Of a stretch of 64,000 bases of DNA, positions 1 through 64,000 are shown piece after piece. The notes beneath the pieces were generated by a model. It made no database searches and had not been told where the DNA came from. It saw only the letters and a program-made list of their open reading frames with translations. A program made the position numbers and the translations under genes. Position 1 is the stretch's first letter; each line of letters begins with the position of its first letter. Source of the stretch: an uncultured Chloroflexia bacterium (GTDB taxonomy: Bacteria; Chloroflexota; Limnocylindria; Limnocylindrales; CSP1-4); the NCBI GenBank assembly GCA_963746845.1, contig CAVVCZ010000004.1, forward strand, positions 896,001 through 960,000, read 5' to 3'.

Positions 1-155
1 AGGGGAACGTCGTCGTCGTACTCCCGGCCAGGCGCCGCTACCACGGCGAGGGCACACGTCGTCTACCCAGACGAGTTACGGCGCCAAGGGGATCGAGATA
101 AGTGGAAGTGCTGAACCGATCTATTCGACGCTCGGCGGTGTCGCGACGTCGCCGC

Positions 156-707
156 TCACTCGGCCGCTGCGGGTCTGAAGAGGGGCGGAAGCGTTCGATC
201 CGGAGCGACGGCCGGCGCCTCCGGTTGAGTCTTCTTTCCGGTGGTCGTGTTGGTGATCGGTCCGGTGCCCAAATAGCCGAAATCGGAGTTGGTCACGAAG
301 CAGATCGGGTTCGTCCAGATCTCACCGCCCGGAGCCGGCGAACCACCGCCTTGTTGCGGCACGTCGCCCTTGATCTGGATCACCCAAACGGGCCCAGGCT
401 CCACTGGGAGCGGCTCACGCCCGGTCAACGCAACGTAATGCGGCAAGTCGCTTGCGGCCGTCAGCTTTGCCATGCCGGCGACCTCGTTGAACGGGATGAA
501 CTCGCCGATGCGGCATGTCGCGAAGACGGCAGCAGCTTCGGCGTCGGGATGTGAGGCGGATACAGCTGCAAGGGCGGGAGCGCCGCTTTCGGGCGTTGCG
601 ACCAGCGCCAGCGATGCAACGGGCCGATTCGTCGGCGAGGTCGTCGAGTGCGGCGGCTCGGTGACAACCGTCCCAGCGGACACGCAACCAACAAGAGCGA
701 CGGGCAT
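156..707 (-). CDS. Hypothetical exported protein, possible lipoprotein; start uncertain
   Basis: C-terminal part of ORF 156..989 reads as a plausible protein (VALVGC lipobox-like, P/T-rich linker, globular domain); no family recognised; the true start may be frameshifted. Confidence 0.45.
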   Translation of the reverse strand: MPVALVGCVSAGTVVTEPPHSTTSPTNRPVASLALVATPESGAPALAAVSASHPDAEAAAVFATCRIGEFIPFNEVAGMAKLTAASDLPHYVALTGREPLPVEPGPVWVIQIKGDVPQQGGGSPAPGGEIWTNPICFVTNSDFGYLGTGPITNTTTGKKTQPEAPAVAPDRTLPPLFRPAAAE

Positions 708-1409
708 GGGGATGAGGCGGCAATGGATCGGGTGGTCGAAGATCGGTCGTAGCGCACGACGGAGCGGCGAAGCGGTCGGCACACGCAGATGGTCCGTCCG
801 GTTCCATGGGAGGCTCCGGGCATCGCATCGGCAATCGCTCAGCGTGCACAGCAACGCGGCGATGCATGCGTCCGTTCTCGGCTCCGCAAAGACAGGGAGC
901 GCGACCGCCGCCGTGGGGCCGCCCGAGACCGATACCGAACTGATGGCAGCCGAAGAGGATGTTTCGGTGAGAAGAATGCAGCGATTCAATCCGAGCTCGA
1001 GAAGTCGAGAAGTCGAGGATGTCCGACTCTGCGCAGGTCGATCGCATATCCGGTCGATCGACTAAAAATTTTTATATAATATTTATAAAAATATGCCATT
1101 TGTAGGCGAGCCGCGCCGTCGGGACGGATGTGCGACGACCTTCGGTGACGCTTCGCTATGCTTTCATCGGTCAGACCCTCGCACTCGGACCTCCTCGTGG
1201 AGCGCTGACGCTGTGCCTCCCTGAAAGGTTGCCCATTTCTCGCCTGGTGCGATCTCTCACAGGGATCGATTCCGGCCGGAAGCCGGGAAATCGCGCTGGA
1301 GGCCGCCGAATCGATCTCCCGTGGAGATCGATGGTGCGCGTACGGCGATCGATGAACCTGCGACTCGTGGGATCGATCTCCGTCAGAGATCACCCGCGCG
1401 GCGGACCCG

Positions 1410-2423
1410 TCAGGCGGACGGGATCTCCGTGAGCCAGTGCCGATACTCGGGCAGCCGGCCGCGCACCGCGTCGAAGTACCGGTCGCGCATCAGCTTCGCG
1501 ATCGGGCCGACCTCGCCCGACCCGATCGGGCGGTGGTCGATCTCGATGACCGGGGAGATCTGGACGCCCGTCCCGCACAGGAACATCTCGTCGGCGACGT
1601 ACAGCTCGGAACGGTCGATCGAGCGGATCTCGACCGGAATCTTCTCGTTCGCGAGCAGCTCGAGCATCGCCTTGCGGGTCACGCCCTCGAGCAGGTCGTC
1701 GTTGACCGGCGGGGTCAGCGCCACGCCGTCGCGGACGATGAACAGGTTGGCCGCCGAGGCCTCGTTGACGTGCCCGTCGGCCGTGAGGACGACCGCCTCG
1801 TCGTAGCCGTTCATCTCGGCCTCGGACTTCTGGAAGGCCATGTTCACGTAACCGCCGACGATCTTGCCCCGCGCGGGGAGTGCCTCGTCCGCGTTCCGCC
1901 GCCAGGTCGAGGTCATGACCCGGACGCCCGAATCGGTGTCGATGTAGTTCCCGAACGGGATCGCGATGATGTAGAGCTCGTTGTCCAGATGGTGGAGCCG
2001 GACGCCGATCGCCTTCGTCGACTTGTAGAACGACGGGCGGATGTAGACGTCCTCGTGGAAGCCGTTCCGGGCGACCGTCTCGACGATCAGCCGGGTCAGC
2101 TCGTCGACCGACGGCACGTTCTCCATCAGGAGGATCCGGCACGACTGGCGGATCCGCTCGACGTGCTCCCGGATCTTCAGCCCGTAGAGCTTGCCGTGCT
2201 CCGCGTTCCAGTAGCCCCGGATGCCCTCGAAGGTGGCCGTCCCGTACATGAACGCGTGGGTCATGATGCTGACCTTCGCGTCGCGCATCGGGACGAACTC
2301 GCCCTCGAAGTAGCAGATGACGCTGCCGAGGTCGCGTGGCGCGGGCGCCGCGGTGTGGGGGTCCGAGGCGGGCGCCGACGCGGTCGCTGCGCCTCGGGCC
2401 GGGCTCGACTTGTGGGTCAGCAT
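1410..2423 (-). CDS. ilvE: Branched-chain amino acid aminotransferase (class IV PLP)
   Basis: YGTATFEGIRGY, GYDEAVVL...VNEASAANLF, LLEGVTR, DEMFLCGT motifs; start placed at MLTHK. Confidence 0.95.
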   Translation of the reverse strand: MLTHKSSPARGAATASAPASDPHTAAPAPRDLGSVICYFEGEFVPMRDAKVSIMTHAFMYGTATFEGIRGYWNAEHGKLYGLKIREHVERIRQSCRILLMENVPSVDELTRLIVETVARNGFHEDVYIRPSFYKSTKAIGVRLHHLDNELYIIAIPFGNYIDTDSGVRVMTSTWRRNADEALPARGKIVGGYVNMAFQKSEAEMNGYDEAVVLTADGHVNEASAANLFIVRDGVALTPPVNDDLLEGVTRKAMLELLANEKIPVEIRSIDRSELYVADEMFLCGTGVQISPVIEIDHRPIGSGEVGPIAKLMRDRYFDAVRGRLPEYRHWLTEIPSA

Positions 2424-2564
2424 GCGGACGCTCCTGGGCGGATCTGCGGCATGCGGCGACGGGTCGCGTCGCGGCCTGCCGGTCGTGGTTCCGGGACGGT
2501 CGCCCGAGGATAACACGGGCCCTCGAGGCATCCCGCGACGCAGCCCGGACGGCCTCCGCGGTCC

Positions 2565-3617
2565 CTAGATCCAGCCGATCAGCGACGCCGCAACGATCCC
2601 GAGATAGACCAGGTAGAACGCCCCGCCGAGGAGGAGCCGCCGGCCGAACAGGTGACCGGAGCGCGCCATCGGGACGAAGATCACGGCCGTCGACAGGAAC
2701 GCGATCCCGGCCGACAGGAACGCGATCCGGCTGTCGTCGCTGATGTGCCAATGGTCGGCCGCGAACAGCAGCGCGACGACCGTCGGGATCGTCGACTGGA
2801 AGACCATCGCCCCGGTGATGTTGCCCATCGCGAGCGTGTCCTTGTTCAGGCGCACCCAGATCACCGAGTTGAACTTCTCCGGCAGCTCGGTGGCGATCGG
2901 CGCGATGACGAGCGCGAGGATCACGGGATCGACCCCGAGCGTCGTGGCGAGGTGGCCGACCGCGTCGACGAAGAAGAACGCGCCGGCGACGATCAGGCCG
3001 AGGGCGACGAGGACCTGCAGGTTCACGACGCGCAGCCGCGGCACCGCAGGATCCACGGCGCGTCCCGGCCGGTCGAGGCGGTGGAACCGGAGCGGTGCCA
3101 GGTCCTCCGCGTCGACGTCCGGATCGTCCTCGAAGTGGCCCTTGACGTACCACCCGTAGATGCCGATCAGGCCGGCCGCGACGACCCACTTCGGCCAGGC
3201 CGGCTCGAGCGGCAGGAGGGCGGCCGCGATCGCGATCGCGTAGGCGATCGCGAAGTACCGGGTGTCGTGAGCGAGGACCTTCGTGTCGACCGGCATGTCG
3301 TCGCCGCGCGGGCGGCTCCGGGCGACCATCAGCACCGCGACACCGGTCACGAACATCGCGAGGGTCGAGAGCATGAACGGCGCGCCGAGGATCGCCCCGA
3401 CGCCGATCCCGTGCGATGCGTCGGAGCCACCGCCGGTGAGGATCGCGATGATCGGGATCATCGTCTCGGGGAGCGCGGTCCCGACCGCGGCGAGGACCGA
3501 GCCGACCGCTCCCTCGGCCAGCTCGAGCTTGCGCCCGAACCACTCGATGCCGTTCGTGAACAGCTCGGCGCCGAGCAGGATGATGAAGAAGGCGATCACC
3601 AGGACGAGGAGGTCCAC
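2565..3617 (-). CDS. Sodium:calcium antiporter (CaCA/YrbG-like)
   Basis: Multi-TM protein with two alpha repeats GTALPE and ATELPE, plus GNITGA. Confidence 0.88.
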   Translation of the reverse strand: MDLLVLVIAFFIILLGAELFTNGIEWFGRKLELAEGAVGSVLAAVGTALPETMIPIIAILTGGGSDASHGIGVGAILGAPFMLSTLAMFVTGVAVLMVARSRPRGDDMPVDTKVLAHDTRYFAIAYAIAIAAALLPLEPAWPKWVVAAGLIGIYGWYVKGHFEDDPDVDAEDLAPLRFHRLDRPGRAVDPAVPRLRVVNLQVLVALGLIVAGAFFFVDAVGHLATTLGVDPVILALVIAPIATELPEKFNSVIWVRLNKDTLAMGNITGAMVFQSTIPTVVALLFAADHWHISDDSRIAFLSAGIAFLSTAVIFVPMARSGHLFGRRLLLGGAFYLVYLGIVAASLIGWI

Positions 3618-3618
3618 G

Positions 3619-4005
3619 TCAGCCCTCGAGGCCCGACGCCAGCACGACGCTCAACGTGATCACGACGAGGATCGCCGCGGCGACCACGGCCATCCGGCGC
3701 TCGCCGGACCGGAGATAACCGACGAGCGACGCCGCCACGCGGGCCGCCGGCGTCGCGACGACGACGATCAGGCCGAGCCAGAGGAAGCCGGTCGGCTGGA
3801 GAGCGACGATGTCGGCCGGGATCGCCCGGGGGTCGAACGGCGGCGCCCCGTCCAGCGGCCCGATTCCGTTCGCGAGCATCAGGGCGAACCCGATCCCGAG
3901 GAGGACGATCGAGGTGTACGTCCCGACCGTGAGGAGCCGCGCGATCGTGCGCTCGAGACCCGCGCCCGACGGGTCACCCGGGTCGCCGACGCCCGCCCGC
4001 GTCAC
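3619..4005 (-). CDS. DUF1634-like membrane protein
   Basis: LE..IARLL..G, GLIVVVATPAARV pattern; typical partner of TauE/SafE. Confidence 0.75.
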   Translation of the reverse strand: MTRAGVGDPGDPSGAGLERTIARLLTVGTYTSIVLLGIGFALMLANGIGPLDGAPPFDPRAIPADIVALQPTGFLWLGLIVVVATPAARVAASLVGYLRSGERRMAVVAAAILVVITLSVVLASGLEG

Positions 4006-4862
4006 GCGATCGCTCTCTGCAGCATCTGCCAGGCAGTGTAGAGCAGGATCACGACGAAGAGCCCGCGAAGGACCCGCAGGTCGATCCGATGGGCCACCCG
4101 CGACCCGACGCTCGCGCCGATGAACACGCCGATCGCAGTCGGGGCGGCGGCGTACGCGTCGAGGCCGCCGCGGATCAGGTAGATGATCGCGCTGGCCGAT
4201 GCGGTGATCCCGATCATCAGGTTGCTCGTCGCCGTCGCGACGCGAAGCGGCACGCCCATCACGACGTGCATGACCGGGACCTTGATCAGCCCGCCACCGA
4301 TTCCGAGGAGCGCGGATGCCACGCCGGCGCCGAGGCTGCCGAGGATCCCGGGGCCCATCCGGTGGACCCGGTAGCCGGGCCCCGAGAGTGTCTCGATGAA
4401 CGGGACCGGCGAGGCCGCCGCGAGCTGGGGCTCGGGGACCGGCTCCTCCGTCGGCTCGCCGTCGGGTTCGGGGTCGGGGTCGGGTTCGACGGATGTCGCC
4501 GGCTCCCGGCGACGAAGCATCGAGATCGCGACATAGACGAGGAGCACCGCGAAGAGCAGCTCGAGGGTGCGCTCGGGCAGGAGGAACGCGACGAGTCCCC
4601 CGACGAGCGCCCCGATCGCCGTGAACAGCTCCAGCGTCATCCCGAGCCGGAGGTTCGCGACGCGTCGCTCGAGATACACGCCGGCGGCGGCCCCGCTGGT
4701 CATGATCACGCAGACGAGGCTGACCCCGACCGCGGTGATCAGCGGCAGGCCGAAGGCGAGCGTCAGGAGCGGGACGATCAGGATCCCGCCGCCCAGCCCG
4801 AGCAGCGATCCGAACAGGCCCGCGGCGGCGCCACCCGCGAGCAGGAGCAGCCCGACGGCCAC
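4002..4862 (-). CDS. Sulfite exporter TauE/SafE family protein
   Basis: Duplicated GLGGG..IVP / GIGGG..KVP motifs, ATATSN. Confidence 0.9.
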   Translation of the reverse strand: MAVGLLLLAGGAAAGLFGSLLGLGGGILIVPLLTLAFGLPLITAVGVSLVCVIMTSGAAAGVYLERRVANLRLGMTLELFTAIGALVGGLVAFLLPERTLELLFAVLLVYVAISMLRRREPATSVEPDPDPEPDGEPTEEPVPEPQLAAASPVPFIETLSGPGYRVHRMGPGILGSLGAGVASALLGIGGGLIKVPVMHVVMGVPLRVATATSNLMIGITASASAIIYLIRGGLDAYAAAPTAIGVFIGASVGSRVAHRIDLRVLRGLFVVILLYTAWQMLQRAIA

Positions 4863-4927
4863 GTCAGCCCGGCCCGGCCGTGACCGGCATGGTCGCGGTC
4901 AGCGCGGGTCCGGCCGACCGACCGCGC

Positions 4928-5194
4928 CTAGGGGCGGAGGTGCTGTGGCGCGTACGGCAGGAGCGCGACGATCCGGGCCCGCTTGAGGGCCACGGCCAGC
5001 TCGCGCTGGTGCGCCGCGCAGGTGCCGGTCTTGCGGCGTGGCTCGATCTTCGCCCGCTCCGAGAGGTAGCGGCGGAGGCGGTTGACCTCCTTGTAGTCGA
5101 TCGAGACGGTCTTGTCGGCGCAGAACGCACAGACCTTCCGGCGGCGCCGGTCGCGGTAGTAATCGTCGCGCTTCTTCGAGCGGGTGGGCGGCAT
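4928..5194 (-). CDS. rpsR: 30S ribosomal protein S18 (Zn-binding C+ type)
   Basis: [31 protein letters not shown]. Confidence 0.98.
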
Positions 5195-5265
5195 TCGGGT
5201 TCTCCTGGAGGCGCGGCGGTCAGGCCGCGCACGGTCGTTCGGTCAGGGTTCGCGGCGGCAGGACG

Positions 5266-5751
5266 TCAGAACGGCAGGTCGTCCAGCTCGGTGTCGTCGA
5301 AGCCACCGCGCGGGGCGTCACCGCCGGCGCCGCCACCGCCGCCGGCGCCGGCCGGGGCACCGGCCGCGGTCCGGGCCGGGGTTGCGGCGGCGAACTCGCC
5401 GTCGCCATCCTCGCGGCCCTTGCGCTCGAGGGCGATCACGTTGTCGGCGGTGATCTCGAGCGACGTCCGGTGGGTGCCGTCCTTCGCGTCGTACTCACGG
5501 GTCCGGAAGCGACCCTCGACGAACACGCGGTTGCCCTTCCGGAACTCCTCTGCGGCGCGCTCGGCGCGGTCGCCCCAGATGGTGACGCGGAACCAGTCGG
5601 TGCCCTGGTCCGCCCACTCGCCGCTCTGCGGATCGCGGCCGCGATGCGTGACGGCCACGCTGAACTCCGTCACCTGGCGGCCGTTCGGGGTGTAGCGCAT
5701 CTCGGGATCCCGTCCCAGGTTCCCGATGATCATCACCTTGCTGAAGGCCAT
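5266..5751 (-). CDS. ssb: Single-stranded DNA-binding protein
   Basis: KVMIIGNLGRDPEMRYT OB fold, acidic DDLPF tail; rpsF-ssb-rpsR order. Confidence 0.98.
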   Translation of the reverse strand: MAFSKVMIIGNLGRDPEMRYTPNGRQVTEFSVAVTHRGRDPQSGEWADQGTDWFRVTIWGDRAERAAEEFRKGNRVFVEGRFRTREYDAKDGTHRTSLEITADNVIALERKGREDGDGEFAAATPARTAAGAPAGAGGGGGAGGDAPRGGFDDTELDDLPF

Positions 5752-5762
5752 CGTCGCGCTCC

Positions 5763-6206
5763 TCAGTCGATCGCGGCCGGTGCCGCTTCGGTCTCGGATT
5801 CGTCGATCCGCTCGGTGACGTCGTCCAGGTCCTCGTCCTCGTCGGACGCGGACGGCAGGTCGACGTCGTCGATGTCCTCGCCGCCCTCCTCGGAGCCGTC
5901 ATGACGGGCCGGACGTGCCGGTCGCTCGTCACGGGTCACGAGATGGCGGAGGACTTCCTCGGTGATCAGGAGCGTGCGCTCCATCTCGGCGATCGCGTCC
6001 GCCGGTGCCTCGAACAGGACGATGTGGTACGAGCCCTCGCGGTACCGGTCGATCTGATAGGCGAGCCGGCGGCGACCCCACGGGGCCACCTTCACGATCT
6101 GGCCGCCCGAGGCCACGATGCCGCGCGTGGTGCGGTCGATGACCGCCTGGGCCTTGTCGTCCGCGACGTCGGGACGCAAGACCAGCATGAGTTCATATCG
6201 GCGCAT
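5763..6206 (-). CDS. rpsF: 30S ribosomal protein S6 with long acidic tail
   Basis: MRRYELMLVLRP, WGRRRLAYQI; GGAG SD upstream of ATG 6206. Confidence 0.97.
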   Translation of the reverse strand: MRRYELMLVLRPDVADDKAQAVIDRTTRGIVASGGQIVKVAPWGRRRLAYQIDRYREGSYHIVLFEAPADAIAEMERTLLITEEVLRHLVTRDERPARPARHDGSEEGGEDIDDVDLPSASDEDEDLDDVTERIDESETEAAPAAID

Positions 6207-6282
6207 GCGCCAGGACACTCCTTCCAATGGGAAACGTCCCGCTGACGGCGGCAAGCCGGCGCGGAACCGAAAGGAAACAGGG
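6207..6282 (-). promoter_or_regulatory. Candidate S6:S18 ribosomal-protein leader RNA
   Basis: Downstream of a TACACT -10 box; UUCCUUUCGG can pair with UUGGAAGGAG (containing the SD), with an unpaired CCC just 5' of it and an inner GC hairpin. Confidence 0.55.
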
Positions 6283-6444
6283 TCCGAGTGTAGCACGGCG
6301 GCCTCCGCCAACCCCCGCCACGATCCGGCGACCGGGCCCGGACCCCGACCCCGTCCGCCCCGAACGCCGTTGTATCCTCACGGCGATCGGTCGCCGACCC
6401 GTCATCCGGACCACACGTCTCAAACCTGACCGCGCGGAGGCGCC

Positions 6445-7665
6445 GTGCCCGCCAGCACCATCCTCGTCATCGACGCCGATGCGGCGTCCGCCCAGCTGAT
6501 CGCGACAGCCCTGTCGGGCGTCGGCTACACCGTCACGCTGTCGCCGGATCCGACCGACGCGTTCCCGAAGATCTCCGAGCACCAGCTCGTGATCGTCGAC
6601 GTCATCGCCGGCGAGCGATCGGCCGTGGACGTCTGCCGCGAGATCCGGGCCACGCCCGGGATGGCGACGATCCCGATCCTGTGCGTGGGCCAGAGCGACG
6701 ATGTCGAGGAGCGGATCCGGTTCCTCGAGGCCGGCGCGGACGACGTCATGGCCCGGCCCTTCGACGCCCGCGAGCTCGAGGCGCGCGTGGAGGCCCTCCT
6801 CCTCCGCTTCCAGCGGTCGAAGGACCTCGGTGTCGCCGTCTCCACCGACGGCCTCACTGTCCTCAGGACCCGTCGCACCGTGGCCGTCCACAGCCCGAAG
6901 GGCGGGGCCGGGACGTCGACGGTGGCGACGAACATCGCGTTGGCCGCGGCGCAGCGGAAGCCGGATCGCGTCGTGATCGTCGACCTGGACCTCCAGTTCG
7001 GGCAGGTCGCGACGTACCTGAACGTCGAGCCGCGCCAGACCCTGGCGGACGTCGTACGCGAGGACGCGGCGACGCGTGAGCCGGAGCTGCTCCGGACCTA
7101 TGCGACCCGCCACGACAGCGGGCTGCACGTCCTCGCGGCGCCGACCGGTCCGGAGCTCGCCGATCTCGTCCAGCCCGAGCACGTCGACCGGATCCTGTCG
7201 ACCCTGCTCGACTCGTACGACCAGGTCGTCATCGACACCGGGTCGTGGCTGGATGAGCGGACGCTCGTCGCGTTCGAGCACGCCGAGAACGTGATCTTCG
7301 TCGTAAACCCGGAGATCTCGGGCCTCAAGGCGGTCAACGCGCTGATCGAGTACCTCAACGAGGCCGGCACGGTCGCGGCGAAGTCGATGTTCGTCCTGAA
7401 CAACATCTTCGGCCGCGAGATCGTTCGGCATCGCGACGTGGAGCAGGCCCTCGGCAGCCGGATCGAGGCCGAGCTGCCGTACGACCCGTTCCTCTATCTC
7501 AAGGCGGTCAACGCCGGGATCCCCATCGTCCTCGGCGCGCCGCGCTCGCTGCCCGCCGAGGCCCTCGTCGCCCTGTCCGTCGTGGCGTTCGGCGGAGAGA
7601 GCATCTCGATGGCCGCGCCCCAGCTCGAGAAGAAGACGGGCCGCTTCGCGTTCCGCCGTCACTGA
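6445..7665 (+). CDS. cpaE: Response-regulator receiver fused to CpaE/MinD-like ATPase (Tad/Flp pilus assembly)
   Basis: N-terminal REC (ILVID, GADDVMARPF), deviant Walker A SPKGGAGTST, VDLDLQFG, VIDT. Confidence 0.82.
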   Translation: MPASTILVIDADAASAQLIATALSGVGYTVTLSPDPTDAFPKISEHQLVIVDVIAGERSAVDVCREIRATPGMATIPILCVGQSDDVEERIRFLEAGADDVMARPFDARELEARVEALLLRFQRSKDLGVAVSTDGLTVLRTRRTVAVHSPKGGAGTSTVATNIALAAAQRKPDRVVIVDLDLQFGQVATYLNVEPRQTLADVVREDAATREPELLRTYATRHDSGLHVLAAPTGPELADLVQPEHVDRILSTLLDSYDQVVIDTGSWLDERTLVAFEHAENVIFVVNPEISGLKAVNALIEYLNEAGTVAAKSMFVLNNIFGREIVRHRDVEQALGSRIEAELPYDPFLYLKAVNAGIPIVLGAPRSLPAEALVALSVVAFGGESISMAAPQLEKKTGRFAFRRH

Positions 7666-7750
7666 CCCGGCCCGCCTTCGACGCGCTACAAGCCTCCTGG
7701 ATGTGGGGTGGCCCGCGCCGGCCGCGTCCCGGTCTGGTCGCGGCTGCCCC

Positions 7751-10099
7751 TCAGGCGGCCCGAGCGGCGGCGGGAGTCGCCTCCGGGTGCTCGTCACCGA
7801 GCGCCAGATAGAGCTCTTCCTCCTGGGCCATGTGGAGACGCAGGATCGCGTCGAGGCCGTAGAGCACGCGGCGCAGGTCCGTGAGGTCCTGGGGCCCCGG
7901 GCCTTCCTCGGGCACCTCCGCCACGAGGCGGTCCACCAGCCGGATCAGGTGGAAGATCTCGGTGTGGGTGCGATGGAGGGCGGCGGTCACGTCGTCGTTG
8001 CCGATGGCGCTCGCCAGGAGTGGGAAGACCTCCCGGTCTTCGGCCTCCTCGTGCCGGATGAGCGTCGTCAGGAGGAACGAGCGAATCCGCTGCATCTCGT
8101 CGCGGGCCACACCCGGCGGCACTGAGCCGAGCCCGTCGGCAAGCACGCGGATGCCCGCCATGGGCCGCGCGAGCTCACGGTGCTCGGCGCGAAGGCGAAC
8201 GCCGATCTCGGTCCAGCCCGGAATCTTCGGCGTCTTCTCCAGGCCACCTCCCAGCGCCCGCAGGGCGTTGATGATCACGATCACGTCGATGACCTCCTGG
8301 AGGAGCGCGCCGGCGACGGGCGGCAGGACACCCGTCATCGCGACGAGCATTGCGGCGATCGACAGGCCCATCCCGACAGCCACGCTCTGGAGGGCGATCG
8401 TCCGCGACCGGCTGGCGATCCGGATCGCCTCCGGCAAGCGGTCCAGCCGATCGACGGTGATGACGATGTCCGCCGCCTCGGAGCTGGCTGTGGCGCCCCG
8501 GGCACCCATGGCGACGCCGACATCTGCCGCCGCCAACGCCGGCGCGTCGTTGATCCCGTCGCCCACCATGACGAGGATGCCGTCCGCCTCCGCTCGCTCG
8601 TCCTTGACTGCGTCCACCTTGTCGGCCGGCGTGCGTTCCGCCAGGACCGCATCCACGCCGATCGCAGCGGCCACCATGTCCGCCACCCCGTAATGGTCCC
8701 CGGTCACCATGACCGTCCGGCGCACGCCCGCGCGGCGGAGCGAGCGGATGACCCTCGCCGTCTCGGGGCGAATCGGATCCTCGAGCACCAGTGCCCCGAC
8801 CATCACCCCGTCGACGGCCACGAACACGCTGGTGGCACCCTCGAGGCTCACGCGGCGTCGGACGTCCCGCGCCCAGCTGGGCAGGCCACTCCCTCCACTG
8901 GCGAAGTCGGGAGTGCCGGCCACCACCGCGCGGCCACCGACGCGGCCCGAAACGCCGGAGCCTGGGACCTCGACGACGTTGTCTGGAAGGACGAGCGCCA
9001 CGCCGCGCTCGCGGGCACCGCTGACGATCGAGGCTGCGAGGACGTGTGGCGACACCTGCTCGAGCGAGGCGGCGACGATCAGCACATCGTCCGCGGCCGC
9101 GCCGGGGGCGGTGACGACGTCGGTCAGCTGGGGGCGCCCGACGGTCAGGGTGCCGGTCTTGTCGAACAGCAGAACGCGGGCCCTGGAGATGGACTCCAGC
9201 GCGCCGCCGCCCTTCACGATGATCCCCCGGCGGGCCGCCCGGCTGATCCCGGCCACGATCGCGATCGGCACCGCGAGGAGCAGCGGGCACGGGGTCGCGA
9301 CGACGAGGACCGCCACCGCCCGCACGGGGTCCCCGGAGAGGATCCAGGCCAGCGCCGCCAGACCGAGCGCCAGGGGGACGAACAACAGGGCAAAGCGGTC
9401 GGCCAGACGGACGAACGGCGCCTTGGACGATTGCGCCTGCTCGACCAGACGCACGATGCCCGCGTAGGTGCTGCGCTCCGCGGTCGCTGTGGCCAACAGG
9501 TCGAACGGGGCGCCCGCGTTGACCGTCCCGGAGCTGACGGGATCGCCTGCCTCGCGCGTGGCGAGCCGCGATTCGCCGGTCAGCGCCGACTCATCGATGA
9601 CCGCCGGCACGCCCGTGACGGTGCCGTCCACCGGCACGACCTCGCCCGGCTTCACGAGGATCCGGTCGCCGACTTCAACGACCGCGATCGGGTGATCGAC
9701 GATCCCGCCGTTCTCGTGGCGGTGGACCGCCTGCGGGGCGCGTGAGATCAGCGCCGACAGCTCACGATGGGCCCGGCCGGCCGCGTAGCGCTCGAGCCAC
9801 TGTCCGGTCGCGAGCATGACCGCGATCACTGCGGCGGCGAGCGACTCATCGAGCACGAGGGCTCCGCCGATCGCCAGGACGGCGATGATGTCGACGCCGG
9901 CCTCATGCCTGATCAGGTCGGCGATGATCGACGCGACCAGCCAGATGCCGACGAGCAGGGCCGGGACGGTCCAGGCCCACCAAGCGAGGGAGTCGTTGCC
10001 GGCGACCGTCGCCACGATGCCGAGCACCAGCCCGCCGGCCGTGAGGGGGAGCATCGTGCGCTCCGCGAGCCTGCGGAGGGTCGTCAGGATTCGGGCCAT
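7751..10099 (-). CDS. Heavy-metal P-type ATPase, P1B-5 subclass, with C-terminal hemerythrin domain
   Basis: TGES, ATPCP, DKTGTLT, GDGINDAP, QEVID; C-terminal EH...HEEAED...H..H...HMAQEE. Confidence 0.9.
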   Translation of the reverse strand: MARILTTLRRLAERTMLPLTAGGLVLGIVATVAGNDSLAWWAWTVPALLVGIWLVASIIADLIRHEAGVDIIAVLAIGGALVLDESLAAAVIAVMLATGQWLERYAAGRAHRELSALISRAPQAVHRHENGGIVDHPIAVVEVGDRILVKPGEVVPVDGTVTGVPAVIDESALTGESRLATREAGDPVSSGTVNAGAPFDLLATATAERSTYAGIVRLVEQAQSSKAPFVRLADRFALLFVPLALGLAALAWILSGDPVRAVAVLVVATPCPLLLAVPIAIVAGISRAARRGIIVKGGGALESISRARVLLFDKTGTLTVGRPQLTDVVTAPGAAADDVLIVAASLEQVSPHVLAASIVSGARERGVALVLPDNVVEVPGSGVSGRVGGRAVVAGTPDFASGGSGLPSWARDVRRRVSLEGATSVFVAVDGVMVGALVLEDPIRPETARVIRSLRRAGVRRTVMVTGDHYGVADMVAAAIGVDAVLAERTPADKVDAVKDERAEADGILVMVGDGINDAPALAAADVGVAMGARGATASSEAADIVITVDRLDRLPEAIRIASRSRTIALQSVAVGMGLSIAAMLVAMTGVLPPVAGALLQEVIDVIVIINALRALGGGLEKTPKIPGWTEIGVRLRAEHRELARPMAGIRVLADGLGSVPPGVARDEMQRIRSFLLTTLIRHEEAEDREVFPLLASAIGNDDVTAALHRTHTEIFHLIRLVDRLVAEVPEEGPGPQDLTDLRRVLYGLDAILRLHMAQEEELYLALGDEHPEATPAAARAA

Positions 10100-10143
10100 A
10101 TGCCGATGCTATCGACGATCCACGGCCGTGCACCCTGCCGGTT

Positions 10144-10170
10144 GGACCAATTCGTCGGGACCAGTCCGTC
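10144..10170. promoter_or_regulatory. Tandem 13-bp operator-like repeat upstream of the ATPase promoter
   Basis: GGACCAATTCGTC (10144-10156) and GGACCAGTCCGTC (10158-10170), upstream of TAGCAT -10 at 10106-10111. Confidence 0.45.
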
Positions 10171-10243
10171 CCTGCGCCGCGGGACCGGGCCGGCATCGAG
10201 CGCAGAAGGTCATCAAGACGCCCCGGGTCGCCTTGTCTCTCTC

Positions 10244-11560
10244 CTACATCCCCGTCCGGGCCATCCGCCAGATGGCCCGGACCGTCGGCCGCTGGCCGTA
10301 CAGGAGCACGCCGGCCGCGTAGATCCGGGCCGCGATCCACAGTGCGGTCGCGATCGCGACCGCCAGGAGCACGATCGCCAGCATGACCTCGGGCACCGAC
10401 GCCGCACCCGCCGACACGCGGCCCAGGACCATGAATGGACTGACGAACGGGACGAAGGCGAGGAAGGCGATCCAGCCGTCGCGCATGTTCAGGAGACCCG
10501 TCGAAGCATAGACGGCGACGAGATACGCCCCGGTCGAGATGATCGCAAGCGGCATGACGGCCGCCTGGACGTCCTCCTGGCGGCTGACCAACGAACCCGC
10601 GGCCGCGTACAGCACGCCATACAGCAGGAAGCCCAGGACCCCGAACACGCCGAGCAGGAGCAGCAAGCCGAGGGTGAGCCCCGCCGGCAGCGCGGTGCCG
10701 GTGCCCGTCTCGCCCAGGACGGCACTCGCGACCGGGCCCTCGACAAGGAGCGCGATGGCGCCCGCTCCGAGGATGGCCGCGTATTGAGTCAGGGCCACGG
10801 CACCGACGCCGAGAACCTTGCCGCTCAGCAGCTGGAACGGCGTGGTGGCGTTGAGGACGACCTCCATGACCCGCGAGGATTTCTCCTCGACCACGCTCAT
10901 CGCAATCCAGTTCCCGTACAGGATGATGAGCATGAAGATGAGGATCGTGAGGCCGATCCCGAGCAGCCAGTCGGCACCGGTCTGGGCGGCGTCGGGGCCG
11001 GGGCCCGTCCGCGCGGGGTCAGGCCAGCTCACGGTCAGCTGCGCAGGCCGGAACAGGGACGCCGCCTGGCCCGGGTCGACGCCGAGTCGGTCCAGCCGAT
11101 CGGCGATGGCGATCGTCGTGGTCGCCAGGAGCGCCGTCCGGTTGGCCCCGGGGTCGTCGCTGTACAGCGTGAACCGTAGCTCACCGTCGGTCGCGCGGTC
11201 GATCGCCAGGACCGCGGCAAGGCGGCCGTCGACGACGTCCTGCCGGGCGCGGGCCAGGTCCGCTACGCGGGTCACGGTGAAGTCGGTGCCGGCAGCGGAA
11301 TCGGCGGATGCCTGCCCCGTCGGTGCGTTCAGGATGGCCGTGAGCGATGCGACGGGATCCGCGGCCATGTCGCTCGCCGCGACGAAGACCCCGATCTCCT
11401 GGGTCTCGGTCCGGTCGATGTAGCGAGTGATGACCGGCAGCAGCGCCACGGCAACAATCGCCAAGGCGAGGATGACCGTGCCCAGGACGAAGCTCCTGGT
11501 CCGGACCCGGACGACATACTCACGTCGGGCGATGGTGGCGATGGTCGACAGGTTGGTCAT
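10244..11560 (-). CDS. ABC-2 exporter permease (NatB/YhaP-like)
   Basis: IARREY, VVEEKSSRVMEVVL, LLSGKVLG, six TM segments. Confidence 0.9.
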   Translation of the reverse strand: MTNLSTIATIARREYVVRVRTRSFVLGTVILALAIVAVALLPVITRYIDRTETQEIGVFVAASDMAADPVASLTAILNAPTGQASADSAAGTDFTVTRVADLARARQDVVDGRLAAVLAIDRATDGELRFTLYSDDPGANRTALLATTTIAIADRLDRLGVDPGQAASLFRPAQLTVSWPDPARTGPGPDAAQTGADWLLGIGLTILIFMLIILYGNWIAMSVVEEKSSRVMEVVLNATTPFQLLSGKVLGVGAVALTQYAAILGAGAIALLVEGPVASAVLGETGTGTALPAGLTLGLLLLLGVFGVLGFLLYGVLYAAAGSLVSRQEDVQAAVMPLAIISTGAYLVAVYASTGLLNMRDGWIAFLAFVPFVSPFMVLGRVSAGAASVPEVMLAIVLLAVAIATALWIAARIYAAGVLLYGQRPTVRAIWRMARTGM

Positions 11561-12534
11561 GACGGAACCTCGGGCCTCGCCAGGGTCGTCGCTTCCCGCT
11601 CGAGGGCCCCGACCCGTTCCACGAAGACCTCCTCGAGCGACGGATCGGCGACTTCGAACCGCAGCACATCGCCCCCGTGATCGATCGCGGCGTGCAGGAG
11701 CTCCTGGGGATCGCCGCCTGAGTCGACGTTGACCTCGGTGTAGTCCTCGCCCTGGCGGGTCACGACGACGTGCGGGAGCGATCGCAGCCAGGTGAGGTCT
11801 CCGTCACGACTCGTGGCCAGCCGGACCGTCTGCCGCCCCGTCGACCGCTTCACCTCTCGGGTCGGCCCCGCCGTGACGATCGTCCCGTGGTCGATGATCG
11901 CCACGGATTCGCACAGCTCCTCCGCCATGTCGAGCTGATGGGTGCTGAAGACGAGCGTCTTGCCGCGGTCGCGCATCTCGAGGAGCGCGGCCTTGAGGAG
12001 CAGGACGTTGACTGGATCGAGACCGACGAACGGCTCGTCCATCAGGATCACATCAGGGTCGTGGAGCACGGTCGCGATGAACTGGACCTTCTGCTGATTG
12101 CCCTTCGACAGGCTCTCGGCCCGGCGCTCGGCGGCATCGGCGATCCGGAACCGAGCGAGCCAGTCGAGCGCGTCCGAGCGGGCCTTCGACCGGGACACTC
12201 CGTACAGCGAGGCGTAATAGACCAGCTGATCGAGGACGGGCATGCGGAGGTAGAGACCGCGTTCTTCCGGCATGTAGCCCCACGTGCGGCGCGGCCAGCT
12301 CTTCGCTTCCCGATCGTTCCAGGTGACCGTGCCCTCGTCCGCGTGAAGAAACCCCAGCGCGATCCGCATCGTGGTCGTCTTGCCGGCGCCGTTGGCACCG
12401 AGGAATCCGAAGACCTCGCCTTGACGGACTTCGAAGGTCACGCCGTCGAGCGCCTGGACCTCGCCGAACCGCTTGCGCAAGCCGTCGATCTTGAGCACGA
12501 GTCCAGTGTCCGAGGGCGCCACCGGTCCGGACAA
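11557..12534 (-). CDS. ABC exporter ATP-binding subunit (NatA/YhaQ-like)
   Basis: GANGAGKTT, LSKGNQQK, ILMDEPFVGLDP, PSLEEVF. Confidence 0.92.
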   Translation of the reverse strand: MSGPVAPSDTGLVLKIDGLRKRFGEVQALDGVTFEVRQGEVFGFLGANGAGKTTTMRIALGFLHADEGTVTWNDREAKSWPRRTWGYMPEERGLYLRMPVLDQLVYYASLYGVSRSKARSDALDWLARFRIADAAERRAESLSKGNQQKVQFIATVLHDPDVILMDEPFVGLDPVNVLLLKAALLEMRDRGKTLVFSTHQLDMAEELCESVAIIDHGTIVTAGPTREVKRSTGRQTVRLATSRDGDLTWLRSLPHVVVTRQGEDYTEVNVDSGGDPQELLHAAIDHGGDVLRFEVADPSLEEVFVERVGALEREATTLARPEVPS

Positions 12535-12697
12535 GGTCCGTTCGGCCCAATCGCCGAAGCCCGTCGGTCCCGACGTTCCGCTCCGGCCGCGGGCCCAATC
12601 CGGCGCACGCGCGTTGCGACATTCAGGTCGCTGATCCCGAAGACCTCAGCGGTCCGCCGGTGGCTCCGGGGCCACGACTTCTCGATCTACCAACGTT

Positions 12698-12753
12698 TGG
12701 TGCCGGAGGCGAGATTCGAACTCGCAAGGTGTCTCCACCAGCGGTGTTTAAGA
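12698..12753 (-). repeat. att site: duplicated 3' 56 nt of tRNA-Leu(UAA)
   Basis: Matches 15528-15583 with one mismatch; identity ends in the anticodon loop; no 5' half of the tRNA. Confidence 0.92.
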
Positions 12754-12942
12754 GCGGGTTGTTTCAGCTCGGCCCGAGCGACGGTCTAGCTGTCACACGT
12801 AGCCGACGCGCGGAGCGGCGGGTCACTCGGCAGCCCAGACGCTCGCGATCACCTGGCGGTTACGCCCGACCTCGGCGCCGGGGATCGTCGCCCACGTGAT
12901 CAGCCAGGCGGCGAGGCCGTCACCGGGCGGCCCGGCTCGACT

Positions 12943-13979
12943 TCAGGGCTTCCGGACGATGTCGTCGGGGACGTTGTCGAGCACCGAGGCCGCGCCGTTC
13001 AGCGTGAGATGGCCACCGATCCAGAGGAAGACACCGCCCCCCTGGGCAGCCCGGTTGTGATGGACCGAGGCCGAAATCGTTGAGCACGGCGTCGGCCATG
13101 GCGAGCCAGATGCCGCCGCCGCCCTCGGCGACGTCGCTGTCTCCGGTCGCGGTGTTGTCGTGGACCGAGCTCGTGCCGTTGAGGATCAGGGGCCCGGACT
13201 CGCTGACCTCGATGCCGCCGCCGGAGGTTGCGCTGTTGTGATCGACGGAGCTCGCGCCATCGAGCTCGATCGGCTCGGCATGGGTAGCGAAGATGCCGCC
13301 GCCGTCGCCGGTCGTCGTGTTGGCCGTCACGATGCTGTCCCGGAGGGTCACGCCGCCGTCAAAGACGCTGATGCCGCCGCCAGTGTTTCCGATGATCGTC
13401 GATCGGATCAGCATCAGCTTGCCCTGGAACCCGACCCCGACGCCGACGCCAGTGTTGTGGCTTATCGTGGAATCGAGGATCGTCAGCATGGCCAGAGGGT
13501 CCTCGCTGGTGGGCCTGTCCGTCCGAGACCCCGCCGCCACCGTTGTTTCGGATGACATCGCGGACGAGGGTCAGGGAGCCGTGGTTGGTGATCCCGCCAC
13601 CGGGTGTCCCCAGCCCGTTCGCGATGGTCAGGCTCCGGATCGTGACGGTCACGCCCCCCGCAACGGTCACGACCGAGCCGGCCCGTTGGCCGTCGAGGAT
13701 CGGCCGACCGAAGTGGGTACTGCGCATGCCGACGATCGTGAGGTTCTTCGGGATGGTCGTCGTCCCCTGGCAGGTGCCATAGACGAGGAGCGTGTCGCCC
13801 GCCCGGGCGCGATTGACGGCCCACTGGAGGCGGGAGTGCCGCGCCGCGCTGCGGACGTCCACCACCCGACACTTCGGCGTGCTGGCTGACGCCACGGACA
13901 CTGCCGCAGGCACCATGGCGAACGCCAGCGCGCCGGCCAACGCCAGACTCACGCGCACGGCGCGTGGACGGGATGTCAT
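12943..13979 (-). pseudogene. Secreted parallel beta-helix (Pmp/pectin-lyase-like) repeat protein, two frameshifts (~13500, ~13070)
   Basis: GGAG RBS, signal peptide MTSRPRAVRVSLALAGALA...ASA, repeated N-x-x-x-GGGI motifs continuing across three frames; pseudogene or sequencing error. Confidence 0.7.
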
Positions 13980-14158
13980 CTCCTGCCTCCATCGCCTTCC
14001 GGCGAGGCGGTACAGGCCTCGCCCACCCGAACGACCTCCGTCTTCGGGCCCGAATGAGACGCGAGAACCGCCCCATCGTTGCACCTTCACGTCTGAGGAT
14101 CGTCTCGGCCCGCCACGGTGCGGTTGCGGACGCGGTCGCGTCGTGTAGCGTCTGGGCT

Positions 14159-14185
14159 GGTCGCCGAGTACCGGCGCGCGACCCC
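14159..14185 (+). promoter_or_regulatory. Conserved 27-nt structured leader, copy 1
   Basis: GGTCGCCGAGTACCGGCGCGCGACCCC identical to 14874-14900; begins 7 nt after TAGCGT (-10, 14146-14151) with TTGCGG at 14124-14129. Confidence 0.7.
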
Positions 14186-14203
14186 ATCGGAGGAGGTCGC
14201 CCG

Positions 14204-14434
14204 ATGTCTCGACGATCCGCCCGGAACGGATCCACCAGGCACATCGCGCCGGCACGGTGCAGCGCCTCATCGGCGAGGGCGAGCTCCCGGAGCGCGCGGA
14301 GGCGCTGGTGGCTTGCTGGGAGACGTACGCAGCCGCCGACGGTCTCGAGCGCGAACGGGCGGTGGTGGGAGGCGGGCTGGGCGTGGATGCACGCCCAACG
14401 CGCGGAACGTCACGCCGACGTAGCGTCGTTGTAA
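14204..14434 (+). pseudogene. Small unknown protein, paralogue A (two compensating indels)
   Basis: Reconstructed MSRRSxPERIHQAHRAGTVQRLIGEGELPERAEALVACWETYAAADGLERDGRWWEAGWAWM; clear homology to 14920 onwards. Confidence 0.65.
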
Positions 14435-14472
14435 GGTCGAGCGCAAGGTCGTCGCGGCAACATCTGTGGGCC

Positions 14473-14721
14473 ATGTACCAGTCAGGCGTGCATCCCGCGG
14501 TTGCTCGCGATCGTGCCCGACGGGCGATCGCCACCGCTCGGGCGCGCGTGGTCGAGCGGCTCGTTCGCGACGGCATGCCGTCACGGACCGCGGAGCCGCT
14601 GGTGGACGAGTGGCTTCGGAGCACCGACATGCTGGTGGACTTCCGGGCGGCTCCGGACTTCTGGCATCTCGCCTACCAGTTCGCGCTGGAGGAATACCGC
14701 CGCCGGGACACGGCCGGCTAG
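14473..14721 (+). CDS. Small unknown protein, diverged paralogue B (82 aa)
   Basis: ARARVVERLVRDGMPSRTAEPLVDEW...DFWHLAYQF aligns with RAGTVQRLIGEGELPERAEALVACW...RWWEAGWAW. Confidence 0.65.
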   Translation: MYQSGVHPAVARDRARRAIATARARVVERLVRDGMPSRTAEPLVDEWLRSTDMLVDFRAAPDFWHLAYQFALEEYRRRDTAG

Positions 14722-14873
14722 TGTCCGGTCGGAGGACGTAGCACGGCGGGTGGACCGAGTCGTTCGCGCGTCGATCACCCTCCGCTATTCGGGGTAGATA
14801 CGGAGGCGTAACGTTCTCGGCAGCCCCGGAGCGAAGATTTCCCCCCATCTTCGCGCCGCGGGCCTGAGTTCTC

Positions 14874-14900
14874 GGTCGCCGAGTACCGGCGCGCGACCCC
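14874..14900 (+). promoter_or_regulatory. Conserved 27-nt structured leader, copy 2
   Basis: Identical to 14159-14185 and likewise followed by AGGAGGTCGCC. Confidence 0.7.
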
Positions 14901-14919
14901 GTCGTCAGGAGGTCGCCAC

Positions 14920-15462
14920 GTGTCTCGCCCATCGACGCCCGAACCCATCTACCAGGCGCGTCGCGCCGGGACACTCCAGCGCCTGATCGGCGAGGGTGAA
15001 CTGCCGGACCGCGCCGAGCGTCTGGTCGCGCTGTTGGAGGCGGAGACGGCTCGGGACGGCCTCGAGCGGGACGGACGGTATCGACAGGACGATGAACCCG
15101 ACGAACCACAGAAAGATCATCGTGAACGCGATGCCACTGCCGATGGCCGTGCCGGCCTGACAGGCCGCGCGGGTGTTGCCGACCTCCAACCGGCGGCCGC
15201 CAAGAACCTGACCGGTACGTTCGACCACTGGGAACCGGTCGATGACGGTCACGGCCACGCGTACTTCGCGGTCACGAACAACGGTTCGGCTGCCGCCACA
15301 GCTGAATGCACGGTCCAGGTCCGTGACGACTTCGGCGACTTCGGATTCGACTCGCTCGTCGGGGAGACGGTCGAGCCCGGCAAGACGATCACCGGACGCA
15401 TGGCCCTGAGCGTCGGGAAGGGCTCGTTCTTGATCAACAGCGGCTCGGTCACGAACTGCTAA
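14920..15462 (+). CDS. Paralogue C N-terminus (~54 aa) joined to an unrelated beta-rich extracellular-like domain
   Basis: Homology to paralogue A stops at GLERDGRY; C-terminus AYFAVTNNGS...ETVEPGKT...VTNC looks Ig-like. Confidence 0.55.
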   Translation: MSRPSTPEPIYQARRAGTLQRLIGEGELPDRAERLVALLEAETARDGLERDGRYRQDDEPDEPQKDHRERDATADGRAGLTGRAGVADLQPAAAKNLTGTFDHWEPVDDGHGHAYFAVTNNGSAAATAECTVQVRDDFGDFGFDSLVGETVEPGKTITGRMALSVGKGSFLINSGSVTNC

Positions 15463-15527
15463 AGGTCCGATACAGCCACGTGATGTCCGCCAGTGTTCGC
15501 CTGATGATGCCGCGATGCTGCCAATGT

Positions 15528-15614
15528 TGGTGCCGGAGGCGAGATTCGAACTCGCAAGGTGTCACCACCAGCGGTGTTTAAGACCGCCGCGTCTGCCTGT
15601 TCCGCCACTCCGGC
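15528..15614 (-). tRNA. tRNA-Leu(TAA)
   Basis: GCCGGAG...GCGGT-CTTAAAC-ACCGC, long variable arm, GTTCGAAT, CCA end. Confidence 0.96.
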
Positions 15615-15679
15615 CCGGCGATCATCGTAGACGCCGGCCGGCGGCGGTCGGCGACGGCGGCGCATGGCATCCTGACGCC

Positions 15680-16336
15680 GTGTACGTCCCCGATCACTTC
15701 CGCCCGACCGACGACGACGTCCGGCGGCTGCTCGCCAACCTCGACGCGGCGGACCTGATCGCGCCGACCGCGGACGGCCTGCTCGCGACGTTCCTGCCGC
15801 TGATCTTCGAGGCTCCCGGCGCCTCGCCCGAGGCCGGCGAGCACGGTCGCCTGATGGGCCATGTGGCGCGGAACAACCGACAGTGGAAGACGCCCGCGAC
15901 CGGCGAGGCGCTCGTCATCGTCCGCGGCCCGGAGGCGTACATCTCGCCGGCCTGGTACGCCACCAAGCGGGAGCACGGCCGCGTCGTCCCGACCTGGAAC
16001 TACATCACGGCCCATGTCCATGGACGGCTCGTCGTCCACGACGACCGCGACTGGATCGAGCGGAACGTCCGGGCCCTGGTCGACCGGCACGAGGGCACCC
16101 GGCCCGAGCCGTGGTCGGTCGACGACGCGCCGGTCGAGTACATCGAGGGCCAGCTCCGGGCGATCGTCGGCGTCGAGGTCGTGATCAGCCGGATCGAGGC
16201 GAAGGTGAAGCTGAGCCAGAACCGATCGAATGCCGACGTCGAGGGCGCGATCGACGGGCTCGAGGGGGTCGGTGACGCACGCTCCCTGGCGACGGCGGCC
16301 GCGATGCGCGCGACGGAGGACGTCCGGGGCCGCTAG
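15680..16336 (+). CDS. FMN-binding negative transcriptional regulator (PaiB family)
   Basis: MYVPDHF, GHVARNN, AYISPAWY, VPTWNY, KLSQNR. Confidence 0.92.
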   Translation: MYVPDHFRPTDDDVRRLLANLDAADLIAPTADGLLATFLPLIFEAPGASPEAGEHGRLMGHVARNNRQWKTPATGEALVIVRGPEAYISPAWYATKREHGRVVPTWNYITAHVHGRLVVHDDRDWIERNVRALVDRHEGTRPEPWSVDDAPVEYIEGQLRAIVGVEVVISRIEAKVKLSQNRSNADVEGAIDGLEGVGDARSLATAAAMRATEDVRGR

Positions 16337-16758
16337 GACCGTTCGAGCGCGATCACGGGGAGCTCCCGGTGGGTCATCGTCTCGTATCGTGCGAAGACGG
16401 GCAGGGCGGCCTTGTGCGCCGCCCAGAGCCGCTCTCGCTCCGCGCCGGACGTGATCCGGGCGAGCGCCGGGAACGTCTCGGTCCCGACCTCGACGACGAC
16501 ATGGGGATCAGCGCGGATGTTGGCCACCCAGGCCGGATCGTGGGCGTGGCCGCTGTTGGATCCGACGACGACCCAGCGGTCGGCATCGCTGGTGTAGCCG
16601 AGCGGCGTCACGCGTGGCTCACCGGACCGGGCCCCGGTCGTGGTGAGAAGCAGCACGTTCGCACCCTTGAGCGGTCCCTGGGTGATCTCTCCGTCATGAG
16701 CCCGGAAGTCCGCCAGGTGGGTCTCGTTCCAGTCGACTTCGGACGCGGGGATCGGCAT
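16333..16758 (-). CDS. Deazaflavin (F420)-dependent nitroreductase/quinone reductase family protein
   Basis: LLLTTTGARSGEPRVTPL, P.W..N..A.P, YE..T.RELPV. Confidence 0.88.
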   Translation of the reverse strand: MPIPASEVDWNETHLADFRAHDGEITQGPLKGANVLLLTTTGARSGEPRVTPLGYTSDADRWVVVGSNSGHAHDPAWVANIRADPHVVVEVGTETFPALARITSGAERERLWAAHKAALPVFARYETMTHRELPVIALERS

Positions 16759-16821
16759 CCCGTGATGCTACCAGTGTCCGTTGCCCGAGCAACGATCCGT
16801 GCCGAGCCGGCGCCGGGCTGC

Positions 16822-18639
16822 TCACCGGTCCTGGCTGAGGATCACCACCGAATACGGCCCGAGGCCCACGGCGATCCGCTGCGCCATGCCGTCGTGCTCG
16901 ACCGGCTCGCTGTCGGCATCGAGCGAGTCGATCGTCTCGAAGTCCGGGTCGTAGCCGTCCCAATCGCTGTTGAACCGGACTCGCCAGCGGCCGGCCCGCG
17001 GCACCCCGACGTGGTAGGCCGGGTAGGCGTTCGCGGAGAAGCTCGCCAGGACGATCACGTCGTCGCGCGGCCCGCCGTCCAGCCAGCGGTGCCAGCCGAG
17101 GACCTTCGCGTCCTCGTTCACGTGATGGACCTGGACGTGCTCCCCGCGCAGGCCCCGCGACACGTCCGCGGTGTTGCGGCGCAATGCGATCAGGTCCCGG
17201 TGGAGACGGAGCAGGCCCGCATGGCGATGGCGGAGCGACCAGTCGAGCCCGTCCTCGTCGTTGAACCACGAGCCCTCGACGACCTCCTGGCCCTGGAAGA
17301 GCATCGGGATCCCGGGGCTCGTCAGGACGATCGCGCCGCCGAGGGTCGACCGCTTCTTCGATGCCCAGGAGTCGGCGTAGCCGGGCCAGATCTCCTCGGG
17401 CACGCGAGCCTGGCCGTTCGCATCCTCGTCGTGCGACTCCGTGTAGATCAGCCGCCGGAACCCCTCCCCCGCCCCGTCGGAGATCACGGTGGCAACGGAC
17501 GCGATGTCGCGGTGGGCGTCATCGGAGGCGATCAGGGCCGTCCGGATGTAGTGGACGAAGGCACCGTCCCACTGCGACCCGAACCCCGCGCCTCCCTCCT
17601 TGGACGAGGTCACGATCGCGAGGTCCTCGCGGAGATCCTCGGCGATGGTCAGCCGGCCCGGGAACCGCTGAGCGATCTCCGCGTTGACGTCCGCCATGAA
17701 CCGCCAGCCGTCCGCGATCCGGTCGGAACCGCGGTTGCCGGAGCCGGTGATGCTGGAGATCCAGGCCGTCGCGTCCCAGCGCAGCCCGTCGATCCGGAAC
17801 TCCTCGAGCCATTGGATCGCGCTGTCCCGGAGGAAGGCCCGGACCTCGGCCCGGCCGTAGTCGGGCCGCGTGTCGCCCCACGGCGTGGTCGATCGGCCGT
17901 CCTCGTAGAAGTAGATCCCGCCCTTCCCGGCCTCCGACCAGCCGTCGAACTGCCAGATGTCCAGGTCCGATGGACCGAGGTGGTTGTAGACGACGTCGAG
18001 GATCACCGCGATCCCGGCGGCGTGTGCGTCGCGAACGAGGGCCTTGAGATCGTCAGGAGCGCCATACGTGCTCTCGACCGCGAACGGGTAAGCGGTGTTG
18101 TAGCCCCACGAGCGGTCGCCGGCGAACTCGAACGGCGGCATCAGCTGGATCGCCCCGACCCCGAGCTCGCGCAGGTACGGCAGCCGGCGCCGGACGCCGT
18201 CGAGCGTGCCCGGGCGTCCGTGCACGCCCTCGCTGAACGTCCCGACGTGAAGCTCGTAGATGACCAGGTCGTTCCAGGGCGGCTGGTGGAACTCGGCGTC
18301 GCCCCAGTCGAATGCGGCCGGGTCGTAGACGATCGCGTTGCCGACGGAGTTCGTGAGCCGCCGGGCTCGCGGATCGATCCGGTTGCGCTCGCCGGCCGGG
18401 GTCTGGAGGACGAACCGGTACTCGTCGCCGGCCCGGGCGTCGGCCACCTCGGTCGACCAGGTCTCGGCGGTCCCGTCGGCGTCGCGCGTGAGCGGATTCC
18501 GAGCGGCATCCCAGTCGTTGAACGTGCCCACGACGGCGACCGCCGTCGCGTGCGGCGCCCACACCCGGAAGGTCGTCCCGCCGTCGTGCGGGAGCGCGCC
18601 CATGCCGGCCCGCGGCGAGGCCCGGACGCGCGGCCTCAC
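16822..18639 (-). CDS. GH13 alpha-amylase family enzyme with CBM48 (glucan branching/TreZ-like)
   Basis: FRVWAPHA, IYELHVGTF, ILDVVYNH, DGLRWDA, IAED, ESHDE; GTG overlaps upstream stop. Confidence 0.9.
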   Translation of the reverse strand: MRPRVRASPRAGMGALPHDGGTTFRVWAPHATAVAVVGTFNDWDAARNPLTRDADGTAETWSTEVADARAGDEYRFVLQTPAGERNRIDPRARRLTNSVGNAIVYDPAAFDWGDAEFHQPPWNDLVIYELHVGTFSEGVHGRPGTLDGVRRRLPYLRELGVGAIQLMPPFEFAGDRSWGYNTAYPFAVESTYGAPDDLKALVRDAHAAGIAVILDVVYNHLGPSDLDIWQFDGWSEAGKGGIYFYEDGRSTTPWGDTRPDYGRAEVRAFLRDSAIQWLEEFRIDGLRWDATAWISSITGSGNRGSDRIADGWRFMADVNAEIAQRFPGRLTIAEDLREDLAIVTSSKEGGAGFGSQWDGAFVHYIRTALIASDDAHRDIASVATVISDGAGEGFRRLIYTESHDEDANGQARVPEEIWPGYADSWASKKRSTLGGAIVLTSPGIPMLFQGQEVVEGSWFNDEDGLDWSLRHRHAGLLRLHRDLIALRRNTADVSRGLRGEHVQVHHVNEDAKVLGWHRWLDGGPRDDVIVLASFSANAYPAYHVGVPRAGRWRVRFNSDWDGYDPDFETIDSLDADSEPVEHDGMAQRIAVGLGPYSVVILSQDR

Positions 18640-19313
18640 TCCGGCGCGGTCGGTGGCACGGCCGTCGGCATCGCGAGGAGCCCCTGGATCCCGAGCCGCC
18701 GCGCGATCAGGGCCTGCGCCGGGAACGCCGTGAACCACAGCAGCTCGGCCGCGATCGGCGACACGAAGACGACCGGGATCGACACCGCGAAGATCAGCGG
18801 GACGACGAGCGCCCGCTCGGTGATCGCCCGGGCGAGCCTCGGGGTGACGGTGTCCGACACGAGGTGGCCGATCTGCGCGGGATAGACCCAGGTCAGCGTC
18901 GACAGCAGCGACGCGACGATCTGGAAGACGGCGTAGAAGATCGCCGCGGACGCCAGCTCGCCGTGCTGGGCCACGACCGACGTCGGGAAGGGGATCAACG
19001 CCACGGCCGCGAGGAACGTCAGGTTCACGACGAGCAGGCGCGTGTCGATCCGGACGATCACCCGGAACGTGCGGAAGTGACCGATCCAGAACGCCGCGAT
19101 GACCGTGAAGCTCAGGACGAACGCCGCGAGTGCCGGGGCAAGGTCGAGGAGGGCGTCGACCAACCCGCGATCGCCGGCCACGGCCAGCGTCTCCGGGATC
19201 CGCAGGTCCAGTGCCAGCAGCGTGATCGAGATCGCGAAGACCGCGTCCGAGAAGAAGACGACCCGCTCGATCGACGACGCGGACGCGGCGTCGCGCTCAG
19301 CCGACGCCGGCAC
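18636..19313 (-). CDS. TMEM175 family K+ channel (DUF1211)
   Basis: ERVVFFSDAVFAISITLLALDL signature, FWIGH, LIPFPT. Confidence 0.9.
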   Translation of the reverse strand: MPASAERDAASASSIERVVFFSDAVFAISITLLALDLRIPETLAVAGDRGLVDALLDLAPALAAFVLSFTVIAAFWIGHFRTFRVIVRIDTRLLVVNLTFLAAVALIPFPTSVVAQHGELASAAIFYAVFQIVASLLSTLTWVYPAQIGHLVSDTVTPRLARAITERALVVPLIFAVSIPVVFVSPIAAELLWFTAFPAQALIARRLGIQGLLAMPTAVPPTAPE

Positions 19314-19333
19314 GGTCGTGTCCAGGGAGCGGA

Positions 19334-19410
19334 TGGAGGCGACGACCGGATTCGAACCGGTGAGTAGGGGTTTTGCAGACCCCCGTGTTGAACCACTTCA
19401 CCACGTCGCC
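19334..19410 (-). tRNA. tRNA-Cys(GCA)
   Basis: GGGGT-CTGCAAA-ACCCC anticodon arm, U73, CCA. Confidence 0.96.
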
Positions 19411-19448
19411 CCTGGGCGGCCGATGGACGGCCATGGGCTGGATCAATC

Positions 19449-19522
19449 TGGCTGCCCCTCGAGGATTCGAACCTCGGTTCACGGATCCAAAGTCCGCTGT
19501 CCTACCACTAGACGAAGGGGCA
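19449..19522 (-). tRNA. tRNA-Gln(TTG)
   Basis: GCGGA-CTTTGGA-TCCGT anticodon arm, GTTCGAATCC, CCA. Confidence 0.96.
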
Positions 19523-19569
19523 GCGGGCGGTGTCCTCGAGCGGCTCCCGGCGCATCCCGGGCAGGAAAA

Positions 19570-19645
19570 TGGAGCGGAAGACGGGACTCGAACCCGCGAC
19601 CCTCACCTTGGCAAGGTGATGCTCTACCAACTGAGCCACTTCCGC
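19570..19645 (-). tRNA. tRNA-Gly(GCC)
   Basis: TCACC-TTGCCAA-GGTGA anticodon arm, CCA. Confidence 0.97.
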
Positions 19646-19672
19646 TCGATGACGCGACCACCGCCTGGGCGA

Positions 19673-19748
19673 TGGTGCCGAGAGCCAGGATCGAACTGGC
19701 GACACCGCGATTTTCAGTCGCGTGCTCTACCAACTGAGCTATCTCGGC
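19673..19748 (-). tRNA. tRNA-Phe(GAA)
   Basis: CGCGA-CTGAAAA-TCGCG anticodon arm, CCA. Confidence 0.97.
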
Positions 19749-19814
19749 CCGATGGCCAACCAGGCTCGGTCGCCCGTCGGCGGGGCCGAGGATAGCACGA
19801 GGTCCGACGGCCCT

Positions 19815-20444
19815 TCAACGATGGGCAGGCGTCCCATCGGGGTTGCGGCCGGGCGGGGTCAGCGCCTTCGGCATCAACCCGTCCGCGGCAGCGTCGATCA
19901 GGGTGGCCAGACGGCGTTCGCGCGTCTCGGGACGCTTCGCACTCACGATCCACCAGGTCGCGCCGGTCCGCCACGACGCCGGCCGGGCCTCGAACCACGC
20001 CCACGCCACGGCGTTCGCGCGGAACCGGGCTTGCTCGGCGGGGTCGAGCGCCGCCTCGTGCCGTCGCTCGTATGAGTAGACCCCGGAGCGGTCGGGCCGT
20101 CGCTCCGCGAACGCGGCCAGCCCGGCCGGCCGCATCCGCCCCTCGGCCGTGAGTCGGGCGACCTTGTCGATGTTGATCGCGCTCCAGTTGCTGCCCTTGC
20201 GCCGCGGCGTGAACCGCTGGCGGGACCGCTCCGCGTCCACCGCGTAGCGGACGCTGTCGATCCAGCCGACGCACAGCGCCTCGTCGACCGAGTCGGACCA
20301 GCTCACCGTCGACCGGCCCGACGACTTCCTGTGGTAGCCGAGCCAGAGCTCGGGTGCCGTCTCGTGGTTGGCGTCGAACCAGTCGCGGAGCTCGTCCGCG
20401 CTCTCGAAGTAGATCGGCTCGGGCGGGTCGGCGCCCACGATCAA
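19815..20444 (-). CDS. YdeI/OmpD-associated family protein
   Basis: EALCVGWIDS, FTPRRKGSNWSAIN, SAKRPETRERR. Confidence 0.9.
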   Translation of the reverse strand: MIVGADPPEPIYFESADELRDWFDANHETAPELWLGYHRKSSGRSTVSWSDSVDEALCVGWIDSVRYAVDAERSRQRFTPRRKGSNWSAINIDKVARLTAEGRMRPAGLAAFAERRPDRSGVYSYERRHEAALDPAEQARFRANAVAWAWFEARPASWRTGATWWIVSAKRPETRERRLATLIDAAADGLMPKALTPPGRNPDGTPAHR

Positions 20445-21424
20445 TCGAGACCGGACAGCTGGGCTGCCTCCGGCCCACCGAGCGGCGCGTCGCCCGTCAG
20501 CTGCCGGAGCCGGTTGATCCGGTCGAGCGTCGGGGGGTGGGTCGAGAACAGGCCGCTGGATCGCTCCTCGAACTTCTTGATCGGGTTCGTGAAATACATG
20601 TGCTGCGTCGCGCGGTTGGCGACCTCGAGGACCTCCTGGTCGGTCGAGATCTTGGCCAGCGCCCGCTCGATCCCGTACGGGTTGCGCGTCAGCTGGACGG
20701 ACGAGGCGTCGGCGAGGTACTCGCGCTGGCGGTTGACCGCGAGCTGGACGAGCCGGGCGATGAACGGCGCAAGGATCGACAGGATCAGGGCGACGACGAA
20801 CATGACCGCCTGGAGGCCCCCGCCTCCCCCGCTGTCGTTGCTCCGTCGACGGCTCCCGCCGACCCCGCTCCAGAAGCTGAAGCGGACGAAGAAGTCGGCC
20901 AGGAGTGCGATCGATCCGACCAGGACCCCGACGAGCAGCGCGAACCGGATGTCGTAGTTCCGGACGTGGGAGAGCTCGTGGCCCATCACGCCCTGGAGCT
21001 CCTCGCGGTCGAGCTTCTCCAGCAGCCCGCTCGTGATCGCGACCGAGGCGTGCTTCGGGTCCCGACCGGTCGCGAAGGCGTTCGGTGCGGTGTCATCGAC
21101 GATGTACACCTTCGGCATCGGGATGTTCGCGGCGACCGTCAGCTCCCGGATGACGTTGAGGAGCTGGGGCGCCGACGTCTCGTCGACCTCCTTCGCCCCG
21201 GATGCCGCCAGCACGAGCGAGTCGCCCCCGAAGTACGAGCCCGCCGAGATCAGCCCGCCGAAGAACACCGCGAGGGCCATCGCGAAGAGGCCGGAGGTCG
21301 CACTCCCGCCGATCGCGTAGCCGATCGAGAACCCGAGCGCGGCGAACAGCGCAAGGACGACCAGCACCAGCAGCACGGAGTTGCGGCGGTTCGCCCCGAT
21401 CTGTGAGTAGAAGGTCTCGGCCAT
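20441..21424 (-). CDS. htpX: M48 zinc metalloprotease HtpX
   Basis: PNAFATGRDP, HELSH, REYLAD, FSTHPP; downstream of lemA. Confidence 0.92.
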   Translation of the reverse strand: MAETFYSQIGANRRNSVLLVLVVLALFAALGFSIGYAIGGSATSGLFAMALAVFFGGLISAGSYFGGDSLVLAASGAKEVDETSAPQLLNVIRELTVAANIPMPKVYIVDDTAPNAFATGRDPKHASVAITSGLLEKLDREELQGVMGHELSHVRNYDIRFALLVGVLVGSIALLADFFVRFSFWSGVGGSRRRSNDSGGGGGLQAVMFVVALILSILAPFIARLVQLAVNRQREYLADASSVQLTRNPYGIERALAKISTDQEVLEVANRATQHMYFTNPIKKFEERSSGLFSTHPPTLDRINRLRQLTGDAPLGGPEAAQLSGLD

Positions 21425-21500
21425 GCGGATCCTGCGCCTCGAACCGGCGCCGACGCCTGCCGCGCCGGGACCGCGGCGGCCCGCGCTCGGCGCGTCGCGC

Positions 21501-22070
21501 CTAGGACAGGTTCAGGTTGACGGTCGGGACCGCCGCGGCCTCGGGCTCCGCCTCGAAGAACTCGCGCTTCACGAAGCCGAAGAGGCCGGCGATCAGCACC
21601 GACGGGAACGTCTGGATGCCGGTGTTGTAGTCGAGCACGCTCGCGTTGTAGTGCTGGCGGCTGAACGCGATCTGGTTCTCGGTTGTCGTCAGCTGCTCCT
21701 GGAGCGCGAGGACGTTCTCGTTCGCCTTCAGCTCGGGGTAGTTCTCGACGACAGCGAACAGCGAGCGCAGGGTCCCGGTCAGCGCGTTCTCGGCCTGGGC
21801 CTGGGCGGCGGGGCCCTGGGCACCGGCCGCGACCGCGGCCGCTCGGGCGTTCGTGACGTCGGTCAGGACCTTCTGCTCGAACCCCATGTAGCCCTTGACG
21901 GCCTCGACGAGGTTCGGGATCAGGTCATGGCGCCGCTTGAGCTGGACGTCGATCTGGGCGAAGGCTTCATCGACCCGCAGACGCTTCTGGACGAGCCCGT
22001 TGTACAGGCTGATCACGAAGATCACCAGGATCACGACGATCGCGATCAGGATGATCAGGGGCCAGTTCAT
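21501..22070 (-). CDS. lemA: LemA family protein
   Basis: QIDVQLKRRHDLIPNLV, ENYPELKAN, RQHYN. Confidence 0.95.
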   Translation of the reverse strand: MNWPLIILIAIVVILVIFVISLYNGLVQKRLRVDEAFAQIDVQLKRRHDLIPNLVEAVKGYMGFEQKVLTDVTNARAAAVAAGAQGPAAQAQAENALTGTLRSLFAVVENYPELKANENVLALQEQLTTTENQIAFSRQHYNASVLDYNTGIQTFPSVLIAGLFGFVKREFFEAEPEAAAVPTVNLNLS

Positions 22071-22234
22071 GCAAGCCCTCCGGACAGGAGTAGGACGGTG
22101 GTGTTCCCCACCGATCAGTCTAGCAGCCGATCCCGCGAGATCGATCGCCCCTCGGTGGTGGGCGACTTCTACAAGCGGTCCCGACCCCTCGAAAGACGGG
22201 CTCCGCGCCGTTGTTGAGGCCGTACCATGCGTCG

Positions 22235-23257
22235 ATGATCGACCTGCCCGCGTCGCCGCGCGTGACGCTCGTGATCGCGATGCTCAACGAGGCCGCCGCC
22301 ATCGGGCCGTGCCTCGCCTCGATCGCCGCCCAGGACTATCCGCCGGAGTTGCTCGAGGTCCTCGTCTACGACGGCGGTTCGACGGACGGTTCGGTCGAGA
22401 TCGCCGGGCGGATCGCTGCGGAGCACCCGGGCTGGGCCGTCCGGCCGAACCCGCGGAGGATCCCGGGGGCCGCGTGGAACGCCGGGATCCAGGCCGCCAC
22501 GGGCGACGTCGTCGGGATCGTCAGCGGACACGCCGAGCTCGGCTCGGGCTACGTCGCGAGCGCGGTCCGCGCCCTGCGTGAGACGGGCGCGGACATGGTC
22601 GGCGGACCCGTGCGGGCGATCGGCGAGACGCCGGTCGGCCGGGCGGTGGCGATCGCGGTGAGCACCCCGTTCGGGGCCGGCGGAGCGCGCCACCGCTACG
22701 AGCTGACCGAGCGCGCCGTCGTCGACACGGTCTTCATGAGGATCTGCCGACGGTCGACCTGGCTCCGCTTCCCGTTCGACGAGTCCCTGGTCCGCAACCA
22801 GGAAGACGAGATGAGCTACCGGCTCCTCGACGCGGGCGGCGTGATCGTCTGTGATCCGGCGATCGAGAGCCGCTACCGGAGCCGACCGACCGTGCGATCG
22901 CTGTGGCACCAGTACTTCGACTACGGGAAGTGGAAGGTCCCCGTCCTGCGCGCCCATCCACGTCAGGTCCGCCTCCGCCACCTCGCCCCGCTCGGCCTCG
23001 TGGCGACGGTGGCCGCGACGGGGACGCTCGGCCTCGGTTGGCCCGCCGCCCGTCTCCTCGCCGCACTGGAGGTGCTCGTCTACGGCGCCGCCACCGTCGC
23101 GGCCGCCGTCCTCTACCGGGATCCCGAGCAGCCCGACAGCCTGCTGCTCCTGCTGCTCGTCTACCCGACGCTCCATGTTTCGTACGGGCTCGGCATGGCG
23201 GCAGGCCTCGTGCGACCGCCCGGTCGATCCGGCACCCGACCCGATCTGACGCCGTGA
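22235..23257 (+). CDS. Glycosyltransferase family 2 (ExoA-like)
   Basis: DGGSTDGS, AWNAGI, FDESLVRNQED, C-terminal TM helices. Confidence 0.9.
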   Translation: MIDLPASPRVTLVIAMLNEAAAIGPCLASIAAQDYPPELLEVLVYDGGSTDGSVEIAGRIAAEHPGWAVRPNPRRIPGAAWNAGIQAATGDVVGIVSGHAELGSGYVASAVRALRETGADMVGGPVRAIGETPVGRAVAIAVSTPFGAGGARHRYELTERAVVDTVFMRICRRSTWLRFPFDESLVRNQEDEMSYRLLDAGGVIVCDPAIESRYRSRPTVRSLWHQYFDYGKWKVPVLRAHPRQVRLRHLAPLGLVATVAATGTLGLGWPAARLLAALEVLVYGAATVAAAVLYRDPEQPDSLLLLLLVYPTLHVSYGLGMAAGLVRPPGRSGTRPDLTP

Positions 23258-23287
23258 TGACCCCTCCGGGTCGTCTCGGAGGGGTCA
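23258..23287. terminator. Hairpin between convergent GT2 and tRNA-Val genes
   Basis: TGACCCCTCCG-N8-CGGAGGGGTCA perfect 11-bp stem. Confidence 0.65.
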
Positions 23288-23303
23288 GTCGGTGCGTGAA
23301 ACA

Positions 23304-23380
23304 TGGTGGGCGGTACTGGACTCGAACCAGTGACTTCCTCGGTGTAAACGAGGTGCTCTGACCAACTGAGCTAACCGCCC
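23304..23380 (-). tRNA. tRNA-Val(TAC)
   Basis: CCTCG-TTTACAC-CGAGG anticodon arm, CCA. Confidence 0.96.
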
Positions 23381-23694
23381 TCGCTGAGCGTACGCCATGG
23401 CGGCGGCACGGGTCCCGGCGCCTGCCGGCGCGGGGTCGGCGCCAGTTCCGCTCATGTGCCAGCCAGGACAGCACTACGCAACGACCTCGCCCAGGCAGCG
23501 TTCATCTGCCGTCGTGGGAACGCGAATGAACCGGTGTCTGGGCGATCGCCGCCGTCGCCGATCGATCCGACGTTCGTGGCTGTCGTTTGCGTCAATCGGG
23601 TGATGGCCGGCCGATCGCGGTTCGCGACACTCCTGCACCGCTCCGGACACACGACGACCGCCGGTGGTCCGGCGGTCGGTCAGTCGATGGAGGG

Positions 23695-23779
23695 TGGTGC
23701 CCAGGCCGGGACTTGAACCCGGATGAGTTGCCTCATACGCCCCTCAAACGTACGCGTATACCAATTCCGCCACCTGGGC
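23695..23779 (-). tRNA. tRNA-Leu(GAG)
   Basis: TACGT-TTGAGGG-GCGTA anticodon arm, long variable arm, CCA. Confidence 0.95.
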
Positions 23780-23818
23780 AGGTGTGCCGTCGCTCGTGAC
23801 AGGTCGGGAGGGTTGAGG

Positions 23819-23905
23819 TGGTACCGAGGAAGGGACTTGAACCCATACGCCCTTGCGGGCACTAGCTCCTGAAGCTAGCGCGTCTGCCAATTTCGCCACC
23901 TCGGC
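23819..23905 (-). tRNA. tRNA-Leu(CAG)
   Basis: CTAGC-TTCAGGA-GCTAG anticodon arm, long variable arm, CCA. Confidence 0.95.
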
Positions 23906-23935
23906 GTCGACCCGTCGACCGGGTCGCCAAGAGGC

Positions 23936-25663
23936 CTACCGGTCGTCAGCGAGGCGCCATGTTAGCACATCCCAGAATCGCTCCGACCCGTCGGCGACCT
24001 GGCGATTCACGGGTCCCTGGACCCGCGGACCGAGCACGACGGCCGTGTCCGGCCAGGCGATCGGCAGCACATACGCCTGGCCCGCGAGCTGTTTCTGGAT
24101 CGCGCTGAAGGCGGTCATCCGGACGTCCAGCGGGCCCGGCTTCCGGGCGGCCTCGAGGAGGTCGTCGAGCTTGGGATCCTGCAAGCCGAAGATGTTCGCA
24201 CCGCCGGTCCTCGTCTGCGATGAGGCCAGCAACGGGTAGAGATCCGGGTCGTGGCCGATCGCGACCGACACGATCGCGGCGGTGAAGTCGCCCGTCCGGA
24301 GGCGGTCCGCGGCAATGACCGCCGGATCGACCTCGACCACGGTCACCGTGAAGCCGAGGGCCGTCCAGTCGGCCGCGACCTGCGCCCCGACCGCCGCGAG
24401 GACCGGGCTCTTCGCATGGTCCGGCAGGATCAGCTCGAGGCGCTGTGGGTCCTTGGCCTTCCCCGCATGCCAGCCGTCCTTCGCCTTTGTCCAGCCGGCA
24501 TCGGTCAGGTTCTTCGCGGCCGCCTTCAGGTCGTGCGGGATCGGTGGGCTGGCGGTCCCGTCGAACGCCCACGAGGTCGGTGGCACCAGCCCGGTCGCGT
24601 TGCTGGCGATCCCGCCGTAGGCGACCGTGAGCACCCGCGAGCGATCGATGGCCTCGAGGAGGGCCGTGCGGGTCCGGGAGTCGCTCAGCTCGGGATGGGT
24701 CGGACGGAGGTTCAACGCGACGGCGGTGAGGGTGGTCGTCGGCTCCCGGAGCAGCCGCGCACCGGGGCTGTCGCTGAGCGCCGAGGCGGCCGCCGGATCG
24801 AGGCCGGACGCCGCATCGAGCTGCCCGGAGCGGAAGGCGTCGGCGAGAGCCCCGCCGTCGTCGAAGAAGCGGAGCTCGATCCGGTCGATCCCTGGCTGCG
24901 CCGCGCCGCCGTGGGCGGTCGGCCGTGCCGTCGCGAGCGGGTCGATCGATGGGGCGCGCGAGGCGATCGGTCCGGCCGCCGGCGCGGCCACGGTGCTCGC
25001 GGGCTCGAGAACGGCGTGGTCGCGGTCGAGCTCGACGATCGCGTAGGCGCCGGAACCGACGGGCTGGGCGCCGAACGGGTCGTCGGCCATGCCGGCCGCC
25101 GGCGTGTCGCCGAGGAGGTGGTTCGGCGCGATGGCCTGGGAGGCGAGCGCCGGGAACCCGGCGATCGGTGGGTCCAGGTCGAACCGCACGGTCATCGCGT
25201 CCAGGCTCGTCGCGGTGACGCCCGTCCAGGAACCCGCGCCGGGTCCGTGATAGTCGGGGTCCTTCAGCATGTTCACGGTGAAGACGACGTCGTCGGCAGT
25301 GACCGCCTCACCGTCGTGCCAGCGGGCGTCGGGGCGGAGGTGGAACGTCCACGAGGTGCCGTCGGCGGTGGTGTCCCACGACTGGGCGAGGGCGGGCCGC
25401 GGAGCGCCGTCCGGATCCATCGTCACGAGGCCCTCGAACACGAGGGCGACGAGGTCGCGGTCCGCCTGTGTCCGCGCCGCGAGCGGATTGACCGACGTCG
25501 GCCGGCCGAGGATCCCCTCGCGGTAGACGGCGAAGGTGGCCGCCGACGATGGGACGGCGGAGCCGGTCGGCTTCGGGGCGATCGCCGGGCCGCCGATCGC
25601 GATCGCCGCCACGGCGACCGCGAGGACGAGGCCCGCGATGATGAGTCGGTCGAGACGGTTCAT
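23936..25663 (-). CDS. Peptide/nickel ABC substrate-binding protein (family 5), N-terminal TM anchor
   Basis: VFEGLV, LAQSW, WTFHLR...WHDGEAVTADDVVFT, PVGSGAY. Confidence 0.88.
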   Translation of the reverse strand: MNRLDRLIIAGLVLAVAVAAIAIGGPAIAPKPTGSAVPSSAATFAVYREGILGRPTSVNPLAARTQADRDLVALVFEGLVTMDPDGAPRPALAQSWDTTADGTSWTFHLRPDARWHDGEAVTADDVVFTVNMLKDPDYHGPGAGSWTGVTATSLDAMTVRFDLDPPIAGFPALASQAIAPNHLLGDTPAAGMADDPFGAQPVGSGAYAIVELDRDHAVLEPASTVAAPAAGPIASRAPSIDPLATARPTAHGGAAQPGIDRIELRFFDDGGALADAFRSGQLDAASGLDPAAASALSDSPGARLLREPTTTLTAVALNLRPTHPELSDSRTRTALLEAIDRSRVLTVAYGGIASNATGLVPPTSWAFDGTASPPIPHDLKAAAKNLTDAGWTKAKDGWHAGKAKDPQRLELILPDHAKSPVLAAVGAQVAADWTALGFTVTVVEVDPAVIAADRLRTGDFTAAIVSVAIGHDPDLYPLLASSQTRTGGANIFGLQDPKLDDLLEAARKPGPLDVRMTAFSAIQKQLAGQAYVLPIAWPDTAVVLGPRVQGPVNRQVADGSERFWDVLTWRLADDR

Positions 25664-25715
25664 GGGAGAGTGACGGGGCGCCTGCGGCGTCGGGCCCCCG
25701 CGGGCGAGCGTTCGC

Positions 25716-25946
25716 TCAGACGGCCGTGGGGGCGAACATGAACGACGCCAGCGAGAAGCAGACGAACAGCACGAGCAGCACGATCGTGAACTGCCACAGC
25801 CTGCGCTCGATGCCGCGGCGGCTGCGATAGACCGCGGAGTCGCCGCCGAACGTTCCGGACAGGCCCGTGCCGCGCGCCTGGAGCAGGATCGCGACGACCA
25901 GCGCGATGCTGACGATGATCTGGCCCACGGCCAGGAACGGGTTCAC
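25716..25946 (-). CDS. secG: Preprotein translocase subunit SecG
   Basis: ILLQARGTGLSGTFGG, RRGIE, two TMs; GGAGG SD before GTG. Confidence 0.93.
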   Translation of the reverse strand: MNPFLAVGQIIVSIALVVAILLQARGTGLSGTFGGDSAVYRSRRGIERRLWQFTIVLLVLFVCFSLASFMFAPTAV

Positions 25947-26034
25947 TCGGGACGACCTCCGTCTGGGAACGGTGCGGGATGATAGCACGGCTCGTCCCGC
26001 CGACTCGTCGAGCGCCCGGCCTGGGACCGCCCGC

Positions 26035-27621
26035 TCACGGCGCGCGTCCGGGCCCGAGGAGCGACCGTCCGGTCATCCCGTCCCAGCGCGGCAGGCCCGA
26101 GAGCTCGCAGAGCGTCGGCGCGACGTCGGCCAGGACCCCGTCGCGCAGGGTCCGTCCGTCCACCGACCGGCCCGCCAGCAGGAGCGGAACGACGTTGAGC
26201 GAGTGGGCCGTCACGGGATTCCCGTCGGCGTCCCGCATCTGGTCCGCGTTGCCATGGTCGGCGGTGATCGCGAGGAGCGAGCCGGGGGAGCCGGGGGAGC
26301 CGGGCCGCGCCGCGTCGTGGGCCGCGAGCGCCTCGACGATCCGGCCCAGGCACCGGTCGACGGTTTCCGCCGCGGCGACGGCGGCCGGCCAGACGCCCGT
26401 GTGGCCGACCATGTCGGGGTTCGCGAAGTTCGCGACGATCAGGTCGTAGGCGTCGCCCTCGACCGCCGCGATCAGGGCGTCCGCGACGCCCGCTGCGCTC
26501 ATCTCCGGCTGGAGGTCGTAGGTCGCGACCTTCGGGCTCGGCACGAGGCGACGGTCCTCGCCGGGAAAAGGCGCCTCCCGACCGCCGTTGAAGAAGTACG
26601 TGACGTGGGCGTACTTCTCCGTCTCGGCGACGTGGAACTGGCGCCAGCCGGCCTCCGCGGCCGCGTGGGCGAGCGACCACGACTCCTCGGGCGGGAAGGC
26701 GACCTCGACCGGCAGGCCGGCCTCGTACTCGGTCATCGTCACGACCAGGAGGTCGTGCGGCCGCGGTCCGGCCGAGGACCGGTCGAATCCGGCGAACGCG
26801 TCGCCGTCCGCGAGGGCGTGGGTCAGCTGGCGGGCGCGATCGGCCCGGAAGTTGGCATGCACGACCGGGTCGCGGTCACGAAGGCGGCCGTCGACGCCGT
26901 CGATCACGGTCGGCGCGACGAACTCGTCGTTCTCGCCGCGGGCGTAGGCGGCCTCGATGGCCGCGGTCGCGGATGACGCCCGCTCCCCCACCCCGTGAGC
27001 GATCGCGTCGTAGCCGCGCGCGATCCGTTCCCAGCGCTGATCGCGGTCCATCGCGAAGTAGCGTCCGCCGACGGTCGCGATCCGCGCGTCCGGATGCGCC
27101 TCGGCCAGCCGCACCTCCAGGTCCGCCATGAACCCGAGCGCGGACCGCGGTGGCGTGTCCCGGCCATCGAGCAGCGCATGGACACGGACGTGGGGGGCGC
27201 CGCGCCGCGCGGCGAGCTCGGCCAGGGCGACGAGATGGCGGTCGTTCGCGTGGACCCCACCCGGTCCGATGAGGCTGACGACGTGGAGCCGCCCGCCGTC
27301 GTGCGCCGCGCGGTCGCACGCGCCGAGCAGGGCCGGCCGGGTGAAGAACGACCCGTCGGCGATGGCAGCGTCGATCCGCGGCAGGTCCTGGAGCACGGGT
27401 CGGCCGGCACCGAGGTTCAGGTGGCCGACCTCGGAGTTGCCCATCTGGCCGGCCGGCAACCCGACGGCGTCCTCCGATGCACGAAGCACGCTGTGCGGCC
27501 AGCGCGCGAGAAGCCCGCGCCAGACCGGCATCGAGGCGGCAGCGATCGCGTCGTCGGCGGGGTTCGGACCGATCCCGAATCCGTCGATGACGACGAGGAC
27601 GATCGGTCGAGGGCGACTCAC
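26035..27621 (-). CDS. gpmI: 2,3-bisphosphoglycerate-independent phosphoglycerate mutase
   Basis: GQMGNSEVGH, LDGRD, AETEKYAHVTYFFNGG, NPDMVGHTG, TADHGN. Confidence 0.97.
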   Translation of the reverse strand: MSRPRPIVLVVIDGFGIGPNPADDAIAAASMPVWRGLLARWPHSVLRASEDAVGLPAGQMGNSEVGHLNLGAGRPVLQDLPRIDAAIADGSFFTRPALLGACDRAAHDGGRLHVVSLIGPGGVHANDRHLVALAELAARRGAPHVRVHALLDGRDTPPRSALGFMADLEVRLAEAHPDARIATVGGRYFAMDRDQRWERIARGYDAIAHGVGERASSATAAIEAAYARGENDEFVAPTVIDGVDGRLRDRDPVVHANFRADRARQLTHALADGDAFAGFDRSSAGPRPHDLLVVTMTEYEAGLPVEVAFPPEESWSLAHAAAEAGWRQFHVAETEKYAHVTYFFNGGREAPFPGEDRRLVPSPKVATYDLQPEMSAAGVADALIAAVEGDAYDLIVANFANPDMVGHTGVWPAAVAAAETVDRCLGRIVEALAAHDAARPGSPGSPGSLLAITADHGNADQMRDADGNPVTAHSLNVVPLLLAGRSVDGRTLRDGVLADVAPTLCELSGLPRWDGMTGRSLLGPGRAP

Positions 27622-28412
27622 GCCGTCGCGGCCAGGCGGGCGGCCGCGGTGACGCCGGCGCGGCCGACGATCCCCGCCATCTCGTCGGGCTTCAGGGACG
27701 CCCCGCCGACGAGGGCCCCGTCGATCGACGGCTCGGCGAGGAACTCGCCGATGTTCGCGGCGGTCACGCTGCCGCCGTACAGGACCGGCACGTCTCCGCC
27801 GGTCCCGAGCCCCGGCACCTCGGACAGCACCCGGCGGATCGCGTCGTTCATCGCCGCGGCGTCGCGCCCGCTCGCGTTGCGCCCGGTCCCGATCGCCCAG
27901 ACCGGCTCGTACGCGATCACGAGCCCGCCATCGGACAGCGCGTCGCCGGCGTTCGGGAGCAGGGCCCCGCGGAGCTGCTCGGCGACGACCGCCGCGGCGG
28001 CATCCGCGCCGGCCTCTCGGATCGCGAGCGTCTCGCCGACGCACAGGATCGGCCGGAGGCCCGACAACAGCGCCCGTCCGAGCTTGGCCGCGATCAGGGC
28101 GTCGGTCTCACCGGCGTCGCGGCGGCGCTCGCTGTGGCCGAGGATCACCCACGTCGCGAGGCCGGCCAGCATCGCCGCGCTGATCTCGCCCGTATAGGCT
28201 CCGGCCAGCTCGTGGTGGACGTTCTGCGCCCCGATCGCGACGTCCTCATCCGCCAGCGCGTCGCGCACCGCGGCCAGGCAGACGAACGGCGGACAGATGA
28301 CCCGCATCACCCCGTCGACCCGCGTCCGGCGCGCGATCTCGCGGGCGAGCTCGCCGGCGTCGGCCGGCGTGGTGTTCATCTTCCAGTTGGCGGCGATGAC
28401 GACGGGACGCAT
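27618..28412 (-). CDS. tpiA: Triosephosphate isomerase
   Basis: ANWKMN, GHSERR, AYEPVWAIGTG, LVGGASL. Confidence 0.97.
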   Translation of the reverse strand: MRPVVIAANWKMNTTPADAGELAREIARRTRVDGVMRVICPPFVCLAAVRDALADEDVAIGAQNVHHELAGAYTGEISAAMLAGLATWVILGHSERRRDAGETDALIAAKLGRALLSGLRPILCVGETLAIREAGADAAAAVVAEQLRGALLPNAGDALSDGGLVIAYEPVWAIGTGRNASGRDAAAMNDAIRRVLSEVPGLGTGGDVPVLYGGSVTAANIGEFLAEPSIDGALVGGASLKPDEMAGIVGRAGVTAAARLAATA

Positions 28413-28420
28413 GGCCCGGA

Positions 28421-29248
28421 TCATGCCAGAGGCGAGGGCCCCTCCGGCGGCGACGCGGCCAGCCGCTCGATTCGCTCCAGCGCCCGCTGCACCGCGGACC
28501 GATGGATCTGGAGCCGCTCCGCCAGCTCGCCGAGCGTCGCCTCTGGGGTCTCGCGCCGCGCCTCGGCCACGCTCCGGACGACGTACGGCTGCTCGGACAG
28601 CTCGCCGCTCGCGGTCAGCTCCTCGATCGCCGCGACCTGGCGGCCGGCGGCCCCGACGGCCCGCTGGAGGTTGGCCGACTCCGCGTTCAGGACCCGGTTC
28701 AGGTCGCCACGGAGTGCCCGCGACACCTGCCGTGCCTCGAGCTCGAGGAGGGCCGCCGTCGCGCCGATCCGGCGCAGGAACAGCCCGACCGTGTCGCCGC
28801 TCTTCCAGGTCACGACGCCGCGCCCACGGCGGATCCGCCACGACGCCGGCAGCTCGATACCGGACAGGCGCTGTGCGAGGATCGGGGCGTCGCCGGCGTC
28901 GACGACGAACTCCAGGTGGGTCCGGCCGCCAGACAGGCTAAGCGACCCCCGGGCGAGGAACAGCCCCCGAAGCCAGGCGAGCCGGCAGTGCTCGGGCGAG
29001 GCATCCCAGTCGAAGACGGCGCCGCCGGCCGCCAGGTCCGGCGCGACCGAGGACGACACGTCGCGCGCCAGCCGGACGAGCAGCCGCGCGACCGGCGCGT
29101 CGCGGGCGCCCCCTCGGCCCCGAGAGCCCGGGTCGGCCGTGGCGGCCAGCCCCAGCGCCTCCGCGCGCCGGTCGCACGGCCGTGCCGGATCGATGGCGGC
29201 GAGCTCGGCGCGCAGCGCGAGGACGAGATCGCGGTCGGATCCGCTCAT
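28421..29248 (-). CDS. whiA: DNA-binding protein WhiA
   Basis: LRGLFLARGS, HLEF, NRVLNAESAN, PEATLGELA HTH; rapZ-yvcK-whiA synteny. Confidence 0.88.
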   Translation of the reverse strand: MSGSDRDLVLALRAELAAIDPARPCDRRAEALGLAATADPGSRGRGGARDAPVARLLVRLARDVSSSVAPDLAAGGAVFDWDASPEHCRLAWLRGLFLARGSLSLSGGRTHLEFVVDAGDAPILAQRLSGIELPASWRIRRGRGVVTWKSGDTVGLFLRRIGATAALLELEARQVSRALRGDLNRVLNAESANLQRAVGAAGRQVAAIEELTASGELSEQPYVVRSVAEARRETPEATLGELAERLQIHRSAVQRALERIERLAASPPEGPSPLA

Positions 29249-29270
29249 CGACGACGGGCGGCGAGGCCGG

Positions 29271-30602
29271 TCAAGCGGTCCGGGCCACCGTGGCGCGGCG
29301 TCGGGCGCTCCCCTCGCGCTCGAGGATCCGGATCACGGCTGCCGCGACCTTCCGGGAGTCGTGCCGCTGAGCGGCCGTCGTGTCCACGACGTCGTCGAGC
29401 ACCAGCGTCGGCGGCGTCACGACGTCGGGCGGCCAGCGCAGCCCGACCGGCTCGGACGGCGGCCGGAGACCGGCCGGCAGGAGCCGGTTGTTCGCGAGCA
29501 CGACGTCGACGATCTCGGGCCCGGTGTGCGCGTACAGGGCGCTCACGTGGTCGGCGAGGTCCATGCCGGTCGTCTCGCCGACCTGTGTCGCGACGTTGCA
29601 GACGAACACGCGGAGCGCGGAGGTTGTGACGATCGCGTCCTGGATCTGGGGCAGGAGAAGGCTCGGCAGGAGGCTCGTGTAGAGGCTGCCCGGCCCGATG
29701 ACGATCAGCTCCGCGTCGGCGATCGCGGCCAGGGCGTCCTCACTTGCCGGGATGTCATCCGGGGTGATCCACGCCTGGTCGATCCCGACGGACTTCGTCA
29801 CGACGGACTGGCCGTCGCGGACGGTCCCATCGTGGAGCCGGGCGTGCATCGTCAACGGGACCGCCGCCGCCGGCAGCACCTGGCCGCGGATCGCCAGGAC
29901 CCGGTTGGCGAGACGGACGGCCTCCTCGAAGTCGCCGTCCTGGACCTGGGTCATCGCGGCGAGGAGGATGTTGCCGAGCGGGTGGCCGCCCAGCGGGCCG
30001 CCGGCCTCGGGGCCTTCGTCGGTCGGGGAACCGGTGAACCGATGCTCGAGCACCTCGCCGACGAGCGTCTCGTCGTCGGCCAGGGCCGCGAGGCATCGGC
30101 GAATGTCGCCGACGGGCGGGATCGACAGCTCCTCGCGCAGCACCCCGGACGATCCACCGTCGTCGGCCACCGCCACGATCGCGGTCAGGTTGCTCGTGTG
30201 CTCCTTCAGACCGCGCAGGAGGGTCGACTGGCCCGTCCCGCCGCCCAGCACCACGATCCGCGGCCCGCGGGCGAGCGACCTCTTCTGGTAGATCAGCTCG
30301 ACGAGCCGGCCGCTCTCGGACGGCCTGAACGGGTCGGTCAACGCCCGGAGCGTGCGGTAGGCGCCGTAGCCGATGAGCGCGACCCCGACGAGCAGCACGA
30401 CGAGACCACGCAGCGGGTACGGCAGGAACTGGAGGGTGGCGACATCGAGGATCGTCCCCGCGATGCCCCCGGGCTCGAGGTCCTGCGTGACCTGGCGGAT
30501 GACGTGGGCAACACCGAGCGCCAGCACGAAGCACCCGACGAACGTCAGGAGCAGCCAGCGCTTGACGCCGATGCCGGGGGTCAGCCAGCGGCGCAGGTTC
30601 AT
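29271..30602 (-). CDS. yvcK: YvcK/GlmR family UDP-GlcNAc-binding protein with N-terminal TMs
   Basis: GGGTG, ADDGGSSG, GHPLGN, GPGSLYTS, NVATQVGET. Confidence 0.93.
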   Translation of the reverse strand: MNLRRWLTPGIGVKRWLLLTFVGCFVLALGVAHVIRQVTQDLEPGGIAGTILDVATLQFLPYPLRGLVVLLVGVALIGYGAYRTLRALTDPFRPSESGRLVELIYQKRSLARGPRIVVLGGGTGQSTLLRGLKEHTSNLTAIVAVADDGGSSGVLREELSIPPVGDIRRCLAALADDETLVGEVLEHRFTGSPTDEGPEAGGPLGGHPLGNILLAAMTQVQDGDFEEAVRLANRVLAIRGQVLPAAAVPLTMHARLHDGTVRDGQSVVTKSVGIDQAWITPDDIPASEDALAAIADAELIVIGPGSLYTSLLPSLLLPQIQDAIVTTSALRVFVCNVATQVGETTGMDLADHVSALYAHTGPEIVDVVLANNRLLPAGLRPPSEPVGLRWPPDVVTPPTLVLDDVVDTTAAQRHDSRKVAAAVIRILEREGSARRRATVARTA

Positions 30603-31507
30603 GCGCGATCCAGCTCGCGATGGAACACGGAGACCGGTCCGAAGTCCTGCTCGCGGAGCCAGTCCGCCAGCTCCTCGGCGAGGGCGATGGAGCGGTGGTA
30701 GCCGCCCGTGCAGCCGAGGGCGATCGTCAGGCGGGTCTTGCCCTCACCGACGTACGCGGGCAGGGCGAAGCCGAGGAAGTCGTGGAGGTAGCGCAGGAAC
30801 TCCCGGGCGACCGGCTGCGCGAGGACGAACGAGCGGACCGCATCCGTCAGGCCGGACAGCTGGCGGAGCTCCGGGATGTAGTACGGGTTCTGCATGAAGC
30901 GCACGTCGAACACCAGGTCGGCCTCGAGCGGGACGCCGTACTTGAACCCGAAGCTGATCAGCTGGATCGCGAGGCGGTCCGGGTCCGCGGTCTCGCCGAG
31001 CCGGTTGAAGATCCGCTCCCGGAGCTCGCGCAGCGACAGGTCGCTCGTGTCGATGACGACGTCCGCCTCGCTTCGGACGGGATCGAGGAGGCGGCGCTCC
31101 GCGGCGATCGAGCTGGCGATGCCCCGCTGGTCGGACAGCGGGTGGCGGTGACGGGTCTCGGAGAAGCGGCGGATCAGGACCTCGTCACGCGCCTCGAGGA
31201 AGAACACCTGTGGCCGGATGCTCCGCCCCTCGAGGGCGCCCCGCATCGCCCCGAACGCCATCGGCGCGTCGCCCGAGCGCACGTCGAGGACGATCGCGAC
31301 CTTGTCGAACCGGTCCGGCTCGTCGGACACGAGCTCGGCCAGCTCGATGAGCAGCTCGCCGGGCAGGTTGTCGACGACGGTGTAGCCGAGGTCCTCGAAC
31401 AGCTTCGCCGCGGCCGTCTTGCCGCCACCGGACAGCCCGCTGAGGATCACGACGTGCTGGCCGCCCGTCACCCTCGGGGTCTCATGGTCGGCGTCGACGT
31501 CGGTCAT
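30599..31507 (-). CDS. rapZ: RNase adapter RapZ (YvcJ)
   Basis: SGLSGGGKT, VDNLP, RFSETRHRHP, SFGFKYG, GCTGGYHRS. Confidence 0.95.
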   Translation of the reverse strand: MTDVDADHETPRVTGGQHVVILSGLSGGGKTAAAKLFEDLGYTVVDNLPGELLIELAELVSDEPDRFDKVAIVLDVRSGDAPMAFGAMRGALEGRSIRPQVFFLEARDEVLIRRFSETRHRHPLSDQRGIASSIAAERRLLDPVRSEADVVIDTSDLSLRELRERIFNRLGETADPDRLAIQLISFGFKYGVPLEADLVFDVRFMQNPYYIPELRQLSGLTDAVRSFVLAQPVAREFLRYLHDFLGFALPAYVGEGKTRLTIALGCTGGYHRSIALAEELADWLREQDFGPVSVFHRELDRA

Positions 31508-32271
31508 CGGCCGCTGCGCCGGATCGCCACGACCGTCAGCTCGAACAGGATGTACATCGTGATGCCGAGGACCGTCGGGCTGACGAGGTCGCCGCCCGGC
31601 GTCGCCACCGCGGCGAAGATCGCGATCCCGAGGATGATCATCCGGCGCGAGGCCTGGAGCCGGGCCGACGTCACGATCCCCACCCGCGACAGGGCGTACA
31701 GGACGATCGGGAACTCCATCAGCAGCCCGAAGACGAGGAACATCGTCGTGACGAAGTCGAAGTAGGGCGGCGCCGCAAGCGTCGCCACGAGGGTCTCGTC
31801 CGTGAACGCCAGCAGGAACTGGATGGCGAACGGCAGGATGACCCACGCGACCCCGACACCGAGCGCGAAGAAGAACAGGGCGAGCGGGATCCACGGCCGG
31901 AGGGTCCGCTTCTCGGAGGGTGTGAGACCGGGCGCGACGAACGCCCAGAGCTGGTAGAGCAGCACCGGCATCGCGAGGATGATTCCGGTCGCGATCGCGA
32001 TCCGGAGCGTGATCGCGAACGCGTCGCCCGGTCCGAGCACGATGAGGGTCTGCTTGCCTTCCGGGAGCGGCTGGACGAGCCAATGCCGGATCGTCGGGGC
32101 GAGGGCGAACCCGATCGCCGATCCGGCGACGATCGCCAGCACACAGCGGATCAGGCGGGTCCGGAGCTCGCTGAGGTGATCGACGAGCGTCATCACGCCG
32201 CCGGCCTCGGACGGAGCGGCGCTCGGGCTCGCCGGGACCCCGGCCCCGCGGACGGCGTCGGCGTCGGCCAT
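31504..32271 (-). CDS. tatC: Twin-arginine translocase TatC
   Basis: MTLVDHLSELRTRL, YQLWAFVAPGL, ATPGGD. Confidence 0.96.
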   Translation of the reverse strand: MADADAVRGAGVPASPSAAPSEAGGVMTLVDHLSELRTRLIRCVLAIVAGSAIGFALAPTIRHWLVQPLPEGKQTLIVLGPGDAFAITLRIAIATGIILAMPVLLYQLWAFVAPGLTPSEKRTLRPWIPLALFFFALGVGVAWVILPFAIQFLLAFTDETLVATLAAPPYFDFVTTMFLVFGLLMEFPIVLYALSRVGIVTSARLQASRRMIILGIAIFAAVATPGGDLVSPTVLGITMYILFELTVVAIRRSGR

Positions 32272-32293
32272 CAGCGGTCAGCCGGGCGCGAAG

Positions 32294-32632
32294 TCAGGCG
32301 GGCGGGGCGGCCGCGTCGTCGCCGCTCGTCGGCGGGACGGCGACCGGTGCCGGGGCCGGCGGGGCGGCCAGCGTGTTCGGAGTGGTCGCCTCCGCCAGGG
32401 TGTTCGGGGCCACCGGGGCGTCAGGAGCCCCCGCGCCGGGGACGGGTGCGGCCGGAGCGGTCTGCGGACCGGCGTCGACGCGCGCCGCGTCCGTGATGTC
32501 CTGGGAGGCCTTGCGGAACTCGCGAATGCTCTTGCCGAGGGCGGCGCCGACGTCGGGCAGGCGTCCGGGGCCGATCACGATGAGGGCGATCACGAGGATG
32601 ATGATGAGCTCGACGGGCCCGATGTTCGGCAT
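32294..32632 (-). CDS. tatA: Twin-arginine translocase TatA/TatB family subunit
   Basis: IGPVELIIILVIALIVIGPGRLPDVGAALGKSIREFRKA. Confidence 0.9.
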   Translation of the reverse strand: MPNIGPVELIIILVIALIVIGPGRLPDVGAALGKSIREFRKASQDITDAARVDAGPQTAPAAPVPGAGAPDAPVAPNTLAEATTPNTLAAPPAPAPVAVPPTSGDDAAAPPA

Positions 32633-32693
32633 GGGATCTGGGTTCGACCTCGTGGGTGGCGTCCAGACGACGCCGGGCCGGCTGACGCGCTGG

Positions 32694-33563
32694 CTAGGGT
32701 AGCACGGGCAGTCGCGCGGCCCACTCGCGGGCGGCCGCTGCGAGGGCTGCGCCAAGGTCCGTCGGGGCACCGCTCCCCACGCTCGTACCCACTCCTGCGA
32801 TCCCGCGGGACACGTTGACGAGCAGCCCGCCGCCGGGTCGCCCACCGGCCGGCGCCGTTGTAGCCGGGCCGTCGCGCAGGACCGCGTCCTCGTCGCCGCC
32901 CTGGGCCCCGACGCCGGGGACGAGGAACCCGAGCCCGGGGGCGATGGCGCGGATCTCGGCGAGCTCGCGCGGCGCCGTCGCGCCGACCACCAGACCGACC
33001 GTGCCGCCCGGCCCCCACCCCGTGACGCGCCGCGCGACGCGGGCATGGAGCGGCTCCCGTGGGTGGCCCGTGGCCGGGTCCGCTTCGACGACCAGTCCCT
33101 GCACCTCCGCGGCACCCGGGTTGGACGTCCGGCACAGGACGTAGGCGAAGCGATCCGTGCGGGCGAGGAGCGGTGCGATCGCCTCCTCCCCGAGGTACGG
33201 GTTGACGGTGACCGCGTCCGCGCCGAGGACATCGAACAGGGCGACGGCCTGGCGTGCTGCGGTGCTGCCGATGTCGCCGCGCTTCGCGTCCATCACGACC
33301 GGCAGGTCGGACGGGAGACGCGCTCTCAGACGCTCCAGGGCGGCCAGACCGGGCCCGCCGAAGGCCTCGAAGAACGCGACGTTCGGCTTGACGGCCGCGG
33401 CGACCGGGACGGCGGCGTCCAGGAGCAGCTCCGCGAACGCGGTGACGCCGCCGAGGTCCGGCGGGAACCCTTCCGGGAGCGCCGCGGGATCCGGGTCCAG
33501 CCCGACGCACAGCACGGTCCCGGTCGCTGCCGACCGGGCCGCGAGTCGCTCGAGGAACGTCAC
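32694..33563 (-). CDS. pyrF: Orotidine-5'-phosphate decarboxylase (type 2)
   Basis: LCVGLDP, KPN.AFFE, DAKRGDIGST, TSNPG, PGVGAQGG. Confidence 0.96.
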   Translation of the reverse strand: MTFLERLAARSAATGTVLCVGLDPDPAALPEGFPPDLGGVTAFAELLLDAAVPVAAAVKPNVAFFEAFGGPGLAALERLRARLPSDLPVVMDAKRGDIGSTAARQAVALFDVLGADAVTVNPYLGEEAIAPLLARTDRFAYVLCRTSNPGAAEVQGLVVEADPATGHPREPLHARVARRVTGWGPGGTVGLVVGATAPRELAEIRAIAPGLGFLVPGVGAQGGDEDAVLRDGPATTAPAGGRPGGGLLVNVSRGIAGVGTSVGSGAPTDLGAALAAAAREWAARLPVLP

Positions 33564-34816
33564 GGAGCGGACGAGGCGGGAGTCGAGGCGTCGCCGGACG
33601 GGGCGCCGCTCGCCGGCGCGGCACTGCCCGTCGAATCGGGGCCGCCCGAGGGCGCCGGCAGGTCCGCCGCGGGCGTGAACCAGCTCGGCCGGGATGCGCC
33701 GTCGAGCCCGGAGACCTTCGTCAGGTCGAGCGTCTTGCTGATGGACCAGCTCCCGTCGGACTGGTCGAGGTTCGCGAGCTTCAGGTCGACGATCGTGCCG
33801 GCGAGGTGCAGGAACGCGACGCCGTCGCCGCTGGGCGACCAGACCGGCGAGAAGGAGTGGTGGTCGTTCGTGACCTTCAGGACCTCCTTGCCGGAGCCGT
33901 CGAGGATCACGACGTCGGTCCCGAACGAGTCGGTCTTCGTCGCGGCCACGTACCGGCCGTCCGGCGAGAACGCGGGCGCGAGGTAGCCGGCGCCGGTGAA
34001 CGGCGACGTCTTCTTCGTGGCCGGGTCGTACTTGTACAGCTGGGGGGCACCGCGCGGGCCATCCCGGCCGTTCCGGACGTAGAGCATGACCTTGCCGTCA
34101 GGGCGCCAGGCCGGGTCCTGGTGCCCGAGCTGGCCCGACTCGGGCAGGTTCAGCGAGGTCAGCTTCCGCGTCGTGAGGTCGAACCGTTTGAGCACGACGT
34201 CGCTCTGGAGCGGGTTCGGGCCGTCGGAGACCACCATCACGCCCTTGCCGTCCGGCGTGGGCGTCGGCTCGCGCATCCAGTAGAACCAGGTCGAGCTGCC
34301 GCTCTGATAGCGACCGGTCAGGAGCCGCTGGGCGCCCGAGCCGTCCGGCTTGACGCGCATCAGCACCGGCGTCTCCAGGTCGTACCACGTGCGCTGGCCG
34401 CCGCCATTCGCCGGGAACCTGCCGCGACCCTCGTCGATGCGGATGAAGTAGACCCACTGGCCGTCGTCCGAGAACGCCGGCATCGAATCCGTGCCGCCGT
34501 TCGTCAGCTGGTGGACGTCCGTCGCGGTCTGGATCCAGATGTTGCCCGCCTTGGCGTACACGATCTGGCCGTGGAAGGCGACGTCCGGCTCGATGATCAC
34601 GACGTTCGACGGCGCCGGAGTGATCACGGGGCCGTTGCCCTGGTCGTTGCCGTTGTCCGTCGTCGCCTTCACGAACGGGAGGTCGCCGTTCAACAGCCCG
34701 ACCGTGAAGACCGTGATCAGCACGAGGCCGACCACCGCGATCGCCGGACCGATATAGCTCGTGACCGGTCCGATCCCGTACGGGTCGCGGGTCGATCGCT
34801 TCGGTCCGCCGCTCAT
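33560..34816 (-). CDS. Membrane-anchored TolB-like beta-propeller (PD40 repeats)
   Basis: One N-terminal TM; PAFSDDG, PAWRPDG, PAFSPDG, PVWSPSG repeats. Confidence 0.8.
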   Translation of the reverse strand: MSGGPKRSTRDPYGIGPVTSYIGPAIAVVGLVLITVFTVGLLNGDLPFVKATTDNGNDQGNGPVITPAPSNVVIIEPDVAFHGQIVYAKAGNIWIQTATDVHQLTNGGTDSMPAFSDDGQWVYFIRIDEGRGRFPANGGGQRTWYDLETPVLMRVKPDGSGAQRLLTGRYQSGSSTWFYWMREPTPTPDGKGVMVVSDGPNPLQSDVVLKRFDLTTRKLTSLNLPESGQLGHQDPAWRPDGKVMLYVRNGRDGPRGAPQLYKYDPATKKTSPFTGAGYLAPAFSPDGRYVAATKTDSFGTDVVILDGSGKEVLKVTNDHHSFSPVWSPSGDGVAFLHLAGTIVDLKLANLDQSDGSWSISKTLDLTKVSGLDGASRPSWFTPAADLPAPSGGPDSTGSAAPASGAPSGDASTPASSAP

Positions 34817-36621
34817 GGGGACACCCCTGCCGGGGGCGTCACCGGAACCGGCTCCGGCAACCCGGCGTCCGTCGTCGATCCGGGTCGTTGCAGGCCGGCC
34901 GAGGCGACGTCGCGGATCTCGAGCTGGAGCGACTCGTAGCCTCCGAACGTCCGGGTCACGAGACGGGCGGCGACGTCCACGACATCGCCTTCGTGGACGG
35001 TGTCGGCCAGGTCCGAGCGCCCGAACGCGATCCCGTCCAGGACGTCGAGGCGGCGGCGAAGGGTGAGCTGGCTGTGGCCGCCGGTGGCGGCCCGGACGCG
35101 CGTCACGGTCAGGCTTTCGACGAGCAGGAGCGGCTCGGTGTTGCCGACGCCGCACGGCGCCAGCCGGGCGAGGTCGCGCTGGAGGGCGTAGTCGACGTCG
35201 AGCGCGCCGAGGACGAGGTCCACCTGGAGCGGACGACGCGGATCGGGTGGGGCGGCTTCGGCGGCGAGGGCGCCGAACGTCGTCACGAACTCCGGCCAGC
35301 GATCCGCGGCGATCTCGAAGCCGGCGGCGCCGGCGTGGCCGCCGTGCCGGAGGAACAGGCCCGAGCAGGCCTCGAGGGTCGCCCCGAGGTCGAGCCGGCC
35401 GTCGCTCCGGCACGAGGCGCGGACGACATCACCGAGGTCCGCGCCGACAACCGCGGGACGACCGTGATCCTCGACGAGCTTCGAGGCGACGAGCCCGACG
35501 ATCCCGACCGGCCACGGCCCATGGACGATCGTGGCCGCCGCGCCCACGCCCGCGGTCGTGCCGGTGAGCCCCTCGGCGATCATCGACGCGATCGAGGCCC
35601 GGGCCTCCGTCATCGCCTGGCTCGTGAGGTCGCGCCGGGTCTTGTTGGCGGCCTCGAGCTCTGCCGCGAGCCGATCGGCTTCGGCGCGGTCGTCGGTCAG
35701 CAGGAGCGCCGCGGCGGACTCGGTCTCGCCGATCCGGCCCGCGGCGTTGATCCGTGGCGCGACCCCGAACGAGAGGTCCTCGACGTCGACCGTCGCCGGC
35801 GTCATCGAGGCGGCGGCCAGCAGGGCCGCGATCCCGGGCCGAGGACGGCGCGCGATCGCCGCCAGCCCGAGCCGGACGATCGCGCGGGTCTCGCCGAGGA
35901 TCGGCACGAGGTCCGCGATGGAGCCGATCGTCGCCAGGTCCGCCAGCTCCAGCGCCGCCTCCGGTCCACCCGGCTCGCCGGCGAGCAGCAGCTGGGCCAG
36001 CTTGAACGCCACCCCGCTGCCGGCCAGCCGCCGTTCGGGGTATCCGCTGTCGGACCGCTGGGGGTTGACGAGCGCGAGGGCCGGCGGGGGCTGGGGCGGG
36101 ACGCGATGGTGATCCGTGACGAGGACGTCGATCCCCGAAGCGGCCGCCTCGGCGATCTCCGGGAGGCTGGTGGATCCGCAGTCGACGGTGACGATCACGC
36201 CCACCCCGCCCTCGACCGCGGCCGCGACCGCCTTGCGCGACAGGCCGTGACCCTCGTCGAGACGGCTCGGGACGTACGGGATCGCGTCGATGCCGAGGAG
36301 CCGGAGCGCCCGGACGAGGATCGCGAGGCCGGTCAGCCCGTCGGCATCGAAGTCGCCGAACACCATGACGCGCTCGCTCGCGCTCCGGGCACGCATGATC
36401 CGGTCGCGGAAGACGGTCGCGTCGGGCAGGAGGCTCGGGTCGTGGAGCCCGTCCAGCGGGTCGGCGAAGAAGGCGTCGAGCTCCGCCGTGGTCGCGATGC
36501 CGCGGCTCGCCAGCAGCCCGGTCGTCCGTGCGCCGAGACCGTGCCGCGAACCTGCCGCCAGCAGCGCCTCGGTCGGCTGGACGCGTTCGGCCAGCCGCCA
36601 GGCGAAGCGGGGTTCGATCAC
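34813..36621 (-). CDS. recJ: Single-stranded DNA exonuclease RecJ
   Basis: GDFDADG, TVDCG, TDHH, PRINAAGR, GGHAGAAG. Confidence 0.95.
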   Translation of the reverse strand: MIEPRFAWRLAERVQPTEALLAAGSRHGLGARTTGLLASRGIATTAELDAFFADPLDGLHDPSLLPDATVFRDRIMRARSASERVMVFGDFDADGLTGLAILVRALRLLGIDAIPYVPSRLDEGHGLSRKAVAAAVEGGVGVIVTVDCGSTSLPEIAEAAASGIDVLVTDHHRVPPQPPPALALVNPQRSDSGYPERRLAGSGVAFKLAQLLLAGEPGGPEAALELADLATIGSIADLVPILGETRAIVRLGLAAIARRPRPGIAALLAAASMTPATVDVEDLSFGVAPRINAAGRIGETESAAALLLTDDRAEADRLAAELEAANKTRRDLTSQAMTEARASIASMIAEGLTGTTAGVGAAATIVHGPWPVGIVGLVASKLVEDHGRPAVVGADLGDVVRASCRSDGRLDLGATLEACSGLFLRHGGHAGAAGFEIAADRWPEFVTTFGALAAEAAPPDPRRPLQVDLVLGALDVDYALQRDLARLAPCGVGNTEPLLLVESLTVTRVRAATGGHSQLTLRRRLDVLDGIAFGRSDLADTVHEGDVVDVAARLVTRTFGGYESLQLEIRDVASAGLQRPGSTTDAGLPEPVPVTPPAGVSP

Positions 36622-36719
36622 GCCGTCAGGATGCCACGCGACGCTCACCGCCGGGTTCTCTCCGGATGCACGCGCGCTCCACCGCGGGTGCTCCGGACGG
36701 TCCCGGCCGGCACGATGGG

Positions 36720-38000
36720 TCAGGACGCCGCGCGGCGGGTTCGCGGAGCGCGCGACGAGCCGGTCCGGCCAAGGCGCTTCGCCTCCCAGTTGTGCCAGAC
36801 GACCAGGAGGGGCGCGGCGTTGAAGATCGACGAGTACGTCCCCGAGATGATCCCGATCAGCAGGGCGAGGACGAAGTTCCGGATCGCGCTGCCGCCGAAC
36901 AGGTACAGGGCCAGCAGGGTCAGGACGACCGTGAAGCTCGTCATGATCGAGCGGGCGAACGTCTGCAGGATCGAGTGGTTGACGATCTCCTCGAACGGCT
37001 CGCCGGCATGGCGGGCGCGGTTCTCGCGGATCCGGTCGAAGACGACGATCGTGTCATGGACGCTGAAGCCGATGACGGTCAGCATCGCCGTCACGAACAG
37101 GGCGTCGATCTCGACGCGGAAGAACGTCCCGAGGATCGCGAACGTCCCGACGACGACGATCACGTCGTGGACGAGGGCGACCAGCGCGGTCACGCCGAAC
37201 TTCACGTCCTGGAACCGGTAGGTGATCCAGAGCAGGATCCCGAGCGAGCCGACCATGATCAGGATCAGTGCCTGACGGATCAGGTCCGACGAGACCACCG
37301 GGCCGATCGTCGTCAAGGAGGCCTGCTCCGCGATCGGGCCGAGGGCGGCCTCGAGGGCCTTGACCATCTCGCCGCCCTTGCCGTCGGTCGGGAGCTCCGT
37401 GTTGCCGGTGCCGGTCGACGGTGACGCCGACGGGGAGGCCGACGCGCCCGGAGACCCGCTCGGCGCCGGGGAGCCGCTCGGGCTCGCCGAGGGACTGGGG
37501 GTCGGGCTGGTGCTCGGTGCCGGCGAGGCGGACGGGACCGGCGACCCGGACGCGGCCGGGGCTCCGGAGCCCGAGGCGGCCGGCGCCGAGGCAGACACGG
37601 ACGGCGCCGCCGAGGGCGAGCCGGACGTCGCCGCCGAGGGCGAGCCGGACGGCGGGCCCGAGGCACTCGGTGTCGGGGCGAGCGTCGGGACGGGCGTCGG
37701 CGACGGAGCGGGCGGACGGAGGCCGATGGGGTCGGTCTTGATGTCCATGAACCCGTCGCCCTGCTTGACGACGATCGCCTGGAGATCGTTCTCCTTGAAG
37801 ACCGCGGCCACCTGGTCGGCGGTGACGTTCGGATCCGCGAACCGGATCTGCCAGGTCGTGCCGCCGGTGTAGTCGATCGTGAACTGCAGGCCGGCCTGGC
37901 CGTTCGAGAAGAACGTCAGGAGGATGAAGAACAGGCCCGGGATCGTGATGATCGCGGAGAAGAGGAAGAACCACCGCCGCTTCCCGATGATGTCATACAC
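36720..38000 (-). CDS. secF: Protein translocase subunit SecF with long Pro/Ser/Ala insertion
   Basis: IDYTGGT, IGP, HDV, IGFSVHDTIVVFDRIRE, GTYSSIF. Confidence 0.95.
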   Translation of the reverse strand: MYDIIGKRRWFFLFSAIITIPGLFFILLTFFSNGQAGLQFTIDYTGGTTWQIRFADPNVTADQVAAVFKENDLQAIVVKQGDGFMDIKTDPIGLRPPAPSPTPVPTLAPTPSASGPPSGSPSAATSGSPSAAPSVSASAPAASGSGAPAASGSPVPSASPAPSTSPTPSPSASPSGSPAPSGSPGASASPSASPSTGTGNTELPTDGKGGEMVKALEAALGPIAEQASLTTIGPVVSSDLIRQALILIMVGSLGILLWITYRFQDVKFGVTALVALVHDVIVVVGTFAILGTFFRVEIDALFVTAMLTVIGFSVHDTIVVFDRIRENRARHAGEPFEEIVNHSILQTFARSIMTSFTVVLTLLALYLFGGSAIRNFVLALLIGIISGTYSSIFNAAPLLVVWHNWEAKRLGRTGSSRAPRTRRAAS

Positions 38001-39357
38001 GCGAGCGGGCCTCTCCTCTGAGGCGAGCGCGACCCGGCGGGAGACCGGCGGCGACGAACTCCTCTTCGCTGACGCCGTACAGGCTGGCCTTGCGCGACCA
38101 GCTCTGGGCGACGATCCAGCGGAGGATCGTCCTCGAGACGACGATGGCGCTGAACATCGACACGAGCACGCCGATGATCAGGACGAGGGCGAACCCGCGG
38201 ATCGTCGACGAGCCGAAGAGGTACAGGATCGTGGCGGTGATCAGGCTCGACACGTTCGAGTCGAGGATCGAGTTCCACGCCCGCCCGAAGCCGGCCTCGA
38301 CCGCGGCCGGCAGCGACTTGCCGACGCGCAGCTCCTCCTTCATCCGCTCGAAGATCAGGATGTTGGCGTCGACCGCCATGCCGATCGAGAGGACGAACCC
38401 GGCGATCCCGGCGAGGGTCAGTGTGACGGGGATCAGCCGGAAGATCGCCAGGACGACGAGCGTGTAGTAGATCAGGGCGAAGCTCGCGACGACGCCGAGG
38501 AGCCGGTAGTAGATCAGCATGAACATGATCACGAGCGCGATGCCCACCGCGCCGGCCAGCAGGCTCTGGCTGAAGAACTGCTCGCCGAGCGTCGCGCTGA
38601 TCGTCTGGGCCGACAGCTCGACGACCGGGAACGGCAGCGAGCCGAACTGGAGGACGGTGACGAGCTCCGTGGCCTCGGCGAGCGGATAGCCGCCGATGCT
38701 GTTGTCCTGGCTGATCTGGACGTTGCCGCCGGGGATCGCGCTGTTGATCACGGGCGCCGAGATGACCTTGCCGTCGAGCACGATCGCGAAGTAGTCGCCG
38801 ATGTGCGCGGCCGTGTAGTCCCCGAAGAGCTTGGCGCCCTCGTCCTTCAGGTTGAACGTGACGACACGCTTGCCGAGCTGGTCCGTGCCGATGGCCGCGC
38901 TCGCGAGCTGTTCCCCGGAGAACAGCGGCGGGAACTGGGTCTCGTCGACGGTGTCGCCCTTCTGCTTGGGCGTCTGGCCGAGCGGCACGAAGTCGAGTCG
39001 GCCGGTCTGGCCGACCAGGCGGCGGATGGCCTCCGGGTCCGAGACTCCGGGCAGCTCGATCACGATCCGGTCGCTGCCCTGGGTCGTCACGAGCGGCTCC
39101 GAGACGCCCGTCGCGTTGACCCGGTTCTCGATGATCTGGCGGATGACCTCGAGGTCCTCCGGCCGCGGGATCTTGTCGCCGACCTGCTGCGCCTGGTACT
39201 CGACGCGGAGTCCGCCCTGCAGGTCGAGACCGAGCTTCGTCTCGATCGGACGGTTCCCGGAATTGCTCGAATTGGGGAGCGTCAGTCCCGGGACGAAGTT
39301 CACGATGAGGGCGAGGACGCCGATGACGAGGATGAGAATCGGGCCGGCTTTGCGCAT
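37993..39357 (-). CDS. secD: Protein translocase subunit SecD
   Basis: LGLDLQGG, GVSEP, GSLP, IGMAVDANILIFERMKEE. Confidence 0.97.
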   Translation of the reverse strand: MRKAGPILILVIGVLALIVNFVPGLTLPNSSNSGNRPIETKLGLDLQGGLRVEYQAQQVGDKIPRPEDLEVIRQIIENRVNATGVSEPLVTTQGSDRIVIELPGVSDPEAIRRLVGQTGRLDFVPLGQTPKQKGDTVDETQFPPLFSGEQLASAAIGTDQLGKRVVTFNLKDEGAKLFGDYTAAHIGDYFAIVLDGKVISAPVINSAIPGGNVQISQDNSIGGYPLAEATELVTVLQFGSLPFPVVELSAQTISATLGEQFFSQSLLAGAVGIALVIMFMLIYYRLLGVVASFALIYYTLVVLAIFRLIPVTLTLAGIAGFVLSIGMAVDANILIFERMKEELRVGKSLPAAVEAGFGRAWNSILDSNVSSLITATILYLFGSSTIRGFALVLIIGVLVSMFSAIVVSRTILRWIVAQSWSRKASLYGVSEEEFVAAGLPPGRARLRGEARSRV

Positions 39358-39456
39358 CAGCGGCGGATGATACAGGACGGGTCCGCGAACCCGAGATGAA
39401 CTTTCCTTCGCGAGTTCACCACCATCGCCGGCCCCGCCGACCCTCGCGATCCCCGG

Positions 39457-41313
39457 CTACCCCTCGAGCGTCGCCTTGATCCGCTCGGCGAGGGCCGGCC
39501 CGATCCCGGGCACCGCCGCGATCTGCTCGACCGGCGCGTCCCGGACCCGCTTGGCCGAGCCGAAGACACGCAGCAGCGCGCGCCGGCGCTTCGGGCCGAC
39601 GCCCGGAAGGTCGTCGAACGCCGAGTGGGTCTGGCGCTTCGAGCGCAGGTCCCGGTGGTACGTGATCGCGAACCGATGCGCCTCGTCGCGCAGCCGCTGG
39701 ACGAGGTACAGCGCCGCCGAGGTCGGCGGCAGGACGACCGGCACCGACGATCCGGGCAGGAACAGCTCCTCGCGCTCCTTGGCCAGGCCGGCCATCGGCA
39801 GGTCGTGGAGCCCCAGCTCGTCGAGGACCTCCTTCGCGGCGCTGACCTGGCCCTTCCCCCCGTCGATGATCACGAGGTCCGGCATCGCCCAGCGAAGCGC
39901 CTCCTCGGCGCCCTCGTCCCCGGCCTTCGCCCGGCGGAACCGCCGCCGGAGCACCTCCTGGTGCGACGCGAAGTCGTTCGCCCCGATGACGGTCCGGATC
40001 TTGAACCGCCGGTACTCGCCCGGACGCGGCCGGCCCTCCTCGAACACGACCATCGATCCGACCGAGTCCGACCCCTGGACGTTCGAGATGTCGTAGCACT
40101 CGATCCGGAGCGGCGGCCCGGCCAGCGCGAGCGCCTCGGCCAGCTCCTCCAGGGCCGCCAGGGTCTTGCCCTCGTCGGCGAGCCAGCGCGCGTGCTCGCG
40201 GGCCAGCGTCTCGGTCGCGTTCTGGGTCGCCAGCGCCATCAGCTCGCGCTTCTCGCCGCGCTGCGGAACGGACAGATGGACCGGTCCCCCGCGACGCAGG
40301 GCGAGGAACGCTTCGAGGTCGGCCGTGTCGGGCAGGGCGAGCGGCACGAACAGCGCGGGCGGCACGGACGTCGCGCGCGCGTAGAACTGCTCGAGGAAGC
40401 TGGACAGGACCTCCTCGTCGGAGGCCTCGCGGACGGCGTCGAGCAGGAACACGTCGCGCCCGATCATCTTCCCGCCGCGGATCGCGAACAGCTGGATCGC
40501 CGCCTGGTTGTCCTGCCGCGCCAGCCCGACGAGATCCAGCTCGGTCCGCTTGAACGCGGCCATCTTCTGGCTCTCCATCGTCCGCTCGATCGCCCGGATC
40601 TTGTCGCGGATCGCGGCCGCCCCCTCGTAGTCCGTCCGTTCGGACGCCGCCTGCATGTCGCGCCCCAGCGCCTTCACGACCGACTCCTGGCGGCCCTCGA
40701 GGAACAGCTGGATCTGCTCGATCTGGGCGCCGTAGTCGGCCTTCGAGACGGCCTCGATGCAGGGGCCCTGGCAGCGCTTGATGTGGTACAGCAGGCACGG
40801 CCGGGCGAGCGCACGCTCACCGTCGTGGATGTCGATCGTGCACGTCCGGAACGGGAACAGCCGGCGGACGAGGTTCATCGACTCGTCGACCGAGCTCGCC
40901 GACGCATACGGCCCGAAGTAGCGGCTGCCGTCCTGGACGAGCTTCCGTGTCCGCTCGACCCGCGGGAAGTCGTCGGCCATCGTGATCTTGATGTACGGGT
41001 AGCTCTTGTCGTCCTTGAGCCGGACGTTGAACCGCGGCCGGAACCGCTTGATCAGGTTGGCCTCGAGGAGGAGCGCCTCGCTGACCGAGTCGGTGATCGT
41101 GTACTCGACGTCGACGACCCGATCGATGACCGACCGGATCCGGTGGCCCTCGAGCGGGCCCTGACCGGTCTGCTTCTGCCAGTAGCTCCGGACGCGGCTC
41201 TTCAGGCTCTGCGCCTTGCCGACGTACACGACGTCGCCGCGCGCGTCGCGCATCAGGTAGACGCCGGGCCGGTCAGGGAGCTTGCGGAGGGTCGCCTGGA
41301 GCTCGGGGGTCAC
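39457..41313 (-). CDS. uvrC: Excinuclease ABC subunit C
   Basis: GVY..YVGKA GIY-YIG, IECYDIS, IDGGKGQ, RDEAHRFA, HhH. Confidence 0.98.
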   Translation of the reverse strand: MTPELQATLRKLPDRPGVYLMRDARGDVVYVGKAQSLKSRVRSYWQKQTGQGPLEGHRIRSVIDRVVDVEYTITDSVSEALLLEANLIKRFRPRFNVRLKDDKSYPYIKITMADDFPRVERTRKLVQDGSRYFGPYASASSVDESMNLVRRLFPFRTCTIDIHDGERALARPCLLYHIKRCQGPCIEAVSKADYGAQIEQIQLFLEGRQESVVKALGRDMQAASERTDYEGAAAIRDKIRAIERTMESQKMAAFKRTELDLVGLARQDNQAAIQLFAIRGGKMIGRDVFLLDAVREASDEEVLSSFLEQFYARATSVPPALFVPLALPDTADLEAFLALRRGGPVHLSVPQRGEKRELMALATQNATETLAREHARWLADEGKTLAALEELAEALALAGPPLRIECYDISNVQGSDSVGSMVVFEEGRPRPGEYRRFKIRTVIGANDFASHQEVLRRRFRRAKAGDEGAEEALRWAMPDLVIIDGGKGQVSAAKEVLDELGLHDLPMAGLAKEREELFLPGSSVPVVLPPTSAALYLVQRLRDEAHRFAITYHRDLRSKRQTHSAFDDLPGVGPKRRRALLRVFGSAKRVRDAPVEQIAAVPGIGPALAERIKATLEG

Positions 41314-41409
41314 CCACCGATGCTAGGGCACGCGGCGCCAGGACGCGGGGAACGATGAAGTGCGGCGGCCGGACGTGTCCCCGTCGTCGGGCCGCCGCAG
41401 GTGCATGCG

Positions 41410-42898
41410 TCAGTGCCTCGGCGAGCCCTTCCCGGACCGGCACGAGCCACCGTGGGCCCGGACGTCCAGCGTGAAGCTCCCGAAGGCCTTCCCGTTGACG
41501 CTGACGACGGCCTGGTAGCAGCCGGGTCGGAGACCGCCGAGCCAGAGGTGTCCGGCCCACCGCCCGTCGTGCCGGTGCAGAGTCAGGGTCCGCGTGGACC
41601 CTCCCCCGGCGCAGGACGCGACGGTCAGGACGACGCGGCCGCTCTTGACGGCCTTGCCGTCGAGCGTGAGCCGGACCTTGACCGGGAGCTCGCGGGCGCC
41701 GCGGACGACGACGGTCCCCGGGGCGTGGATCGGCTGCAGCCACCAGGCGTGGGCGCCGGGCGCAGGTGGGTTGGCCGGTGGGACGACGGGCGGGACCACG
41801 GGCGGCGGCGGTGCGCCGACCGGAGGCGGATCAGTGACGGGCGGGGTCGGCGGCGGGTCGATCACCGGGGGCGGCGGCGGCACGAACGCGACGTGGGCCG
41901 TGAACGACGCCGACGCGCTGTTGCCACTTGCGTCCCGGGCCGTACAGGTGACCGTCGTGTCCCCGACGGGCAGCGCGGACCCGGACGCCGGCAGGCAGGC
42001 CACCGATGGCGATGCGTCGACGACGTCCGTTGCCGTCGGCGAGACATACGTCAGCGTCGCTGACGTGCCCGACGTCGTCAGGTTGACGTCAGCCGGCATC
42101 CCCGAAAGGAGCGGGGCCGTCGTGTCGACGACCGTGATCGTGAAGGAGCCGTTGGCGCTGAGCGAGCCGCTATCGGTCGCGGTGCAGTCGACGGTTGTCG
42201 TTCCGAGCGGCAGGAGCGCCCCAACAGCCGGGCTGCACGTCGACGTCGGATCCACGGCGTCGTCGGGGTCGGTGGCGGCGACCGTGTAGGCCGCGGTCGC
42301 GCCACCGGTCGTGTTGCCTTCGACCGTCGAGTCGGCCGGCAGTTGAAGCGACGGCGGCAGGTTCTGCCGGTGGCGGGGTCGCGACGTCGAGGACGAAGTC
42401 GATCGTCGGGTTCGTGCCGGAGAAGACGCCGGAGTCATTGGCACTCGCCGGGGTCACGGCCCGGTTCCACGAGAACCGGTAGTGATAGTCGAGGCCCTCG
42501 GTCATCGGCGCCGTGACGATGACGTAGAGCGGGCCGGCGACGTAGGGGTCCAGGTCAGTGGGACACGTGGCACCGTCGGCGGGCCATCCACTCGGCATCC
42601 CGAACGTCAGCGTTCCGACGCTGAACCCGCCGCCGGACGGGACTGACCGGGTGCCGGGCGACAACCGGATCGACTGGGTCGCGTCCACGTGGTTTGTCCC
42701 GGAGCACGTCACCACGAAGTAGACGTAGTAGGGGACGTCCTCGCCCGGAGCGACCGTGCCGAGATCGATCGAGCTCTGGAATCCAACGGTCACCGCGTCG
42801 CCGTCGGCGTCGACGCTCTCGGCGGCGACCGACGGGACGGTGAGGAGCGTGATCGCCGCTGCGGCCACGAGGGCCCGTCTGGCGATGGTGAAGCGCAT
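41410..42898 (-). CDS. Secreted HYR-domain surface protein (frameshift ~42367)
   Basis: AGGAG RBS, signal peptide MRFTIARRALVAAAA; two HYR repeats (GTTTVDCTATD, GDTTVTCTARDASGN), Pro-rich linker; split over ORFs 42170..42985 and 41410..42444. Confidence 0.75.
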
Positions 42899-43094
42899 CG
42901 AGGTCGACTCCTGAGCAGTCGGAGGCGGCAGCAAGGCGGCCGGAGCCGGATCGTCCGGTGCCGGGTCCCGACCGTCGATGGCCAATTCGGGGGGTTCGGT
43001 GACGAGGTGCGCCGCCCAGGAGTACCGCCCGCTGGTGCGTGCGCGCCCTCACGGGGCCCCGCCGGGCCCGGGATTCGGCCGGCTCGGACAAGCA

Positions 43095-43121
43095 GAAGTC
43101 CCGTCACGTGGACGGGACTTC
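43095..43121 (-). terminator. Perfect 11-bp hairpin upstream of the HYR gene (possible terminator/attenuator)
   Basis: GAAGTCCCGTC-N5-GACGGGACTTC, followed on the minus strand by TGCTTGT. Confidence 0.5.
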
Positions 43122-43245
43122 CGCATCCCCCTCTTGTGCGTCTGCGGGTCACCCGGAGGGCAGGACCTCGAGGCGATCCGCGCTGACGGCACGGCCAGTG
43201 TGCTCCGGCAGTGGCCGCGGGTCGTTGCCGGTCGGTTGACGTCCC

Positions 43246-43318
43246 GTCAACAGGCCGTGAAGGGCCGCGGAAGGGTCCGGTGATCGCCGCGTGAGCGGCG
43301 GGTGAGCGCTGGGTGAGC
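43246..43318. repeat. 11-bp-phased direct repeat array
   Basis: GTGA at 43280, 43291, 43302, 43313; degenerate units at 43269, 43257, 43246. Confidence 0.6.
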
Positions 43319-43350
43319 CGTGGTGCACCGTCATCCGCATCGTGGGGTCG

Positions 43351-45016
43351 ATGACGCTCCATCCCTCGGTGGCCGACCGGCTCGACCGGCTCGCACCGGA
43401 CCAGCGGGCGGCCGCGACGGCGCCGCCGGGACCGATCCTGTGCGTCGCCCCCGCCGGCTCCGGCAAGACGACGACCCTCGTCGCCCGGGTCGCCTGGCTG
43501 ATCGCCTCGGGCGCAGCCGCCCCCGAGGCGATCGTCGCCATCACCTTCAACCGGCGCGCCGCGGTCGAGCTGGGCGAGCGGCTCGCCGGCGCGCTCGCGC
43601 CGCTCGACCTGCCCGCCGAAGCGGTCCGGGTCCGGACGTTCCACGCCCTCGGGCTGGAGATCCTCCGGGACGCCGGCGAGCGCGTCGACCCCCTCGTCGA
43701 CCGGCTCGAGGTCCTGCGCCGGATCGCGCCCGATCTCGGACCGGCCGGCTGGCGCCGTCTCGACACCGCGTTCTCCCGGCTGAAGCTCGACGTCGGCGTG
43801 ACCGCGGCGGAGGTCGCGACGGACCCCGAGCCGGGTCCGGTCGCCCGAGCGTTCGTCGCCTACGAAGCCGAGATCACATCCGAAGGCGGCCTCGACTTCG
43901 ACGACCTCGTCGCGCGCTCGCTCCGACGGCTGGAAACCGACGCCGGGGTGCTCGAGCGATGGCGCGCCCGGGCGGCGGACCTCGTCGTCGACGAGGCACA
44001 GGACCTCGACCGGGCACAGCTCCGGCTCGCGCTGCTCCTGGCCGCGCCGGCCAACCGGATCTTCCTCGTCGGCGACGACGACCAGTCGATCTATGGCTGG
44101 CGCCTCGCGGACGTCCGCCGGGTCCTCGGGCTCGCCGACGCCCTGCCGGGGCTCCGGCGGGTCGACCTCGTCGTCAACTACCGCTGCCCGTCGACGGTCA
44201 TCGAGCGATCCGTCCGGCTGATCGAGCACAATGCCGCGCGGTTTGCGAAGTCGATCCGGGCGCGGCCGGACGCGCGCGGCTCGATCGTCCTGGCCGGCGA
44301 CGCATCAGACGAGCCGGTCCGGATGGCGCGCATCCTCGAGCGGTGGCCGGACGACGACGGCACGCGGGCGATCCTCGCGCGGACGAACCGCGAGCTGCTG
44401 CCGGCGATCGCGACGGCGCTGGAGGCGGGCGTGCCGTTCCGCCCGCCGCCGATCGAGCTGCTGATCACGTCGCCGTCTGTCGACGCGTGCCTGGCGGCGG
44501 TCGGGACCGATGACGCCAGGACCTCGGCCCCACTCCTCGCCCGGATCGAGGCGGTCCGCGCTCGCTGGGCGGCCGCGCCGCCCGACCGGGCCGCGGACCC
44601 GGATGTCACCGCCCCGGCCGACGTCGCCGCGGCGGTCCTTGCCTGGGCAGCGCCATTCGCGACCCTGGACGCGCTGCGGGGTGCCGTCGAGGCGCGCCGT
44701 GCGGATCTCGCCCGGCTGTGTGCCGACGACGCGCCGCTCACCTTTGCCACGGCGCACGCGACGAAGGGTCTCGAGTTCGACCACGTGGCCGTGATCGGGC
44801 TCGACGCCGGGCGGTTCCCGAGCGCCCGCTCGCTCGCGGACGCGCCCGACCCGGATGCGGGCGCTCGAGGAGGAGCGGAGGCTCGCCTACGTCGCGTGGA
44901 CGCGTGCCCGTCGGTCGCTCACCCTCGTCTACGACCCGGCGACGCCGTCGCGGTTCCTGCTGGAGGCGTTCGACCCGGACGAGCTCGGCCTTCGGGCCGC
45001 CGAACGGCATGCCTAG
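43351..45016 (+). CDS. Compact UvrD/Rep-family SF1A helicase (frameshift ~44858)
   Basis: APAGSGKTT, VVDEAQD, VGDDDQSIYGWR, NYR, HATKGLEF; motif VI EEERRLAYVAWTRAR lies in the shifted frame, stop at 45016. Confidence 0.88.
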
Positions 45017-45024
45017 ACTGCGCC

Positions 45025-45612
45025 ATGCCCACCCGACGTGACGGGACCGAGCCGATGGTCGCCCACGGCTCTGTCTATCTCCGACCACCCGAGAAGGACG
45101 ACATCCCGCTGTTCGTGACGTGGTTCAACGACTACGCGATGTCGCGGACGCTCGGCATCCGCGCCCCGATGTCGGTCGCGATGGAGGAGCAGTGGTACGA
45201 GCGCTCCGTCGCCGACCAGGGCAAGACCGGCTACCACTTCGTGGCCTGCCTGCTGGAGGACGACCGGCCGATCGGCACGATCGGGCTGTTCGACCTCGAC
45301 CTGCACAACGGCAGCGCCGGGCTCGGGATCTCGATCGGCGCCGCGTCGGACCGGGGACGGGGGCTCGGGTCGGACATGATCCGGGCGCTGGTCGCGTTCG
45401 GCTTCGGCAGCCTCCGGCTGGAGCGGATCTGGCTCGACGTGTTCGACTTCAACCCGGGCGCCCGGCGCGTCTACCAGCGGGTCGGGTTCGTCGACGAGGG
45501 CGTGTCCCGGCACGCGATCTTCCGGGAGGGCCGCTACCGCGATGTCCACCGGATGGCGATCCTGCGCGAGGAGTGGACTGCGCTGCAGCCGGCGGAGGAG
45601 CCGGGCGCCTAG
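45025..45612 (+). CDS. GNAT (RimJ/RimL-like) acetyltransferase
   Basis: VYLRP, RGRGLGS, LERIWLDVFDFN, YQRVGFVDEG; own TAGACT -10 box. Confidence 0.9.
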   Translation: MPTRRDGTEPMVAHGSVYLRPPEKDDIPLFVTWFNDYAMSRTLGIRAPMSVAMEEQWYERSVADQGKTGYHFVACLLEDDRPIGTIGLFDLDLHNGSAGLGISIGAASDRGRGLGSDMIRALVAFGFGSLRLERIWLDVFDFNPGARRVYQRVGFVDEGVSRHAIFREGRYRDVHRMAILREEWTALQPAEEPGA

Positions 45613-45962
45613 CCGATCTCCCGCCGGTTCAGCTGCTTGAGCAGGCGATCGATCGAATCGAGGAACGGCTCCGTCACGGACTCCGGCAGCGCGTCGCGCA
45701 CGGAGTCCTTCGGCCCGAACGCCGCCCGCGCCCGCATCGCGACCTGGCGGAGCCCGCGCGGCTCGTCGTCGCGGAGCCGGTCCGCCATCGGCTCGAAGTA
45801 GGCGAGCCACCGATCCTGGCCGAGCTCGCGCGCGGCGGCGATCACCCGATCCACGTCGCGGGCCGCCGTCAGCGCCGCCTCGTCGACCGCCGGCATCTCG
45901 TGGCGGAGCGGCCCGCGGTTGCCCGTGTGCCGGGCGATGGTGATGGGGCGGTCGTCAGGCAT
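45609..45962 (-). CDS. Hypothetical protein
   Basis: 117-aa ORF with normal composition, start overlapping the upstream gene end. Confidence 0.65.
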   Translation of the reverse strand: MPDDRPITIARHTGNRGPLRHEMPAVDEAALTAARDVDRVIAAARELGQDRWLAYFEPMADRLRDDEPRGLRQVAMRARAAFGPKDSVRDALPESVTEPFLDSIDRLLKQLNRREIG

Positions 45963-46360
45963 CCGGCGCCGTGATCAGGAGCGGCAGGCGCTTCCGCTCG
46001 GAGCCGTTGACGAGGATCCGGAACGAGTAGTCGCCGGGCGTCGTTGAAGGTCAGGTTCCACAGGTCGATCGAGAACGTCAGGACGGCGTCGCGCCCGTCA
46101 CCGTGGCCGCGTGCCACGAGGTTGCCCGTGCCGCCGGCGACCTCGCCGCCGTCCGGGTCGAGGAGGACGAACCGGATCTCGTGCTCGCGGTCGACCTCCG
46201 GCGCGGTGACCATCAGGCCCAGGACGAGGGCGAGGTGCGCGTGCCGCAGCGGGAACGTCCGGCCGCCGATCCGCGACACGCCGCCGCCGAGCACGTGGAA
46301 CTTCTGCCCGGGCTGGGTCTCGGCGGCGTCGGCCAGGAACGCGAACTCGATGTCCGGCAT
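45955..46360 (-). CDS. DUF6941-like protein (frameshift ~46040)
   Basis: AFLADAA...KFHVLGGG, LLDPDG; shifted frame gives PGDYSFRILVNG and stop 45955. Confidence 0.7.
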
Positions 46361-46430
46361 GGCGGGCATCGTACCGCCGGGCTCAGCACCGGGAGTGATG
46401 CCGGCCCGGGAGGGACGAGGTAGCGTGCGC

Positions 46431-49400
46431 CTATCGGCCGGATGCCGCGGCGGCGCGCTTCCGGCTCGGGGCGATCCGGACCCTGGGGCCGTGGCCGTTC
46501 GTGCCGTTGCCCCGGCCGGCCTCCTCGGCGAAGGTCACGTGCGACAGCGGCACGAGCGGCTCGCCGCGGAGCACCCGCGCGAGGTACTCCCCCGTCGCGG
46601 AGCCGCCGGTGGCGGCGACGGTCTCCGGCGTGCCCTCGGCGATGATCCGGCCGCCCCGGGCGCCGCCGTCCGGGCCGAGATCGACGATCCAGTCGGCCGT
46701 CTTGATCACGTCGAGGTTGTGCTCGATGACGAGGACCGTGTTGCCCCCGTCGACGAGCCGATGGAGCACCTCGAGCAGCTTCTCCACGTCCGCGAAGTGG
46801 AGCCCGGTCGTCGGCTCGTCCAGGACGTACAGCGTCCGGCCGGTCGCCCGCCGCGACAGCTCGGTCGCCAGCTTGACCCGCTGCGCCTCGCCGCCGGACA
46901 GCGTCGTCGCGGGCTGGCCGAGGTGGACGTAGCCCAGCCCCACGTCGTTCAGCGTCTGGAGCTTCACCTTCACGTTCGGCACCGCCGAGAAGAAGTCGTT
47001 CGCCTCGGCGATCGTCATCTCGAGCACGTCCGCGATCGACCGACCCTTGTAGTGGATCTCGAGCGCCTCGCGGTTGTAGCGCTTGCCCTTGCAGACCTCG
47101 CACGTGACGTACACGTCCGGGAGGAACTGCATCTCGATCTTCAGGATCCCGTCGCCCTTGCAGTTCTCGCAGCGTCCGCCCTTGACGTTGAAGCTGAAGC
47201 GCCCGGGCTGGTAGCCGCGGACGCGCGCCTCGGGGACGCCGGCGAAGAGCTCGCGGATCGGGCCGAACAGGCCGGTGTACGTCGCCGGGTTCGAGCGCGG
47301 CGTCCGCCCGATCGGGCTCTGGTCGATCTCGATGATCTTGTCGATGTGCTCGACGCCCTTCAGCGACGTGTGGGCACCGACCGGCTCGCGCGACCCGTTG
47401 AGCTCGCGCGCGAGGGCCCGATAGAGCACGTCCGTCACGAGCGTCGACTTGCCGCTCCCGGACACGCCGGTGATCGCCGTGAACGTCCCGAGCGGCACCG
47501 TGAAGTCGATCCCGCGGAGGTTGTGCTCGCGGGCGCCCTTCACGACGAGCTTCTTCAGGTTGCCCTTGCGGCGCTTCGCCGGGATCGGCACGACCCGCTC
47601 GCCCCGGAGGTAGGCGCCCGTGATCGAGCGTGGCTCGGCCAGGACCGTCTCGAGCGGGCCGTTCGCGATGATCTCGCCGCCGTGCTCACCCGCGCCGGGC
47701 CCGATGTCGACCACCCAGTCGGCCGTCCGGATCGTCTCCTCGTCGTGCTCGACCACGAGGACCGTGTTGCCCAGGTCGCGCAGCCGGGTCAGCGTCGCGA
47801 TCAGCTTCGCGTTGTCGCGCTGGTGGAGCCCGATCGACGGCTCGTCGAGGATGTACAGGACGCCCATCAGGGTCGTGCCGATCTGGGTCGCCAGCCGGAT
47901 GCGCTGCGCCTCGCCGCCCGACAGCGTGATCGACGCGCGGTCCAGGGTCAGGTAGTCCAGCCCGACGTCGACGAGGAACCCGAGCCGCGCGCGTGATCTC
48001 CTTGAGGATCTGGTACGCGATCGTCCGCTCGCGCTCGGTCAGGATCTTCGGCAGCCGGGCGACCCAGCTCATCGCGTCCGTGATCGACAGGGTCGCGACG
48101 TCCGAGATGCTCTGCCCGTCGACCGTGACCGCGAGGACCTCCGGCTTCAGCCGCTTGCCGCCGCAGGTGGGGCACGGCCGCGTGACCATGTACTTCTCGA
48201 GCTCGGTCTTGATGTACTCCGAGTCCGTCTCGCGGTAGCGCCGCTCGAGGTTCGTGACGATCCCCTCGAACGTCGCCTTGTAGGTGTTCTCGCCGCGCTC
48301 GTGGCGGTAGCGGACGAGGACCTTCTCGTCCTTCTCCGCGCGGAGGAGGTACTCGATCGCCTCCGCCGGCAGGTCCTTGACCGGCTTCTTGAAGCTCCAG
48401 CCGTGGGCGTCGCAGATCGCCTCGAGGATCTTCAGCCGCCAGGACGCGTCGTTCGGCATCTTCGCCCACGGCACGAGCGCGCCCTGCGCGAGGCTCTTCG
48501 TCCGGTCCGGGATCACGAGGTCCGGGTCGATCTCCAGCCGCGTCCCGAGGCCGGTGCAGGCCGGGCAGGCGCCGTGGGGCGAGTTGAACGAGAAGTTGCG
48601 CGGCTCCAGCTCGTCCATCGTGAACCCGTCGTACGGGCAGGTGAACCGCTCGCTGTAGCGGCGCTCGTCGAACGACGGGCCGTCGTCGTCGCGCGGCGCC
48701 GGCGCGATCAGGACGACGCCCTCGCCGAGCCGGAGCGCCGTCTCGATCGAGTCCGCGAGACGCGATGCGTCCGGGTCCGGGATCACGACCCCCGTCTCGG
48801 GATCGATCGGGCGGCCGTCCGGCGCTCGCTTCGCGCCCTCCGGGGCGTCGGCGTGGCGGACGATGTAGCGGTCGACGACGACCTCGATGCTGTGGCGCTT
48901 GTACTTGTCGAGGGTCGGCGCCTCCGACAGCTCGTACATCTCCCCGTCGACCCGGACGCGGACGAAGCCCTGCCGCCGGGCGCCGTCGAAGACGCGGTCG
49001 CCCTCGGTCTTGCGGTCCTTGATCAGCGGGCCGAGGACGAGCAGCCGGGTCCCCTCGGGCAGGGCGAGGACCTGGTCGACGATCTGCTGGACGCTCTGCC
49101 GCTCGATCGGGTGGCCGTTCGGGCAGTGCGGGTGGCCCGCGCGCGCGAAGAGCAGCCGGAGGTAGTCGTAGATCTCGGTGACCGTCCCGACGGTCGACCG
49201 CGGGTTGCGCGACGCGCCCTTCTGGTCGATCGAGATCGCCGGCGACAGCCCGTCGATCTGGTCGACGTCCGGCTTCTCCATCTGGCCGAGGAACTGCCGG
49301 GCGTAGGCGCTCAGGCTCTCGACGTAGCGGCGCTGGCCCTCGGCGTAGATCGTGTCGAAGGCGAGGCTGCTCTTGCCGCTCCCGGACAGGCCGGTGATGA

Positions 49401-49488
49401 CGACCAGCCGGTCGCGCGGGAACGCGACGGTGACGTCCTTCAGGTTGTGTTCGCGGGCACCGCGGACGACGAGCTGATCCTGGGGCAT
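46431..49488 (-). CDS. uvrA: Excinuclease ABC subunit A (frameshift ~47992)
   Basis: [25 protein letters not shown] twice, Zn fingers; split over ORFs 47686..49488 and 46431..47867. Confidence 0.97.
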
Positions 49489-49520
49489 CTCGAGCCAAGT
49501 CTACGCGATCCGGGACATAT

Positions 49521-49534
49521 CGCACAGACGTTCT
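49521..49534. promoter_or_regulatory. Imperfect LexA (SOS) box upstream of uvrA
   Basis: CGCAC-AGAC-GTTCT, one mismatch to GAAC-N4-GTTC, over the -35 region of a TAGACT promoter. Confidence 0.6.
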
Positions 49535-49612
49535 AACACGTTCGCGACGGATTCCGCGCGGCGGGCACGTATGCTGGCCGCGGTCTGTCACACGAGGGCC
49601 ACGCTCGGCACG

Positions 49613-51401
49613 ATGAGGCTCGGCGGTTCGGTTCGCGATCCGGCCCTGGTGGCGGTCGTCCTCGTGTGCGCGGCGGCCATCCTGTCGATCGCGACGATGG
49701 CCCTGAGCCGGTTCCTGATCCCGCCGAGGACGCCGGGATCTCGAGCGAGGCCTGGCCGTGGACGGCCGACGGGGTCGCCGTCGAGCCGTTCGATGGCGCA
49801 TCTCCGTTCCGTGCTGGGCGACGTGGTCGTCGCGATCGACGGCCGGCCGCTGGCCGGTCTGGGCGGGCGAGGCGCTCGAACCGCCGTGGGCCCTCGCGCC
49901 CCGGTCGCTCGGCTCGACCGCCGACATCGAGGTGATCCGCGACGGCCGGCCGGTGACGGTCACGGCGTCCCTCCAGCCCCTGCCCGTCTCCCGGTTCGGC
50001 GGCGCACCCCTGGCGCTCGTCGCGTTCGCGACTCGGGGCGATCCTCCTGGCGCTGACGATGATCGCCCGGCGGCCGCGCTCGATGGCGCTGCGCCTGATC
50101 GCGGTCGCGGTGGCCTGCGACATCGCGGACATCGTCGCGTGGGAGGTCGGCCTGCAGCCGACGGACCTGGTCGCCCGCAGCCCGTTCCTGTACGCGTTCG
50201 GGTTCGGGGCCGTGTTCAGCCTGATCTTCTGGGCCGCGCTGCTGCACCTGCTGCTGATCTATCCGGTCCGGGCCCGCTGGCTCGTCCGGCGGCCGCGGTC
50301 GATCGGGCTCGTCTACGGCCTGCCGCTCGGGGCCCTGGCGGTCGGCGCCATCGCGGCCGGGCTGGCCGGCGGCAACACGCTGAGCTGGCTGGCGCGTCTG
50401 GGCCCACTGACCGGCGCGCTCGTGTCGGCGATGATCGTGGCCGTCCTCGTCGCGATCGTCGCGGACTACCGACGGACTCCCGCCCCGCGACGCTCCCAGG
50501 TCCGGCTGCTGGCCGTGACGATGTTCGTGGCCGCCGGGCGCGATCCTCGTGCTCACGAGCCTGCCGATCGCGCTCGGCCGGCCCCCGCTGGCATCGCGCG
50601 GTGCCGTCGCCCTGCTCGCCCTCCCCGTGATCGCGGCGCTCGCGCTCGCGGTCCTCCGGGATCGCCTGTTCCAGGTCGACCTGCTCGTCACGAGCCGGGC
50701 CCGGATCGTGGCGGCCCGGGAGGAGGAGCGGCTGCGGCTGCGGCGGGAGCTGCACGACGGGGTCGGACCGACGCTCGCGGCGCTCGGGTTGAAGATCGAC
50801 GCCGCGCGGGCCGCCGCGACCGGTGACGACCCGCCGTCCGCCGGCCCGATCCTCGACGAGATGCGGAGCGACGTCCGGGCGGTCCTCGGCCAGGTCCGTG
50901 GGCTGGCCCGGGACCTCCGGCCGCCCACGCTCGACACCCTGGGGCTGGTCGGCGGGCTGCGTCAGCAGGTCGAGGCGATGACGATCGGCGGTCCCACGCG
51001 GGTCGAGGTCGTCGCCGATCCCCTCCCCGAGCTCCCCGCGGGGATCGAGGTCGCGGCCTACCGGATCGTCGTCGAGGCCGTCACGAACGTCCTGCGCCAC
51101 GCCGGCGCCCGGACGGCGACGGTGCGGATGACGGTCGACCACGACCAGCTGCGGATCGCGGTCGACGACGACGGGATCGGCGTCGACGATATCGCCATCG
51201 GGGTCGGCACGCGGGCGATGTACGAGCGGGCGGCGGAGGTCGGCGGAGAGCTGACGATCGAGCCGGGCGCCGACGGCGGCACCCACCTGTCGGCGACCCT
51301 GCCGATCGGGAGCCCGTCCTCGGCGGGCGGTCGCCGTCGCCGAGCCCGCCGCGGCCCCGGCGGCCATCCGGCCCGGGCTCACCGGGAGGCCGCTCGAATG
51401 A
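49613..51401 (+). CDS. Membrane sensor histidine kinase (HisKA_3) with PDZ-like sensor; several frameshifts
   Basis: GDVVVAIDG..., multiple TMs, EEERLRLRRELHDGVGP, EAVTNVLRHA, DDGIG. Confidence 0.8.
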
Positions 51402-52098
51402 CGACGACGACCCGGGCCCGGACCCGACGCAGCCGATCGGCCGTCCGATCCGGATCGTCGTCGCCGACGACCACCCGGTCTACCGCGACGGCCTGCGCGC
51501 GCTCGCCGCCCGTTCGCCGGGCCTCGAGCTCGTCGGCGAGGCGGCGGACGGGCTGGCGGCGGTGGAGGTCGTCCGCGCGACGGCGCCCCAGGTCGTCCTC
51601 ATGGACCTGCGGATGCCGGGGATCAGCGGGATCGAGGCGACCCGCGAGATCCTGAAGCACCTGCCGGAGACGCGGATCCTGATCCTCACGATGTCCGAGG
51701 ACGACGAGTCGCTCTTCGGGGCGATGCGGGCCGGGGCCCGGGGCTACCTCCCGAAGGACGCCGACAGCGACGATCTCCTGCGGGCGATCGAGGCGGCGGC
51801 GGTCGGCGAGGTGATCTTCGGAGAATCGATCGCGACGCGGCTCCAGGCGTTCTTCGCGGCGCCGCGGAACCGGGCGACCGAGCCGTTCCCGGAGCTGACC
51901 GCCCGCGAGGACGAGGTGCTGGAGCTGATCGCGCAGGGCCGGTCGAACGCCGAGATCGGCGCCCGGCTCGGGATCAGCGACAAGACGGTCCGCAACCACG
52001 TGGCCAGCGTCTTCAACAAGCTCCGCGTCGCCGATCGGGCGGGGGCGATCGTCCGTGCCCGCGAGGCCGGGCTCGGCCGGGAGACCGACGCCGACTGA
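51398..52098 (+). CDS. NarL/LuxR family response regulator (frameshift near start)
   Basis: IVVADDHP, LMDLRMP, GYLPKD, LTAREDEVL...SNAEIG...TVRNHV. Confidence 0.92.
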
Positions 52099-52249
52099 GG
52101 CCGCCGCCCCGGTTCGCCGGATCGGCTGCCGCTCCGCCGCCCGATCCGTTGCCCGGTCATCCGGGACACGAGCCCGATGTGCCCGGGACAACGGGCGACC
52201 GATACCTGCCCCAGGTCGCCGTCGAGCGGCCACTCGAGGGGCACGTTCG

Positions 52250-52780
52250 ATGCAGACGCAGGACACCGGGACCCGTCACGAGACCGCCGATCAGCTGGTG
52301 GCCGAGTGGTACGCCACCGAGGCGGCCGCCGTCCAGCGCTACGTCCAGTCGCTCGTCCGCGACCCGGACGAGGCCGCGGACATCTGCCAGGAGGCGTTCG
52401 TCCGGCTGATCGTCGCCGCGCGGGCCGGTCAGATGCCGGACGCACCGGGAGCGTGGATGCGGCGCGTCGCCCACAACCTCGTCGTCAGCGCCGCGCGCCG
52501 ACGGACCGTGAGCGAGCGGGCCCTCGAGCGCCTCGCCGACCGCGACATCATCCCGGCGACCGAGGACGCGATCCTGCGCCGGGAGCGGGATCGGCAGGTC
52601 GTCGACGCGCTCGCGGGCGCATCGAACGACGACCGGACCGCGATGCTGCTCGCGGCCCAGGGCTACCGGGCGCGCGAGATCGGGGATCGGCTCGGGCGGA
52701 CGGAGCTGGCGACGCGCGCCCTCCTGTGTCGGGCCCGTGGACGTCTCCGGGAGCGCCTCGTCTCCTTCGACGCGGCCTGA
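52250..52780 (+). CDS. ECF (sigma-70 group 4) sigma factor
   Basis: AADICQEAFVRL, AWMRRVAHN region 2; GYRAREIG...RARGRLR region 4. Confidence 0.85.
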   Translation: MQTQDTGTRHETADQLVAEWYATEAAAVQRYVQSLVRDPDEAADICQEAFVRLIVAARAGQMPDAPGAWMRRVAHNLVVSAARRRTVSERALERLADRDIIPATEDAILRRERDRQVVDALAGASNDDRTAMLLAAQGYRAREIGDRLGRTELATRALLCRARGRLRERLVSFDAA

Positions 52781-52802
52781 CGCGGCCCCGGGCCGCCGGC
52801 GG

Positions 52803-53111
52803 TCAGAGCAGGACGGTCGCGTTCGTCCAGGCGCCGAACAGGCCGGCGACGATCGCGAACGCCGCCACGACGCCCGCGAGGCGCGTGTGGGACGACGGAC
52901 GATCCGACCTGGCGAGGACGGCGATGACCGCCACGACGAGGCTGAGGCCCGCCAGCTTCATGACGGCCACGAACGGGACGCCGAGCTGGGTCAGGATCTG
53001 GGCAACGAGCGGGTTGGCCTCGGCGACGGGCCCGTGCATCGCGACCATCCGGACGAACGTCCCGAGGTCCAGCATCTGGGCGGCCGTGGCGGTCACGACG
53101 GCGAGCACCAT
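52803..53111 (-). CDS. Small membrane protein (DUF5658-like)
   Basis: D..T......G..EANP motif, three TMs; start uncertain. Confidence 0.6.
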   Translation of the reverse strand: MVLAVVTATAAQMLDLGTFVRMVAMHGPVAEANPLVAQILTQLGVPFVAVMKLAGLSLVVAVIAVLARSDRPSSHTRLAGVVAAFAIVAGLFGAWTNATVLL

Positions 53112-53375
53112 CGCGGTGTTCGGGCGCGGATCGTCGTGGAGACATCTTCGTCGGACTCGCGTGCGACGTACCGGATCGACGATGCCATCGGACCCTCTGA
53201 CCTGCACGAGCGGCGGTCGACGGGCCCCTGCCCGCGCCTACCGAGACGGCGCGCCCTGTGGGGTCAGTATCGGTCCGGAGAGGAATGGGGCAATACGGTG
53301 CGCCCCCATTCGGTGCGGGTCGGCACCACGAACTGCGGCGCGCGTCGGCGCGCCGCAGGGATCAGCGTCGCGTCC

Positions 53376-53916
53376 TCACGAGCAGATGAGCCACTTCCCG
53401 CCCTCGTTGACGACCTGGACGTCCTGATCGAGCGGCGTGCTCTTGGACATCGAGCTGGCCATCATGTTCATGGCGGAATCGAGGGTCGCGTCGTCGACGG
53501 GCGCGCCGTTGGCGGCCATCATCTGCCTTGAGGATCGGCTTGAACTTCGCCGGGTCGACGGTGACCGTCATGTTCCCGGTGACATGGACCGTCGCCTTCG
53601 TGTCGGCGCGGCTCGTCTCCTTCGTCGTCACGTTGTCGAACTTCACGCTCATCGCGCTCATGACGTCGTCCAGCTTCACGCCGGCCTGGGTGAGCGCGTC
53701 GACGCCATCGGCACCGCCGAAGGCCTCCGCGATCTTGCCCTTCTGCGCCGCGCACGCGAAGTCGTCGAGCTTCGTCAGCCCGCCCGATGCGGCCGCATCG
53801 AAGGCGGCCTTGACCGAGGCGGCGGGATCGGATGACGGGCCGCCGGCGCCGCCGCACGCGGCGAACACCATGACGATGACGGCCAGGAGCGCGAGACGCA
53901 CGCGGGCTGCGGACAT
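53376..53916 (-). CDS. Lipoprotein of unknown function (frameshift ~53525)
   Basis: Lipobox FAAC; shifted frame ends VVNEGGKWLICS, NTF2-like pattern; GGAGG SD. Confidence 0.7.
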
Positions 53917-54010
53917 CGGTGTGGACCTCCCCTTCCTCTCCGAACGCTTGGGCTGTCGCCCAGTCTAGACCGGTGGGGGGGCCGAAACCGGACCGTCCGG
54001 CCGGCCGGGC

Positions 54011-56386
54011 TCAGCGCCGGCGGGCGGGTCGGGATCCGGTGCGCCGGCGGACGTTCGGGGTCACCGACCGATCCCAGGTCGGGCGGTCGCGCCATGCCGC
54101 GCCGCGGCCCTCGTCCTCGTGCTCGTCGCGGATCCCCGGCAGCCAGTCGCTCGCGGTGTTCAGGTCCGTGGATCCGTCCTCGTCGCCGTGCGGGTCGGCG
54201 TCCAGCGTGTCCGACGGCTCCTCCTCCGCCGGCAGGACGGTCACGCTCGTGACCTCGAACGCCGGCAGCTCCGCCCGTGCCTCACCCGCACGCGCGGTCC
54301 GCTTGCGATCCGCCGCCCCCACCAGACCCGTGCCCCGGCCCGACGCCGCCCGCTCGGCGGCCCGGCCCACGACGAGCGACTCGTCCTGCTCGAGGACCCG
54401 CAGGCGGATCGCCTGGACTTCGTCGCGGAGCGCCGCCGCCCGCTCGAAGTCCAGCTCGCGGGCCGCCGAGCGCATCTCGGTCTCCATCCGCGCCACGAGC
54501 TTCTCGATCGCCGCGGTGTTCTCGAGGGTCAGGGCCCGGCCGGCGAGCTCCTGGCGCTCGGAGGTGTAGACGACCGTGGACTGGGCGACGTACCGCAGTC
54601 GCTCGTTGAGGTCGTGGATCTCCTTGACGATCGTCGTCGGCTCGATCCCGTTCTTCTGGTTGTAGGCCTCCTGGATCCCGCGTCGCCGGTTTGTCTCGTC
54701 GATCGCCGCCGCCATCGACTCCGTCGTCGTGTCGGCGTACATCACGACCTTGCCGCCGATGTTCCGGGCCGCCCGGCCGATCATCTGGATGAGCGACCAC
54801 GAGCTGCGGAGGAAGCCTTCCTTGTCCGCGTCGAGGATCGCGACGAGCGTCACCTCCGGCAGGTCGATCCCCTCGCGCAGGAGGTTGATCCCGACGAGGA
54901 CATCGAAGACGCCGAGCCGGAGGTCGCGCAGGATCGCGACCCGCTCGAGCGTGTCGACCTCGCTGTGGAGGTACTGGACCTTGACCCCGAGCTCCTTGAG
55001 GTAGTCGGCGAGGTCCTCGGCCATCTTCTTCGTCAGCGTCGTCACGAGGGCACGCTCGCCGCGCTCCGTCAGCTGGCGGATCTCCTCCATGAGGTCGTCG
55101 ATCTGGCCGTCCGTCGGGCGAACCTCGATCGACGGGTCGACGACGCCGGTCGGCCGGATCAGCTGCTCGACGACCTGCTGGCTCCGCTCGTGCTCGTACG
55201 GACCGGGCGTCGCGGACATGTGGACGACCTGGTTCAGGTGGCCCTCGAACTCGTCGAAGGTCAGCGGCCGGTTGTCGAGCGCCGACGGCAGCCGGAACCC
55301 GAAGTCGACGAGGATCTCCTTGCGCGTCCGGTCGTTCTTGTACATGCCGACGACCTGGGGGATCGTCATGTGCGATTCGTCGACGACGAGCAGCCAGTCC
55401 GGCGGGAAGTAGTCCAGGAGGGTCCACGGCCGGGACCCCGCCTCCCGCCGCGACAGATGGCGCGAGTAGTTCTCGATGCCGGTGCAGAAGCCGAGCTCGC
55501 GCATCATCTCGAGGTCGAACGTCGTCCGCTGGCGGAGCCGGGCGCCCTCGAGGACGCGGCCCTCGGCCTCCAGCTGGCCGACCCGCTCCTCCATCTCCGC
55601 GTCGATGTCGACGATCGCCTCCTTCATCTTCTCGGCGGGCGTCACGTAGTGGCTGGCGGGGTAGACGTTGACCTCTCGCCGCTCGGCCAGGAGCTCGCCG
55701 GTCAGCGGGTCGACCTCGGTGATCCGCTCCACCTCGTCGCCGAAGAACTCGACCCGGACGAGGGTCTCCTCCGACGCCGGCTGGAACTCGAGGGTGTCGC
55801 CGCGGACGCGGAAGCGGGCCCGCTGGAGCGCCTGGTCGTTGCGCTGGTACTGGAGGTCGACCAGCTGCCGGAGGACCGTGTCCCGCCGGTAGGAGCCGCC
55901 CTGGCGGAGGCGCAGGACCGTTGCCCCGTAGTCGACGGGTGCCCCGAGGCCGTAGATGCACGAGACCGAGGCGACGATGATCACGTCGCGCCGCTCGAAC
56001 AGGGCATGGGTCGCCGCGTGACGGAGCCGATCGATCTCGTCGTTGCGGGACGAGTCCTTCTCGATGTACGTGTCGCTCCGCGGCAGGTATGCCTCCGGCT
56101 GGTAGTAGTCGAAGTAGCTCACGAAGTACTCGACCGCGTTGTCCGGGAAGAACTCGCGGAACTCCGAGTAGAGCTGGGCCGCCAGCGTCTTGTTGTGCGC
56201 GAGCACCAGCGTCGGCTTGCCGTGGGCCTCGATCGTCCGGGCGATCGTGAACGTCTTGCCGGTGCCGGTCGCACCGAGCAGCGTCTGGTGCTTCAGGCCC
56301 TTCGCGAGCCCGTCCACGAGGCGATCGATCGCCTGCGGCTGATCGCCGGTCGGTTCGAACGGGGCGACGAGGCGGAAATCGGGCAC
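54011..56386 (-). CDS. uvrB: Excinuclease ABC subunit B with long C-terminal tail
   Basis: [41 protein letters not shown] domain. Confidence 0.98.
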
Positions 56387-56418
56387 GAACCCACGATACA
56401 CCGGCCGGCGGAATGACG

Positions 56419-56432
56419 CGAACATGCGTTCG
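56419..56432. promoter_or_regulatory. LexA (SOS) box upstream of uvrB
   Basis: CGAAC-ATGC-GTTCG, perfect Gram-positive/Chloroflexota-type box over the -35 region. Confidence 0.88.
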
Positions 56433-56519
56433 GTACGGGTGCCGGCGAGCGGGCACCACCGTTGGTACGAACGCACGCGAACGGCATGACTAACGTGGGG
56501 CTGGTGGCACCACGAAGCG

Positions 56520-57134
56520 ATGCGATGCTCCGGCGAGCGGCGCCCCCATGTCCTGGCGTTCCGCGGTTTCGGCGAGGCGAGATTGCAGCGCAACCGGCAG
56601 GTCGCGAGGGACGGAGAGGCCGGTCAGACGCTGGTCGAGTTCTCGCTCGTCTTCACCTTGTTCATCACGCTGATGATGGCCGTCATCGAGTTCGGCGTGC
56701 TCTACAACAACATCCTCACCGTCCAGTTCGCGTCACGCCAGGGGGTGAGCGTCGCCGCGGAGATGGGTGGTGAGGACGGCGCCGACTGCGCGATCCTCAA
56801 GGCGGTCGAGGACGCCCTCCAGACGCCGGTGAACCACAGCGCCATCTCGGCCGTCGAGATCTACCAGTCCGACGCGAACGGCGACAAGATCGCCGGCAAG
56901 GTCAATCGGTACACCCGGACCGGAACGCTCGATTGCCCCGGCACCGCGACCGAGCCGTACACGCTCGTCGGATCCGAGGGCTATCCGGAGGTGGATCGTG
57001 GCGACGTGCTCACCGACCTCGACATGGTGGGCGTCCACATCGACTACACGTACTACGGGATCACGCCGTTCGCGGCGGGCCGGTCCTGGGCCGTGAGCGA
57101 CGGCGCGACGCTGCGCATGGAGCCGAAGCAATGA
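56520..57134 (+). CDS. TadE-like pseudopilin (start uncertain)
   Basis: [10 protein letters not shown] prepilin site, hydrophobic helix, ASRQG. Confidence 0.85.
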
Positions 57135-57703
57135 GCCGACGCCGGCCGATCCACCACCCATCGTCGCGCCGGGACCGACAGGGCGCCCAGGCGCTCGTCG
57201 AGTTCGCGCTCCTCCTCCCCGTGTTCCTCCTCGTTCTCATGGGCGCCATCGAGTTCGGCTCGGCCATCGACCACCGCACGGCGATGGCCTATGCGGTGCG
57301 CGAGGGCGCACGGGTCGGGGCATCGCTCGGCAGCGGGGGCACCACCCCGTCGGCGGTCGATCCGGCGATCGTCGCGGCCGTTCAGCGCGGACTGACCGAC
57401 CCGATCCTCATGGAGAACATCACCTCGATCCAGATCTTCAAGGCCAACTCGAGCGGCCAGCCGACCTCGACCTACGTGAACACCTACGACCGGAACGGCG
57501 TCCTCCAGGGGACGGCCGGCTGGCCGGCGTCGACCCGCATCTCGGGTGTCAGTGCCGACTCGATCGGCGTCCGGGTCCGCTACGACTTCCATCCGAACAC
57601 CCCACTGGCCACGTTGATCGGCCTGTTCGGCGGCGGCCCCGCCCCGTACACGACCCTGCCGATGACCGACACCTCGGTCATGCGCCTCGAACCGACGCCA
57701 TGA
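57131..57703 (+). CDS. TadE-like pseudopilin
   Basis: AQALVEFALLLPVF, AVREGAR. Confidence 0.88.
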   Translation: MSRRRPIHHPSSRRDRQGAQALVEFALLLPVFLLVLMGAIEFGSAIDHRTAMAYAVREGARVGASLGSGGTTPSAVDPAIVAAVQRGLTDPILMENITSIQIFKANSSGQPTSTYVNTYDRNGVLQGTAGWPASTRISGVSADSIGVRVRYDFHPNTPLATLIGLFGGGPAPYTTLPMTDTSVMRLEPTP

Positions 57704-59249
57704 CCGGCGTGCTCGAGAGGCTCCGTGGCCGCAGTCGGCGCGCCCGCGGCCAGGTCATCGTCATGTTCGTGCGGAGCGCTCGTCCTGCTCTTCGCCGTGC
57801 TGGCGCTCGTCATCGACGTCGGCAACTTCTGGAACGCCTCCATTCACACCCAGCTCGCCGCCGAGGCCGCGGCCCTGGCGGGTGTGCCGTACATGCCGGG
57901 CGATTACGCAACGGCCTCGTCGATGGCGACCGCCGAAGCCTCGAAGAACGGCTACTCGACGACGACCGGTGCCACGGTCACGCCCGCGATCAACGCCGAG
58001 TCCGACCGGCGGATCGACGTGACGATCTCCTCGAACGTGAACACCTACTTCCTCGGCATCCTCGGGGTGCGCACCGTCCGGATCACGCGGACGGCGACCG
58101 CCGAGTACACGCTGCCGGTGCCGATGGGCAGCCCGCTCAGCAACTTCGGCGACAACTCGGGCAAGTTCTGGACGGTCATCGCGGCGCAGGGCTCCGATCG
58201 CGGCAACGGCGACGCCTACGCGTCGTACTACAACCCGAACCCGACCCTGAACACCCAGTACGACGCCAACGGCTACAACTACGCGATCGACGTGCCGGCA
58301 GGGGCAGGGTCGACGAGCGTCGACCTCTACGACGCGACGTTCTGTGCCGTCGACCCGACGAAGGGCACCGGCGACCGATGGCTCCCGTACAACCAATCGG
58401 GGTGGCCGTCCGTGTCGACGTACTTCACGCTCTGGTCGGATCCCGCCGCGACCCCGCTCGACTACAGCGACGACGTGGTCGTCGCGGCCACGGGCACGCG
58501 GTTCGAGCACGAGCGGCAATCGGATCGGAGCGCCGCCTATCGCGAGACGTCGGCGAGCTATCCCAGCAGCGCGTTCTTCTCGCTGACCGACTGCACCTCG
58601 AGCATCTACCACAACGCCTGGTGGACTCTCGCGAACGCTGACCTCGCCCGGGACGTACCGGCTGCAGGTCACGACGACGATGGCCTCCAACCCGAACGAC
58701 CAGAAGGGGACGAGCGCCTCGAACAAGTTCGGCGTCCGGGCGATCTCGACCGACCCGACCCACCGGGCGAGCGTCTACGGCCTCGGCCGGATGGCGATCT
58801 ACGCCAACATCTCGAACGGCACGACGAACTTCTATCTCGCACGGATCGACGCGGTCCACGCCGGCAAGACGATGGTCGTCTCGCTGTTCGACCCGGGCGA
58901 CGCCAGCGGCACGGCCTCGATCCAGGTGATGAAGCCCACGACGACGGGGTACACGGCCGCGACGTTCAGCTACACGGCGGACAGCAACGCGTCGTCGTGC
59001 TGTCGGAGCGGCACGAACGTCACGAGCCTGACGACCGTCCAGAGCGGCACCAGCCGGTACAACAACTCGTGGGTGACGCTGACGATCCCCCTGCCGAAGA
59101 CGTACACCGCGCCCCTGCCCCCGGGCGAGCCCGCCGGCACGCTCGGCGGCTGGTGGAAGATCGCCTACACCTACGACAGCGTCGCGACCGACTCGACCAC
59201 CTGGCAGGTCTCGATCCGCGGCAACCCCGTCCACCTCGTCCAGACCTGA
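57700..59249 (+). CDS. TadG-like pilus tip protein (frameshifts ~57770, ~58640)
   Basis: RGQVIVMF, LVIDVG, QLAAEAAALAG, large S/T/N-rich domain ending GNPVHLV. Confidence 0.78.
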
Positions 59250-59419
59250 CCGGGCGCACCCGAGCGTCGCGCCGCCGTTGGTACTTTCGACCGATTGGTG
59301 ACGCGGGTGGTGCGTCCTGACAATCTCCTCGATCGAATCCGACCGGAATCCCCGTCCGCCAACGCCCCATTCGTCCCCGTTCTGCCGCTCGGCGGCCCCC
59401 CACCTGGAAGGTCCAACCC

Positions 59420-60289
59420 ATGGAATTCGAGTACCGGGATCCCTCGCGCTTCCGCGGAAAGGCGATCATCGCCATCGGCCTCGTCGCCGCTCTCGCAGCG
59501 GGTGGACTGGCGTTCTACGCCGTCTACCAGGCCCGGCAGGACGCCCAGGTCGCGGGGACCGCGTTGGTCCCGGTCGTCGTCGCCGCGCAGCCGATCGGCG
59601 CCCGCAAGGCGATCGAGGCGGGCGACGTCGCGCTCCGTGAGGTCCCCGCGGACCCGACCAACGACCAGGGCGTGTTCACGGACCCGGCCAAGGTCGTCGG
59701 GCTGATGGCGACCGTGCCGATCCTCGTCGGCCAGCCCGTGTACGCGAACATGCTCGTGAGCGCCGAGACCGGCGAGGGTCTGGCGATCCTCGACCCCGGC
59801 GAGACGGTCGGACCGGATTCCGAGGCCTGGCGCGCCGTGTCGCTGACCGTGCCCGACGATCGGGCGGTCGGCGGGATGATCCAGGCCGGCGACATCGTCG
59901 ACGTGTTCGTCACGACGCCCGTCACGGTCCCGGTCGACATGACCGCGGCCGGCAAGTACATGTCCGACAAGTCGACCAAGGTCACGTACCAGAACGTGAA
60001 GATCCTCGAGCGCTCGACCAACTACTACGTCGTGCGCGTGTCGCTCCAGGTGGCCGAGGAGATCAGCCACTTCCAGGCCGCAGGCTCGGGCTCGTTCAGC
60101 TTCGCCCTGCGCCCCAACGAGGACACCCGCTTCGCCGACGCAACGAAGCTCGGTGAGACGACCAACGTCCTGATCAAGCGCTACGGGCTGCCGATCCCCG
60201 AGGTCTACCCGGGGAGCGGACCGGTCACCGTGACGGCCACGCCGTCGCCGACGCCGGTGATCGAGCCCGGACCCTCGGCCGCTCCGTAG
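59420..60289 (+). CDS. cpaB: Flp pilus assembly protein CpaB/RcpC
   Basis: N-terminal TM, SAF domain VVVAAQPI, RAVSL...VGGMIQAGDIVDV, QNVKIL. Confidence 0.85.
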   Translation: MEFEYRDPSRFRGKAIIAIGLVAALAAGGLAFYAVYQARQDAQVAGTALVPVVVAAQPIGARKAIEAGDVALREVPADPTNDQGVFTDPAKVVGLMATVPILVGQPVYANMLVSAETGEGLAILDPGETVGPDSEAWRAVSLTVPDDRAVGGMIQAGDIVDVFVTTPVTVPVDMTAAGKYMSDKSTKVTYQNVKILERSTNYYVVRVSLQVAEEISHFQAAGSGSFSFALRPNEDTRFADATKLGETTNVLIKRYGLPIPEVYPGSGPVTVTATPSPTPVIEPGPSAAP

Positions 60290-60310
60290 TCCCGGGCGGC
60301 GGCGAGCCGC

Positions 60311-60959
60311 TCAGTCGCGGGTCAGCGCCCGGTCCCAGGCCGCGGCGACCCGCGCGCGGGCATCGGCCGGCGGGCCGGACGTGTCGATGACGCGCGTGGC
60401 CACCGGCCGGAGCCGCTCGACCATCCCGGCCTGACCGGCGATCCGCTGGTCCGCGTCGTCGGGCGCGAGCCCGCGGTCGATCACCCGCTCGCGCTGGACC
60501 GTGCCGGCGCACGTCACGAGCCAGACCTCGTCGCAGATCCGGGCGAGCCCGCCCTCGACGAGCTTGATCGCCTCGATGACGACGGCCGGGGCGCCCGCCG
60601 CCTCGGACTCGGCGATCAGCTCGAGGATCCGCGGGCGGACGATCGGATGGACGATCGCCTCGAGCTGGGCGAGATAGACCGGATCGCGGAAGACGACGCG
60701 GGCCAGGGCCGCCCGATCCAGCGTCGCGTCCGTCGCCCGGACCCCGTCGCCGAACAGGCTCAGGATCGCGTCGTGGGCCGGCTGGCCCGGCGCGGTCAGC
60801 TCCCGCGCCACGACGTCGGCGTCGATCACGACGGCGCCCCGCTCGGCGAGCCAGCCGGCGACCGTCGTCTTGCCGCAGCCGATCGGCCCGGTCAGGCCGA
60901 TCCGGACGGTCCGGGGCAGGTCCGTGGCCCGGGGCCTCGCCCGTCTCGGGGTCCGTCAT
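60311..60959 (-). CDS. coaE: Dephospho-CoA kinase (frameshift near ~60920)
   Basis: IGLTGPIGCGKTTV, IDAD, LDRAALARVVF, LEAIVHP. Confidence 0.92.
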
Positions 60960-62988
60960 GGGGCCCGCTCCTCGAGCTCCAGCCACGCGTCCTCGGCCGC
61001 CGCGAGCGCCCCCTCGACGTCGGCGAGCTCGCTCGCGACGCGTCGCATCTCGACGAAGTTCGTCGCGATCGCCGGCGAGCCCATCGACAGCTCCAGCTGC
61101 GTCTTCCGCAGGCCGAGCCGGGTCAGCTCGGCATCGACCGCGGCCCGCTGGCGGCGGTAGGCGTCCTTCGACAGCTTCTCGCGCGTCCTGCCGCCGCGGG
61201 CCGCCGGCCGTGCGACGGCACCGTTGGTCGAGGCCGCGACCGGTGTCGCCGCGCGCCTCGCGCTCCGCGGTGCCGGTCGCGATGCGGGCGCCTGCCGCCG
61301 TCGCGCCTCCCGCTCGGCGGCGTCGCCGACGTTCCAGCCGTCGGCCACGGCGGCGCGCCACTCCTTCCATCCGCCCGCGAACGGGACCGCCAGCCCATCG
61401 TCGACGACCCACAGCGTCGAGCAGACGGTCTCGAGCAGACGCCGGTCGTGGGACACGACGAGCAGCGTGGCGGGCGATTCGACCATGAACGTCTCGATCG
61501 CCTCGCGCGCCGGGATGTCGAGGTGGTTCGTGGGCTCGTCCAGGAGCAGCAGGTTCGACGGCATGATGCCGAGCAGCGCCAGCTCCAGCCGGGACCGCTC
61601 GCCGCCGGACAGCGAGCGGACCTCCTTGAAGACGTCGTCGCCGCGGAACAGGAAGCGGGCGAGGAACGAGCGCGCCTCCCCGGGCGTGACCGGGATCGCC
61701 TCGAGGAGCGCGTCGAGCACGGTCGTGCCCGGGATCGCGGCGCCGCGGAGCTGGGCGAGGTAGCCGGGCTGGACGGCGTGGCCGAACGAGAGGGCTCCGT
61801 CGAGCGGCGGCAGGTCGCCCGCGATCGTCCGGAGGAGCGTCGTCTTGCCCGCCCCGTTCGGCCCGACGATGCCGATCCGGTCGCCGCGCTGGGCGGCGAG
61901 GAACGGCGCGCGTGGCGACGCGCTTCGGTTCGGACGCGGGCCGGCCGTCCGCGTCGAGCGCGCCGCGCCCCGGCAGGTAGCCGACGACGAGCCCCTCCGC
62001 CCGGACGACGATCTCGCCGGATCGCGTGGCGCCGCCGCCCGCCAGCGCCCCCGCCGGCAGCCGCAGCTTCCGGCTCGTCTTCGGCGCCTCGACCCGCTCC
62101 GCCTGGAGCCGCTCGAGCCGGGCCTCGTGCTCGTGCATCTTGCTGAACTTCCGGTGCGACCGGTAGCGCTGGACGAGCTCCTTCTCGCGCTCGATCGACT
62201 CCGCCTGGGTGTCGGCGTCCTTCGCGGCCCGGACGTCCCGCTCGACCCGCTGACGGTGGTACGCGCTGTAGTCGCCGCGGAAGGCGGTCAGCCGCCGGTC
62301 GCGCAGCTCCCAGACCCGCGTGACGGTCGCATCGAGGAACGCCCGGTCATGCGAGGCGACGAGGAGCGCGCCGTGGCGGCGCCGGAGGTGCTCCTCCAGC
62401 CACTCGATCGCGCTGATGTCGAGATGGTTCGTCGGCTCGTCGAGGAGGAGCAGGTCCGGCTGGGCGATCACGAGCCGGGCGAGCGTCGCGCGGGTCTGCT
62501 CGCCGCCGGACAGCGCCGTCGGCGGCCGCGCCCACTCGTCGCGGGTGAAGCCGAGCCCGGACAGGGCCTCGTCGACCCGCTGGTCCAGGGTGTAGCCGCC
62601 GAGGATGTCGAACTGGTGCTGGAGGTCGGCGTAGACGGGATCCTCGACCCGGCCGGCGGCCTCGAGCTCCGCGAGTTGCGCCGCCATCTCCTCGAGGTGC
62701 GCCGCCCCGTGGCGGACGGCCGCCCGGAGGTCCGGCGCCGCCATGAACGCGGCGTCGAAGTGCGACTCCTGGGCGAGCAGCCCGATCGACAGCCCGCGCT
62801 TGCGATGGACGGCGCCGCCGTCGGGCTCGTCCCGGCCGGCGGCGATCCGGAGCATCGTCGTCTTGCCCGCGCCGTTCGGCCCGACGAGCCCGATCCGGTC
62901 GTCGACCGCGACCGCGGCCGTGATGTCGTCGAGGATCACGAACGTCCCGACCTCGCGCCGGACGCCGCTCGAGCCGGAGGATCGACAC
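60956..62988 (-). CDS. ABC-F family ATPase (frameshifts ~62965, ~61910)
   Basis: Two ABC domains GPNGAGKTT/LSGGE/LDEPTNHLD, no TMs, C-terminal coiled coil. Confidence 0.9.
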
Positions 62989-62991
62989 GGC

Positions 62992-64000
62992 TCAGCCCCC
63001 GACCGAGGCGCGGGCGGCCGCCCGTCGCGTCGCGGCGGCTCGACGCGTGCGCTCCGCCCGCGATGCCGATGCCCCGGCGCGTCCGCGCGAGCCACCGTCG
63101 CGCGCCGGCCCGACGCTCCCCTCCCCGCCCGGCAGCTCGGACCAGCGCCGCCCCGGCCGATCCGGCACGGCGCATCGTCCGCAGGATCGCCCGGGCTCCC
63201 GCCCGATCCGACGCGGGCAGCCGCTGGTCCCACGAGCAGAAGTGCGTCGCGCGACCACCGACGACGATCCGCCGGATCGGCCGACCGCAGCGGAGGCACG
63301 GCTCGCCGGTCCGCTGGTAGACGGCGAGGTGGTCCTGCATCTCGCCGTCGCCGTCGGGCGCGGTGTAGTCGTCGATCGACGAGCCGCGCCGGATCACCGC
63401 CTCCGCGAGGATCCGCCGCAGCTCCTGCCACAGCCGGCGCTCGTCCGGGGGACGAAGCGTGCGTGCCGTCCGGAGCGGGTGCAGCCGGGCCGCCCACAGC
63501 GCCTCGTCCGCGTAGATGTTGCCGACGCCCGCGACGAACGTCTGGTCGAGGAGGAGCGGCTTCAACCGGCCCTTCCGCGCGCGGAGTCGCGTCCGGAAGG
63601 CGCGGACGGTGAACGCATCCGAGAGCGGCTCCGGGCCGATCGTCGCGAACGGGTCCTCCGCACCGAGATACAGCCCGACCTTGCCGAACTTCCGGATGTC
63701 GCGGAAGCGGATCTCGCGACCGTCGTCGAGCGCCAGCACGAGCCGGACGTACGGGTCCTCGGGGCCGCCCTGCGGCACGACGAACAGCTGTCCGGTCATC
63801 TTCAGGTGGATCGTCAGGAGCGCCTCGCCGCTCAGCGCGATCGCGAGCTGCTTCCCGCGCCGCCCGACCGTCTCGATCCGCCGGCCGGCGATCCCGTCGG
63901 CGAACGCCTCGGGCGACATGGCGCGCAGGGTCCGCGGCCAGCGTGTCGCGGCGTCGACGATCGTGGCACCGGTGATCAGCGGGCGGAGGTCGCGGGCGAC
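62992..64000 (-). CDS. mutM: Formamidopyrimidine-DNA glycosylase (5' truncated by window edge; C-terminal extension probably frameshifted)
   Basis: RRGK, HLKMTG, DIRKFG, LLDQ..AGVGNIYADE, Zn finger C..C...THFCSWDQ. Confidence 0.93.

Follow-up and report, generated by a model that had tools for sequence, protein, structure and literature searches.

A putative RBS-masking leader and an unnamed small-protein family in a decaying tRNA-Leu island of an uncultured Chloroflexota bacterium

Genomic islands and integrative elements that target tRNA genes are flanked on one side by the tRNA gene and on the other by a directly repeated copy of its 3′ portion. In RNA thermometers, ROSE and fourU among them, the ribosome-binding site (RBS) is covered by a hairpin with a mismatch or bulge inside the helix. 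Several type I toxin mRNAs are reported to be silenced by RBS sequestration together with alternative 5′ pairings (PMC6733600, PMC5066626, PMC13000454). As described there, an upstream anti-Shine-Dalgarno (anti-SD) segment of the aapA1, dinQ and timP mRNAs pairs with the RBS, a 5′ segment offers an alternative partner, and the resulting folds exclude each other.

Here, we compare these systems with a locus in the window, that is, the whole 64,000-nt stretch of DNA that was analyzed. The locus holds a module of small-protein genes between a tRNA gene and a repeat of that gene's 3′ part, and two of the gene copies are preceded by an anti-SD segment that can pair with the RBS, as in aapA1, dinQ and timP. 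On balance, we think it probable that the locus is a decaying tRNA-Leu island with a module of one protein family, and that a conserved 27-mer found twice in it lies within an RBS-masking 5′ UTR leader.

A remnant island and its broken genes

Positions 12757–15527 of the window are a decaying 2.8-kb remnant of a genomic island at tRNA-Leu. Apart from the leaders, which are listed further below, its features are as follows.

12697–12756: att-like direct repeat, 60 nt long and 97% identical to the 3′ part of tRNA-Leu, which marks the far end of the island
12920–13981, minus strand: pseudogene lying in two reading frames and divergent from copy 1, whose product would have been a secreted right-handed beta-helix protein
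14204–14434, plus strand: copy 1 (A), a pseudogene; a 76-codon ORF is open, but the family homology at 14221–14354 lies in a different frame
14473–14721, plus strand: paralogue M, an intact and distant family member of 82 aa, without a leader of the copy 1/2 kind
14920–15081, plus strand: copy 2 (A′), truncated; 54 codons, up to ...LERDGRY
15092–15462, plus strand: remnant of an unrelated gene in two frames, with the N-terminal MNPTNHRKIIVNAMPLPMAVPA in one and the C-terminal 103 aa in the other
15528–15614, minus strand: tRNA-Leu(taa), its 3′ end facing the island; near boundary

The boundary repeats (12697–12756 and 15527–15586) match over 60 nt at 97%, or over 56 nt at 98% by blastn, and islands at tRNA-Lys and tRNA-Pro are bounded by repeats of the same kind. 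The sister island at tRNA-Lys contains a 123-aa fragment of a tyrosine integrase. The tRNA-Leu island differs from typical tRNA-targeting elements in that it has no integrase, consists mostly of broken genes (four of the five delimited protein-coding genes) and has a base composition no different from that of its surroundings. No integrase match was found in the scanned window translations (12923–13982, 14204–14718 and 14920–15459), and a genome-wide search with PF00589 returned none near 908–911 kb of contig C4. The integrases that were found are Xer-like genes and fragments only, none of them beside the family clusters in genomes G000, G016 or G004.

The beta-helix pseudogene retains a Beta_helix match (E = 3.1e-8), and both of its halves match a single 425-aa protein that is the divergent neighbor of a family gene at another locus (L095). 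The remnant at 15092–15462 showed no family match, and its 15151–15459 part no Pfam match. Between these two broken genes lies the island module of copy A, paralogue M and copy A′, members of a family of ~67-aa proteins that is lineage-specific and often multicopy.

The initial annotation had counted three small-protein genes in the module. Only M is intact, and copies 1 and 2 are pseudogenes. Two frameshifts set copy 1 apart from intact family members, a net −1 indel near 14218–14221 and a +1 insertion near 14354–14355, so that its homologous middle part (14221–14354) reads in a frame unlike that of the ATG and the C-terminal end. In copy 2, only the first 54 codons remain: homology ends at ~15081, and the open frame continues through unrelated sequence to 15462. 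An independently assembled short contig from public run X1, which may itself be the source sample of the record, spans 14100–14408 with two substitutions and no gaps, and contigs from X3 and X4 span 15001–15200 with zero differences. Because these contigs agree with the record, the frameshifts and the truncation junction are not assembly errors. The ORFs 14204–14434 and 14920–15462, which would be called genes, are open-frame artefacts of G+C-rich DNA. The coding regions of the two copies had been described as differing at many synonymous positions; they do differ, at 73% identity over 134 nt, and the changes go beyond synonymous ones. The more distant paralogue reported between them is indeed present and carries the quoted pattern (RARVVERLVRDGMPSRTAEPLVDEW). 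M aligns with a family profile built without it (hhalign 92.9%, E = 3.7e-7), shares 83% identity with its orthologue in G016, which also has 82 aa, and retrieves 17 proteins at E ≤ 0.001.

An unnamed family of small three-helix proteins

The proposal of an unrecognised small-protein family held up: the family is real and unnamed, with members of ~67 aa. We found 27 close homologues and, among cluster representatives at 50% identity, 513 at E ≤ 0.001 and 96 at E ≤ 1e-10. Its distribution is patchy: within one bacterial family, 83 of 401 genomes have it, as do 16 of 49 genera, and several genomes contain multiple copies; in a phylum-wide draw, it occurred in three of 401 genomes. Intact members elsewhere in the genome include those at 604535–604738 and 299163–299363 of contig C4.

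No profile of Pfam, NCBIfam, PHROGs or PADLOC matched above curated thresholds. A single one of 54 members had a Pfam match (E = 0.0092) and none of the 54 an NCBIfam match; PADLOC gave nothing meaningful (two families, one member each, E = 7.1e-4 and 5.4e-3), and the best PHROGs value among six proteins was E = 0.046. Of 12 longer proteins with the domain that were scanned, one has a Pfam match (SLFN_AlbA_2) and is probably a chimeric ORF.

The AF2 model consists of three helices (pLDDT 82.8). The proteins are hydrophilic, with GRAVY values from −0.83 (P0003) to −1.43 (P0001), and have no hydrophobic segment. The best PDB hit by sequence was at E = 0.62, Foldseek returned nothing from PDB or BFVD at E ≤ 0.001, and the ESM Atlas gave no usable match. 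VIA-align placed the DnaD-domain protein 2i5u_A first (Z = 7.2, rmsd 2.7, 62 residues aligned), a Z of 7 being within the range common for helical models, and we regard this and the other VIA-align matches as the likeness of a generic three-helix bundle. Since the N-terminus and first helix are basic and the third helix is rich in tryptophan, our best guess for the protein is a small factor of island DNA with a regulatory or nucleic-acid-binding role.

A conserved leader predicted to mask the ribosome-binding site

The 27-mer GGTCGCCGAGTACCGGCGCGCGACCCC occurs twice in the window, at 14159–14185 and 14874–14900, identically and on the plus strand, just as first reported. No other match was found in the window at up to three mismatches, nor in any of 100 dinucleotide shuffles. 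Both occurrences continue with AGGAGGTCGCC and a start codon, which is an ATG (14204) in the first and a GTG (14920) in the second. The leader features are the following.

14124–14151, plus strand: promoter-like TTGCGG-N16-TAGCGT, whose −10 fits TANNNT, 7 nt before the leader
14159–14203, plus strand: leader copy 1; 5′ arm GGTCGC at 14159–14164, hairpin P1 of GCCG (14163–14166) with CGGC (14172–14175), anti-SD GCGACCCC at 14178–14185, loop at 14186–14191, SD with flank GGAGGTCGC at 14192–14200
14874–14919, plus strand: leader copy 2; anti-SD at 14893–14900, loop at 14901–14907, SD with flank GGAGGTCGC at 14908–14916

The promoter-like element is as initially described, with TTGCGG at 14124, a 16-nt spacer, TAGCGT at 14146–14151 and 7 nt before GGTCGCC, and relatives have a TANNNT hexamer 6–7 nt before the 'CAC' plus GG of the leader. 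A scan of 13900–15600 with sigma-70-type promoter consensus returned no promoter-like site on either strand. We also considered an ECF41-type promoter (TGTCACA-N16-CGTC, as given in PMC3426412), as many family genes are preceded by a −35-like TGTCAC; spacing and −10 did not fit. The motif AGCTG[TA]CAC was not enriched in G000 (17 occurrences versus 19 for the reversed control).

The genome contains six copies of the ~45–50-nt leader that includes the 27-mer, each of which either precedes a family gene or stands alone at the junction of an island; leader-bearing copies stand in duplicated island modules, and several leaders precede dead genes. Because the distance from 27-mer to start codon differs by 1–2 nt between copies, the leader is not coding. 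A coding role, as an N-terminal extension or as a minus-strand antisense ORF ('DGVARRYSAT'), was likewise rejected on indels between copies that are not multiples of three. A near-identical leader occurs in an 'uncultured Chloroflexia' MAG; relatives' loci at the DNA level comprised one among genome contigs and seven among metagenome contigs. The leader does not accompany homologues generally: its signature is absent at 33 of the 46 relatives' starts examined, and of these 33, 15 look leaderless.

In the predicted fold, the GCGACCCC arm pairs with GGAGGUCGC and masks the RBS, which bears out the proposed masking capacity of the GCGACC arm. This predicted minimum-energy fold masks the RBS in all 13 leaders tested, and forcing the RBS open costs 3.4–16 kcal/mol (13 leaders; 3.4–14.3 kcal/mol for the UTR to AUG). 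Accessibility of the RBS plus 4 nt was compared with that at 400 gene starts of this genome that bear a GGAGG: 17 of the 24 leaders are less accessible than 93% of these starts, and the other seven (types B, L008 and L035) fall at the 11th–46th percentile. Types B, C and E, L097 and L008 mask the same site with other pairing partners, and the predicted folds of several copies also pair the 5′ end with the first codons. The leader shares with ROSE and fourU thermometers an RBS hairpin with a mismatch, the A of GGAGG facing a C. It differs from them in its G+C-rich helix, with an opening cost far above that of a heat-labile stem, and in the lack of a U-rich anti-SD and of an Rfam match: a search of Rfam 15 with 11000–18000, both strands, at E ≤ 1 returned only tRNA.

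Leader stability and covariation are modest. Relative to dinucleotide shuffles, z-scores are only −0.3 to −3.2, total minimum free energies lie at the 5th–70th percentile of ordinary gene starts, and 21% of ordinary GGAGG sites in the genome are equally paired over the 5-nt site. The matrix of cognate versus non-cognate duplex energies is not diagonal because the G+C-rich flanks pair with any leader. A model-guided alignment of 28 instances has 96.0% of 325 cells paired, and two basal pairs of the masking helix have changed on both sides (six cells); in L048, for example, GGUC-GC/GC-GACC became GGUC-CUC/GAG-GACC. The covariation score was 0.145 versus 0.096 ± 0.007, with none of 500 shuffles as high, in an alignment that was fitted to the structure and drawn from related sequences. 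A plain MAFFT alignment of 18 sequences retained just one pair (two cells) with a both-side change, and RNAalifold on 11 whole mRNAs gave −17 kcal/mol with a covariation term of +0.66, that is, no covariation support. In P1, 95–97% of cells pair and changes are one-sided (G-U) only.

Conservation was assessed on 11 type A copies from two genomes and three metagenome contigs (55 pairs). Mean identity in the UTR is 84%, with 86–94% in the arms and 74% in the predicted loop, the least conserved part of the leader; codon positions 1, 2 and 3 are 87, 86 and 61% identical. In conservation, the UTR thus comes close to codon positions 1 and 2 and stands far above position 3, and the stretch behaves as a functional non-coding leader, as had been suggested. 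Arm spacing varies (11–16 nt and 6–8 nt), which a hairpin can tolerate.

The alternative pairing of the initial annotation holds in part, but a genuine two-state switch is not supported. The 5′ GGUCGC:GCGACC pairing forms in type A only when the RBS is forced open, and the switch built on it fits one leader type only: the pairing is weakened in L007, L033, L048 and d299, missing from types B and E as well as from L097, and weakened or lost also in type C and L008 leaders. Relatives do not keep both exclusive pairings, and the masked fold is favored in the 13 tested leaders.

From these features, we infer the transcription start, the effect of masking on translation and any switching as follows. 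The leader would start a few bases after the TANNNT −10 and end at a canonical GGAGG RBS 7 nt before the start codon. The RNA would form a small 5′ hairpin (GCCG-loop-CGGC) and a second hairpin of GCGACCCC paired with GGAGGUCGC. As the RBS would be occluded in the most stable fold, translation would presumably be low by default. The 5′ GGUCGC could pair with GCGACC before the RBS is transcribed, so that translation may occur briefly, on nascent transcripts only; alternatively, some factor may open the hairpin.

Alternative explanations and significance

It is unlikely, in our estimation, that the stretch is a plain 5′ UTR of a recently duplicated gene, which gene conversion or recent copying has kept alike and which pairs by chance, as expected in 71% G+C DNA with a strong GGAGG. 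The modest z-scores, the ordinary minimum free energies, the fifth or so of ordinary GGAGG sites that are as paired, the non-diagonal duplex matrix and the location of copies, several of them pseudogenes, in duplicated island modules all agree with such a UTR. Against it stand a UTR much better conserved than codon position 3 across 55 pairs, some of them involving a second genome or metagenome contigs, a predicted loop that is the least conserved part, differing leader types that all occlude one site and compensatory changes in two pairs. The leader might instead mainly shield the mRNA from 5′-end-dependent RNases through a stem-loop at its 5′ end (GCCG-loop-CGGC or GGUCGC:GCGACC), with RBS masking secondary. 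5′ hairpins can stabilise mRNAs, an established effect, and P1 falls inside the first ~20 nt of the putative transcript, with nearly all of its cells paired. This explanation, which we rate as improbable, depends on a putative start site and leaves unexplained why, whatever the leader type, the RBS flank has a complementary segment upstream.

Also unlikely, though more credible than mRNA protection and a little less so than a plain UTR, is a double-stranded DNA operator at which transcription would be blocked by a repressor, perhaps the small protein, and whose inverted repeats would give rise to the RNA pairing as a by-product. Three GGTCGC/GCGACC half-sites and the GAGTACCGG motif would then lie directly downstream of the start site. 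Roadblock repressors typically bind at +1 to +45, the position of this stretch, and both the N-terminus and the first helix of the protein are basic. Conservation at the sequence level, with arms nearly invariant among type A copies and GAGTACCGG kept in all leader types whatever its possible partner, suits an operator, as does the modest thermodynamic and covariation backing for RNA. A dimer on fixed half-sites would nonetheless poorly fit arm spacings that vary by 5 nt and by at least 2 nt. The third 'half-site' is, moreover, always the RBS flank and co-changes with its partner in L048; types B, E and L097 pair the RBS flank without a triple repeat; and the fold search returned no DNA-binding fold above generic three-helix matches. 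The initial annotation had offered antisense RNA as one option for the control and had likened the leaders to those of type I toxins or phage regulators. A type I toxin-antitoxin-like or antisense-controlled module is very improbable, even though the RBS sequestration and alternative 5′ pairing resemble the silent toxin mRNAs as described in the reports cited above, and although the genes are multicopy, island-borne and often decayed. Compared with aapA1, dinQ and timP as described there, the product is a hydrophilic 67-aa protein with three predicted helices and no hydrophobic segment, rather than a small membrane-active peptide; the consensus scan of 13900–15600 offered no promoter-like site on either strand; most relatives' starts lack the leader signature; and PADLOC found nothing meaningful.

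Our preferred reading, an RBS-masking leader of the island module, could be extended. The GAGUACCGG motif is kept in all leader types despite its changing pairing partner, which points to sequence-specific recognition rather than pure structure. A 'GAGUACCGG leader' might therefore be a new lineage-specific class of cis-regulatory RNA, located between a leaderless-type promoter and the start codon, bound by a trans factor and autoregulatory, although we consider this doubtful, about on a par with the operator. In such a scenario, an ancestrally leaderless gene would have become gated by a masked RBS, and the invariant GAGUACCGG would be the site of a trans factor, most simply the three-helix protein itself. 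If true, an autoregulatory protein–RNA circuit would be travelling with island DNA in an uncultured soil lineage.

If the preferred reading of a masking leader holds, the locus adds a candidate RNA leader absent from Rfam and a sizeable unnamed small-protein family, with its 513 cluster representatives, from a poorly known, high-G+C soil lineage. It would also allow leaderless-looking and RBS-gated starts to be compared within one protein family, a comparison that bears on the evolution of translation-initiation modes.

A leader shared by intact and decayed genes of one family

The initial annotation had reported 27 nt of non-coding DNA repeated identically in the window, and our analysis confirmed this observation: GGTCGCCGAGTACCGGCGCGCGACCCC is present at 14159-14185 and again at 14874-14900, followed each time by AGGAGGTCGCC and a start codon (ATG at 14204 for copy 1, GTG at 14920 for copy 2 of an unnamed small-protein gene). 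TTGCGG-N16-TAGCGT likewise stands upstream of the copy 1 leader, at the claimed gap of 7 nt. A third occurrence of the 27-mer was not found at ≤3 mismatches, and 100 shuffles gave 0 matches. A genome-wide blastn search with the 45-nt leader returned six copies, all on contig C4, and the same six were recovered by a covariance model built in this analysis.

Leader copies on C4
Window, 14159 and 14874: two copies, before copy 1 and copy 2
C4:604782: leader copy
C4:299406: leader copy
C4:298629: leader copy; gene damaged by a TGA stop and indels
C4:300409: orphan without a gene, broken off within 20 nt of a 45-nt repeat of the 3' end of tRNA-Lys

Behind two of these copies stand intact genes, 67 and 66 codons long (proteins P0003 and P0001; example MSRRSTPERIYQAHRAGTLQRLIGEGESPERAEALMAGWELQAARDGLERDGRYWEAGWAWMLASWR), and damage to the others was judged against them. 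Near 14218-14221 copy 1 has an indel of net -1, and near 14354-14355 an insertion of +1, so that its N- and C-termini lie in the ATG frame and the homologous middle part in a different one. In copy 2, family homology ends after codon 54 (~15081) and the open frame continues into unrelated DNA. An independent short contig from a public soil run matched 14100-14408 with 2 substitutions and 0 gaps, and further independent soil-run contigs matched 15001-15200 with 0 differences; because these agree with the window record, the lesions are genuine, with the caveat that one of the soil runs could be the source sample itself. The middle paralogue (14473-14721) is intact, encodes 82 aa, and shares 83% identity with its orthologue, also 82 aa, in the relative G016. 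Aligned by hhalign to a family profile built without it, it scored 92.9% (E 3.7e-7); used as a query, it found 17 proteins at E≤0.001, including itself and a paralogue in the same genome.

Predicted occlusion of the ribosome-binding site

The leader set comprised 24 instances: 25 regular-expression matches, minus two with no family gene behind them (L049 and L050), plus the 604-kb copy. The predicted minimum free energy (MFE) fold masked the GGAGG site in 13/13 leaders tested, and opening the site plus 4 nt cost 3.4-14.3 kcal/mol for the UTR by itself and 4.1-16.0 kcal/mol when 15 coding nt were added. Compared with 400 starts in the same genome that bear GGAGG and belong to long, high-GC3 ORFs, site accessibility was at or below the 7th percentile in 17 of the 24; occlusion in the other seven was not unusual against this reference. 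The pairing partners differ among leader types, as does the spacing of the arms.

Leader types and their pairing arms
Type A (this genome, G016, three metagenome contigs and a MAG labelled 'uncultured Chloroflexia'): GCGACCCC opposite GGAGGUCGC
Type C (relatives G017 and G042): GACCUCC or GAGGACCUCC opposite GGAGGUC(CUC)
Locus L008: GGACC opposite GGUCC
Types B, E and locus L097: the 5' motif itself, (C)GAGUACC or CGGAG, opposite the site flank (GGUACUCG, CUCCG)

The 11 type A copies compared were 84% identical in the UTR (arms 86 and 94%, loop 74%) and 87, 86 and 61% identical at codon positions 1, 2 and 3. A model-guided alignment of 28 instances paired in 96.0% of cells; at the base of the masking helix, two pairs were changed on both sides, in 3 sequences each, and the covariation score was reached by 0/500 shuffles. 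A plain alignment showed covariation in one pair only. The z-scores were negative in 24/24 leaders and small (-0.3 to -3.2), total MFE was ordinary, non-cognate combinations of leader and site paired as well as cognate ones, and RNAalifold on whole mRNAs gave no added support.

Collectively, the most economical account, and one that we rate slightly better than an even bet, is a 5' UTR that occludes its own ribosome-binding site, which would keep translation of the family gene low. The two-state switch proposed initially is possible for type A, where a 5' GGUCGC:GCGACC helix is predicted once the site is forced open, but it is not conserved across leader types, and we therefore regard it as no more than a kinetic window on the nascent RNA. 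A stretch without dedicated function, a reading with which the ordinary total MFE is compatible, is unlikely given the concerted arm changes in the model-guided alignment; a DNA operator is marginally less likely again, and a hairpin that mainly stabilises the 5' end is improbable. Least probable is a type I toxin or antisense module, as the initial annotation had suggested. Portions of PMC6733600, PMC5066626 and PMC13000454 describe leaders of type I toxin mRNAs that sequester the site, as the family leader is predicted to do; unlike those modules, this system has no hydrophobic toxin, its product being hydrophilic, and it showed no promoter-like site for an antisense RNA in a consensus scan of both strands of 13900-15600.

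In 6/11 type A copies (e.g. L001 d299, L004, L030, L034-L036), codons ~52-54 include CGGUACU (Arg-Tyr-Trp in the conserved DGRYW), the exact complement of the leader motif AGUACCG; with a leader of 50 nt and a gene of 200 nt, a 7-nt match is about what chance would give.

Islands at tRNA genes

The window copies lie in a 2.8-kb segment between a tRNA gene and a repeat of its 3' part, together with a split beta-helix gene, the middle paralogue and one more two-frame gene.

Features of the island and its surroundings
12697-12756: repeat of the tRNA-Leu 3' part, 60 nt, 97% identity
12779-12822: ~44-nt repeat GCGACGGTCTAGCTGTCACACGTAGCCGACGCGCGGAGCGGCGG, 23 nt inside the island boundary
12920-13981, - strand: secreted right-handed beta-helix gene, split over two frames, divergent from the family gene
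14905-15258, - strand: alternative 117-aa ORF with a hydrophobic stretch
15092-15462, + strand: unrelated gene downstream of copy 2, apparently read in two frames
15528-15614, - strand: tRNA-Leu(taa)
19334-19748, - strand: four clustered tRNA genes (Cys, Gln, Gly, Phe)
C4:295407-300343 (L001): island at tRNA-Lys(ctt); 45-nt 93% repeat 4.9 kb off; 123-aa tyrosine-integrase fragment
C4:600840-602701 (L002): island at tRNA-Pro(ggg); 48-nt 92% repeat 1.8 kb off

No integrase was present among the translations scanned from the window island, and its base composition did not differ from that of its surroundings. A sister module (A, M', A') sits inside the 4.9-kb island, which runs from tRNA-Lys to a copy of its own 3' end and holds the integrase fragment. 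The intact 604-kb copy lies outside the small tRNA-Pro island, 1.9 kb beyond it, and the family clusters of G016 lie downstream of tRNA-Pro and in DNA that shares synteny with the surroundings of tRNA-Lys.

A beta-helix gene from a different genus (L095 81-1355, - strand) is likewise divergent beside a family gene; its N-terminal half is 38% identical to that of the window protein (E 5e-12). The 15092-15462 gene has a possible signal-like N-terminus, MNPTNHRKIIVNAMPLPMAVPA, ahead of 103 C-terminal residues that match nothing in Pfam. Further occurrences of the ~44-nt repeat, at 89-98% identity, number seven across 20 kb of variable DNA in G016 (L052), one in L053, one in L054 and two close to the tRNA-Lys island (C4:302895-302934 and C4:302195-302222); the repeat includes TAGCTGTCAC, a motif also found upstream of many family genes.

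The family and the origin of its leader

A word-indexed search found 27 family proteins, all metagenomic and none usefully named, and 513 cluster representatives came up in a full HMM search at E≤0.001 (96 at ≤1e-10). The family occurs in 20/41 close-relative species genomes and, within the bacterial family, in 83/401 genomes and 16/49 genera (these counts include the unpublished G010 and G515, on neither of which the conclusions depend); a phylum-wide draw gave just 3/401 genomes. In several genomes the matches number 5 to 16, and many of them contain stops. The AF2 model (pLDDT 82.8) has three helices (7-24, 29-46, 52-66), for which fold searches returned generic helical matches alone (best Z 7.2). 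The N-terminus and first helix are basic, and the third helix is Trp-rich.

The survey of starts covered 46 family genes in which the start was defined; L082, L098 and L058 had no usable start and were dropped. A GGAGG site with the upstream motif G[TC][AG]CCGG precedes 13 of these; 15 look leaderless, with TANNNT 5-8 nt ahead of the start codon and no ribosome-binding site; 18 fit neither class clearly, many having a near -10 at the same position. From these start classes we infer that the leader is a derived feature, confined to one sub-lineage. Where relatives have the leader, TANNNT lies 6-7 nt upstream of its 'CAC'+GG, which would put the transcription start right where the conserved stretch begins.

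In the majority of relatives (L024, L077, L085, L090-L096, L011-L018 and others), no ribosome-binding site is present and a TANNNT hexamer lies 5-8 nt before the start; (T)AGCTGTCAC / ACCTGTCAC is conserved ~11 nt upstream of that hexamer. The ECF41 -35 element is given as TGTCACA in a portion of PMC3426412, and an ECF41 promoter was rejected for this motif, which resembles a -35 yet misfits in spacing and -10. ECF-type sigma-70 family genes adjoin a family member or leader at five loci in three genera (L001 8470-9051, by the orphan leader and with an overlapping 344-aa ORF next downstream; L052 3511-4092; L006 623-1174; L074 2572-3126; L090 2143-2709), an adjacency that may be a lead to a regulon or chance.

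The value of the find is lowered by the decay of the window's own copies and by modest structural statistics. The leader has no match in Rfam, and the protein has a name in none of the family libraries searched. Pairing alone is insufficient to account for the invariant GAGUACCGG motif, which is the best lead to a trans-acting partner.
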